NCBI GenBank assembly: GCA_016700135.1
Contig: CP065004.1
Location: 1,200,001 to 1,232,000 of the forward strand
DNA: 32,000 nucleotides
From: Candidatus Saccharimonadota bacterium
GTDB lineage: Bacteria > Patescibacteriota > Microgenomatia > UBA1406 > GWC2-37-13
Direction: 5' to 3'
The position numbers and the translations under genes were made by a program. The notes below the pieces were generated by a model, which was given only the letters and a program-made list of their open reading frames with translations, did not search any database and had not been told where the DNA came from. This document shows, piece by piece, positions 1 through 32,000 of the stretch (its first letter is position 1; the number at the start of each line of letters is the position of its first letter).

Positions 1-63
1 TCCTTTTTCGGATTTGATCCACGCGATAGGATCAGCTGCGCAATTTCCTCAAACGGTCAGGAG

Positions 64-822
64 CTATTCGTCTTCGATCACCGTTTCGAATACTTTCACC
101 GGCTTTACCGGCTTGGATTCTTCTCCGCTTGCACTCATGGTGACGGGAGCTTCGGCAATTTTGTCAACGACATCAAGTCCTTCTTTTACGAATCCGAAGA
201 TGACATAATTTTTCGGGAGAGGAGTATCCTCATGCATGATAAAGAACTGACTTCCGTTGGTATTCGGACCTGAGTTGGCCATAGCGACCGTTCCCCGGAC
301 ATATTCGCCTTCGAACGGTTCATCGTCAAATTTATACCCGGGTCCGCCCGTACCATCGCCTTTGGGATCACCGCCCTGGATCATGAATCCTTTGATCACA
401 CGATGAAACACCGTGTTGTCGTAGAAACCTTTTTGTGCAAGTGAAATAAAATTGTTTACGGTTTTCGGGACTTCCTTGGTTTTCATCTCAATCACAATCG
501 GGCCTTCACTGGTATTCAGAGTGACTGTGTATGTTGAGTCTGTATCAATTATCATATCTGGAGGTTGTGTATCCTCACCCAACGCTTTCGGCTGTGATTC
601 CTGCCGAGGCTGCTGTTGCTGAGGATCGGAACTAATAATATCGGACATATTGTCCGGAAGCTGCGAATCTCCTTCACTTCCTACCAAACTCAGTTTTTCA
701 ACTTCGTCCGGCTCCTTTGTCTCAGTATTTGAAGAAATTCTTTTTTGGAACAAAACACCAAGTCCTACCAAAATAATCAAAAAAAGCGTGCAGAATAGAA
801 TGACAAAAACTTTAGTGTTCAT
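64..822 (-). CDS. Membrane-anchored cyclophilin-type peptidyl-prolyl cis-trans isomerase
   Basis: 252-aa ORF. The C-terminal ~165 aa carry cyclophilin signatures (FHRVIKGFMIQGGDP, GTVAMANSGPNTNGSQFFI). The N-terminus MNTKVFVILFCTLFLIILVGLGVLF is a hydrophobic anchor followed by a Q/P/D/E-rich linker. Confidence 0.9.
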   Translation of the reverse strand: MNTKVFVILFCTLFLIILVGLGVLFQKRISSNTETKEPDEVEKLSLVGSEGDSQLPDNMSDIISSDPQQQQPRQESQPKALGEDTQPPDMIIDTDSTYTVTLNTSEGPIVIEMKTKEVPKTVNNFISLAQKGFYDNTVFHRVIKGFMIQGGDPKGDGTGGPGYKFDDEPFEGEYVRGTVAMANSGPNTNGSQFFIMHEDTPLPKNYVIFGFVKEGLDVVDKIAEAPVTMSASGEESKPVKPVKVFETVIEDE

Positions 823-872
823 ACCCTACTATATTACCACATGAGCGAAGAATGAAAAGAAGAATATTTACA

Positions 873-1514
873 TCATGTACCGAACTGTCTGTCACCGGCA
901 TCACCGAGACCGGGAAAAATATATCCTGCGGGAAACTTGTCAGCATCAGTCGTCAACCGTTCATCGATATGAGCAATATGAATCGGGACTTCAGGGTGAT
1001 TCTTGTGAACTTCTGCAATCCCTTCTGGAGCCGCGATCAGACCGATAAAAACAATTCGTTTTGCACCCCACTTTTTGAGAATATCAATCGTAGCAGATGC
1101 CGACCCGCCTGTCGCGAGCATCGGATCAAGTACAAACACAATTTCAACAGTCGGCGAAACGGGCAGTTTGTTGTAGTACTCGACGGGTTTGAGTGTCTTC
1201 TCATCCCGATACAAACCGATGTGCCAGACTTCAGACTGCGGTAACAATTTCCAGATACCGTCGACCATCCCGAGACCCGCACGCAGGATCGGGACAAGTC
1301 CGATTTTTTCTTGAATGAACATACCTTTTGTCACGGTAAGAGGGGTTTCAATTTCTTTTTCTACAGTCCGCAGATTCATCGTAGCTTCGTACACAAGAAG
1401 TGCCGCAATCTCTCCGACCAGTTCCCGGAAAAGTTTCGGATCTGTTTTTACATCACGAAGCAGCGACAGTTTGTGCTGTACCAGCGGATGCTTTGAGGGA
1501 AATACCTGTTCCAT
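873..1514 (-). CDS. upp: Uracil phosphoribosyltransferase
   Basis: 213-aa ORF of typical Upp length, with [13 protein letters not shown] at the N-terminus, PRPP-binding loop [12 protein letters not shown] and C-terminal [16 protein letters not shown]. Confidence 0.93.
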
Positions 1515-1988
1515 TTAGTTTAAAAGAAATAGTGAAATGGTAAGAACGGTCGCAAAAGATACCCAGCACAGATACGGTATCAGCAAAAGATACGAAGCGT
1601 ATGACACCGATTTGGCATTTTTCATTGTCAGAATTATGAAAATCAATAGCGGAATAATGACAACAATTCCTCCGAGCGTTGTGCGCAGTCCGAAAAATAC
1701 AAGCGACCAGAGAGTATTCAGGACAAGTTGGATCCAATAATACAGTACCGCACGTCTTTTATGAATCGTACGTTTACTGCTGTTCCAGATCAGATAGAAA
1801 GCGATACCCATCATCAAATAAAGGATTGTCCAGACGGGACCGAACACCCAATTGGGAGGATTGAAAACGGGCTTTTCCAGTCCTGCATACCATGTGGGAA
1901 TCGAAGATGCCGTGGCTATAGAACCGATGGCTCCGGATGCAAACGGTGCAAGAAGTGATATCGAAAGTTTCCGCACATCAAGTGTCAT
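1515..1988 (-). CDS. tspO: TspO/MBR family tryptophan-rich sensory protein
   Basis: 157-aa multi-helix membrane ORF with WYAGLEKPVFNPPNWVFGPVWTILY and Trp-rich helices. Its stop abuts the upp start (1514/1515). Confidence 0.85.
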   Translation of the reverse strand: MTLDVRKLSISLLAPFASGAIGSIATASSIPTWYAGLEKPVFNPPNWVFGPVWTILYLMMGIAFYLIWNSSKRTIHKRRAVLYYWIQLVLNTLWSLVFFGLRTTLGGIVVIIPLLIFIILTMKNAKSVSYASYLLLIPYLCWVSFATVLTISLFLLN

Positions 1989-2018
1989 ATATTCATGATA
2001 TCACATCATGAATGTCGG

Positions 2019-2432
2019 TTAGTTCTGACACATGATGACAGACTCATTCGTATCCAGACGGTAGTCATACTCTTCTCCCTGAGCTTCAAGAACGATCTGA
2101 TATCCCGGAGTTATGACTTCTGCATACATCTGTCCTTCCTGAGGACAGTCAAGCGCCGTGCTGCCGTATTCACGAGTCTCAAAACTTTTCACGGCAATCA
2201 TTGAAGGATTAAGACCTTCAACCGAATTCAGAAGATCACCGATAGCTCGGTCCGCTACGGCTATCTGCTCATCCGTCAGATCGCCGTATTGAGGATTGAA
2301 ATCAGGCTGTGTTTCAACCGGCGGTTCTTCAGTCATCAGTTCATCCTGACCCGGATAAGGCATGAACATGAGGACCACGACAGCTATCAGTGCCGCAAAT
2401 GTGACAAAAAGCAGTATTGTTCTTAATTTCAT
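2019..2432 (-). CDS. Hypothetical membrane-anchored or secreted protein
   Basis: The ORF track gives 2019..2504. The ATG at 2430-2432 begins a signal or anchor sequence, MKLRTILLFVTFAALIAVVVLMF. The 24 codons upstream are encoded by an intergenic hairpin repeat and are probably not translated. Confidence 0.6.
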   Translation of the reverse strand: MKLRTILLFVTFAALIAVVVLMFMPYPGQDELMTEEPPVETQPDFNPQYGDLTDEQIAVADRAIGDLLNSVEGLNPSMIAVKSFETREYGSTALDCPQEGQMYAEVITPGYQIVLEAQGEEYDYRLDTNESVIMCQN

Positions 2433-2452
2433 AAAATGGGATAAATTGTAAT

Positions 2453-2502
2453 GTCGTAACAGAAAGATCCCGAAACATCCGCCGACTGGCGGACATGACG
2501 AC
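2453..2502 (-). repeat. Partial or degenerate copy (D) of the CCGCC-N4-GGCGG-tipped hairpin repeat (module M1)
   Basis: GTCGT...CAT-CCGCC-GACT-GGCGG-ACATG-ACGAC. The tip at 2479-2492 matches the tips at 20398, 25254 and 30001. The minus strand reads GGCGGATGTTTCGGG. This shares GGCGGAT with copies B and C, and ATGTTTCGGG with the sequence just 5' of copy A. Confidence 0.55.
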
Positions 2503-2514
2503 ACGTATTAGCTC

Positions 2515-3222
2515 TTAGGCGATACCGTACGTATCGAGAATCTTTTTTCTCTTTTTCCAATCAGGCATCATCTTTTGCATAAGCCGATGAAAGCCGGTGC
2601 CGTGATTGTGGTGCCTCACATGGCATAATTCATGATAGACGACATAATCGACGCATTCAAGCGGGGTTTTGATAAGTTCGGGATTGAGACAGACATGATC
2701 GTCGTGACTGCAGGTTCCCCATTTTCCCCGCATCGGTTTATATGTCAGAGATTTCGGATAAATCCCTTCTTGAGCAAAAATCCTGCAGGCCGACTCATAC
2801 CGCTCGTAGAGTGTCTTTACACCCTGTTCGTGATACCATGCTTTCACAAGTGTTTTGACAATTCGCGGGGACGGTCTTTTTGTCGTGACATGTAGTGTGT
2901 TGCCGTTTATGTTCACACTATCTTCGGGTAATTCCTCGATTTTTAATCGATATTCCTTCCCGAGATAATGATGAATTTCACCTTCCGCATATTCTTTTTC
3001 CTGTTTTTTTGTCGCATGCTGTTCAAAATAATGAACTTTTTTGAAGATCCAGGAAGCTCTGTCTCTGACAAGTTTCTCAATCATGACAAGAGGAACCAGT
3101 TTCGGTGCTCTGACCAGGACCCGACCGTCAGGTTTGATACTGATGCTTGTTGATCTTCGCCAGCTGTAGTCTACCTGACAATCAATCTTTTTTCCGGCAT
3201 ACACAAAGCTTATCTCTTTCAT
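2515..3222 (-). CDS. YgjP-like (DUF45/WLM-type) zinc metallohydrolase
   Basis: 235-aa ORF with the HExxH-containing block VVYHELCHVRHHNHGTGFHRLM near the C-terminus, and the length typical of the YgjP family. Confidence 0.78.
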   Translation of the reverse strand: MKEISFVYAGKKIDCQVDYSWRRSTSISIKPDGRVLVRAPKLVPLVMIEKLVRDRASWIFKKVHYFEQHATKKQEKEYAEGEIHHYLGKEYRLKIEELPEDSVNINGNTLHVTTKRPSPRIVKTLVKAWYHEQGVKTLYERYESACRIFAQEGIYPKSLTYKPMRGKWGTCSHDDHVCLNPELIKTPLECVDYVVYHELCHVRHHNHGTGFHRLMQKMMPDWKKRKKILDTYGIA

Positions 3223-3277
3223 AACACCATATACGATACCATATTTACGTGATTTTTAAAGATAAAATAGATACTTT

Positions 3278-3979
3278 CTAGACAAACTGATTGGGATTGC
3301 AGGATAGAGATATATAGGGAAGAGATGCGATTTCATCGCCGTCTGCAGAACGGAAATGCGGCGGTTCCGTATGGATATGTATTCCCAAAAAAGTACGGTA
3401 CGTATGCGGATCAGCATCGCAAAAAAAATGTCTGTTTACTTCGAGATTTCTATCCTCGTCTGCCATTACGTCAAAGATGTACGCGGGAGATTCCCACGTT
3501 GCATCGTAGTATGAATCATTGTGATATATTCTGTCCTTCTTTTGAATCGTTACTTTCCGACCGATATAGTCCCACGGATCACGGTGAACCCCGGTCGCCT
3601 GATCAAGATCATGTGTATCAGGCGCCACAAGATACGGCCGTCTTTTCGGATCAAAGACTGATTTAACAAATTCGAGTTTCCCCGGCAATCGCGGTACGAT
3701 TGTATTGTATAGTTCATCGGAAACAACCAAGCCCGAAATCCGCTTCAAATCAGAGAGATCATGTGACCGCCTGAGGATTGACTGCAGTACCGGACTTGAT
3801 TCTATTTCGAGATTCAGACCGCATCGGTAGAGTACCTGCCAGTTCATAAGCTGGTCATTATATCCGTACGGTGTGAACTGTCCCGTCCCCACATGTATCC
3901 GTTGTTCGGCAGAGGCAGCAGCATCTTTCATTCCGAAGAACACACCTGCAGCACCAAGCATAAATTCCCTTCTGTTCAT
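3278..3979 (-). CDS. Hypothetical exported protein with a twin-arginine-like signal
   Basis: The ORF track gives 3278..4042. The ATG at 3977-3979 begins MNRREFMLGAAGVFFGMKDAAASA (RR motif, hydrophobic core, AxA site). No recognisable catalytic motif. Confidence 0.6.
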   Translation of the reverse strand: MNRREFMLGAAGVFFGMKDAAASAEQRIHVGTGQFTPYGYNDQLMNWQVLYRCGLNLEIESSPVLQSILRRSHDLSDLKRISGLVVSDELYNTIVPRLPGKLEFVKSVFDPKRRPYLVAPDTHDLDQATGVHRDPWDYIGRKVTIQKKDRIYHNDSYYDATWESPAYIFDVMADEDRNLEVNRHFFCDADPHTYRTFLGIHIHTEPPHFRSADGDEIASLPYISLSCNPNQFV

Positions 3980-4040
3980 AACAATTCCGTCTTCAAATTC
4001 AAAGCTGAAATGAGCATTATATCGGATAGGATTAAAAACC

Positions 4041-4511
4041 ATGAAAGAAAATCAGTTGTATAATGAATGCATGAAACAAATACAGAGACGCATTCTGACA
4101 ACCGCACGGATTCTGTTCGGATTGCTGTTTTTGGATGCCGGTATCGAAAAACTGCTCAATGGTTTTTCGGCGAAAAAGTACCTTGAAGCGACCACTTACG
4201 GTCCGTTTGCAGATATTTTTCAATCAATGGCGGGCAGTCCTGTTGTCGATTTCCTGGTGGTAGGCGGAGAAATTGCGATAGGAATCGCTCTTGTATCAGG
4301 CGTGTTTTTATGGTTTACCGCTTATGCCGGAAGTCTCATGATGATTATGTATTATTTTTCACAGTTTCCGCCGAAAACCGGAATCATCAACATGCACATC
4401 ATATATATCCTTTTATTCTTCATTCTTGCGGCATGTGAAGCCGGAAAATACGCCGGGCTTCAGCCGTTTGCTGACAGGATCATGAAACAACTATTCAGGA
4501 AGTCATCGTAG
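4041..4511 (+). CDS. DoxX-like small integral membrane protein
   Basis: 156-aa ORF with four predicted helices. The N-terminal RILFGLLFLDAGIEKLLNGF resembles the DoxX/DoxD family signature. Assignment rests on resemblance only. Confidence 0.5.
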   Translation: MKENQLYNECMKQIQRRILTTARILFGLLFLDAGIEKLLNGFSAKKYLEATTYGPFADIFQSMAGSPVVDFLVVGGEIAIGIALVSGVFLWFTAYAGSLMMIMYYFSQFPPKTGIINMHIIYILLFFILAACEAGKYAGLQPFADRIMKQLFRKSS

Positions 4512-4911
4512 CGTCCAGTGGTGCCAGGACAAACATAGATCCTCCGTCAGAGTACAACACTTTGTGGAGAAATATGCCCGTATCTGAACGGTTTGTGTGC
4601 AGGACCTGGACTTCAACCTGATCACCTTGATCAGAAAGAACAGTATATATTCTTGCAGGAGGCTGCATTTCATCACATCCCAACGTTTCATATGCGACGG
4701 CTTCCAGTATCATTCGTTCATTTTCCGTGAGATCTTCATAGCCGCGGGTATCGTCCATCCCGAGATCACCGGGACGAATAGGAAGAAAATAGGGTTCCTC
4801 ATCAAGACCGAGAAAGTCGACGGTGTCCTGCAGAGCTGCAGTGAAGTTCATACGAAACTCAACCGTTTCCGGTGATTCAGTTGGTTGTTGTTCCATCAGG
4901 TTTTTGTTCAA
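4495..4911 (-). CDS. Hypothetical acidic cytoplasmic protein
   Basis: 138-aa ORF with no recognisable motifs. Its start overlaps the end of the upstream same-strand gene (4877..5509) by 35 nt, or 20 nt if Met-6 is used, suggesting co-transcription. Confidence 0.5.
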   Translation of the reverse strand: MNKNLMEQQPTESPETVEFRMNFTAALQDTVDFLGLDEEPYFLPIRPGDLGMDDTRGYEDLTENERMILEAVAYETLGCDEMQPPARIYTVLSDQGDQVEVQVLHTNRSDTGIFLHKVLYSDGGSMFVLAPLDATMTS

Positions 4912-5509
4912 ACGGATTGACCGTAACGGCCGTGTTGTATCCGGGGTTCTCAGCCGGTCTCATCGCGTTCGGGTAATTGATATCCGTTTTGACACTGTGA
5001 GAGAGTTCCTTGAGTTTTTTAAACAGAGCATACGGATCATGAATGCTGTCCATCTCATGCGGATGCGGCACGGCACCGTTTTTGGTTTGTCTGAATGCAC
5101 CCGGCGTCATCACGAGAATCGAGCCCGTATTCTGGTTGAAGATTTTGTCGAAGAAATCAACATTGACCGAGACATCCGTGATCTGATCGAAGTCAATGGA
5201 TTTAAGATCGCGGCCGACCAATCCGCCTTCCAGGATTACCCTTTTATTCGTGACGGCATAATAAATATTGTTGTATACAAAAAACCGATACAATGTCGGA
5301 CCGAATATCATGATCGGACCGATGTACACATGCGGGATAAACCACCCGAATGACGTACCGAACAAAAAAGGAATCGTCATCGCAGACCACACCAGTCCGA
5401 AGGCAGCCAAAAACAGGTTACCGCCGTTGAAAACAAACGGAAAAAACGCCGGCTTGCCCTCCCAGAATATCGTTTCATTTGTATCAAGGATTTGATGTAT
5501 TGTTCTCAT
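4877..5509 (-). CDS. Membrane protein with bacterial PH (bPH_2/YdbS-like) domain
   Basis: 210-aa ORF. ETIFWEGKPAFFPF is followed by two hydrophobic helices and a C-terminal beta-rich region (ITDVSVNVDFFDKIFNQNTGSILV), as in YdbS/YdbT-type PH-domain proteins. Confidence 0.6.
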   Translation of the reverse strand: MRTIHQILDTNETIFWEGKPAFFPFVFNGGNLFLAAFGLVWSAMTIPFLFGTSFGWFIPHVYIGPIMIFGPTLYRFFVYNNIYYAVTNKRVILEGGLVGRDLKSIDFDQITDVSVNVDFFDKIFNQNTGSILVMTPGAFRQTKNGAVPHPHEMDSIHDPYALFKKLKELSHSVKTDINYPNAMRPAENPGYNTAVTVNPFEQKPDGTTTN

Positions 5510-5535
5510 ATGACATTATTGTATCAGAATATTAA

Positions 5536-6852
5536 TTATCTTGATAAATAAGGCAAAAATGATCTATTCTCCTCTGAGGGTACGAGTATGTCTGCATAAC
5601 CTGCCTTGACGGTCAATGCCCGTATTGCCTGCAGCGGGGCAATAGCCGGCACAGGTTTATCAATAGTACCTTGCGACGCTTGCCCGACTGGAAGGGATGT
5701 ATCATAAATGGTTTGCATGATATCAGCAGGTGACAACACGGGGAAAATATGAAGAAAGTAGCTGTACATCCCCGCTGCGTTCGGCGTAGAAAATGATGTT
5801 CCTGACAAACCGTCACGATAAGGAAAATTTCCGTCATTCATATTGTTCAATCCCCAGAGATCAAAACACCCCGGGGCAGCAACAAAACGCTCTTTCGCAG
5901 TCGAATAATGTGAAAATGCACACAGCGTATCGGATGCCTCATCTACCGCGGCCCCGACAGCATAAACACGGTCATATCCAGCAGGATAATCAAGACTGTT
6001 TGTCGGCATATTGTATGGGTTGTTTCCTGCTCCGGCAATTACCGTTATATTTTCGGGAAGAGCCTCAAAAATATCAGCCATTTCCTGGTTGTAGCTGAAG
6101 CCGGAGAAACTCATATTCAGCACAAATTGCCTGCCGGTGTCAGTTCGGGCAGTTTTATCTACATATGCAAGTGCCTCTTTCCAATCACTTGGATTTACAA
6201 TTCCGTCTCCGCCATATGGAAACATCACTTTGATTGATGCAATATTTACACCTCTGCCTAAGGAGGCTATCCCGACTCCGTTGCCGGTACAGGCAGCAGC
6301 TATCCCAGCCACTGCCGTGCCGTGACCGATTTCATCGGTCAAAGGGGAGGTTTCATTATGGACGGAATCAAGAAACGTCTTAGACAATTCCTTATCTATC
6401 TGTCCGTCACACCAATCTTCATGTTCTGCATTGATGCCGGAATCCATAATGACAAGTGTGACAGGTCGACGTTCTTCCTGAGGAATATGTTCTTCAAGTC
6501 TGTGTGCGATATAGTCATATCCGACGTACTGATCCGCGCATTCGGCAGTAGTACCGTTTTCATCAAATGTGGCCTCCTGTACCAATGATTTCTGCTCCTG
6601 CAAATACGGATCATTGGTATCGTCAGGATATGAACCGCACGTAAGTTCCTGATCTTCAGAATATGTCAATAATCCATTCATTCGTTTAGAAAATGTGTCG
6701 TCACCAAATGGTATTACAATACCTACAGGATCGTACTGGACCGCCGTACTATACGATCTCTCTACACCTGGTTTTGCAAAATATGACAGTGCAATAAGTG
6801 CCGCTCCTGTCGTTGCAATACCGAGAAATGAGCTTTTCTTTTCCTTATTCAT
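5536..6852 (-). CDS. Secreted or anchored S8 family (subtilisin-like) serine protease
   Basis: 438-aa ORF with the ordered D-H-S triad boxes VIMDSGINAEH, HGTAVAGIAAA and GTSFSTPNAAG. N-terminal hydrophobic segment FLGIATTGAALIALSYF. Confidence 0.9.
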   Translation of the reverse strand: MNKEKKSSFLGIATTGAALIALSYFAKPGVERSYSTAVQYDPVGIVIPFGDDTFSKRMNGLLTYSEDQELTCGSYPDDTNDPYLQEQKSLVQEATFDENGTTAECADQYVGYDYIAHRLEEHIPQEERRPVTLVIMDSGINAEHEDWCDGQIDKELSKTFLDSVHNETSPLTDEIGHGTAVAGIAAACTGNGVGIASLGRGVNIASIKVMFPYGGDGIVNPSDWKEALAYVDKTARTDTGRQFVLNMSFSGFSYNQEMADIFEALPENITVIAGAGNNPYNMPTNSLDYPAGYDRVYAVGAAVDEASDTLCAFSHYSTAKERFVAAPGCFDLWGLNNMNDGNFPYRDGLSGTSFSTPNAAGMYSYFLHIFPVLSPADIMQTIYDTSLPVGQASQGTIDKPVPAIAPLQAIRALTVKAGYADILVPSEENRSFLPYLSR

Positions 6853-6874
6853 ATCAACGTGTTATTATACTATC

Positions 6875-7993
6875 TGAATAAGTTACGAAAGATATGGCAC
6901 TCATAGGGAACTAACATCTATGAGTAAATGGGGAGGAGATCAGCTTCGAGTAATTAGGAGTTATGACTGGCAGTACAATAGAGATCTTATGAAAAAGATA
7001 CGATCTCTATCAGACTACAATCAGTCAGATGTAGCACAAATCAGAAACGATGTTCTGACATTTGCAGAGAAGTACGGGATACAAGCTGCAGTTGATGCAT
7101 ATGGGATATCACGAAGGACATTGTTTCGATGGAGGAAGAGACGGCGAGATTCAGAAGGGCAGTTGGATAGCCTGATACCAGAGACAACCAAGCCAAAGAC
7201 ACCCCGACGTATGGAGACTCACCCGAAGGTCATATCCTTTATCAAAGAGATTCGAGAACAATACTTTTGTTTGGGAAAGGAGAAGATCAAGCCCTTACTT
7301 GATGAGTATTGCCTACAGGAAGGAATTTCAACTATATCTGAGTCAACCATTGGAAAAGTGATCAAAAGACACAACCTGCAGCGCAAGACCTACCGGATCT
7401 ATCACAATCCAGCAAGTGGCTTTGCAAAACGGAAAGTAAAGTACCGACAGAAGGTCAAGCGGTCTCCCAAGGTGGAAGATACCGGATACATTGAGATTGA
7501 TACCATCACGAAGTTTGTACACGGAATCAAGCTGTATGTCTTCAATGCAGTGGACATCAAACTCAAATTCCAGTTCTCCTACGGATACTCAAAACTCAAC
7601 AGCCGAAACGGTGCTGATTTTATGAGAAGACTGGAACTAGTATACCCAATACAAGATGGTATAAAAACCATACAAACAGATAACGGCCTCGAGTATCTGG
7701 GAAACTTCCATGACTATCTGGAAGAAAACAATATCCCACACCTCTTTATCTACCCCAGATGTCCCAAGATCAATGCCTTTATTGAGCGAGCAAACAGAAC
7801 ACTCCAGGAAGAATTTATGAACCCCTACATCTATACCAAGTGGACCGGTATCGGATCATTCAATCGTCACCTTATTGAATACCTCGTCTGGTACAATACA
7901 AAGCGAGTTCACAAAAGCCTGAACAATATTTCACCTATGGATTACCTATTATCTATTTTACCTAAAGAGTGCCATATGTATGGAACTCATACA
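6875..7993 (+). mobile_element. IS481-like insertion sequence, copy 1 (1119 bp)
   Basis: Identical by visual comparison to 25521..26639. Imperfect terminal inverted repeats: IRL TGAATAAGTTACGAAAGATATGGCACTC, and the reverse complement of IRR TGTATGAGTTCCATACATATGGCACTC. Single rve/DDE transposase ORF. No clean target-site duplication (left flank ..ACTATC, right flank CACTAT..). Confidence 0.9.
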
Positions 7994-8020
7994 CACTATT
8001 TCATTTATGTAAAAAATTAG
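6920..8020 (+). CDS. IS481-family DDE (rve) transposase
   Basis: 366 aa. N-terminal HTH region (ISRRTLFRWRKRRR). DDE triad contexts IEIDTITKF, IQTDNGLEYLG and FIERANRTLQEEF. C-terminal YNTKRVHKSLNNISPMDYL. The ORF runs through IRR, and its last 9 codons and stop come from flanking DNA. Confidence 0.9.
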   Translation: MSKWGGDQLRVIRSYDWQYNRDLMKKIRSLSDYNQSDVAQIRNDVLTFAEKYGIQAAVDAYGISRRTLFRWRKRRRDSEGQLDSLIPETTKPKTPRRMETHPKVISFIKEIREQYFCLGKEKIKPLLDEYCLQEGISTISESTIGKVIKRHNLQRKTYRIYHNPASGFAKRKVKYRQKVKRSPKVEDTGYIEIDTITKFVHGIKLYVFNAVDIKLKFQFSYGYSKLNSRNGADFMRRLELVYPIQDGIKTIQTDNGLEYLGNFHDYLEENNIPHLFIYPRCPKINAFIERANRTLQEEFMNPYIYTKWTGIGSFNRHLIEYLVWYNTKRVHKSLNNISPMDYLLSILPKECHMYGTHTHYFIYVKN

Positions 8021-8033
8021 CTATATTTAACTT

Positions 8034-8279
8034 ATGTCTAATACAGAATATTTAAAGCTAAAACTAGAGTTAGTAAATAAACTAGCTAAATACATCGCAG
8101 AGCAACCTGAACTCCTGAAGAAGTACTCAGGGTATTCTTATGTAATTTATACGACTAGTAAAGAGTTTAATAAGAAAAATAGTAATCTTATCAAGAGCCT
8201 AAAAGAAGAAAACAAAAAAATTGTGAAGGCGACATTTATAGATCAATCAAATGACTGGTCGTTCGCCCCTTTAAGTTAA
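8034..8279 (+). CDS. Hypothetical small Lys-rich protein (first ORF of the low-GC island)
   Basis: 81-aa ORF with AT-rich codon usage like the adjacent R-M genes. No recognisable motif. Convergent with hsdR. Confidence 0.4.
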   Translation: MSNTEYLKLKLELVNKLAKYIAEQPELLKKYSGYSYVIYTTSKEFNKKNSNLIKSLKEENKKIVKATFIDQSNDWSFAPLS

Positions 8280-8459
8280 CATCTTATCCTACTACGTTTA
8301 GAAGCTACGTTACTATCTCAAGCACCTCAAAGACACTATAATCGTCTTGATTCTTATTCTATTAATCCCACATAGTGAATCTGCGAGAAGAGTTCAAAAT
8401 ATATGTTCAAAGGTAGATGATATTAGCCGGCATTATTTAACAGTATTTTTAGAGATTTT

Positions 8460-11400
8460 CTAACTACTCGATATCCCAAAAAATCTTTCAAAAAATTTTG
8501 TCAATTTATCAATTACTGTTTCTCTCTTTTTTGTTCTTTCACCTGTTGGTGTAAATCGAGATACAGGGGGAAGAACTCTTGTAAGCTCAGTACCAGATGT
8601 AGAAATATTCCCATTCCTAAAGGCATTTTTTATGAATTTGTAGGTAGCATCTCGGTCGAGGTTTTCTTTTTCAATTATTTGTTCTAGTTCCTCAACTTTT
8701 TTGCCTTCAACAAAATTTCTCCAGTCATCTTCAACTACAGAGTGAACATCCAAAGTTGAAATAAATTGATTAATAAGGTCTTTTTTGTTTCTGAGTTCAA
8801 CACTTGAGTCGATGGCTTTATTTATATCAATCAGTACTTCTTTGTTTTTTGTATGACTCTCATGATATTTCTTGATCAGCTGAAGAATATAATCAATATT
8901 AATATCCACTTGCTTGATAAGCTCCATTTCGAAAACTACATCATCATTTACATTTTCTTTCTCAACAGTAGCGGTATTTCTAAACTCATTGTAAAGATCG
9001 ATGTAGGCACTGTGATAATCTTGTACATCTCGATCAGTAAGTATCTCGTTTCCCGCAAATTCATCAAATGTTGTTAAAATATTTCTAAGTCTCAGAATTG
9101 AGCCATAGAGCTTGATGAAATCTTTTTGATCCTGCTCACCTAGAATTCGTTCACCAACAGGGAATCTAGATTGCAGCTCTGCTATAAGATCAACATAGCC
9201 TCGAACTTCTTTACCTTTATCCGAATAACCATTGTAATAATCTGAATATGCCTTTAAGAGGACAATGCCGCTTGCCTCCTTGTCTCCAAATAGCGAGAGA
9301 GATTCATTAGTTGCTTTTTCCAGATTTCGAAAGCAAACAATGTTTCCAAATGTTTTGACACTGTTAAGAATTCTATTTGTTCTAGAAAATGCTTGGAGCA
9401 GGCCATGCAAACGTAAATTTTTATCTACCCAGAGTGTATTCAGCGTTGTTGCATCAAATCCAGTAAGGAACATGTTCACGACAATCAAAATATCTACCTC
9501 ACGGCTTTTTACTCGTTCACTCACGTCTTTGTAGTAATTCTGAAACTTGTCTGAAGAAGTGTCAAAAGATGTTCCAAAATGTTTGTTATAGTCCTTGATC
9601 GCAGCTTCAAGAAAATCTCGAGAACTTTGATCGAGTCCACTTGTGTCTTCTGAATTCTCATCTACCATGCCATCAGCATCCTCGTCATTGACCCCAAAGC
9701 TATAGATGAGTGCTATTTTAAGTTGTTTATCTGAGGGAAGATCTGCGAGTTGTTTTTTAAACTCTGCATAGTATGTCTTTGCAAACTCAATGGATGAAAC
9801 GGCAAAAATTGAGTTAAAGCCTGCAAGGCGTCTATCTTTTATTTTATAAAAACTATTTCTTTTAGTTTTCTGGTCAAAATGCTCTCTGATGTAGGTGACA
9901 ATATTTGATATGCGCGTCGGATCAGAAAGTATTGCCTCACGATCGATATCACTGACTTTTTTGTCCTCAATATCTTCTGCTTCTCGAACTGTTGAAATAT
10001 AGTCCACCTTAAAAGGCAGAACATTCTTATCAGCGATTGCATCAACAATAGTATAGATGTGTAACTTTTCTCCAAAGGCTTGCTCAGTTGTTTTTAAATC
10101 AGGTCTGCCACTCGATGAAGCATTGATAGCAAAGATTGGAGTGCCCGTAAATCCGAATATATGATACTTAGTAAATGCTTTTGTGATTGCAGAATGCATG
10201 TTACCAAACTGTGATCTGTGGCATTCATCAAATATTAAAACTACATGTCCATCATAAATTGCATGACCGTTGTTTCTTCTAATGAATCGATCAAGCTTCT
10301 GAATTGTAGTTACAATTATTCGAGCATTTGGATTCTCGAGCTGTTTCTTTAAAATTGCCGTACTTGTATTGCTATTCGCAGCACCCTTCTCAAACTTGTC
10401 GTATTCGCGCATTGTTTGGTAATCGAGATCTTTTCTATCAACAATAAATAAGACCTTGTCGATGTACGGTAACTTACTTGCAAGTTGTGCAGTTTTGAAA
10501 CTGGTGAGCGTTTTACCAGAGCCAGTAGTATGCCAAACATACCCACCAGCTTCAGTTGTTCCCATCTTTTTGTAATTAGTACTAACTTCAATTCTGTTAA
10601 GTATTCTCTCCGTTGCGACGATTTGGTATGGTCGCATCACAAGTAGGAGCTTGTCTGTGGTAAATACACAATAACGAGTGAGGATATTGAGTAGTGAATG
10701 TTTTGCAAAAAATGTTTTGGCAAAATCCATGAGATCTGTAATGGGCTTATTGTTGGCGTCAGCCCACCAGCTGGTAAATTCGTAGCTGTTGCTCGTTCTT
10801 TTCCCTTTATTTACAGTCCCTTGTCTAGAATCCTTTATATGTTGAGATCGAGTCGTGTTGCTGTAGTACTTCGTATGAGTGCCGTTTGATATCACAAACA
10901 ATTGGACATACTCAAAAAGTCCTGATGCTGACCAAAAACTCTCTCTTTGATATCGATTAATTTGATTGAAAGCCTCTTGAATAGCAACACCTCTTCGCTT
11001 GAGCTCGATATGCACTAGAGGCAGTCCATTTACCAAAATTGTCACATCATATCTATTTGCCCGTTCACCTTCATCGGTAGAGTATTGATTTACCACTTGT
11101 AAAACATTGTCGTGGATAGTGTCTTTCTTGAGGAGATAAATATTCTTTACTGTGCCGTCATCACGAGAAAGGTTTTTAATATAATCCTCTTGAATCGTCA
11201 AAGTTTTTTCTGCAATGCTTTGATTGGGATTGGCGAGTTCGCTAGTAAAGAATCTTTCCCATTCCGAATCTGTGAAAGTAAATGCATTCAGTTTTTCCAG
11301 TTGAGCACGTAGGTTTTGTACTAAATCTCTTTCTGTTTTTATTCGAATATATTCATATGCCTGTGATTCAAGTTGTTTAATAAATTCTTTCTCAAGTTCT

Positions 11401-11513
11401 GCCTCTGTTTGGTATGCAGCATCTCGTACAACACTGGCATCACGTACATATTCGGATACCACAGTACTTTGAGGTCCTTCTGCTACTAGGTTGTACTTAT
11501 AATCAGTTTTCAT
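8460..11513 (-). CDS. hsdR: Type I restriction enzyme, R (endonuclease/translocase) subunit
   Basis: 1017 aa. N-terminal PD-(D/E)xK-like block DVTILVNGLPLVHIELKRRG. SF2 motor motifs TGSGKT (motif I), FDECHRSQ (motif II) and GFTGTP. Overlaps the hsdS stop by 11 nt. Confidence 0.95.
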   Translation of the reverse strand: MKTDYKYNLVAEGPQSTVVSEYVRDASVVRDAAYQTEAELEKEFIKQLESQAYEYIRIKTERDLVQNLRAQLEKLNAFTFTDSEWERFFTSELANPNQSIAEKTLTIQEDYIKNLSRDDGTVKNIYLLKKDTIHDNVLQVVNQYSTDEGERANRYDVTILVNGLPLVHIELKRRGVAIQEAFNQINRYQRESFWSASGLFEYVQLFVISNGTHTKYYSNTTRSQHIKDSRQGTVNKGKRTSNSYEFTSWWADANNKPITDLMDFAKTFFAKHSLLNILTRYCVFTTDKLLLVMRPYQIVATERILNRIEVSTNYKKMGTTEAGGYVWHTTGSGKTLTSFKTAQLASKLPYIDKVLFIVDRKDLDYQTMREYDKFEKGAANSNTSTAILKKQLENPNARIIVTTIQKLDRFIRRNNGHAIYDGHVVLIFDECHRSQFGNMHSAITKAFTKYHIFGFTGTPIFAINASSSGRPDLKTTEQAFGEKLHIYTIVDAIADKNVLPFKVDYISTVREAEDIEDKKVSDIDREAILSDPTRISNIVTYIREHFDQKTKRNSFYKIKDRRLAGFNSIFAVSSIEFAKTYYAEFKKQLADLPSDKQLKIALIYSFGVNDEDADGMVDENSEDTSGLDQSSRDFLEAAIKDYNKHFGTSFDTSSDKFQNYYKDVSERVKSREVDILIVVNMFLTGFDATTLNTLWVDKNLRLHGLLQAFSRTNRILNSVKTFGNIVCFRNLEKATNESLSLFGDKEASGIVLLKAYSDYYNGYSDKGKEVRGYVDLIAELQSRFPVGERILGEQDQKDFIKLYGSILRLRNILTTFDEFAGNEILTDRDVQDYHSAYIDLYNEFRNTATVEKENVNDDVVFEMELIKQVDINIDYILQLIKKYHESHTKNKEVLIDINKAIDSSVELRNKKDLINQFISTLDVHSVVEDDWRNFVEGKKVEELEQIIEKENLDRDATYKFIKNAFRNGNISTSGTELTRVLPPVSRFTPTGERTKKRETVIDKLTKFFERFFGISSS

Positions 11514-12741
11514 ATTCTTTAAAAGTTAGTAGTTTATTTCTATAGTATTCATATTGTTTTCGTCTAGCAGCAAGCTCTGCTGGCAAACCTACAGAAATAT
11601 CATTCACCAAAGCATCAAATTTGTCTAGGATTGATACGATTCGTTCTTGTTCTTTGTCAGATGGTATCGGAATAATTGCCTTAGCTAATCCTCTATCGTT
11701 AATCGCAGATATTTTCCCAGATGAGACATACCGCTTAATTTGTGATCGAAAATTATTAGTTCTAAAAAAGTAAGAAACATATTTCGGATTTAGTTTGTGA
11801 GAAAAGGCAAAACAGGCATCATGAATAACTACATCTGAATTACCTAACCATGCTACTGCATTACCAATATCCTCAATAGTTTCACCTGCTGCAACAAGAA
11901 CAACATCGCCGTAATGTGCAGTTCTCAATCTCGATGCCAAATCGGGACTAATAAATGACTTGGTTTTTTCTGTCCAAACATTATAGTATGTATACATTTC
12001 TCCATAATGGATGCATGGAAAACCCTCCTCGAGAATATCATTTTTAACAAATCTTTTTCCTCGAGTAAAGTGACCGATTTCACCTAATGGTTGATGGTCA
12101 GCATTTTCAAGTTTGAACAAACCATTAATGTAATACTCATACTGCTTCTTTCTTGCTTCTAGTTCTGCTTCTAGTTCTGCTTCTAGTTCTGTAAAGGTAT
12201 CAATGATTTTTACAATTTCTTCTTGGATAGGGAGAGGCGGGAGGGGGATTTTAAACTTCTTTAAATTTTTCATTGAAATACTCGCAACTGTTGAGCCATC
12301 TGCCTGCGCAACAATCTTATCGATCAAATTATGAAAAATATAAATCAGGTATCTACTGTTCAAAATCTTATGATTCGGAGTAATCGCATATACTCCCTCC
12401 TTAATATTCCAATCAAGTGGAGCATCTTTTACTAGCGCTGTGCGGCCGATAGTTCCGGTGCCCGAAAACAAGACATCACCGACTTTCAACCTTGAACGCT
12501 TCTGAATAATTGATAATCCGTCATCATCAACTTTGTCAGTTTTTTCTGAATATTTAATATCAAACCCTGCTAACTCACGCACAGTTATATACCAGTTGCT
12601 CCCATCTGGTGGGTTGAGTTTAAAATTTTGTCTAGGATTAAGTCCAGTTCTTAGATCAGTAATTACTCCTCCCAACTCCAAAAACTCCACACCCTTAGGA
12701 CAAAGTTCAGTAATGAGTTTTTTGAATTTGTTATTTGTCAT
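11503..12741 (-). CDS. hsdS: Type I restriction-modification specificity subunit
   Basis: 412 aa. Two variable target-recognition halves are separated by the central helix TELEAELEAELEARKKQYEYY. The protein ends in the matching conserved helix ELAARRKQYEYYRNKLLTF. Confidence 0.93.
   Translation of the reverse strand: MTNNKFKKLITELCPKGVEFLELGGVITDLRTGLNPRQNFKLNPPDGSNWYITVRELAGFDIKYSEKTDKVDDDGLSIIQKRSRLKVGDVLFSGTGTIGRTALVKDAPLDWNIKEGVYAITPNHKILNSRYLIYIFHNLIDKIVAQADGSTVASISMKNLKKFKIPLPPLPIQEEIVKIIDTFTELEAELEAELEARKKQYEYYINGLFKLENADHQPLGEIGHFTRGKRFVKNDILEEGFPCIHYGEMYTYYNVWTEKTKSFISPDLASRLRTAHYGDVVLVAAGETIEDIGNAVAWLGNSDVVIHDACFAFSHKLNPKYVSYFFRTNNFRSQIKRYVSSGKISAINDRGLAKAIIPIPSDKEQERIVSILDKFDALVNDISVGLPAELAARRKQYEYYRNKLLTFKEYEN
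12155..12190 (-). repeat. Three perfect tandem 12-bp repeats (GCTTCTAGTTCT on the + strand) encoding (ELEA)x3 in the HsdS central spacer
   Basis: Units at 12155-12166, 12167-12178 and 12179-12190 are identical. They are in frame and translate to ELEAELEAELEA. Confidence 0.95.
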
Positions 12742-12800
12742 TTTTTTAAAGTATGAATAACCTTTTCATTGTTAATCATTTGGCGATAAATAATTTCCAA

Positions 12801-13292
12801 CTATTTAATATCAGAATTCACATATTCTCTTAAGATAGAAATTGATTCTCTTAACTTTTCATCAAAATTTAATTTTTTATTTGCTGGATAGTGGATACAG
12901 TTTCGAATATATGTGGGAAGCGTCACTTTTGCATCTTTGGTACTTTTCTTGCTCGTGTCTTGATAATCTTTAGCAAGCTTCTTTATTTGCTTAAAGTACT
13001 GGTCATCAAAAGGATTTATGCCAATGTTTTCGATGTGCTTTGTTTCATCCACTTCTTTAGAATTGCACTCCTTAACGTACCAATCTCTAAGCTTGTCATA
13101 AAGCTCATTGTGATATTGCTCGTCTAGTATATCGAATACCTCGAATGAAACTTCTGCATAACTTGTTAGTTTTTTATCAAATTGAGTTGCATGGGTATGT
13201 TCTTCAAAAGACTCATCGGCTTTCTTCTCTACTCGAAAATATCTGCCAAGATCTTTTTTATCAATCATGTAATTGGAGTGTGTTGCAAACAA
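12801..13292 (-). CDS. C-terminal part of the ABC/OLD-type ATPase (H-loop plus unrecognised ~140-aa module), separated by an apparent frameshift
   Basis: 163-aa ORF opened by TTG. It begins (L)FATHSNYMID, which is the H-loop (xxTHS) expected about 35 residues after Walker B of the upstream ORF. An in-frame TAA lies 4 codons upstream. The rest has no recognisable domain. Confidence 0.6.
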   Translation of the reverse strand: MFATHSNYMIDKKDLGRYFRVEKKADESFEEHTHATQFDKKLTSYAEVSFEVFDILDEQYHNELYDKLRDWYVKECNSKEVDETKHIENIGINPFDDQYFKQIKKLAKDYQDTSKKSTKDAKVTLPTYIRNCIHYPANKKLNFDEKLRESISILREYVNSDIK

Positions 13293-14362
13293 GACATCAT
13301 ATTATTTTTTTTGTTATTAGTAATTCCGATCAACTGAGTGAGCAAGTATTCTTGAGCTTTAGGATGCAAATGTGTCTCAGGTTCATCAAGCAAAAGAATT
13401 GTGTTCTCTAATTCCTCATTCTTATTCTCAGCCGCAATAGTCAATAAAAATGAAACAAACTGTTTAAAACCATCGCTTCGCATGTCAGAAGTTTGAGCCT
13501 TGCCTTTACTATCCAAGTCCTTGACATGAAAATTGATATGACCATCCATTATTTTAAAGGTAATCTTAACTGGATGATTTGGCCAAGCCGACTTAATATG
13601 TTCTGTAACATTATTTGCAAGAGTCTCTTCGAGAAATTCGCAATCTGTTGTATCAGCCAGGGCATCAGATAAACTTTGATTTATTTCTTCTTCCTTGATT
13701 GATGCCAGCAAAAAGCAATTTCTAAGTGGAATAGAAATACTGGTATCCGCAATAAATTGAGCAATATTAATTGGTTTAGAAATTAAATATCTGTCCTCGG
13801 CGGTCCAAAAAATTGTCTTATGCACGTTGTCTTTGAAAAAGCTAAGGATTTCGTCTGTACTTGAAATCTTAACTTCTTGATCATTCTGAATAACTGTTAT
13901 GGAGAAAATAGGTTCTGAGCTTGCAGTTTTAAAACAAATTCGAAAGTTAACAATTAGATCACTAGAGACTGAGTTATATGTGGGCTTCACAATTTCGTGT
14001 TTTTTAGATTCAGCAGGGATATTTTCCACTATTTCTGTTTCTGAAGGCTTTTCTAAACACATGTTTTCTTCTCTATTGTTTATAAGTTCATAAAGTTTTT
14101 GATCATCGGCAGGTGTTATCTCATATGAGTAAGTAACACATATATCTTTTTTTTGACGAAAGTCCTTTGATAAAGGAAGTTTCGTTCCGGATGCATCGAG
14201 CAAACCATCCTTTAAACCAATAGCTTTTAAGATAGATGATTTACCAGCTTCATTAATGCCAATTAGCCCATATGTAAAACTATCATCGTCTCTTACTTCT
14301 ATTGTAAAAGGTATTTTCTTTACACTTCTGTAATCTTCTATAGTAATTTTGTGAAGTTTCAT
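13265..14362 (-). CDS. ABC/OLD-type (AAA_15/AAA_21-like) ATPase, N-terminal part, embedded in the hsd operon
   Basis: 365 aa. The MKLHKITIEDYRSVK start is typical of OLD/AAA_15 proteins. Walker A is GINEAGKSS, the signature-like motif is RSDGFKQFVSFLL, and Walker B/D-loop is ILLLDEPETHLHP. The ORF ends 26 codons later without an H-loop. It starts 9 nt after the hsdM stop. Confidence 0.8.
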   Translation of the reverse strand: MKLHKITIEDYRSVKKIPFTIEVRDDDSFTYGLIGINEAGKSSILKAIGLKDGLLDASGTKLPLSKDFRQKKDICVTYSYEITPADDQKLYELINNREENMCLEKPSETEIVENIPAESKKHEIVKPTYNSVSSDLIVNFRICFKTASSEPIFSITVIQNDQEVKISSTDEILSFFKDNVHKTIFWTAEDRYLISKPINIAQFIADTSISIPLRNCFLLASIKEEEINQSLSDALADTTDCEFLEETLANNVTEHIKSAWPNHPVKITFKIMDGHINFHVKDLDSKGKAQTSDMRSDGFKQFVSFLLTIAAENKNEELENTILLLDEPETHLHPKAQEYLLTQLIGITNNKKNNMMSCLQHTPIT

Positions 14363-14371
14363 AATGATTAT

Positions 14372-15952
14372 CTAGTTATTTTCAATTTCTTTAACAATCT
14401 CATCAATCGCAACTCTTAGCTCATGTTGTCTTTTTACAATCTTTTCAATCTCTGCGTTAAGTTCTTTAATATCAATAACTTCTCTTGTATCTTCTGCAAC
14501 AACATAACTTGAGACAGAGATGTTGTATTCATTCTCTGCAATTACTTTGTTGTCTACCAGCTTTGCGAAATACTCTTGATCTTCGCGCTTGGAATACGCA
14601 TCAAGAATTTTTAATCTATTTGCCTCACTGAGCTTATTCTTATTGCCACCCCTTACAAATTCAGCAGAGGCATCTATAAAGAGTGTTTTGTTATCTTTTT
14701 TGCTCTTTTTAAGGACAATAATACAAGTTGCTATAGTTGTTCCAAAGAATAAGTCGGGAGGGAGTTGGATAACCGTATCAACATAATTGTTCTCAATGAG
14801 GTACTTACGGATTTTTTGTTCTGCACCACCTCTATACAACACTCCTGGAAACTCAACGATTGCAGCCGTGCCACTAGTTGAAAGCCACGACAGCATATGC
14901 ATCGTAAAGGCTAAATCAGCTTTACTTTTTGGAGCAAGTACACCTGCTGGAGAAAACCGAGGATCATTGATTAAAAGCGGATTTGCATCACCTTCCCATC
15001 TTATCGAGTAGGGAGGATTTGAGACAATTGCATCAAAAGGTTCATCATCCCAGTGCTTTGGATCAGTAAGTGTATCACCATGTGCAATGTCGAAATTATT
15101 ATAATTTACATCATGTAAAAACATGTTGATACGACAAAGATTATACGTAGTGAGATTTATTTCCTGACCATAAAATCCCTGTCGGACATTTTCTTTCCCT
15201 AGAACCTTTGCAAATTTGAGAAGAAGGGATCCAGAACCACATGCTGGATCATATACTTTGTTGACTTCCTTTTTTCCAATTGTTGTGATCTCTGCAAGCA
15301 ATTCACTGACTTCTTGAGGGGTGTAAAACTCTCCTCCAGACTTTCCAGCATTTGAAGCATACATCGTCATCAAGAACTCATATGCATCACCGAATGCATC
15401 AATTGTGTTGTCTGAGTAGTTGCCAAGACGTAGTCCCGCAATCGCTTCAAGAAGTTTTACAAGCTTTTGATTTCTCCTTTCTACCGTATTTCCAAGTTTC
15501 CCCGAGTTCACATCAATATCGTCAAAGAGTCCTTTAAAGTCATCTTCACTATTTGCACCTTTTGCAGAGGCTTCGATGTTATTAAAGATTGATGCTAGAG
15601 TTTCATTGAGATTTGCATCGTTGCGTGCCTTTTTGACGACATTTTGGAATAACTCACTTGGTAAAATATAAAAGCCTTTTTCTTTGACAGTATCTGTTCT
15701 ACCAAACTCAGCTTCTGAGTCCGATAACGATTTGTAATCAAATTCAGGTTTACCTGCTCTACGCTCTTCAGCATTGATATAATTGGTCAGGTTCTCACTG
15801 ATAAAGCGGTAGAAAAGCATTCCCAAAACATATTGTTTAAAATCCCAACCATCAACACTACCTCGAAGGTCATTTGCTATCTGCCAGATTGTACGATGAA
15901 GTTCTGCACGTTCTTGTTCTTTTGTCATGTTAGTATTAGGTTTTATTGCCAT
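14372..15952 (-). CDS. hsdM: Type I restriction-modification N6-adenine DNA methyltransferase subunit
   Basis: 526 aa. HsdM N-terminal helical domain, SAM-binding motif I VYDPACGSGSLLL and catalytic motif IV SNPPYS. Confidence 0.95.
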   Translation of the reverse strand: MAIKPNTNMTKEQERAELHRTIWQIANDLRGSVDGWDFKQYVLGMLFYRFISENLTNYINAEERRAGKPEFDYKSLSDSEAEFGRTDTVKEKGFYILPSELFQNVVKKARNDANLNETLASIFNNIEASAKGANSEDDFKGLFDDIDVNSGKLGNTVERRNQKLVKLLEAIAGLRLGNYSDNTIDAFGDAYEFLMTMYASNAGKSGGEFYTPQEVSELLAEITTIGKKEVNKVYDPACGSGSLLLKFAKVLGKENVRQGFYGQEINLTTYNLCRINMFLHDVNYNNFDIAHGDTLTDPKHWDDEPFDAIVSNPPYSIRWEGDANPLLINDPRFSPAGVLAPKSKADLAFTMHMLSWLSTSGTAAIVEFPGVLYRGGAEQKIRKYLIENNYVDTVIQLPPDLFFGTTIATCIIVLKKSKKDNKTLFIDASAEFVRGGNKNKLSEANRLKILDAYSKREDQEYFAKLVDNKVIAENEYNISVSSYVVAEDTREVIDIKELNAEIEKIVKRQHELRVAIDEIVKEIENN

Positions 15953-16059
15953 ATTTTAATTATATCAGTAGATTCATTGTTCAATTAATACTTCATAAAC
16001 TTCTCCTTCTTACACTCCTATTCTACCACTTCTCTATCTATCAAATCACATAAACCCTC

Positions 16060-16068
16060 AAGGTACTT
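16060..16068 (+). promoter_or_regulatory. Candidate extended -10 promoter element (TGTTATAAT) for the 16091 gene
   Basis: TGnTATAAT match ending 22 nt upstream of the ATG. No convincing -35 or Shine-Dalgarno sequence. Confidence 0.35.
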
Positions 16069-16090
16069 TTGTTATAATCAACCTAATACC

Positions 16091-16603
16091 ATGTCTACTG
16101 AAATGGTTCGGGAAAATCTTTCTCGTTCACGCGAACTCCACCACCAGCTGGCTGCAGCCGGATATACTCACGGTTGTGTTGAAGTCTCTCTCACCGCTCT
16201 CGGAGCAACGATCAATCCGAGTTCTATCTCACCCGAAAGACAATCGCGTGATCTACAGGAATGTGTCAATGAAGCGGGATTTCAAGTCAATTGGATGGTA
16301 AGTGCCGATCACGAAATCGCCGGAGAAGATATTTCGGCTCTGTTTGGTGGAGTAATACCCCTAGAAGAGCAGGCTGGAGAAGGAGAAGTGCTGGGATACT
16401 TGTGGAGTGAACACTACCCCGACGCACCAGCGCATGTGATGGCGATACTGCAGGAAGATACGGATTCTTATGTAGTGGTAGACTCGGACAATCCTTTGGG
16501 ACAAATGCATGTTCATGCTCAAGAGATCGCACATCTATCAAATTACGTGACACAACACGGGGGCCAATTCGGGATTTATCAGATCAAACAGCCTTCAGCA
16601 TAA
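16091..16603 (+). CDS. Hypothetical protein
   Basis: 170-aa ORF at normal (higher) GC, immediately right of the low-GC island. No recognisable motif. Confidence 0.55.
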   Translation: MSTEMVRENLSRSRELHHQLAAAGYTHGCVEVSLTALGATINPSSISPERQSRDLQECVNEAGFQVNWMVSADHEIAGEDISALFGGVIPLEEQAGEGEVLGYLWSEHYPDAPAHVMAILQEDTDSYVVVDSDNPLGQMHVHAQEIAHLSNYVTQHGGQFGIYQIKQPSA

Positions 16604-16650
16604 CCGTTATCCCCCATCGAAGCACTTTCTAATCTTTTCACAAATAACTA

Positions 16651-17664
16651 TCACGCGCTGAATTCAGAAAAATGTGCTCCGTCAGTGGCCATGTAGAGTT
16701 TGAGATTCATCGCACGCGCGAATGCGACTGCATTTCCATTATATACCTGTGCAGCGTAATCATCTGATTGTTGTGAGGCTTTCGAATATACGCGATTAAA
16801 CCGTGGGGAGAAATCATTGTCAAAGAAATCCCGACACTTTAGCGCCCACTGCTGTATCCTCGCCTGCAAAATGTCAGGTTGATTGCCTACTTCCTCCAAT
16901 AATGTACGCTGATATTCTTGAAGGTTTTGCTCTGAGTTTGCATTGAAAGCGGCCAGCATATGCTCAACTTTCCCCTTTCTTTTTCGCAGTTCATCCATTC
17001 GTTTTTGTTCTTCAGGAGAAGCTCTGTAGAAATCTCGTAATTCTTCAAATTCCGTCAGTCCCATAACAGGCGTCTCTGCGGTAGCAATAGCCAAAATCTG
17101 ATAATCCGGACAAAGAACTGTTGAAGCATAATCATAGGGCATTTCGTCACTGAAAGCAGGAGTTAACATAGAACTAAAATCCTGGATTGAAAAAAAAGCA
17201 TTTTTAGGGTGAGTATGAATATTTATGACAGGAATCCCTTTTTCCCGAATCACCATATTGTAATCATTAGAAGTCGATGTAATATCCCCAAAAGATAAAG
17301 GGGTTCTTTTGAGATTCCCTGATTCCCTATCAAAGAAAATTATGGTCGAACGTTCTCCGGCTGCTTTCTGATAGTAAATAGTTTTTAGCTCTTCTAACAA
17401 TGTTCTACCTTCAGGTGTCGAAAGTAAAGCATACTGTTCTGTCAATGCAGCAAGATAAGAGTCTGCATCAGGCACCTCAGGAACATCTTCATAATTTTCA
17501 TATAATTCCGTATGAACTCCTTCAAACACAGAAAAATCCAGCTGAGGAGGCAATTCATCAAAATGAAGTCTTCGATTTCTGAAAATGAGATAACTCAATA
17601 CATCTTCATTTGAGACGGGTGGTTGTTCATACTTTGTGATGGGATATGATTTATGTTCTGTCAT
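16651..17664 (-). CDS. Hypothetical protein with a JAB/MPN-like metal-binding motif and a helical C-terminal region
   Basis: 337-aa ORF. VINIHTHPKNAFFSIQDF (aa 147-164) resembles the JAMM motif HxHx7Sx2D, for example HTHPTQTAFLSSVD in AMSH, but is one residue shorter. A candidate upstream Glu lies in FDRESG. Confidence 0.6.
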   Translation of the reverse strand: MTEHKSYPITKYEQPPVSNEDVLSYLIFRNRRLHFDELPPQLDFSVFEGVHTELYENYEDVPEVPDADSYLAALTEQYALLSTPEGRTLLEELKTIYYQKAAGERSTIIFFDRESGNLKRTPLSFGDITSTSNDYNMVIREKGIPVINIHTHPKNAFFSIQDFSSMLTPAFSDEMPYDYASTVLCPDYQILAIATAETPVMGLTEFEELRDFYRASPEEQKRMDELRKRKGKVEHMLAAFNANSEQNLQEYQRTLLEEVGNQPDILQARIQQWALKCRDFFDNDFSPRFNRVYSKASQQSDDYAAQVYNGNAVAFARAMNLKLYMATDGAHFSEFSA

Positions 17665-17672
17665 AGCAGGAT

Positions 17673-17681
17673 ATTATAACA
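17673..17681 (-). promoter_or_regulatory. Candidate extended -10 element (TGTTATAAT on the minus strand) for the 16651..17664 gene
   Basis: The reverse complement of 17673-17681 is TGTTATAAT, ending 8 nt upstream of the ATG. A TTGACA at 17692-17697 is only 13 nt away, which is too close for a standard -35. Confidence 0.35.
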
Positions 17682-17766
17682 AATGCATGTGTGTCAAGGC
17701 TTCAGACCGCACGGGCACATGTACTTTTCAATGTAGCTTTGAGCGTTTATTAAAAAATATTCTCAC

Positions 17767-17961
17767 CTATTTCCCTTCCATGCACTTCTGCAACTCTACC
17801 TCGATGGCATCCTGGAGGATCGCGCGATAGGCGTCGGGGATTTCGCTGACATCTGCGACTGCGGCATTTGAGTAGACATTTTTCTTGGCCTGCCTTCTGC
17901 AGCGGGCTTCGGGAGAGAAGTACCAGCCGCCGATTACTATCGATAAGAAGAGAAATACCAA
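17767..17961 (-). CDS. Possible small membrane-anchored protein
   Basis: 64-aa ORF opened by TTG, with a hydrophobic N-terminus (VFLFLSIVIGGWYF) and higher local GC. No homology recognisable. Weak call. Confidence 0.3.
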   Translation of the reverse strand: MVFLFLSIVIGGWYFSPEARCRRQAKKNVYSNAAVADVSEIPDAYRAILQDAIEVELQKCMEGK

Positions 17962-18115
17962 AAGGCTTTCTGTTTTCCTGACAGTCTCATGGAAAGCGTG
18001 CTTTTTGTAAACTGTTGAGCATAATATTCACTCATAGATTGCATACAAATGCTATACCATTCAGTTTACAAGATAACGTAATGATATTAAATATCAAACT
18101 GAAGTTTCTCCCTGA

Positions 18116-19123
18116 TCAGCCGCGGTATACCAAGAACGCAGTATAGGCGATATATCCCAGGACCATGATGATCCCTTCTTTCCGGCCCAGAGTATGCCTT
18201 TGCCAAACGAAAATCGACACAAACAGGACCGCCGTCGCAACCCAGAGAATCATAATATCCACAATCTGAATACCCCGGATCGGAATGTCTTTGACAAATG
18301 AAGTCGCGCCGAGAATCAGGAAAATATTGAAAATGTTGGAGCCGACGATGTTTCCGACAGCAATATCGGCATTTTTTTTGCGTGCTGCGGCAATATTCGT
18401 AAAAAGTTCAGGGAAACTCGTCCCCGCCGAAACGAGCGTAAAACCGATCAGGGTATCACTGATATTCAGCATCCGGGCAAGGGCAATCACATTGTCAATC
18501 GCCACCTGGCTTCCGATCACCAGTGCCACAACACCCAAAATGATAAACAAAACAATCTTTCCCATACTCATCTTTTTTATCTCAATATCAGAATCACCCG
18601 ACACTTTCGCAATACCGAACGTGTAATACAAAAAGATGATGAAAAAGGCAAGAAGAGTCAGACCGTCCGAGCGCGTGATCACACCCTCAATCTGAGATCC
18701 GGCAAGTATGATACTCTGAAACTGCCGCTCATCAATGAATGTCCGAAAACCAAGGATAAGGACAAAAATAGCCGCCAAAAAAGAAAACGGAATTTCCTTC
18801 CAAACCGTGTTTTTTTGGACTTTCAGCGGAAAAATGATCGCGCTTATTCCGAGAATGAGCAAAATATTGAAAATATTCGACCCAACCACGTTTCCCAGAG
18901 CAATATCCGTACTGCCCTTGAAAGCGCTTGTCATAGATACCAGAAGCTCAGGAGCCGAAGTCCCGAAGGAAACCACCGTCAGTCCGATCACCATCGGTGC
19001 AATGCCCCATTTGAATGCAAGAGAAGAAGCACCGTCTACCAGAAAATCCGCGCCCTTCACCAGAATCACAATACCGATAATAAATAAAATGAATTCAATC
19101 ATTGATATCCTAATTGTATACAA
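18116..19123 (-). CDS. Ca2+/Na+ antiporter, CaCA (YrbG-like) family
   Basis: 335 aa, about 10 TM helices. Both alpha-repeats are present (GTSAPELLVS..GNVVGSNIFNILLILG and GTSFPELFTN..GNIVGSNIFNIFLILG). The start may be Met-8 (19102). Confidence 0.9.
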   Translation of the reverse strand: MYTIRISMIEFILFIIGIVILVKGADFLVDGASSLAFKWGIAPMVIGLTVVSFGTSAPELLVSMTSAFKGSTDIALGNVVGSNIFNILLILGISAIIFPLKVQKNTVWKEIPFSFLAAIFVLILGFRTFIDERQFQSIILAGSQIEGVITRSDGLTLLAFFIIFLYYTFGIAKVSGDSDIEIKKMSMGKIVLFIILGVVALVIGSQVAIDNVIALARMLNISDTLIGFTLVSAGTSFPELFTNIAAARKKNADIAVGNIVGSNIFNIFLILGATSFVKDIPIRGIQIVDIMILWVATAVLFVSIFVWQRHTLGRKEGIIMVLGYIAYTAFLVYRG

Positions 19124-19178
19124 CAGTTATTCAGAGTCAATAAAAACTCAACATTCTCTCACATTACATTGCTCTGAC

Positions 19179-19388
19179 TCATTTTGAAAAAATCCGAAAC
19201 AGAAAAGTCAAAAGGATACTGGCAAGAATTGACGTCGTGATCGGGAAATAGAATGAAAAATTATCACGCTTGAAATAGATATCGCCCGGAAGTTTCCCCA
19301 AAAAAGGGATCGACGGCCCATAAGACATGAATATCCCCGCCAAAATGATGACTGCACCGAAAATAACAAGTAGCTTTCCCATATCCAT
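19179..19388 (-). CDS. DUF2905 family small membrane protein
   Basis: 69 aa. LGKLPGDIYFKRDNFSFYFPITTSILASILLT matches the DUF2905 signature as I recall it. Confidence 0.7.
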   Translation of the reverse strand: MDMGKLLVIFGAVIILAGIFMSYGPSIPFLGKLPGDIYFKRDNFSFYFPITTSILASILLTFLFRIFSK

Positions 19389-19511
19389 AAACTCATTATA
19401 CCTTCCCCTTGTGCCTGAATATCAAATACACACAATACTCTTACAAACTCACCTCATTTTTGCAAAGTGAGACTATAATAACATCAATTCTATAAGTTCA
19501 TTTTTTTTCTT

Positions 19512-20336
19512 ATGGCAATTGAAAGCTTTTTCCGTCGTTTGGGACTTCGAAGAGATCCCACAGCTCAAGATTATGGTGCTGCGGCAAGCATACTCGTCTA
19601 TTCCAATCACGGATCGGAGCCCGCTGAAAGAAAGCAGAAGATATCCAAACAGGAACTCGCACAGTATCCGGGCCTCGAACAATACCCCGAAGCACTTGAA
19701 TATTTAGCCCGGATCGGAGTATCACCGGCAGATTTACAATCTATCTATCCTGATTTTGAAGACTTCGCAGAAAGTGAATTTGATGACCGCGGACATGCAT
19801 TCAGATACATGGAAGGTCCCTACCAGCACTATCGGCTTGATCGTGTGATCTTCCCATCAGATACGCATTACCCCTATACCCTTGCAGTCGACCGGCAGAT
19901 GAGATATGCCCCCCACAGGCAGCATTCCTTCGGTCTTCTTTTGATGCCCGAAAGACGTATCCGAATGAATGTCTACCCTGACACCTCAGTATCCCTGCAG
20001 CTTCAGACTGCGACTCCTGACGATCTCACGGACATCGCTACCTTTTTCATCGACCCTGACGGCACAGTCGATTACAGTGAACATGCGATGCGTGCGAGTC
20101 ATTTTCTTCATGATGATGAAAGGAAACATCAGGAACGTCCCGTACCGCAGCGGCTCGACACCCTCACCGACCCGAGCGCCCTACAGTCCATTCCGTATTT
20201 TTCACAGGAATATCTAGAACAGCAGTGGGACCTTACTGAAGCAGATATTGCCGTACCGAGTCAGGAGCTTGCACGAAAGATTCTGACTGCGCCTGTCGAG
20301 ACGGGTGTGGACCTCAGAGCCATGCTTGCTCAGTAA
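19512..20336 (+). CDS. Hypothetical protein
   Basis: 274-aa ORF with no recognisable motif and no signal peptide. Followed directly by repeat copy A. Confidence 0.55.
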   Translation: MAIESFFRRLGLRRDPTAQDYGAAASILVYSNHGSEPAERKQKISKQELAQYPGLEQYPEALEYLARIGVSPADLQSIYPDFEDFAESEFDDRGHAFRYMEGPYQHYRLDRVIFPSDTHYPYTLAVDRQMRYAPHRQHSFGLLLMPERRIRMNVYPDTSVSLQLQTATPDDLTDIATFFIDPDGTVDYSEHAMRASHFLHDDERKHQERPVPQRLDTLTDPSALQSIPYFSQEYLEQQWDLTEADIAVPSQELARKILTAPVETGVDLRAMLAQ

Positions 20337-20357
20337 GTATGTTTCGGGTTTGCCTTG

Positions 20358-20440
20358 GTAAGCTTGTAACCTTAAATTAGAATTTATGTTATCCTGACCG
20401 CCGATTGGCGGATTGATTCAGGAACCATATCATAATTATC
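20358..20440 (+). repeat. Intergenic hairpin repeat, module M1, copy A
   Basis: GGTAAGCTTGTAACC lead-in. Long imperfect hairpin with inner stem TCCTGA/TCAGGA around the tip CCGCC-GATT-GGCGG (20398-20411). Confidence 0.7.
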
Positions 20441-20531
20441 GCTCGATACAATTTTTTATGCTCTGTGGGCGTGCTCGCCGGAATCAATAAGCTGCGCACC
20501 TCCCAATTCGCAAAAAAATTACATCTTCGCT
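20441..20531 (-). repeat. Intergenic hairpin repeat, module M2, copy A (inverted relative to M1)
   Basis: The reverse complement reads GCGAAGATGTAATTTTTTTGCGAATTGGGAGGTGCGCAGCTTATTGATTCCGGCGAGCACGCCCACAGAGCATAAAAAATTGTATCGAGC. This is nearly identical to 30066-30157 on the + strand. Confidence 0.8.
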
Positions 20532-20690
20532 CAAATTTATTTTCCTTTCATTCCAAACTTTGAGCCATAAGTTCATCGTCTCATGGACGGGTTTCAGATC
20601 TTATTGAAAGACAGTGCCGAACTCCCAATCCCTCTCTCAGACTCAATTCTCCTTTACAAACTATATATTATAGGCTATAATACATATTCA

Positions 20691-22013
20691 ATGTGTAATT
20701 CTAAAGAAATTGCTATATTCGGCAACGGGCCGGGAAGCATATCCAGTGCAGATGCACTCACAAACTCCGGTCACCGGGTGACCCGTATTGTCCCCGATAC
20801 ACCGCAAGGCAACAGCCGCTCGATTTATTCTACCTCAACCGGTATTTATCGTGATGTAATGGACACCTATTGTCCTCCCGAATATCGTAAACCGCTCCCT
20901 ACCATGCGAATCTATACCGTCAACGGTACTGATTTCAGCGTCGAGACAGGCACTGACTATTTTATGGTCAATTACCCGAAGCTGACGGAAGATGCAAACG
21001 CCAGACTGAACGGCAAAGAAAGTATCACGGTAGAGAGCTATTCATCAAATGAGCTCAGGCATGTGAAGGTACGGGAAAACCAGAACGGAGTCGAAGTCAC
21101 CATAGACGGGGGCAGAAGGCAGTTTGATGCCGCAATTGACAGCACCGGGGCGGGCAGATCCATCATGGCTCACGTCGCACCGGAAGTCGCAAAACGCGAT
21201 AAAATCGCTGAATATGTCTATGCAGGGCAGTATCCGGGAACCTTGGCTCAAGATGAAATGATACTCGTCTGGGATAAGACGGGAGCTACCTCCTGGATAA
21301 ACCCCAGCATTTACACGGGACCGAACGGTGAACCGCTTCTTGATATCGTATATTCGGCATGGGGATGGGAATCCTTTTTTCCCCAATTTCTGAATGAAGC
21401 AGACACCAGACTCAGGCACCTTGTCGATTTTGCGGAAACAATACCGGGCCTTCAATTGATTGACAATCACCCCATCGAACTTACGGCAGGAAAAATACTT
21501 TCCGAAGGATTGTACAAGCCTGACACACAACATGTATATGCAGTCGGTGAAGCGGCAGGCGTCGCCAAGCCGAAAAGCGGTGAATCATTCAACAGGACGC
21601 TCCTTAGCGGTGTCGTCACGGCAGAGGCAATCGATCAGAATCATACTCCTCTGCAGGTACATGACAGACTCAAGCAGTTCTGGCCGAACGACTATCAGTT
21701 TCTGGCTTTCACGCTTGCGAGACTGCGTGAACAGCATACGGGCAATACCAGCAAACTGATGGATACCATGGGCAACTGGTTCAAAAACGGATCAGTCGAT
21801 CAGGAATTTATCAAACAAATGGAAGATTACATCATAAAAGGAAGCATTTCTCCGGCTTTGCTTCAGCGTTTCGTGACTAATCCGGTATTTTTGCAGACAG
21901 TCGTGCACACCATGCTGACCTACGCCAGAATCAAGGTATTCGGCATGAGCTCATTCCCCCGGAAATGGACACTCGGAAACGTACCCCAACAGGCCCCTGC
22001 ATACAGCTCGTAA
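20691..22013 (+). CDS. FAD/NAD(P)-dependent oxidoreductase, geranylgeranyl reductase/lycopene cyclase-like
   Basis: The ORF track starts at 20583. The ATG at 20691 puts the Rossmann motif (EIAIFGNGPGSISSA) at the N-terminus and leaves a TATAAT-containing AT-rich stretch upstream. Other motifs are AIDSTGAGRS and the family-typical YAVGEAAGVAKPKSGESF. Confidence 0.65.
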   Translation: MCNSKEIAIFGNGPGSISSADALTNSGHRVTRIVPDTPQGNSRSIYSTSTGIYRDVMDTYCPPEYRKPLPTMRIYTVNGTDFSVETGTDYFMVNYPKLTEDANARLNGKESITVESYSSNELRHVKVRENQNGVEVTIDGGRRQFDAAIDSTGAGRSIMAHVAPEVAKRDKIAEYVYAGQYPGTLAQDEMILVWDKTGATSWINPSIYTGPNGEPLLDIVYSAWGWESFFPQFLNEADTRLRHLVDFAETIPGLQLIDNHPIELTAGKILSEGLYKPDTQHVYAVGEAAGVAKPKSGESFNRTLLSGVVTAEAIDQNHTPLQVHDRLKQFWPNDYQFLAFTLARLREQHTGNTSKLMDTMGNWFKNGSVDQEFIKQMEDYIIKGSISPALLQRFVTNPVFLQTVVHTMLTYARIKVFGMSSFPRKWTLGNVPQQAPAYSS

Positions 22014-22014
22014 G

Positions 22015-22443
22015 TCAGAATACAAACGGGATCAGCCGTTTTGTGTGCATTTTATATTCGACATAATCATCCCCGAACCGCTTTCGCAGCATTTGTTCTT
22101 CGTACAGCATTTTTACCAGGAGATCAATGACAAGAGTCACGAAAATGCCGATTCTGAGAGGCGTATATTGATTCACCAGCATCGCCGCTCCCATCAGAAT
22201 CACGGAAAGATACATCGGATGCCTGATAAAACGGTAAATGCCGTTTGTCACAAGCTTCGCTTCAGGATCCACTTTCGGAGAAATCCGAAGCTTACTCCGG
22301 CGCATCGCCTGCAGAGCAAACATCCCCGTCACGGCAGCTGCCATATACAATCCGAGTGACAGATAGGACTCTGGCAAAATCGGAGCCGATAAAGCCAGTA
22401 AGACAAGTGAAACAAATTGAACAACAACCATTAAAACAGCCAT
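22015..22443 (-). CDS. Isoprenylcysteine carboxyl methyltransferase (ICMT)/phospholipid methyltransferase family membrane protein
   Basis: 142 aa, four helices. Signature TNGIYRFIRHPMYLSVILMGAAM and C-terminal EEQMLRKRFGDDYVEY. Confidence 0.8.
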   Translation of the reverse strand: MAVLMVVVQFVSLVLLALSAPILPESYLSLGLYMAAAVTGMFALQAMRRSKLRISPKVDPEAKLVTNGIYRFIRHPMYLSVILMGAAMLVNQYTPLRIGIFVTLVIDLLVKMLYEEQMLRKRFGDDYVEYKMHTKRLIPFVF

Positions 22444-22532
22444 ATCTTATGATACATAATCACTATCCATATCTGAATCGTTTTTCATAAAATATTCACA
22501 ACTATCTCATAATAGATTGTTATAATACTCAA

Positions 22533-23063
22533 ATGACAGTACAACTTGAATCATTACGGGTTACGGAACAATCACCGATTGAAGCGGACGTCATATGCCT
22601 GAATGAGTACGGAGACCGAAGATACGTATTTCGGGCAGAAGATCCCCGTCACCCTCACATCAAAAGAACGGCATTTCAGGGACTTACTCTGTATGGAGAA
22701 TGGATAGAACTTTTTGAGGTGACGGAAGAAAAGTATAAAGGGCAGAATCCGTTGTATACATTGGGAATCCATGTCATAGACGGTCCGAGCGAAGACGGAA
22801 AAGGAACGACTTTGACAAAAATGTTTTACGGAAATGCAAGATCAGGCTGGGAAGAAGGCTGGAGGACTCAAGTGCGATCCAATGTACCGACCACATTTGA
22901 TGAAATGAGAGAAATGAAAGCACAGATATTGACAAAGCAACAGCTTCCGCAGATTGTAGATACAGAGGCAACGGTCCGTGCTTTTTTTCAGCAAATCGAA
23001 GCAAATGATTTTTTGACTCCGGCACTGTTCGTATCTGACTATCTGCCTGAAAAAGGAGTTTGA
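22533..23063 (+). CDS. Hypothetical protein
   Basis: 176-aa ORF with no recognisable motif. Its 3' end overlaps the convergent ORF 23039..23767 by 25 nt. Confidence 0.5.
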   Translation: MTVQLESLRVTEQSPIEADVICLNEYGDRRYVFRAEDPRHPHIKRTAFQGLTLYGEWIELFEVTEEKYKGQNPLYTLGIHVIDGPSEDGKGTTLTKMFYGNARSGWEEGWRTQVRSNVPTTFDEMREMKAQILTKQQLPQIVDTEATVRAFFQQIEANDFLTPALFVSDYLPEKGV

Positions 23064-23767
23064 ACCATATGAAATAAGCCGACACGTTCAAGACACTCAT
23101 ACATCCGATACTCTGCCATCTGCATTTCGTGTTCTATTGATGAAAGATCTCCGTGCAAATCCGGATCCTGTTCGAGGACTTCCAACGGATATCCGACAAG
23201 CGCCAATGCACGGTAATCTTCATATACGCCGGGATCGATTATCCTCTCATCCATTTCCCTCGGTGTCATACGCCGTACAAGGGTCTTACTGAACATTTTG
23301 CTTGTGTCACATACCGTAAACATTTCCTGCCGTCCTTTATGATGATTCATCACTCCGATGACATGCAGCTCCGGACCTTTAAGAGTGCGTTCAACAGTAG
23401 CCATCAAACCGCCGATATAATAACCGCCGTCGTTATGATGTGAAATCTGCCTTTGAACATTTCGAAAAAAATAAGAAGGGGTCATTTCGGGTTCCATGGC
23501 ATGTGTTGCCGTGAAATTCCCTTTTCGGGCATGCTCTACCGCGACACATGCTGCGATATCTACGAGAGATTGTGCGTTATTATCCAGCACTGCAAGAGTT
23601 GATAGTTCATGTGGTGTCTGCTGTGACAATGCGTGAACGACTGCTGAGGCACAGTTAATGTACGGTTTGTCTTCTTTTATGTGCCTGTATGCTTCAAGTA
23701 CTGACATTTTTTCAGGGAATAATTCAAAGAGATTATAAAGACGCGACTTGTGCGTGTCAATATACAT
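23039..23767 (-). CDS. Hypothetical protein (possible Cys-His-Asp papain-fold hydrolase; speculative)
   Basis: 242-aa ORF. The ordered contexts KPYINCASAVVHAL, PELHVIGVMNHH and FTVCDTS have spacing compatible with a C-H-D triad. No family recognised. Confidence 0.5.
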   Translation of the reverse strand: MYIDTHKSRLYNLFELFPEKMSVLEAYRHIKEDKPYINCASAVVHALSQQTPHELSTLAVLDNNAQSLVDIAACVAVEHARKGNFTATHAMEPEMTPSYFFRNVQRQISHHNDGGYYIGGLMATVERTLKGPELHVIGVMNHHKGRQEMFTVCDTSKMFSKTLVRRMTPREMDERIIDPGVYEDYRALALVGYPLEVLEQDPDLHGDLSSIEHEMQMAEYRMYECLERVGLFHMVQTPFSGR

Positions 23768-23847
23768 TAAAAACTGTCTTCTTACAAGTCTTTCACAGTA
23801 GAGCCGCTATAGTAAAAAAATTGAGCAAAAAGAAAGGAGGTGAAAAT

Positions 23848-25113
23848 ATGAAAAAACTTATCGGATTTCTGACTTCGTTCATCGCACTCGCATTCATTGC
23901 AGTTCCTGTATTCGCTTCAACCGCTTCAGTCAACTTTGATACTCCCACTTTTACAACGGGGAATATCAACGGACAAAACAATTGGATGAAAACAGGACCG
24001 TACGATGTTGAAGTTGAAACTAATACTTACGGTATTCCGTCATTCGGTGATCAGACACTGCGCATCTCCAACGCTGTCACCAGCAGTTCGTTCGGCGACC
24101 ATACGTTCGCAGAACCGCTTGCTGATGCAGTAGGAGAAGCAGACGCTACCGCCAACGGTTATCCGGAAGGAGTACGTCAAACACGGTTTGACATGCAGTT
24201 TGATATTGCATCTACCTCCCCGACCGAACAACCGGGAATGTTCCTTTCAGTGTCTCCAGATCGCGGAGACGGTTCCCGTATGAGTTACCTCAGTTTTACT
24301 GATACCTCAGCCGGAATCGATGTGGCATTTTATGATGTCCAGGGTACTTCGAGTCCTGCAAACTTTGTAGGAACGTCAATTGCAACTCTTGACAGAACAG
24401 TCCCGCATACAATCCGTCTTGTGATGGATGTCATGGACGGTCCGTCAAACGACGTTGTGGAAGTCTACATTGACGGAGTTCTGGTTCACACCGGAACGTC
24501 ATGGGAGAATTATTATCGATTTGATACTGAAGCATCTGCCGAACAAAGTCCCCGAATTGTACGCACAGTACTCTTTAGGACTTCGGGCACTGCTATACCT
24601 GCAAACGCAGGGAACGGTTTCCTCTTCGATAATCTCACCATGGAATCCGCAGCAACACCTGCACCCGACACCGAAGCACCTGATGTCGAAATCACCGCTC
24701 CCGCAGACGGAGCAGTGCTGACAGGCACGGTCGATGTCCGCGGAACAGTCACTGATGACAATCCCTGGAGATACTACACCGTAGTCCGGGATGCATCAAA
24801 TGCGGTTGTCGCCGGACCGGGTACTGTCTATGACAGCAACTCGTTCACTGATCAATCCCTCTTCATGTGGGATACCACTGCAGTTCCTGACGGCACATAC
24901 ACAATCCGTCTCGAAGCACGTGATCAGTTCGACAACAAGGATGCCGGATCAGTCGATGTTATTACCGTTGAAGTAAACAACATCATCGGTCCGCCGACAG
25001 ACAAGAATGAATGTAAGAACGGGGGATGGATGACATTCAATAGTCCTACATTCAAGAACCAGGGACAATGCGTAAGCTACGTCCAATCAAATGAGAAGGC
25101 CGGAAAGAGATAA
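23848..25113 (+). CDS. Secreted protein with an Ig-like domain and a C-terminal Cys-loop module
   Basis: The ATG at 23848 is preceded by AAAGGAGGTG (GGAGG at 23836-23840, 7-nt spacing). Signal peptide MKKLIGFLTSFIALAFIAVPVFAS. The Ig-like segment is DVEITAPADGAVLTGTVDVRGTVTDD...PDGTYTIRLEARDQFDN. The C-terminal module is CKNGGWMTFNSPTFKNQGQCVSYV. Confidence 0.8.
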   Translation: MKKLIGFLTSFIALAFIAVPVFASTASVNFDTPTFTTGNINGQNNWMKTGPYDVEVETNTYGIPSFGDQTLRISNAVTSSSFGDHTFAEPLADAVGEADATANGYPEGVRQTRFDMQFDIASTSPTEQPGMFLSVSPDRGDGSRMSYLSFTDTSAGIDVAFYDVQGTSSPANFVGTSIATLDRTVPHTIRLVMDVMDGPSNDVVEVYIDGVLVHTGTSWENYYRFDTEASAEQSPRIVRTVLFRTSGTAIPANAGNGFLFDNLTMESAATPAPDTEAPDVEITAPADGAVLTGTVDVRGTVTDDNPWRYYTVVRDASNAVVAGPGTVYDSNSFTDQSLFMWDTTAVPDGTYTIRLEARDQFDNKDAGSVDVITVEVNNIIGPPTDKNECKNGGWMTFNSPTFKNQGQCVSYVQSNEKAGKR

Positions 25114-25139
25114 TGTATCTTTTCACCTGATCGACTAAA

Positions 25140-25172
25140 CACCCTCTGAAGCTAGCCGGAGGGTGTTTTTTT
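25140..25172 (+). terminator. Rho-independent terminator
   Basis: 7-bp GC-rich stem CACCCTC/GAGGGTG (25140-25146 / 25159-25165), a 12-nt loop, then T7 (25166-25172). Lies 27 nt after the stop codon. Confidence 0.8.
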
Positions 25173-25216
25173 GGGTTATATTTTCATCCTGCATTGGTTT
25201 CAAGATCTGTGTTTAT

Positions 25217-25302
25217 AAGCTTGTAACCGAAAATTTGTTCGGAAGTGAACTCTCCGCCAGCTGGCGGATCGAACATCCACTTCACTCACAAATTTTGATT
25301 AC
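25217..25302 (+). repeat. Intergenic hairpin repeat, module M1, copy B
   Basis: AAGCTTGTAACC lead-in. Nested stems GTAACCGAAAATTTGT/ACAAATTTTGATTAC and GAAGTG/CACTTC surround the tip CCGCC-AGCT-GGCGG (25254-25267). About 95% identical to copy C by eye. Confidence 0.85.
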
Positions 25303-25330
25303 TGCGCTTAACAAGTAGCTTTTCTGTGTG

Positions 25331-25417
25331 CTCGATGAAATTTTTTTGCGACTTGGGAGGTGCGCAGCTGACAGATTCTGGCGAGCACGCCCACAGAGCT
25401 AAAAAAATCACATCGAG
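25331..25417 (+). repeat. Intergenic hairpin repeat, module M2, copy B
   Basis: CTCGATGAAATTTTTTTGCGACTTGGGAGGTGC...GCACGCCCACAGAGCTAAAAAAATCACATCGAG. The basal stem is CTCGATG/CATCGAG, T7 pairs with A7, and the inner stem is GGG(AG)GTGC/GCAC(G)CCC. The apical loop is variable. Confidence 0.85.
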
Positions 25418-25520
25418 ACTAAAGAATTTACTTAGAATCCCGAACCTGTTCATAAGACGATAAACCAGAGCTCAGAATTCGGGATGACAAATACATGTCA
25501 ATATATCAACAATCTTCTTA

Positions 25521-26639
25521 TGAATAAGTTACGAAAGATATGGCACTCATAGGGAACTAACATCTATGAGTAAATGGGGAGGAGATCAGCTTCGAGTAAT
25601 TAGGAGTTATGACTGGCAGTACAATAGAGATCTTATGAAAAAGATACGATCTCTATCAGACTACAATCAGTCAGATGTAGCACAAATCAGAAACGATGTT
25701 CTGACATTTGCAGAGAAGTACGGGATACAAGCTGCAGTTGATGCATATGGGATATCACGAAGGACATTGTTTCGATGGAGGAAGAGACGGCGAGATTCAG
25801 AAGGGCAGTTGGATAGCCTGATACCAGAGACAACCAAGCCAAAGACACCCCGACGTATGGAGACTCACCCGAAGGTCATATCCTTTATCAAAGAGATTCG
25901 AGAACAATACTTTTGTTTGGGAAAGGAGAAGATCAAGCCCTTACTTGATGAGTATTGCCTACAGGAAGGAATTTCAACTATATCTGAGTCAACCATTGGA
26001 AAAGTGATCAAAAGACACAACCTGCAGCGCAAGACCTACCGGATCTATCACAATCCAGCAAGTGGCTTTGCAAAACGGAAAGTAAAGTACCGACAGAAGG
26101 TCAAGCGGTCTCCCAAGGTGGAAGATACCGGATACATTGAGATTGATACCATCACGAAGTTTGTACACGGAATCAAGCTGTATGTCTTCAATGCAGTGGA
26201 CATCAAACTCAAATTCCAGTTCTCCTACGGATACTCAAAACTCAACAGCCGAAACGGTGCTGATTTTATGAGAAGACTGGAACTAGTATACCCAATACAA
26301 GATGGTATAAAAACCATACAAACAGATAACGGCCTCGAGTATCTGGGAAACTTCCATGACTATCTGGAAGAAAACAATATCCCACACCTCTTTATCTACC
26401 CCAGATGTCCCAAGATCAATGCCTTTATTGAGCGAGCAAACAGAACACTCCAGGAAGAATTTATGAACCCCTACATCTATACCAAGTGGACCGGTATCGG
26501 ATCATTCAATCGTCACCTTATTGAATACCTCGTCTGGTACAATACAAAGCGAGTTCACAAAAGCCTGAACAATATTTCACCTATGGATTACCTATTATCT
26601 ATTTTACCTAAAGAGTGCCATATGTATGGAACTCATACA
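25521..26639 (+). mobile_element. IS481-like insertion sequence, copy 2 (1119 bp) with a 5-bp target-site duplication
   Basis: Identical by visual comparison to 6875..7993. Flanked by the direct repeat TCTTA (25516-25520 and 26640-26644). Confidence 0.92.
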
Positions 26640-26648
26640 TCTTATTGA
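25566..26648 (+). CDS. IS481-family DDE (rve) transposase
   Basis: 360 aa, identical to the copy 1 protein through residue 358 (..HMYGTHT). The last 2 codons and the stop come from flanking DNA. Confidence 0.9.
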   Translation: MSKWGGDQLRVIRSYDWQYNRDLMKKIRSLSDYNQSDVAQIRNDVLTFAEKYGIQAAVDAYGISRRTLFRWRKRRRDSEGQLDSLIPETTKPKTPRRMETHPKVISFIKEIREQYFCLGKEKIKPLLDEYCLQEGISTISESTIGKVIKRHNLQRKTYRIYHNPASGFAKRKVKYRQKVKRSPKVEDTGYIEIDTITKFVHGIKLYVFNAVDIKLKFQFSYGYSKLNSRNGADFMRRLELVYPIQDGIKTIQTDNGLEYLGNFHDYLEENNIPHLFIYPRCPKINAFIERANRTLQEEFMNPYIYTKWTGIGSFNRHLIEYLVWYNTKRVHKSLNNISPMDYLLSILPKECHMYGTHTSY

Positions 26649-26673
26649 CAATTTTGTACAGCTGTACTAAATT
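26645..26673 (+). promoter_or_regulatory. lexA promoter (TTGACA-N17-TAAATT)
   Basis: -35 TTGACA at 26645-26650, a 17-bp spacer, and -10 TAAATT at 26668-26673, 29 nt upstream of the lexA ATG. Confidence 0.6.
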
Positions 26674-26699
26674 GAAGTATACTATTAGTTCAGCTGTAC
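26656..26699 (+). promoter_or_regulatory. Two candidate LexA operators (GTAC-N4-GTAC type)
   Basis: A perfect 12-bp palindrome GTACAGCTGTAC (26656-26667) lies inside the promoter spacer. A second near-copy, GTTCAGCTGTAC (26688-26699), ends 3 nt before the ATG. Confidence 0.55.
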
Positions 26700-26702
26700 G
26701 AT

Positions 26703-27266
26703 ATGAAAGACGACAAATACGACATCCTAAGACGGTTCTACTTTAAATACCACTACATTCCGTCATTCCGTGAAATGAAAGACCTCTTTCACCTGCAGTC
26801 TCCCGGTGCAGTCGGCTACTGGATCAACCACTGGAAAGAAGAAGGATTTTTGGAAGTAAACAAAGAAAAGCTTATTCCGACGGACCGTTTTTTTGAATTT
26901 CCCCTTCTGGGTTCCATTCAGGCGGGTTTCCCGCAGGATGAACAGGAGAATTACGAGACGGTAACGCTTGTTCCGTTTACGATTGAAAATCCTGCCGACA
27001 CCTATGTTCTGAAGGTCAGAGGAGATTCAATGGAAGGCGCCGGAATCATAGAAGGAGACCTTGTCGTTTTGGACAAATCCCTCCGTCCCCAAACGGCCGA
27101 CATCGTCGCCGCTTTTATTGATGATGAATGGACACTCAAATACTATTTTGATAAAAACGGAAGAATATATTTGAAGGCCGCAAATAAAAAATATCCTGAC
27201 ATTTTCCCGAAGCGTAAGCTTGAAATCGGCGGCGTTGTCATCAAGGTTGTCAGAGAATACCGATAA
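26703..27266 (+). CDS. lexA: LexA-type SOS repressor (S24 peptidase)
   Basis: 187 aa. N-terminal winged HTH (IPSFREMKDLFHLQSPGAVGYWINHWKEEGFL). Ala-Gly cleavage site in GSIQAGFP. Catalytic Ser in VRGDSMEGAGI and Lys in DEWTLKYY. Confidence 0.85.
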   Translation: MKDDKYDILRRFYFKYHYIPSFREMKDLFHLQSPGAVGYWINHWKEEGFLEVNKEKLIPTDRFFEFPLLGSIQAGFPQDEQENYETVTLVPFTIENPADTYVLKVRGDSMEGAGIIEGDLVVLDKSLRPQTADIVAAFIDDEWTLKYYFDKNGRIYLKAANKKYPDIFPKRKLEIGGVVIKVVREYR

Positions 27267-27445
27267 CTATAAGCTTACATATCCCTTACTCCGAGGTACA
27301 GTTTGATACATTGCATTGATTTGAGCTCAATACTATAGTTTGTGTATAGAACTCACGCTCAATATCGGTACAATTTTCTTCTCTCTCTTCATAAAAAACA
27401 GTCTATTGTCGTCACATCAATTATCATTTTATTTTTTTGTGTTTT

Positions 27446-27934
27446 ATGTCAGAATTTTTCACACCGGCTGAGGTCCTTGAAAAACCGTGGGTCGTATATG
27501 AACTCCCTTATTTCCATGATGAATGGGAAGAGTGGAATAAAAGACTGCCAAAGAATTTGAGTCTCGTACATCATATCGGGAGCCGTGCATACTGGGAGAC
27601 ATTGATTTGGACAGAAGACGGAAGATATATGAATCTCCATTCCCACAACTTTGCACCGTTCGGTGTGCAGTTTGAAGAGGATGAGTATCGTGAGGCATTT
27701 GCCGTGGCAAAAAAACTCGCGAAGGACAAACGGGTTCATCATGTCAGATATGATCTTGAAGGCGCTGTGGAAGAGACGTGGAGAAACACTGCATTCAGGC
27801 ATATCCACGGACACTCAATGCACAAAATTCCCCCTGATCAACTGGCAACGGAATATATTGAAGTAAACGGAGAGTTCTGGCATATTCGGGAGTTTTACGA
27901 ATCGCAGCTTGCCGCAAATATAGGAAATTCTTGA
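27446..27934 (+). CDS. Hypothetical Trp/His-rich protein
   Basis: The ORF track opens at a TTG (27437), and the first ATG is at 27446 (MSEFFTPAE...). 162 aa with no recognisable motif. Confidence 0.5.
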   Translation: MSEFFTPAEVLEKPWVVYELPYFHDEWEEWNKRLPKNLSLVHHIGSRAYWETLIWTEDGRYMNLHSHNFAPFGVQFEEDEYREAFAVAKKLAKDKRVHHVRYDLEGAVEETWRNTAFRHIHGHSMHKIPPDQLATEYIEVNGEFWHIREFYESQLAANIGNS

Positions 27935-27996
27935 GCTTAGGGGAAATGGAAAAACCACTCACGATTCTATACGTGATCCTTCCCCTAACTCAAGAA
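27928..27996. repeat. 17/18-bp inverted repeat forming a long hairpin over the stop codon of the 27446 gene
   Basis: TTCTTGAGCTTAGGGGAA (27928-27945) pairs with TTCCCCTAACTCAAGAA (27980-27996) with one bulged C. The loop is 34 nt and no T-run follows. Confidence 0.6.
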
Positions 27997-28109
27997 TCTG
28001 TAGGATCGATCCTTATGGGTTACAATATTTTTCATATTGTAGTTACTAATCATACCTTCAAATAGTTCAAGAAATGGTAAAAGTGATGTAAGGAACAGGT
28101 AAGAGGAAA

Positions 28110-28799
28110 CTACACTCTCTCGAGTATGGGATGGGGAAAAAGTACTGCGGTGATTTCATCAAAACTGCGGGCCTGAGGAACCGTACCGTTCACAAACTCC
28201 CTCGGCGGGACAAACTCCGTGGAGATGATGATTCCATCAACAGCACCCTTCAAAAAAACTTCGTAGTCGGAATAACCGTCACCTATCATTATCTTCTGGC
28301 CTTCCAATCCCAGACCTTTGATAAGTTCGGCTTTTCCGCCGGAGCGGGAGAGCGGATTCTCCGTATCACAACCCGTCACGAATCCCTCCCCGTCAAATAA
28401 AAATGTATTGGCAAAGACATGGTCCTCTTTGAACCCGATTTCATCAACGATCGGGACAATAATTTCCATGAAGCCGCCTGATACAACAAAAAATTCGTTC
28501 TGATGTGATCGTATAAAGTCCCGTTGTCTTACAAGTGAAGGGCTGACTGACTGCCTCAATATATCAGTGGCCTGAGCGATGTGCTCCCGGTGCGGTCGCA
28601 TGAGCTGAAGCCTTCGGGCAAGTGATTCCTCAAAAGGGATTTCATTGTTCATCCCCATCTGTGTGATCCGCTCAATTTCAGCGACAATATCCTCTCTGTC
28701 AGGATTTCCATCAAGGACAACCGAAGCAAGAAGCGGAAGGGATTCCGGTCCCACAATCGTACCGTCAAAATCGAAGATTACATTCATAGTTTCAAACAT
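28110..28799 (-). CDS. HAD-IB family hydrolase (phosphoserine phosphatase-like)
   Basis: The ORF track extends to 29507 antisense to kamA. The real start is at MFETMNVIFDFDGT (28799) or MNV (28787), which puts HAD motif I DFDGT at the N-terminus. Motif II is VVSGG, the motif III Lys is in SGGKAE, and motif IV is IGDGYSD. Confidence 0.8.
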   Translation of the reverse strand: MFETMNVIFDFDGTIVGPESLPLLASVVLDGNPDREDIVAEIERITQMGMNNEIPFEESLARRLQLMRPHREHIAQATDILRQSVSPSLVRQRDFIRSHQNEFFVVSGGFMEIIVPIVDEIGFKEDHVFANTFLFDGEGFVTGCDTENPLSRSGGKAELIKGLGLEGQKIMIGDGYSDYEVFLKGAVDGIIISTEFVPPREFVNGTVPQARSFDEITAVLFPHPILERV

Positions 28800-28868
28800 T
28801 ATATATGATTCCCGTAAATCAGGTTTTCTTTTTAAGCAAGATTGGACGAATAATGGTTCCGCTATAAT

Positions 28869-29912
28869 ATGAGCTTTATGAACAGAGAAGATTTTATTTT
28901 TTCCTCCCAACAGCTTTCGGAGTATTTGAAATCGAAGGGTATCAAATTCAATCCTGAAGAGATACACATAACGGAAAATAAGCATTTTTATCTTTTGATT
29001 CCGAAATACTATATTGACCTGATCGACTGGTCCGATCCTCACGATTCTCTGAAAAAGATGGTTCTTCCCAACAGTCTTGAAGATAGAATATACGATTATG
29101 AACTGCAGGATCCGATCGGTGATCATGTTCATGAGCCGGTTCCCGGCATTGTGCACCGTTATCCTGACCGATGTCTGTTGATGCTGACCAACGTCTGTGC
29201 CGTACATTGCCGTTTCTGTTTCAGAAAAAATCTTCTTGATACCAACAAAGCACATTATGAAGATGCGATGATGTACATTGAAAAGCATGAAGGACTCAGA
29301 GAAGTTATTCTTTCGGGAGGAGACCCGTTCATGCTTACCGATCACTTTTTGAAAAAGGTTATCGACCGCCTCACTGGTGTCAAACATCTCAGCATCATCA
29401 GATTTCACACACGTACACCGGCGGTGTATCCGAAACGGGTGACCCAAGAGTTTCTGGAATGCATAACGGGACAAAAGCAAACCATCGTTGTCATCCATAT
29501 CAACCATCCGCGGGAGATAACGGAAGAATTTGTCGGAAGGGTAACGGAAATGAAAAATCGCGGGATCATGCTTCTTTCACAGACCGTCCTTATGAAAGAT
29601 ATCAATAACACTGCTGAAACTCTGTCCTCGCTTTTCACGCAATTGGCCAATATCGGAGTAAAGCCCTACTATCTCCATCACCTCGACCCGGCTGCAGGTA
29701 CTCATCACTTCCGTGTCTCAGTCGAAGAAGGAAAAAAGATCTATCAGTCAATCCGGGGCAAAATATCAGGATACTGTATCCCCGAATACGTCATCGACAC
29801 CCCCGGAGGCCACGGCAAAATCCCCGTCATGTGGTTTGAAAAAATATCTGAAAAAGAATATCAGGCTGTCAATTTTCAAGGGAAAACGATTCGATATACG
29901 GACCATTACTAA
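28869..29912 (+). CDS. KamA-family radical SAM aminomutase (lysine 2,3-aminomutase/EpmB-like)
   Basis: 347 aa. CxxxCxxC cluster CAVHCRFCFRK, then ILSGGDPF, HINHPREIT and PYYLHHLD. Its size is closer to EpmB (YjeK) than to clostridial KamA. Confidence 0.85.
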   Translation: MSFMNREDFIFSSQQLSEYLKSKGIKFNPEEIHITENKHFYLLIPKYYIDLIDWSDPHDSLKKMVLPNSLEDRIYDYELQDPIGDHVHEPVPGIVHRYPDRCLLMLTNVCAVHCRFCFRKNLLDTNKAHYEDAMMYIEKHEGLREVILSGGDPFMLTDHFLKKVIDRLTGVKHLSIIRFHTRTPAVYPKRVTQEFLECITGQKQTIVVIHINHPREITEEFVGRVTEMKNRGIMLLSQTVLMKDINNTAETLSSLFTQLANIGVKPYYLHHLDPAAGTHHFRVSVEEGKKIYQSIRGKISGYCIPEYVIDTPGGHGKIPVMWFEKISEKEYQAVNFQGKTIRYTDHY

Positions 29913-29963
29913 TTCCGTCCCGATAAACTCGTTGTCAACCAGCGGAACATGATTTGGAACTGT

Positions 29964-30049
29964 AAGCTCGTAACCAAAAATTTGTTCGGAAGTGAACTCT
30001 CCGCCAGCTGGCGGATCGGACATCCACTTCGCTCACAAATTTTGATTAC
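29964..30049 (+). repeat. Intergenic hairpin repeat, module M1, copy C
   Basis: AAGCTCGTAACC lead-in. Stems GTAACCAAAAATTTGT/ACAAATTTTGATTAC and GAAGTG/CACTTC surround the tip CCGCC-AGCT-GGCGG (30001-30014). Confidence 0.85.
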
Positions 30050-30069
30050 TTCGCTTTAATAAAAGCGAA

Positions 30070-30157
30070 GATACCGATTTTTTTTGCGACTTGGGAGGTG
30101 CGCAGCTTATATATTCCGGCGAGCACGCCCACAGAGCATAAAAAAATCGTATCGAGC
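30070..30157 (+). repeat. Intergenic hairpin repeat, module M2, copy C
   Basis: GATACCGATTTTTTTTGCGACTTGGGAGGTGC...GCACGCCCACAGAGCATAAAAAAATCGTATCGAGC. The basal stem GATACCGA/TCGTATC differs from copy B but remains complementary. Confidence 0.85.
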
Positions 30158-30173
30158 AATAAAATCATCCCCC

Positions 30174-31991
30174 TTACCACCACTCATCATCCTCAACGGC
30201 CTCATACTCCTCCTCATCCTCTTTTCTGATAAACCGTGACTTCATCGCCTCATTCCGGCGCCCGAAAATCATCCGCCTCCTGGCATGGGTGATGTACAGT
30301 TTGTCTTTTGCCCGCGTTATCCCCACATAAAACAATCGCCGTTCCTCTTCAAGCTGATGCAGATCATCAATTGACCGTGAATGGGGAAGTATCCCCTCTT
30401 CAAGTCCCGTGATAAATACATAATCAAACTCCAACCCCTTTGCCTGGTGAAGAGTCATCAGACGTACACCGTCTTTACTTTTTCCTCCCTTTTCCCCTTC
30501 AAAATACTCAGATTCGACCAGTGCCACCTGCTCGAGAAACTCGACGATATTCGGGAAACTGAGAGCAACGGATTTCAGCTCCTTGATGTTTTCAAGTCTG
30601 GCATAGTCTTCGGGAATATCAGGATCATACAGGCCGAGATACTCCGTCGATTCGAACACCTGATCCATAAGTTCGATTGTCGGAATTTCCTCAACGTTTT
30701 CTTTGATATTCAGATACAGATCTTTGAACGCACTGAATCTTCTTTTCCCGATTTTTTTGACCCTTTCCAATGCTACCGTATCTTCAGGATGCAGGAACAA
30801 CCGTAAATACGAAAGTATGTCTTTAATTTCTTTTCGTTCATAAAACCTTGTCCCGCCAATCAATGTATACGGGATCCCGTAATGAAGAAATACCTCTTCG
30901 ATCGCACGTGACTGTGCGTTCGTCCGATACAGGACGGCAATGTCTGAGTATTGCGCTTTATTTGCGAGCTGCTGTATCACGTTTGCGATATAAATCGCCT
31001 CATCTTCTTCATTGTCAGCCGTATAGTACGTGATTTCTTCTCCGCCGTCGGCCTCGGTAAAAAGCTGCAGGATCGGATGGGTCTGATTTTCGGATATGAC
31101 TTCATACGCAAAATCGAGAATGTTTTGGGTAGAGCGATAATTTTGTTCCAGATTGATGACAACTGCTTCCGGAAAATCTTCACTGAATTTTTCAAGGTTC
31201 CTGATATCGGCACCGCGCCATGAATAAATACTCTGAGAGAAGTCACCGACAACCGTAATATTTTTGTGCTTTTCAGCAAGTTTTTGTGTCAGGACATACT
31301 GAGCGACGTTTGTGTCCTGGAACTCATCCACCAGAAGAAATTGATACCTGTCCTGATATTTTTCCAAAACGGGAGGATGTTTGCTGAAAAGCTCAACCAC
31401 CTTCATGATAAGATCGTCAAAATCCAGTGCATGATTTTTCTTCAATTCTTTCTGATACTGGTGATAAACCTCGGCTACTTCAGCGGCTTTGTAATATGAA
31501 AACAGTTCGAGATAATGACCCGGTGTGATAAGCTGATTTTTCGCTTCGGAGATTTTTGAAGAAAAGAAGCGCGGCGAGTATTTTGTGTTTATATTTTTCA
31601 AAATCTGCTTCAATACCTGCTGCTGATCGTCATCATCATAAATGACAAAATCACGCGGAATACCGATATGCTCTCCGTCGCGTCTGAGAAGCATACAGCA
31701 AAATGAATGAAAGGTCCCGACATAGCCGAGTGTTGCTTCATTTCCCGTCGATTTTGCGATCCTCTCTTTCATCTCACGTGCAGCTTTATTGGTGAAAGTG
31801 ATCATCACGATTTGATGAGGGTCAACCTGATGATTTTCAATAAGATTCAGGACTTTATGAATAAGGACTCTCGTCTTGCCCGATCCCGCCCCGGCAAGCA
31901 CCACCGACGGGCCTTCCACAATTTTGACTGCCTGCTGTTGCTGGGTATTTAAGCCTTTGAGTACATCGACCATAGAGTATAATGATACCAA
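30174..31991 (-). CDS. UvrD/PcrA/Rep-family SF1 DNA helicase (short form)
   Basis: 605 aa. Motif I AGAGSGKTRVL, motif II LLVDEFQDTN, VVGDFSQSIYSWRGA, LEQNYRST, MTLHQAKGLEFDYVFI and YVGITRAKDKL. Acidic tail ending in WW. The start is 9 nt from the window end. Confidence 0.9.
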   Translation of the reverse strand: MVSLYSMVDVLKGLNTQQQQAVKIVEGPSVVLAGAGSGKTRVLIHKVLNLIENHQVDPHQIVMITFTNKAAREMKERIAKSTGNEATLGYVGTFHSFCCMLLRRDGEHIGIPRDFVIYDDDDQQQVLKQILKNINTKYSPRFFSSKISEAKNQLITPGHYLELFSYYKAAEVAEVYHQYQKELKKNHALDFDDLIMKVVELFSKHPPVLEKYQDRYQFLLVDEFQDTNVAQYVLTQKLAEKHKNITVVGDFSQSIYSWRGADIRNLEKFSEDFPEAVVINLEQNYRSTQNILDFAYEVISENQTHPILQLFTEADGGEEITYYTADNEEDEAIYIANVIQQLANKAQYSDIAVLYRTNAQSRAIEEVFLHYGIPYTLIGGTRFYERKEIKDILSYLRLFLHPEDTVALERVKKIGKRRFSAFKDLYLNIKENVEEIPTIELMDQVFESTEYLGLYDPDIPEDYARLENIKELKSVALSFPNIVEFLEQVALVESEYFEGEKGGKSKDGVRLMTLHQAKGLEFDYVFITGLEEGILPHSRSIDDLHQLEEERRLFYVGITRAKDKLYITHARRRMIFGRRNEAMKSRFIRKEDEEEYEAVEDDEWW

Positions 31992-32000
31992 ATCATTAGT

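Follow-up and report, generated by a model that had tools for sequence, protein, structure and literature searches.

To our knowledge, PrrC is almost the only case understood mechanistically of a suicide module built into the operon of a type I restriction system; this anticodon nuclease, which cleaves tRNA-Lys, is kept latent by the linked R-M complex and released by a phage anti-restriction factor. Like RloC, also an anticodon nuclease, it consists of an N-terminal ABC-type ATPase followed in the same polypeptide by a short helical C-terminal domain (about 110-130 aa), and the same architecture is seen in the gene described here, which was found in a 32,000-nt stretch of DNA (hereafter the window) and which, as PrrC does, lies within an hsd operon resembling type IC. 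The family to which this gene belongs further shares with PrrC and RloC an Rx4H motif with a polar residue after the Arg, that is, the HEPN signature used by both proteins; related loci contain co-embedded RhuM and Fic/DOC genes, as do the surroundings of PrrC/RloC-like genes, and, as for RloC, some members of the family stand alone. In contrast, no sequence or profile similarity to PrrC/RloC could be detected in either domain: the window ATPase is of the AAA_15/AAA_21 (OLD-like) type and not of the AAA_13 type, AAA_13 being the Pfam model that we take to cover the PrrC/RloC ATPase. None of the best 25 PADLOC matches was a PrrC/RloC model, and AAA_13 was absent from the Pfam matches at E<=1. 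Moreover, the window gene lies between hsdM and hsdS, and not between hsdS and hsdR as in prr, and a Tyr occupies the position of the canonical His in its clade.

By sequence, the closest ATPases are those of the OLD family (P2 Old, Gabija GajA and the retron Eco8 effector), in which a single polypeptide likewise carries the ATPase first and the effector at its C-terminus; a Klebsiella relative with the same tail matches the PADLOC Old model at 1e-50 over residues 2-364. The family protein differs in that it has no TOPRIM nuclease, its place being taken by a helical domain of about 110 aa that is unrelated to it, and an OLD-type nuclease was rejected because the tail gave no TOPRIM match in Pfam, NCBIfam or PADLOC and the Old and GajA models align to the ATPase alone. 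ABC ATPases of the AAA_15/21 type also occur in RloA/RloB, AbiL (AbiLi/AbiLii; AbiLi scores 1e-14 to 1e-19) and PARIS (AriA/AriB), the last of which is triggered by an anti-restriction protein, and rloAB genes are located inside Campylobacter type I R-M islands (PMC2928727). In these systems the TOPRIM/DUF4435 partner is encoded by a second gene, whereas the window gene is partnerless and its candidate effector is fused and non-TOPRIM; membership in PARIS, AbiL or RloAB was rejected on finding neither an adjacent TOPRIM (AriB, AbiLii, RloB) gene nor a conserved neighbour in stand-alone loci. The candidate systems of Payne et al. 2024 (HEC-01 to HEC-04, PDC) follow the logic of our locus, an ABC ATPase with a variable effector being embedded in a defence operon of several genes; HEC-01A models match the window ATPase at about 1e-13, and none of the HEC/PDC models in PADLOC 2.0.0 covers the window protein or its tail.

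The operon of interest, which is part of a low-GC island in a Candidatus Roizmanbacteria genome, is encoded on the minus strand and begins with hsdM (15952..14372; 526 aa; Pfam N6_Mtase 3.6e-114, HsdM_N 2.5e-20), followed after 9 nt (14371..14363) by the ATPase gene and, 59 nt beyond the latter, by hsdS (12741..11503; 412 aa; Methylase_S 3.4e-36 in two stretches; central (LEAE)x3 repeat at 12186..12154) and a type IC-like hsdR (11513..8460; 1017 aa; EcoR124_C 5e-69, T1R_D3-like 9e-60, HSDR_N 8e-44), which overlaps hsdS by 11 nt. All three hsd genes are intact, and the combination of HsdM, HsdS with its central repeat and an HsdR with an EcoR124-type C-terminal domain assigns the system to type IC on sequence criteria, as distinct from complementation or hybridisation. 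An earlier note, drawn up from the letters of this DNA, had placed an ABC/OLD-type ATPase inside an hsd operon resembling type IC; this was borne out by the Pfam assignments (AAA_15/AAA_21 for the ATPase, EcoR124_C for HsdR) and by the HsdS repeat, and all the coordinates and gene spacings it gave are present base for base. Since no terminator-like site occurs between hsdM and hsdS, co-transcription of the ATPase gene with the hsd genes is plausible. The flanks of the ATPase gene were also searched for repeats such as might delimit a mobile cassette, and only chance-level short matches were obtained.

As sequenced, the ATPase gene is split between two frames of the minus strand. The first ORF (14362..13265; 365 aa) starts with an ATG at 14362 and is homologous to the family over residues 1 to ~354, its last ~10 residues (MMSCLQHTPIT) being out of frame, while the second frame (12801..13301; ORF 13292..12801, 163 aa) contains the H-loop, the last ATPase beta-strands and the C-terminal domain, and ends with a stop codon at 12803..12801. 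The ABC ATPase motifs follow each other in the expected order and are invariant in 118 homologues: Walker A GINEAGKSS (14260..14234; N37, E38, G40 and K41 invariant), the signature-like RSDGFKQFVSF (13480..13448; R295, S296, G298, F299 and Q301), the Walker B/D-loop ILLLDEPETHLHP (13399..13361; D326, E327, P328, E329, H331 and H333) and the H-loop FATHS (13289..13275), the last located in the second frame, beyond the frameshift. These four motifs and the frame break had been recognised in the earlier note, and all were found in the sequence, the break being real and located at 13293-13301. The protein is an ABC ATPase of the OLD/AAA_15-AAA_21 clade, with a head of about 395 residues that matches Pfam AAA_15 at 3e-20 (73.6 bits; cut-off 32.1) and AAA_21 at 1e-18. 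With PADLOC, the window protein matched Old (5.6e-24) and AbiLi (1e-14), both through the ATPase alone; PDB sequence-profile searches returned OLD 6p74 (3e-9) and PtuA, and comparison of the full-length model with the PDB yielded SMC/Rad50 heads, PtuA and GajA at E ~1e-13.

Codon-level comparison with homologues L081-L084, combined with three-frame translation, placed the frameshift at 13293..13301 (minus strand), where the window reads AAT AAT AT[GA]T GTC TTG and intact homologues read ...NNKKNN[I/V/L]V[L/F]FATHS, indicating that a 2-nt insertion (or a 1-nt deletion) breaks the frame. A nearby A8 run (13312-13305) was ruled out as the place of repair: neither a change of its length to A7 or A9 nor a -1 slip on it leads to a full-length product, because a second-frame TAA (13304-13302) directly follows the run. 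Once repaired at the break itself, the protein is 519-520 aa long, and homologues cover 99-100% of it. We considered whether the break could be an assembly or sequencing error in a genome that truly encodes the intact 519-520 aa protein, as might be suggested by the metagenome-derived nature of this CPR genome, by the integrity of the neighbouring hsdM, hsdS and hsdR, and by the two halves, which are otherwise stop-free and align along 100% of their length with intact homologues at 62-70% identity. We hold this to be rather unlikely, given that the indel lies outside any homopolymer and the A8 run offers no fix, that about 12 of the 118 family loci, in other assemblies, are similarly split or truncated, so that decay of the gene is common, and that the deposited annotation contains the truncated protein, the public record having only a 365-aa product identical to ours (P0003; 'AAA family ATPase [Candidatus Roizmanbacteria bacterium]'). 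The gene is likely a pseudogene: as sequenced, its product stops at 365 aa, without the H-loop or any of the tail, and is most likely inactive. With the frameshift and, in its clade, a Tyr in place of the canonical His, the window copy is unlikely to be an active defence module in this genome, contrary to what had been suggested for it, and for the window itself the finding is the more modest one of a decayed copy.

The family-specific C-terminal domain (13181..12804, minus strand; 126 aa) was modelled by AlphaFold2 with a pLDDT of 90.8 as five helices and a small hairpin, this 2+2-residue hairpin being the only non-helical element, and the full-length model of a homologue reached a pLDDT of 91 and a pTM of 0.85. 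In an alignment of 51 tails (34% mean identity), an Arg is the sole invariant residue, and at least 90% conservation was recorded for the His five residues after it, for an upstream His and for an L..SI helix. The upstream His, whose conservation also reaches at least 90% across the wide family, belongs in the window to a helix start reading YHNELY (13115..13098, minus strand), while the family motif R-[N/H/D]-x-x-x-H corresponds to RNCIHY (12905..12888, minus strand), the Tyr replacing the canonical His in the window's clade. Among 134 representatives, the motif reads RN..HH in 59, RH..HH in 20, RN..DH in 14, RN..NH in 7 and RN..HY in 4. HEPN domains are defined by an Rx4-6H motif with N, D or H after the Arg and by a helical bundle of about 100-120 aa (PMC3710099); the size of the tail, its helical content and the family Rx4H motif agree with this definition, the window itself reading RNCIHY, and the Tyr found in the window's clade means that RNase chemistry may there be altered or lost.

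Searches of the tail against described effectors were negative throughout. The window tail had no match at E<=1 in Pfam, NCBIfam or PADLOC; no known effector domain was reproducibly found in these three collections with single sequences, with 35 and 51 family members or with concatenated domains; and Pfam detected no TOPRIM, HNH, DUF4435/RloB or DUF3696 domain in the window protein. Weak Pfam matches (E ~0.015) to the HEPN-clan families DUF3644 and HEPN_MAE_28990 were seen in 3 of the 51 members and were absent with concatenated domains. PDB sequence-profile searches with three alignments returned ATPase matches or noise only, Foldseek comparison of the tail model with the PDB and BFVD gave no HEPN or other match (E>4, TM ~0.2), and hhalign probabilities against HEPN proteins were 1.3% for E. 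coli K-12 RnlA, 0.2% for the DUF3644 protein of E. coli 042 (EC042 island) and 0.5% for a DUF3644 profile, the last of which weighs little since this profile is shallow (17 sequences at 55-72% identity). The tail is therefore, as modelled, a confidently predicted helical domain of ~110-126 aa without a match to a described effector. The earlier note could assign its last residues to none of the described effector folds, which agrees with these profile and structure searches for the last ~125 residues; its further proposal, that the effector is unlike those described, holds as far as profiles and folds are concerned, but the family-wide Rx4H with N, H or D after the Arg is the HEPN signature common to PrrC and RloC, although the comparisons above gave no statistical support for homology to HEPN domains.

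We then determined how widespread this domain is. A profile of the C-terminal domain, searched against 1.84 billion proteins clustered at 50% identity, retrieved 934 cluster representatives at E<=1e-3, 341 of which also passed E<=1e-10; in the proteins retrieved, the domain nearly always forms the C-terminal end of an ABC ATPase of 440-550 aa. Pfam, NCBIfam and PADLOC 2.0.0 contain no entry for this family, whose carriers include CPR, Bacteroidota, Proteobacteria, Chlorobiota and Spirochaetota, as well as Klebsiella, Lactobacillus and Weissella plasmids. A phage or plasmid origin was rejected, as no family member was present in the phage collections INPHARED and IMG/VR and only distant relatives were found among the PLSDB plasmids.

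As to genomic context, hsd genes were located within 3 kb at (i) 17 of 19 informative loci of the RN..HY group, i.e. the window's clade, (ii) 12 of 15 loci of the RN..xH group, and (iii) 11 of 30 loci of the RH..HH sister clade; under a stricter count, which required at least 2 kb on each side, the total was 18 of 43. Members of the window's clade typically show the arrangement hsdM-X-hsdS, in which -13 to +28 nt separate the genes, and two homologues (P0004 and P0010) have the identical M-X-S-R order together with an EcoR124_C-type HsdR. A preference for type I R-M loci, and for the slot between hsdM and hsdS within them, does exist among homologues. In the wider family, about half of the members are stand-alone genes in unrelated surroundings, with neighbours that include genes for a Fic protein, an HTH-M78 protein, an IS1595 transposase, SecF and an aminotransferase fragment, and no conserved partner gene was found in these stand-alone loci; a relative with 63% identity adjoins an EcoRI-type methylase and a GmrSD-like gene and not hsd genes. 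At the window locus there is likewise no partner gene, the gaps to hsdM and hsdS being of only 9 and 59 nt. The earlier note had proposed an R-M-guarded module on the model of PrrC. The weaker linkage in the sister clade, the stand-alone relatives and the 63%-identical non-hsd relative suggest that the protein is probably autonomous, and in this respect more like RloC than PrrC, the stand-alone relatives arguing against an obligatory R-M partner. Genes co-embedded in related loci encode RhuM, Fic/DOC, ORF6N, Schlafen-AlbA_2 and HNH proteins, and similar co-embedded genes have been described around PrrC/RloC-like ABC-HEPN genes (PMC3710099, Table 1). For other ABC-ATPase systems, guilt-by-embedding has been confirmed by experiment (bioRxiv 10.1101/2024.01.29.577857).

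Overall, we consider it an even call that the window gene is a frameshifted copy of a PrrC-like, ATPase-gated single-gene protein of defence type with the tail as its effector. The ABC head would dimerise and act as a nucleotide-gated sensor and switch controlling the C-terminal domain, in which the near-invariant Arg-x4-His and the upstream His would fit a metal-independent (HEPN-like) RNase; activation would lead to translation shutdown or to another form of abortion of infection, making the protein functionally similar to PrrC and RloC. The gene would be cargo that type I R-M operons carry between hsdM and hsdS, a position that would have it co-expressed with first-line restriction, while remaining independent of R-M, as many relatives stand alone. 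For the family as a whole, which is widespread, previously unstudied and usually found in the hsdM-hsdS position, a role in phage defence is probable. Its anatomy, size, fusion architecture, linkage, motif and lack of known effector domains follow directly from the data, whereas the defence role, the RNase chemistry and the gating by the ATPase are inferences.

Alternatively, the tail could be a non-enzymatic sensor, regulatory or oligomerisation module, the protein being an accessory of type I R-M (sensing anti-restriction proteins or modulating HsdR, for instance) or the ATPase itself being the effector. The tail has no nuclease fold or profile match, the clade tied most tightly to hsd (17/19) is the one without the canonical His, and the full-length pTM suggests that the tail packs firmly on the ATPase; against this, the many stand-alone relatives without a conserved partner need an output of their own, the near-invariant positions hold Arg, His, His, Asn and Ser and do not make up a hydrophobic interface, and a nuclease is coupled to every ABC-ATPase defence protein so far characterised in this clade. 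We regard this explanation as unlikely. That the protein is an unrecognised member of a described system (PrrC/RloC, OLD, Gabija GajA, PARIS AriA, AbiL/RloA, Septu PtuA or Menshen NsnB) is very unlikely, since the PADLOC/NCBIfam matches to Old, AriA, AbiLi, GajA, PtuA, NsnB, MAD3 and retron Eco8 models (1e-10 to 1e-24) are all confined to the ATPase (residues ~1-400) and far under the curated cut-offs (TIGR04435, 41 bits versus 300; PtuA, 24 versus 500), and since the tail without a match, the missing TOPRIM, HNH, DUF4435/RloB and DUF3696 domains, the missing partner gene and the missing AAA_13 all speak against it.

Compared with PrrC, this family would form a second group, much larger and phylogenetically broader, with an ATPase of unrelated lineage, an unclassified tail and an equally stereotyped slot (hsdM-X-hsdS). 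A more far-reaching reading, which we put forward tentatively and with more doubt than confidence, is that the tail represents an effector domain not classified before, be it a new fold or a HEPN RNase that has diverged very far. It would define a widespread single-gene ABC-ATPase immune family of at least 900 clusters at 50% identity whose members have settled repeatedly, as a second-line defence, between hsdM and hsdS in type I R-M systems that are unrelated to one another, the hsd-bound His-to-Tyr clade having acquired a changed chemistry or a dependence on R-M. If functional, the family would offer a tractable single-gene system for studying how ABC-ATPase sensors gate small effector domains, would allow anti-restriction proteins to be tested as a trigger, and would extend layered defence to CPR bacteria with their tiny genomes. 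The family is accessible to experiment through cultured or clinically relevant carriers, among which are Aestuariivivens sediminis, whose S-DT1-15 copy on NZ_JAKMCP010000004.1 is intact, Lacinutrix sp. and, as a more distant relative, a Klebsiella IncFIB plasmid.

The ATPase gene lying between hsdM and hsdS belongs to a widespread, uncharacterised family of proteins with an unclassified C-terminal helical domain (the tail). The gene order, gaps and overlap which the earlier note had described for this minus-strand operon proved exact: hsdM (15952..14372) is followed, after 9 nt, by the ATPase gene, which is broken into a first ORF of 365 aa (ATG at 14362, stop at 13265; an exact match to a public protein) and an overlapping ORF of 163 aa in another frame (13292..12801), and then, after 59 nt, by hsdS (12741..11503), which overlaps hsdR (11513..8460) by 11 nt. 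The four ATPase motifs quoted at that time were located at 14260..14234, 13480..13448, 13399..13361 and 13289..13275, and no terminator-like site was found between the operon genes.

Pfam searches confirmed the HsdM and HsdS assignments and identified the HSDR_N, SWI2_SNF2, T1R_D3-like and EcoR124_C domains in HsdR. The central region of HsdS contains a perfect (LEAE)x3 repeat (12154-12186; TELEAELEAELEARKKQYEYY), resembling the variable 4-aa repeats on which the spacer length of type IC specificity subunits depends; taken with the Pfam assignments, this repeat makes it reasonable to regard the operon as type IC-like. Its G+C content (31-38%; window 8001-16000) is lower than that of the flanks (42-50%), and an rve-type (IS481/IS3-like) transposase gene (6920-8020) borders it beyond the 3' end of hsdR, both features marking the operon as a horizontally acquired island. 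Between hsdR and the transposase gene lies a small DUF5647-like ORF (8034-8279), whose Pfam score is under the curated cut-off. Beside the island, the ORFs 16651-17664 (337 aa), 19512-20336 (274 aa) and 20583-22013 (476 aa) gave no Pfam match at E<=0.001.

Where intact homologues read ...NNKKNN[I/V/L]V[L/F]FATHS, the window reads AAT AAT AT[GA]T GTC TTG, with 2 extra bases (or 1 missing) between 13301 and 13293. The A8 run offers no repair: with the TAA of the second frame (13304-13302) directly after it, the protein is restored neither by an error in the length of the homopolymer nor by slippage of the ribosome there. The frame break may be that of a true pseudogene or an assembly error. As sequenced, the product stops ahead of the H-loop and is devoid of the entire tail, and the window copy is probably dead. 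Split or truncated members were found in other assemblies, in about 12 of the 118 fetched loci (designated by L-numbers). These members, about one in ten, are split, truncated, internally deleted or interrupted by an in-frame stop (L001, L018, L019, L020, L034, L123, L129, L135, L137, L140, L141 and L160). As hsd genes in these loci are occasionally split too (for example hsdM in L094, hsdS in L119), the broken ATPase genes are no evidence of specific counter-selection.

Sequence and structural model both place the N-terminal ~395 residues as an ABC ATPase of the OLD/AAA_15 clade. This half matches AAA_15 and AAA_21 in Pfam, OLD (6p74) in the PDB, and Old, AriA, AbiLi, GajA, PtuA, NsnB and HEC-01A in PADLOC, while the AlphaFold2 model of P0001, an intact homologue 70% identical to the window protein (pLDDT 91, pTM 0.85), matches SMC/Rad50 heads, PtuA and GajA. 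All the ATPase matches end at about residue 400 and are far under the curated family cut-offs.

The fold predicted for the last ~125 residues is confident (pLDDT 90.8). It consists of a short helix, then a long one starting D-Y-H-N-E-L-Y, and a third helix; after a small hairpin come another short helix, with T-L-P-T-Y-I-R-N-C-I-H-Y, and finally a long helix with L..S-I. No match to this tail was obtained in Pfam, NCBIfam, PADLOC or PDB sequences, or by Foldseek on PDB and BFVD, so that, as far as these searches go, its description as an unrecognised module was borne out. In a superfamily-wide alignment of 51 tails (34% mean identity), the sole invariant residue is the Arg of the second short helix; conservation is at least 90% for the His five residues after it, for the His in the D-Y-H-N-E-L-Y helix and for L..S-I. 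The overall family motif can be summed up as Rx4H, the Arg being followed by N, H or D; its forms among 134 representatives are R-N-x-x-H-H (59), R-H-x-x-H-H (20), R-N-x-x-D-H (14), R-N-x-x-N-H (7) and R-N-x-x-H-Y (4). The window clade, which accounts for the last form, is the exception in having Tyr at the canonical His and keeping the preceding His (RNCIHY; 12888-12905).

The family motif has the form published as the hallmark of metal-independent RNase sites in HEPN proteins (PMC3710099, section 6), PrrC, RloC, RNase L/Ire1 and Cas13 among them. Foldseek with the tail model found no HEPN structure, hhalign of the tail against RnlA and against a shallow DUF3644 profile was negative, and weak matches to HEPN-clan Pfam families were seen in only 3 of the 51 members and were not reproduced. 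Since the match lies in the motif and the homology attempts were negative, we infer HEPN-like chemistry for the tail, and not HEPN membership.

A word-indexed search with the repaired 520-aa query returned 681 relatives, many of them 460-545 aa long with 99-100% query coverage and 43-70% identity, mostly from CPR lineages. Scanning one genome per species, we found full-length members in CPR (Saccharimonadales, Nomurabacteria, Paceibacterota, Adlerbacteria, Peribacteria), in Bacteroidota (Aestuariivivens sediminis, Lacinutrix, Pseudofulvibacter, Pedobacter and others), and in Nitrosomonas, Methylotenera, Prosthecochloris, Leptonemataceae and Bdellovibrionota. The tail-only profile matched 934 proteins at E<=1e-3 (341 at E<=1e-10) among 1.84 billion representatives, the tail nearly always forming the C-terminus of a protein of 440-550 aa or lying on a fragment; no family member was found in the phage collections searched. 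Two longer proteins also carry it, P0211 (769 aa) and P0241 (663 aa), the N-terminal part of the latter matching the PADLOC candidate PDC-M62A (1e-25). More distant plasmid proteins share the same tail in Klebsiella quasipneumoniae, Lactobacillus helveticus (pLH1) and Weissella hellenica. The Klebsiella protein (WP_064155835.1; 487 aa; ...FIRNHIHHPEN...) is annotated only as 'AAA family ATPase'; its gene (in L087:1500-7034, plasmid pA2508-emrE) is flanked by two ISNCY transposase genes, with a gene for a TIR-domain protein nearby, and the plasmid is a conjugative one of the IncFIB type.

Using HsdM, HsdS and HsdR profiles built from the window and iterated on the fetched loci, we counted hsd genes within 3 kb in 17/19 informative loci of the window-like RN..HY clade, 12/15 of the RN..xH clade and 11/30 of the RH..HH clade (clades named by tail motif), which upholds the proposed preferential linkage to type I R-M; the total was 18/43 when at least 2 kb was demanded on both sides. 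RN..HY, seen in only 4 of the 134 diverse representatives, is the most tightly hsd-embedded. The commonest arrangement is hsdM-ATPase-hsdS, in which the distance between neighbouring genes is -13 to +28 nt (negative for overlaps), and it is seen beside HsdR proteins that clearly differ in length (about 770 aa as against about 1,050 aa). In two close relatives, each on a long contig, the order is the same and an EcoR124_C-type HsdR follows. Outside hsd loci, P0018 (63% identical; L084:3704-7590) is encoded directly after an EcoRI-type methylase gene and a GmrSD_N/HNH gene, adjoining type IV secretion genes that belong to a conjugative element. No conserved neighbour of stand-alone members was found, and the protein is evidently able, judging from these loci, to exist without R-M.

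On the most economical reading, one polypeptide would combine an effector with the ATPase that gates it, in the manner of OLD, PrrC or RloC, and the small helical Rx4H domain would stand in place of OLD's TOPRIM domain. Carried as cargo of the hsdM-hsdS slot, the gene would be co-expressed with restriction; embedded ABC-ATPase defences are an established concept (bioRxiv 10.1101/2024.01.29.577857). The earlier note's observation was thus confirmed and its PrrC/RloC-style interpretation partly supported: an R-M-linked ABC ATPase with an unrecognised tail stands, but neither domain matches PrrC or RloC, which excludes membership, and relatives without R-M exist. OLD or GajA membership was rejected for want of a TOPRIM domain, and PARIS, AbiL, RloAB or Septu for want of a partner gene; none of the HEC and PDC models of PADLOC 2.0.0 covers the protein. 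RhuM, Fic/DOC, ORF6N, Schlafen-AlbA_2 and HNH genes are co-embedded with family members; the cargo that shares hsd operons with them comprises RhuM (L088:1833-2858), Bro-N and Fic/DOC together with an HNH protein (L004:5148-8332), ORF6N (L125:4974-5915), a Schlafen-AlbA_2/HATPase_c_4 protein (L017:8742-9950) and a C39-like peptidase (L106:7330-7890).

Follow-up and report, generated by a model that had tools for sequence, protein, structure and literature searches.

Small intergenic hairpins recur in a 32-kb stretch of CPR bacterial DNA (the window, 32,000 nucleotides, whose KamA protein matches QQS43758.1 of Candidatus Roizmanbacteria, CPR, at 100% identity), and they recur again at matching places in related genomes. 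They share their ends, fold on one strand, covary, turn over between relatives and have had their tips replaced. With moderate confidence we interpret the hairpin under study, M1, as one family in a superfamily of dispersed non-coding intergenic hairpin repeats, which would also take in a sister module, M2, and the E-type elements of relatives, and whose mobilising enzyme would be encoded elsewhere in the CPR host. Dispersed repeat families are hardly described in CPR/Patescibacteria, and we found none in the literature searched. Judging from sequence comparison, M1 appears to belong to a new family of dispersed strand-specific hairpin repeats in a CPR genome, which forms mosaics with a sister module, is kept folded by selection and turns over between relatives.

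The original prediction placed four copies, A to D, in the window. All four were recovered with the positions, stems and tips it described (Table 1), and the stop codons it gave at 20336, 25113, 29912 and, on the minus strand, 2515 are correct. It was also right that no U-tract follows any copy: a terminator scan of both strands at A, B and C found none at the hairpins, the one true terminator being that of the Big_7 gene upstream of B. The palindromic tip CCGCC-N4-GGCGG occurs four times in the window (at 2479, 20398, 25254 and 30001) against 0.12 expected, and 0 of 100 shuffles reach four. The pattern TCCGCCANNNGGCGG-N15-35-GTTACRANNTTA fits 4/4 window copies, with 0 matches expected. Copies B and C are 89% identical across 109 nt. 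Copies A to C are dispersed at spacings of ~4.8 kb with genes between them on both strands, and the four copies follow genes that have no relation to one another (Big_7, KamA, a 274-aa protein and YgjP). No ORF is conserved over the M1 copies, a concatenated six-frame translation of the repeats, meant to reveal spurious ORFs annotated on other copies, retrieved nothing from a protein database, and the window scan found no promoter-like site for the M1 folding strand. All copy counts refer to the window (32 kb) and the fetched loci of relatives, not to whole genomes. A placement always 3' of a plus-strand gene, as first described, does not hold: D lies inside a minus-strand operon, B lies beyond the terminator of its upstream gene, and the folding strand is the minus strand in 4/4 copies.

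Table 1. Positions of the hairpin repeats and adjoining features in the window.
Feature	Position	Strand	Description	Model match
M1 copy A	20358..20442	-	Divergent hairpin; leader GAGCGAU:AAUUAU, tail GGUUAC:AAGCUUAC and tip all kept; middle stem UCCUGA/UCAGGA	
M1 copy B	25210..25308	-	Long imperfect hairpin; minus-strand reading AGCGCA:GUAAUC...GGUUAC:AAGCUUA	R1, 115 bits, E 1.6e-24
M1 copy C	29957..30055	-	Between convergent kamA (+) and uvrD (-)	R1, 110.9 bits
Hairpin D	2449..2504	-	Gap in minus-strand operon, from ygjP-like stop 2515 to next ATG ~2432; tip module GUCCGCCAGUCGGCGGAUGUU	
Palindromic tip TCCGCC-N4-GGCGGA	25253..25268 (B); 30000..30015 (C); 20397..20412 (A); 2478..2493 (D)		GC-rich	
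M2 copy beside A	20429..20539	-	Head-to-tail with A; junction GAGCGAU common to both	R3, E 0.28
M2 copy beside B	25322..25426	+	T7-GCGACTTGGGAGGTGCGCAGC-loop-GGCGAGCACGCCCACAGAGC-A7; ends ..:GAUG...CAUC:GAGAC	
M2 copy beside C	30057..30169	+	Head-to-head with M1 C; ends AGCGAA:GAUACC...GUAUC:GAGCAAU	R3, weak, E 0.018
Small inverted repeat TTCGCTTT-AATA-AAAGCGAA	30050..30069		Leaders of M1 C and M2 C, head-to-head	
Intrinsic terminator of the Big_7 gene upstream of B	25137..25178	+	Canonical; M1 B lies beyond it; kept in L009, L011, L013 and L017	

The hairpins are asymmetric between the strands. The minus strand gives the better hairpin in 4/4 window copies: the folding energy of B is -37.2 kcal/mol on the minus strand (z -6.0) vs -24.1 on the plus strand, that of C -37.2 vs -25.0 and that of D -17.0 vs -12.8 kcal/mol. 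G-U pairs on the minus strand of the M1 copies become C-A mismatches on the plus strand, and because the minus strand uses these G-U pairs, it alone forms the full structure. The strand that was originally read as structured is thus the wrong one. Across the genomes compared, the forward strand of the element is the more stable in 11 of 12 M1-like copies (for example -28.9 vs -14.0 kcal/mol), in five of six further superfamily members and in six of seven M2 copies. In D the pairing that flanks the tip, AUGUCCGCC/GGCGGAUGU, has G-U pairs on one strand, and their confinement to one strand around the tip points to a single-stranded form. The GC skew of the plus strand (window 1-32000) is negative in 14 of 16 2-kb bins and only +0.009 in the other two; the folding strand is the G-rich strand for 4/4 M1 copies, a number too small (n=4) to test for a replication-strand bias.

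We compared the window with syntenic loci from five related lineages, ~250 kb with Pfam labels: GCA_964504235.1 (KamA identity 91%; loci L009 and L019), ERZ4756921 (79%; L011 and L020), ERZ27293400 (76%; L013 and L021), SRR32414324 (75%; L018 and L022) and GCA_002329205.1 (67%; L017). Further copies were found in these five lineages. The closest relative has three M1 and four M2 in the 21 kb of L009, compared with four tips and three M2 in the 32 kb of the window. Its M1 elements of the B/C type lie at sites B, C and E, the last between uvrD and tpiA, and L011 has a single one, at site B. Elements of the same build with other stem sequences occupy site C of L013, L017 and L018. The E-type elements lie just upstream of tpiA (~30 nt, sense) in L011, L013 and L018, their site and orientation being constant in these three lineages. 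These 80-125-nt hairpins with shared ends AGCGNA:G...C:RAGCTTA, at matching intergenic sites of five related genomes, make up the superfamily. Two covariance models were built independently, R1 on the B/C type and R2 on the E type, and each finds members of the other type, without exception in matching orientation: R2 matches the window at 25207-25316(-) with E 2.4e-6, and R1 matches L018 at 5315-5429 with E 6.6e-4.

In an alignment of 11 members (A5), 97% of cells pair and 16 of 25 pairs have changed on both sides, values that are flattered by the fitting of the alignment to the model; 0 of 500 shuffles reach the observed value, and slid controls pair at 32-40%. An independent MAFFT/RNAalifold analysis of four E-type sequences found 15 of 25 pairs to be compensatory. 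The pairing and compensatory changes in these two sets, together with the strand asymmetry, show that the hairpin is real, strand-specific and under selection. The selected structure in the original prediction is therefore well supported by covariation once true homologues are aligned, but not by the stems that it compared. No covariance model aligns A or D with B/C, or detects A; the "covarying stems" of A to D are accordingly different hairpins with a common tip and are not homologous along their stems.

M2, which the earlier reading overlooked, is a second hairpin repeat of ~100 nt that adjoins A, B and C; the copies after B and C are on the plus strand, and the one after A is inverted. M1 and M2 stand head-to-head at B and C, with leaders pairing as in the small inverted repeat of Table 1, and head-to-tail at A. 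Nearly all members start with (A)AGCGNA:G(U/A)A... and finish with ...(U)AC:RAGC(U/G)(U/A)A, as judged from their tabulated ends; the ends of M2 are of this same type, and the superfamily model R3 finds M2 weakly. M2 loops have been exchanged between copies, the one at window site C being nearly identical to that of the L009 element at site E. This alternating modular arrangement of M1 and M2 resembles a BIME mosaic. Between kamA and uvrD, L011 has a tandem duplication of ~224 nt (11040-11465) that holds a GTTACC...GGTAAC hairpin, a diverged right half of M2 and the uvrD-end hairpin.

Position and orientation change between close relatives. Even genomes with 91-95% protein identity differ in which copies they have. 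The M1+M2 unit at site B of the window (~25199-25425) finds its best match at another locus of L009, uvrD-tpiA, and the site-B unit of L009 itself is inverted with a different spacer; a simple M1-M2 inversion at this site was rejected on the difference between the spacers. At site A, L009 has only M2, in the opposite orientation, and L011 is empty. At site C the element is reversed in L013, L017 and L018. Between co-directional genes, A, B and the site-B copy of L011 are antisense to both neighbours, and D and the site-B copy of L009 are sense; since both kinds occur, there is no orientation rule. Copy C lies sense behind uvrD. The sequence AGC(G).../...AGC(T/G) flanks nearly all copies; in the B/C type it is always AGCTT on the 3' side and AGCGNA on the 5' side. 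Because it is nearly constant, the flanking AGC may belong to the element: it could equally be part of the element or base-paired, and need not be a target-site duplication. The compared loci hold no clean filled/empty site pair.

The original prediction described the tip as conserved. Across genomes, it is the least conserved part of the B/C type: between orthologous copies the apex differs at 7-8 of 14 positions, compared with 4-5 of 76 elsewhere (Fisher p = 2.5e-4 to 1.5e-5). The L009 ortholog at site C has arms as in the window and a different tip. The hypervariable apex keeps a fixed length, 14 nt in a 28-nt frame. L009 and L011 have a common apex, GAGCU..CA..U..GGCGAG, and this other pattern in both implies that the CCGCC tip is derived in the lineage of the window. 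In ~190 kb of related genomes the tip does not occur; the same hairpins are there at sites B, C and D, with other sequences at their apices. At site D, the closest relative (L019) is without ~47 nt, and L020, L021 and L022 keep the flanks GTCAT...GGAT around interiors that differ. The GTAAC lead of D belongs to no shared module and is an ancestral flank: its GTTAC corresponds to TTTTAC already present at this site in relatives. The distance from tip to GTTAC varies between 15 and 27 nt, and the tip sits at the apex of a longer hairpin in every window copy. Among the genomes compared, the tip is thus specific to this genome and is not a family hallmark. The simplest reading of its spread is probably ectopic conversion between copies, with the conserved arms serving as homology.

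A small ATCC...GGAT hairpin family was considered as the source of the tip and rejected; it consists only of the conserved hairpin at the uvrD end. This hairpin, GGATCCTGAA-loop-TTCAGGATGAC, occurs at L009 11301-11318, L011 11204-11222, L013 11132-11150 and L018 3419-3437, is conserved with covariation (CCTGAA/TTCAGG vs CCCGGA/TCCGGG) and has been lost from the window.

Beyond the relatives, the lead+tip pattern was searched in larger collections. The scan of genome contigs gave four matches, three of them chance matches in high-GC coding DNA and one possible (L001, Flavipsychrobacter); among the four from metagenomes, L005 is real, L006 possible, L007 due to chance and L008, which overlaps tRNA-like sequence, was judged to be chance. 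With an estimated ~1-3 chance matches per collection scan, L001 and L006 could be chance as well. Viral contigs gave 0 matches to three patterns. The L005 contig belongs to Bacteroidota by its T9SS sorting domain. It shares GTCCGCCAGTYGGCGGATGTT (20/21) with D and GTTACRAGCTTAT(T)AAACACA with B; its GTCCGCCAGTTGGCGGATGTT agrees with D at 20/21, its tail GTTACGAGCTTATTAAACACA is as in B and its leader is A-like. The likeness extends well past the bases demanded by the search pattern. At L006 154-195 a possible M1-like hairpin (TCCGCCGGCTGGCGGA + TAAGATTGTAAC) lies ~1 kb past a 23S rRNA 3' end, with no 5S detected between. In this genome the tip has replaced the apices of three vertically inherited hairpins (B, C and D), sits inside a fourth (A) and has a near-identical copy in a Bacteroidota contig. 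One rather unlikely explanation is that the tip, as (G)TCCGCC-ARYN-GGCGGA(TGTT) of 16-21 nt, is a separate unit copied into the apices of unrelated resident hairpins. It would then play one of two parts: that of a nested micro-element aimed at hairpin loops, or that of the hairpin recognised by a single-strand DNA enzyme which was acquired horizontally and now mobilises old CPR hairpin repeats.

According to the reading that we prefer, the element would be an imperfect hairpin of 80-125 nt with the ends 5'-(A)AGCGNA:G(U/A)A...(U)AC:RAGC(U/G)(U/A)A-3'. Such elements would duplicate, move or swap between intergenic sites and join into M1-M2 mosaics, head-to-head or head-to-tail, as REPs do in BIMEs. 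Resident copies would persist for long, with compensatory substitutions keeping the stem. We infer that they may spread as non-autonomous elements through a single-stranded hairpin intermediate, and that an enzyme encoded elsewhere in the genome may act at the base of the hairpin, where leader meets tail. When transcribed in the right orientation, a copy could form a REP/ERIC-like hairpin and act as a barrier or processing site in the mRNA. The CCGCC-N4-GGCGG tip would be a separate apical module that has probably replaced the apices of at least three inherited hairpins (B, C and D) by ectopic conversion between copies. Several observations speak against this reading: the constancy of the E-type elements upstream of tpiA suits a conserved cis-element better than a selfish repeat, no clean filled/empty pair with a target-site duplication was found in the compared loci, neither the window nor the Pfam labels of ~250 kb of related loci show a transposase or recombinase that could move the elements, and the ends of the IS in the window are unrelated.

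These E-type elements, sense and ~30 nt from tpiA in three lineages, fit an explanation in which M1 is a cis-acting RNA element of the adjacent mRNAs (a U-tract-independent terminator, a protective 3'-end hairpin or an RNase processing site), selected for gene expression site by site and repeated for its usefulness only. The strong covariation, the G-U pairs on one strand only and the sense placement of D inside its operon and of C behind uvrD agree with it, as does the fact that other, unrelated hairpins are common at gene ends of these genomes. We nevertheless consider it unlikely. A, B and the site-B copy of L011 are antisense to both flanking genes, a canonical terminator already ends the gene upstream of B, orientation flips at the same site between close relatives, copies come and go among genomes with 91-95% protein identity, and the M1+M2 composite turns up again at a locus with no relation to the first. 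The 3'-UTR role that the original prediction had entertained is likewise at odds with how A and B are oriented and with B lying behind a real terminator. Two unrelated hairpins were seen between convergent genes of the window (27927-27997 and 28018-28047); the first spans the stop of the ORF at 27437-27934 and the second reads GGTTACAATAT...ATATTGTAGTTAC. As to chance hairpins, or remnants of one duplicated gene 3' end, to which the near-identity of B and C and their position after genes might point, we give them practically no credence: the genes upstream are unrelated, no ORF is conserved across copies, copies with covariation lie at several unrelated intergenic sites in six genomes, and chance is excluded by the tip count and by the lead+tip pattern.

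The tip itself, a perfect 5-6-bp inverted repeat with a 4-nt spacing that occurs in four intergenic regions of this genome only among those compared, might also be a double-stranded DNA operator for a dimeric genome-specific DNA-binding protein, the stems being incidental. This is very unlikely, for the tip always lies exactly at the apex of a longer hairpin, its flanking G-U pairs are on one strand (in D, for example), its positions are unrelated to promoters, and the GTACAGCTGTAC pairs that precede the lexA-like gene, a genuine operator of the window, are quite unlike it. The two palindromes there (26649-26704; TGTACAGCTGTAC, GTTCAGCTGTAC) overlap a promoter, TTGACA-N17-TAAATT, a short way ahead of the Peptidase_S24 (lexA-like) gene; kept in all relatives, they are likely an SOS-type operator. 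Highly improbable, too, is an independently transcribed small or guide RNA (M1 with or without M2) that targets through its apical loop, in the manner of TIGR units, bridge RNAs or antisense kissing loops. Conserved stems around a hypervariable apex of fixed length would suit such an RNA, and CPR bacteria are known hosts of TIGR-Tas arrays (PMC12045711). The folding strand, however, has no promoter-like site or terminator in the window scans, the copies are dispersed and form no tandem array, their neighbours include no gene for a Nop-domain protein, recombinase or nuclease, and no Rfam family matches; 10-mers of the tips and M2 loops, searched as possible targets in ~330 kb, occur elsewhere at chance level only.

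Among the candidates of the original prediction, a REP/BIME-like or non-autonomous repeated element fits M1 best. The RAYT or IS200/IS605-type gene proposed along with it was not found in the window or in the Pfam labels of ~250 kb of relatives' loci. The same two sets show no transposase or recombinase that could move the elements, and in the window there is no reverse transcriptase, HUH transposase, integrase or Nop-domain protein. BLAST against plasmids and phages gave no match. The window does have two 100% identical 1119-bp IS copies (6875-7993 and 25521-26639), IS481-like, with one rve/HTH transposase ORF each; the second is flanked by a TCTTA direct repeat, and L009 has the empty site (...TTTTCTTATTGAC...). 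The ends of this IS, TGAATAAGTTACG.../...CTCATACA, are unrelated to those of M1 or M2, so that it is no parent IS with the same terminal repeats. A low-GC island at 8460-15952 (34-37% vs ~44% elsewhere) contains type I restriction-modification genes (hsdR, hsdS, hsdM) and an AAA_15/AbiEii-like ATPase.

As for known RNA families, the Rfam comparison proposed at the outset gave no family at threshold: Rfam 15 has 0 matches at or above the gathering threshold in the window and none at the elements in eight loci, and relaxed searches of the window and L011 gave only matches with E >= 0.17. Only L005 has a sub-threshold match, to RF02621 BSnc120 (29.6 bits, where gathering requires 114; E 3.4e-5 with 251 nt searched), a Brucella suis sRNA of function not known (PMC9751625). 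The match includes UUAUCAAYAAGUUA and a hairpin with a GC-rich tetraloop, but none of the window copies matches, the score falls far short of gathering, and a generic terminator-like hairpin may be all that the similarity reflects; it serves as a lead only. Also rejected were a diversity-generating retroelement hairpin (no reverse transcriptase, no template/variable repeat pair) and, on inspection, kink-turn and box C/D readings of the internal GA/GA loop, which do not suit the register of the stem.

If the preferred reading holds, small streamlined CPR genomes still carry REP- or ERIC-like elements. Such repeats would be possible strain-typing markers and could confound the annotation of small RNAs and terminators; following them up might also bring to light an enzyme for single-stranded hairpins that has so far escaped recognition, and provide evidence that CPR bacteria and Bacteroidota exchange DNA.

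The definitions of REP, MITE, attC, IS200/IS605 end, terminator and TIGR each differ from M1 in at least one feature tested. Like integron attC sites, M1 is a single-strand-specific hairpin with a conserved base and a variable terminal structure that lies after genes. Unlike them, it has no RYYYAAC/GTTRRRY cores, intI or cassette array, its ends are GUAAUC...GGUUAC:AAGC, and it occurs ~4.8 kb apart among genes on both strands. MITEs of the ERIC and Correia type occur in both orientations, are co-transcribed, have an RNA hairpin that may affect mRNA stability and form size variants by internal replacement. As in ERIC/IRU (RU-1) and Correia/NEMIS elements, M1 is an intergenic imperfect palindrome, theirs being ~100-150 nt (PMC2759123, PMC3184786, and in part general background), and the terminal inverted repeats of a MITE are present in the arms of the hairpin. 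It is unlike them in sequence, shows neither a TA nor any other clear target duplication, has no parent IS with matching inverted repeats, and lives in a CPR host whose genome measures 1.45 Mb. Pneumococcal BOX elements consist of linear modules, boxA-boxB-boxC, with different internal modules between conserved end modules. The interiors of M1, M2 and the E type similarly sit between the same AGCGNA:G...C:RAGC ends, but BOX modules are linear and do not form one hairpin with an exchangeable apex.

The end hairpins of IS200/IS605 elements and their gene-less derivatives (PATEs; PMC2775950) share with M1 a strand-specific DNA hairpin with a short TTAC motif at its foot. There, however, a fixed distance would be expected in place of the 15-27 nt between tip and GTTAC, and M1 has no separate left and right ends and no tnpA or tnpB gene near it. 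The TIGR-Tas stem-loop arrays of CPR genomes are tandem stem-loops with box C/D motifs and an adjacent Nop-domain Tas gene (PMC12045711), unlike the dispersed M1 copies in a window in which no Nop-domain protein was found. A REP is a palindrome of 20-40 bp with a GTAG or CGTC tag at one end (PMC3733652); M1 is 80-125 nt long with the tag GTAAC (GUUAC on the folding strand), and it is not a REP doublet, because its arms contain no internal REP palindrome. REPs number tens to hundreds in a genome, which also encodes a RAYT (a Y1/HUH transposase), as a rule with repeats on its flanks; for M1, 3-4 copies were counted per 21-32 kb in two genomes. The REP/BIME and REPIN-RAYT systems of E. coli and Pseudomonas (PMC3116915, PMC3733652) resemble M1 in several features: these too are dispersed extragenic palindromes that fold as single strands, lie in either orientation and often after genes, form mosaics with other motifs head-to-head and head-to-tail, vary between strains yet persist for long, and carry a short conserved tag beside the stem. 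By analogy, M1, a member of no described family, would be most like REP/BIME or ERIC elements in the way it works.

Follow-up and report, generated by a model that had tools for sequence, protein, structure and literature searches.

The spacer between two convergent genes in the stretch of DNA analysed here (32,000 nucleotides; hereafter, the window) holds a hairpin-forming sequence, M2, that recurs elsewhere in the window and that an earlier note had taken for either a structured RNA or a miniature mobile element. The question raised by this locus is what such a repeated hairpin is. M2 proved to be an imperfect hairpin of 95-98 nt that occurs three times in the window with an exact core common to all copies, just as had been described: copy A at 20439-20533 on the minus strand, copy B at 25326-25420 on the plus strand, and copy C, the copy of interest, at 30062-30159 on the plus strand. 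The span first assigned to copy C (30070-30157) marked a genuine copy, but a covariance model placed the ends of the full element slightly farther out, since the element continues beyond the basal extension with a conserved 3x2 internal loop (GAA/GA) and a closing GC/GC pair. Within copy C, the 5′ half of the core, UUGGGAGGUGCGCAG, occupies 30091-30105 and is identical in all three window copies; it is followed by an apical segment (30106-30119) whose sequence differs among the three, and then by the 3′ half of the conserved core, CGAGCACGCCCACAGAGC (30120-30137). Exact matches to TTGGGAGGTGCGCAGC were found three times in the window, at 20491-20506 (-), 25353-25368 (+), and 30091-30106 (+), where 0.08 would be expected by chance. 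GCGAGCACGCCCACAGAGC was also matched exactly three times, at 20460-20478 (-), 25381-25399 (+), and 30119-30137 (+), with a chance expectation of 0.00.

All three window copies are intergenic (0/3 lie inside a gene). The convergent genes on either side of copy C are a radical-SAM/lysine aminomutase-like gene at 28869-29912 (+) and a gene at 30174-31991 (-) that, by our reading of its translation, would encode a UvrD-like protein. Copy A is antisense to both of its flanking genes, which are on the plus strand, and copy B has a canonical terminator upstream and an insertion sequence (IS) downstream. This IS, of the rve family (25521-26639), is the only one in the window. A link between M2 and this IS was rejected: its ends are unrelated to M2, and it was inserted recently, being absent from a related MAG. 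Promoter-like sites at the window copies were no commoner than in shuffled sequences and none was attached to a copy, and a consensus scan revealed no terminator attached to any of them. No tRNA or tmRNA was found in the window by ARAGORN.

Folding was then assessed on both strands. On the strand that reads GGGAGG, each window copy formed one long irregular hairpin with a minimum free energy (MFE) of -30 to -34 kcal/mol and z of -2.5 to -4.9 (copy C, -33.9 kcal/mol, z -4.9; copy B, -34.4 kcal/mol). On the opposite strand, copy B folded about as well (z -3.9), whereas copies A (z -1.3) and C (z -1.9) gave weaker folds. R1, a covariance model trained on 28 copies, gave the window copies 78-93 bits on the GGGAGG strand (copy A, 91.3 bits; copy B, 77.9 bits; copy C, 93 bits, E 3e-24), compared with 15-22 bits on the other strand. 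A weak R1 match at 30351-30430, within the uvrD-like ORF (E 0.037), was judged to be due to chance. The MFE folds of the window copies contained each of the features that had previously been read from the letters, namely, pairing of the T-run with the A-run, the inner stem GGG(AG)GUGC / GCAC(G)CCC, an apex that differs among the three copies, and basal extensions that differ yet stay complementary. In copy B, the basal GAA/GA loop is replaced, giving a perfectly complementary base, CUCGAUG/CAUCGAG.

Relatives of M2 were collected from other genomes through two scans. Scanning GTDB species genomes with a pattern that fixed the inner core only gave 54 loci. About 25 of these were clear homologues, in low-GC genomes (34-46% GC), while matches in high-GC genomes (Streptomyces and others) were discarded as chance matches to the GC-rich pattern. 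The homologues came from MAGs named Candidatus Roizmanbacteria, Microgenomates, and Patescibacteria; five further ones came from third-party MAGs whose records carry the label 'uncultured Gammaproteobacteria'. A metagenome scan added 52 loci, nearly all of them real, and an exact-pattern scan of viral contigs gave 0 matches. In total, 59 distinct copies were collected, with up to three per 8-kb locus outside the window; M2 copies cluster within a few kb. When the window proteins were compared with the collected loci by tblastn, the syntenic MAG alone matched, apart from one LexA homologue (44% identity) at locus L015, so that the window is placed taxonomically through the label of that MAG. 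The earlier note had been unable to place M2 in any RNA family, and Rfam bore this out: at gathering score, the window and 11 homologous loci gave no match except one unrelated tRNA, and at E<=10 the neighbourhood of copy C matched just one model, that of a Brucella sRNA, by chance (13.6 bits; gathering score 155). A full-text literature search on CPR, Patescibacteria, and Microgenomates did not find such elements described. M2 is a member of a new family of ~95-98 nt hairpin elements of Microgenomates-group CPR bacteria. Other relatives share the basal module but differ inside (loci L004, L031, L029, and L020).

Covariation had been claimed from the three window copies, which are nearly identical and thus constitute weak evidence; the 59 distinct homologues turned it into strong evidence. 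A 29-pair structure was written onto the pooled alignment of these copies, and structures with the 3′ partners slid by 1-3 columns served as controls. The paired cells amounted to 90.3%, versus 30-51% in the slid controls; 19 pairs were changed on both sides, and the covariation score was 0.348, versus 0.05-0.10 in the controls. The covariation was located in the closing stem, the long middle stem, and the apical hairpin. The 5′ half of the core, UUGGGAGGUGCGCAG, was near-invariant across the 59 homologues, but this constancy is mostly pinned by the search patterns: both collection scans required the exact core, so that its conservation is partly a matter of ascertainment and the inner core was unable to vary in this set. 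Moreover, the GGGAGG strand contained 96 G·U pairs, versus 34 A·C mismatches. This excess implies that the fold is selected in one strand, as a single strand, and not merely as a double-stranded inverted repeat.

From the outside inward, M2 consists of a closing stem (P1) of 0-10 bp of free sequence; a conserved 3x2 purine loop, 5′-GNA / 5′-RA; a covarying stem, GAUAC.../...GUAUC, followed by either a U-run and A-run (the window type) or UUUCGAAC/GUGAGAAA; a core that is asymmetric and nearly invariant, UUGGG-AG-GUGC-GCAG ... CGA-GCAC-G-CCCAC; and a short apical mini-hairpin of free sequence. The 5′ end reads (A)AGC-GNA-G, the bulges are conserved, and the apical segment forms a clean, covarying hairpin in most homologues. 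A kink-turn was considered at the base, which has the Kt-7-like sequence GC-GAA-GA.../...GA-GC. However, the covariation register there is Watson-Crick (G9-C133; A10-U132, which is A-U in 53 copies and G-C in 3), which makes the GAA/GA motif a 3x2 purine loop and excludes a kink-turn. A small ORF or toxin peptide inside M2 was also rejected, as apex lengths are out of frame among the intergenic copies.

The window contains a second hairpin, M1, which the earlier note had treated as a separate thing. Its two copies, at 29964-30057 (-) and 25217-25310 (-), are 95% identical to each other and stand head-to-head with M2 copies C and B, respectively; at locus C, the two 5′ ends are 6 nt apart. Both M1 copies folded at -42 kcal/mol on the minus strand (z -6.8 and -6.5, respectively), compared with about -29 kcal/mol on the plus strand (-28.5 kcal/mol for the copy at 29964-30057). 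The basal architecture of M1, AAGC-GNA-GUAAUC ... GGUUAC-RA-GCUU, is the same as that of M2, and R1 detected both copies on the minus strand through the basal module alone (E 0.0025 at 29964-30057 and 0.016 at 25217-25310). Given this common architecture and these matches, M1 is a sibling hairpin family of the M2 superfamily, on the opposite strand. The M1 apex is genome-specific, and among the collected loci the M1 sequence type was found in the window genome and a close relative only. A degenerate M1-like remnant (20352-20440, minus strand; fold z -1.7) directly follows copy A on the minus strand; it has GGUUACAAGCUU and a CCGCC..GGCGG apex in common with M1, and is absent from the orthologous locus of a related MAG (L040). 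Loci B and C each hold an M1(-)/M2(+) doublet in head-to-head arrangement, with 6-30 nt between the 5′ ends, and the mobile or flipping unit of the window genome appears to be this pair, of ~210 bp.

In many relatives, M2 lies within long ORFs, in either orientation, with the frame open throughout and no stop codon. About half of the distinct copies are in ORFs, under a classification in which ORF-breaking copies would count as intergenic, and a third of the in-ORF copies are antisense. Sense hosts include acetyl-CoA synthetase (Acs, at two sites), methionyl-tRNA formyltransferase (Fmt), MiaA, NAD synthetase (NadE), and a group-1 glycosyltransferase (GT1), as well as large surface and membrane proteins; antisense hosts include LepA/EF4, LeuRS, a DprA-like protein, an M16-type peptidase, and another glycosyltransferase. 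Acs, Fmt, MiaA, NadE, GT1, and LeuRS were identified by Pfam and LepA via alignment to solved structures, while the putative DprA and M16-type peptidase hosts were recognised from their translations alone. Relative to solved host structures, the in-gene M2 is an extra loop; in LepA, it corresponds to ~28 residues that separate the G domain from domain II and are missing from four solved LepA structures. The usual sense-frame peptide of an in-ORF copy is EAKIPVSNDLGGAQ...ASTPTEVRNTVSS.

Almost all in-ORF sense copies are exactly 98 nt long and one is 86 nt, while intergenic copies range from 94 to 107 nt; instead of the U7/A7 runs, which would give TAA codons, the in-ORF sense copies have stop-free sequence. 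One copy carries a nested 33-nt mini-hairpin insertion that preserves the frame. Inside ORFs, then, only frame-preserving, stop-free copies survive, and given their open frames, they are most likely translated as a loop of ~30 aa. In Fmt, the orthologous insertion is read in two reading frames in two lineages, with 1-nt and 4-nt length changes at its ends. This implies that the nucleotide sequence and fold, and not the peptide, are conserved.

Comparison of orthologous loci revealed turnover of M2 at the DNA level: sites gain or lose copies, the orientation of copies flips, and parts of them are overwritten. In three orthologous Acs genes that are 68-70% identical (at loci L021, L046, and L082), L021 has a copy at both site 1 and site 2, whereas site 1 is empty in L046, which has site 2 filled, and site 2 is empty in L082, which has site 1 filled. 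The window is syntenic with contig CAZDDM010000001.1 (87-95% identity), in which locus C is collinear, M2 at locus A is in the opposite orientation, and the whole M1+M2 pair (~210 bp) at locus B is flipped between flanks that are 97-100% identical; overall, the flanks of the two flipped loci are 88-100% identical to those of the syntenic MAG. The flipped pair at locus B is itself only ~81% identical to the window pair, which is nearer to a copy elsewhere (89%). Compared with the identity of the flanks, this value argues for replacement or re-insertion and against a simple switch. In two contigs with flanks 95% identical, the same insertion bears a completely different apical hairpin. Within one genome, by comparison, copies have a common apex and middle stems that differ with compensation (the CAZBEF copies; the M1 copies), which points to gene conversion between copies of one genome as the process that may homogenise the apex. 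Target-site duplications, for which the earlier note had proposed to look, were found in none of the flanks of the 59 copies, where the closing stem simply varies in length; M2 is thus not a classical cut-and-paste MITE.

Taken together, these data suggest that M2 is probably a non-autonomous, dispersed, palindromic mobile repeat of the RPE/REPIN kind. Of the two possibilities raised at the outset, the mobile element is favoured, but not in the form of a classical MITE. A mobile element is favoured over an RNA because copies lie in frame in unrelated housekeeping ORFs in both orientations, because orthologous genes differ in the presence or absence of a copy, because copies are flipped at orthologous loci, and because no promoter or terminator is attached. 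The window copies themselves probably have no required cellular function, and the hairpins in 3′ regions could have an incidental effect on mRNA stability.

One group of observations bears on a different view. In Acs, Fmt, and LepA, orthologous copies have been retained although the host proteins are now only 60-70% identical, and these copies are better conserved (0.77-0.86) than the coding sequence that flanks them (0.52-0.73), with compensatory changes present. Selfish DNA in decay is usually less constrained, and such conservation could therefore be a sign of a cellular function, although it is in part a product of the scans for the exact core and can be partly explained by gene conversion from other copies. 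M2 might accordingly be a mobile structured module, acting as RNA or as folded single-stranded DNA, whose core and GA loop would bind a conserved Microgenomates host factor. This would explain why the fold is kept by compensatory changes in essential genes despite the drift of their hosts, and candidate roles would be the marking of transcripts or DNA for processing, repair, or replication, or reversible excision at the hairpin base. We consider this unlikely, but if true, it would establish domesticated hairpin elements as a new class in bacteria that have minimal genomes.

Alternatively, M2 could be a cis-acting RNA hairpin of 3′ untranslated or intercistronic regions that protects against exonucleases or modulates termination, as has been proposed for REP, ERIC, and BOX. 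The window copies and many homologues do lie 10-50 nt past stop codons, filling short spacers, several of them convergent; the fold is strand-biased and very stable, and a head-to-head M1/M2 pair, being symmetrical for both directions of transcription, could serve both convergent transcripts. A role at 3′ ends makes no sense, however, for the copies inside ORFs or for the antisense ones among them, and copy A, too, is antisense to both of its neighbours. Nor can M2 be an intrinsic terminator, as the U-run is 5′ and the A-run 3′ of the hairpin on both strands and the consensus scan flagged no copy; moreover, locus B already has a canonical terminator ahead of the pair. Secondary exaptation of some copies is possible, yet it would leave the asymmetric conserved core unexplained. 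As an account of M2, a cis-acting RNA is therefore quite improbable.

The strong covariation, the conserved internal loops with a variable apex, the G·U excess on one strand, and a core conserved between divergent genomes would also be compatible with multicopy genes for a trans-acting structured small RNA having a protein-binding core and GA-rich loops. Against such genes stand the lack of any promoter-like site upstream or terminator downstream of the window copies, the mere 6-30 nt that separate the 5′ ends of M1 and M2, the occurrence of copies in frame within essential genes in both orientations, the flipped or absent copies at orthologous sites, and the lack of an Rfam match. We regard small RNA genes as very improbable.

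The flipping of the M1+M2 pair as a unit between two closely related genomes, together with the clustering of copies within a few kb, raises the possibility of a folded-DNA site for a site-specific recombinase, similar to an attC site or the boundary of an inverton, with the M1/M2 pairs as invertible switches. M2 does resemble attC in anatomy, having a conserved base, an unpaired spacer, extrahelical bases, a variable terminal structure, and strand selectivity. However, its ends lack the attC R″/R′ consensus (RYYYAAC / GTTRRRY), its neighbours are housekeeping genes, and the copies within the ORFs of such genes are at odds with cassette arrays; the ORFs examined next to the copies included neither an integrase nor an invertase, and no cassette array was seen there. 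Given that the flipped pair is also a replacement and not a simple switch, there is little reason to credit a recombinase site, which we hold to be highly improbable. Finally, it is scarcely credible that the in-gene M2 is a tiny intron-like element removed from the mRNA by a host endonuclease that cuts at the hairpin base and a ligase that seals the gap, with the intergenic copies parked outside genes: the hairpin does bring both junctions together at a conserved GA-rich loop, and its nucleotide sequence is conserved where its peptide is not, but every in-ORF copy found is frame-keeping and stop-free, in three sense frames as well as antisense frames, and a fixed sense length of 98 nt (or 86 nt) and a frame-preserving nested insertion would be needless if the element were spliced out.

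Copies of M2 settle in intergenic spacers and, where frame and freedom from stop codons allow, inside ORFs. If M2 is a mobile repeat, as we favour, its propagation would require the folded single strand of one polarity, and the conserved loops and bulges would be recognition features for a trans-acting enzyme. The likeliest enzyme would be an HUH/Y1 transposase of the RAYT/IS200 kind, which acts on single-stranded DNA hairpins and leaves no target-site duplication; a Y1 HUH enzyme of the RAYT type fits best because M2 combines the lack of target-site duplication with hairpin dependence and strand polarity. Taken alone, this single-stranded DNA/RAYT step is tentative, being possible rather than probable. 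A tblastn search with IS200 TnpA as query pointed to an ORF at L064 (1558-2085), which scored 51 bits with NCBIfam REP_Tyr_transpos (cut-off 80) and 26.9 bits with Pfam Y1_Tnp (cut-off 23), the latter model having been run on this ORF only. In all, RAYT-like ORFs were found on L064, L079, and L081/L076, with REP_Tyr_transpos scores of 44-59 bits, below the equivalog cut-off of 80; the one on L081/L076 (2508-3176 of L081) adjoins the lepA gene that carries M2. RAYT-like genes thus occur on three independent M2-bearing contigs, compared with ~0.75 expected by chance. M2 was not seen flanking these genes at L064, L079, or L081/L076, the window has no RAYT-like gene, and no autonomous parent element or transposase for M2 was found in the window or adjoining most copies. 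We therefore treat the RAYT link as a lead and not as a result.

To our knowledge, in-frame palindromic repeats in essential genes have been known since 2000 mainly from Rickettsia. M2 would be an independent in-frame palindromic family, from the candidate phyla radiation. Its diverged copies, asymmetric core, filled and empty sites, flipped loci, and RAYT-like candidates offer handles on the strand and the enzyme of mobility. For the annotation of CPR genomes, unusual hairpins between genes and ~30-aa insertions within conserved enzymes become recognisable as one repeat family, and including the M2 covariance model in RNA and repeat libraries could prevent such hairpins from being mistaken for novel riboswitches or sRNAs.

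Among known repeats, the ERIC/IRU, Correia (CREE), and BOX/RUP/SPRITE elements are non-autonomous, dispersed, imperfect palindromes of ~100-150 bp that are transcribed within neighbouring operons. These families have defined terminal inverted repeats, many have target-site duplications (TA for Correia), and each belongs to single genera. M2 is likewise a dispersed, non-autonomous, imperfect palindrome of about this size that would be transcribed along with adjacent operons, but the length of its closing stem varies, duplications are lacking, and its interior, rather than its termini, is most conserved. Assignment to the classical MITEs was rejected on similar grounds: the closing stem is 0-10 bp of free sequence, there is no duplication, and the ends of the window IS are unrelated. 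Some intragenic MITEs carry ORFs, according to the review PMC10969869.

M2 can also be compared with the REP elements, which are 20-40 nt long, are tagged by the tetranucleotide GTAG or CGTC at one end, and as a rule flank their RAYT gene. With ~95 nt, M2 is about three times as long as a REP and has no GTAG/CGTC tag, and it was therefore rejected as a REP. The likenesses to REPs and REPINs (REP elements are surveyed in PMC3733652) lie in the imperfect hairpin, the strand-specific features, and the lack of target-site duplication, in a mostly extragenic location near gene ends, and in the RAYT-like genes on some M2-bearing contigs. As with REPINs, there are singles and inverted doublets, and the doublet, here the M1/M2 pair, is seemingly the unit. 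Unlike REPs, M2 is also found inside ORFs, and the RAYT-like genes were seen without flanking M2.

The Rickettsia palindromic elements (RPEs) are, in the review PMC10969869 (where Ogata et al. 2000 is summarised), dispersed palindromes of ~100-150 bp that lie in frame within unrelated genes as an added peptide. M2 shares with them its dispersal in small genomes, at both intergenic sites and in-frame sites within housekeeping and metabolic genes, and the lack of a transposase of its own. It is a dispersed multicopy palindrome of 94-107 nt with frame-keeping insertions in unrelated genes, and the preserved frame of the in-gene copies, together with their stop-free length of 98 nt, is the hallmark of RPEs. 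The likeness is one of kind; the phyla are unrelated, M2 being hosted by CPR/Microgenomates bacteria, and no sequence relationship would be expected. M2 is set apart from the RPEs by its occurrence in ORFs in both orientations, by an insertion that is read in different frames in different lineages, by an asymmetric core that is near-invariant over a broad group of genomes, and by a modular apex that is exchanged between copies.

The M1 module, the hairpin family that is a sibling of M2, lies in the window at 25217-25310, 29964-30057, and, as a degenerate remnant, 20352-20440, always on the (-) strand. M1 and M2 have a basal module in common, with M1 being read on the opposite strand, and the two are arranged as head-to-head doublets. 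The apical hairpin of M1 was identical among the copies of the window genome, but was wholly different in the close relative.

Several other signals were found around M2 copy B. Just upstream of the M1/M2 pair, a canonical intrinsic terminator (25137-25178; a 12-bp stem followed by T7) is placed 3′ of the gene for a Big_7-domain secreted protein, and an inverted repeat with 19-nt arms (ATTTACTTAGAATCCCGAA / TTCGGGATGACAAATACAT; 25426-25496) lies between copy B and an insertion sequence (IS); both the terminator and the inverted repeat are also kept in the related metagenome-assembled genome (MAG), CAZDDM. This IS of 1119 bp occurs twice in the window (6875-7993 and 25521-26639), the two copies being 100% identical, and both code for a transposase of the rve family (DDE) that has an HTH domain. 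Because the copy at 25521-26639, positioned just downstream of M2 copy B, has no counterpart in the syntenic MAG and is flanked on both sides by a 5-bp duplication (TCTTA), it is a recent insertion. Overlapping palindromes (ATTTTGTACAGCTGTACTAAATTG ... TTAGTTCAGCTGTACGAT) at 26649-26704 lie directly upstream of the ORF at 26703-27266, whose translated product reads as LexA-like; these palindromes may be an operator (SOS box).

Extra segments were also encountered in host genes of M2. In the Fmt gene of locus L101 (∼955-990), a 33-nt insertion, CCCCAAAGTAGAACCAGTTCACTTCGGGGCAGG, is nested in the 5′ arm of the M2 element, and the sequence is otherwise identical to that of the Fmt locus L094. The insertion contains a mini-hairpin and keeps the reading frame, a pattern hinting that it is a second, smaller mobile hairpin. 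Separately, an element-bearing LepA (L096 4188-4290, residues 71-104) carries a second additional segment of ∼30 aa, which is N/Q-rich, of low complexity, non-palindromic, and without relation to M2.

Five third-party element-bearing MAGs (CAYMVU, CAZBEF, CAZDDM, CAYHIW, and CAYSQE), among them the window's closest relative, were deposited as 'uncultured Gammaproteobacteria'; they account for loci L002, L005, L006, L015, L019, L023, L024, L026, L027, L031, L037, L040, and L051. All other named hosts of the M2 element are Microgenomates or Patescibacteria, and the label of these five MAGs is probably wrong.

Finally, genes resembling RAYTs (REP-associated tyrosine transposase / Y1_Tnp) were found on contigs that also bear an M2-family element, at L064 1558-2085 (+), at L079 14265-14777 (+), and at L081 2508-3176 (+) together with L076 ∼9717-9947. 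One such RAYT-like gene adjoins, divergently, an element-containing lepA.
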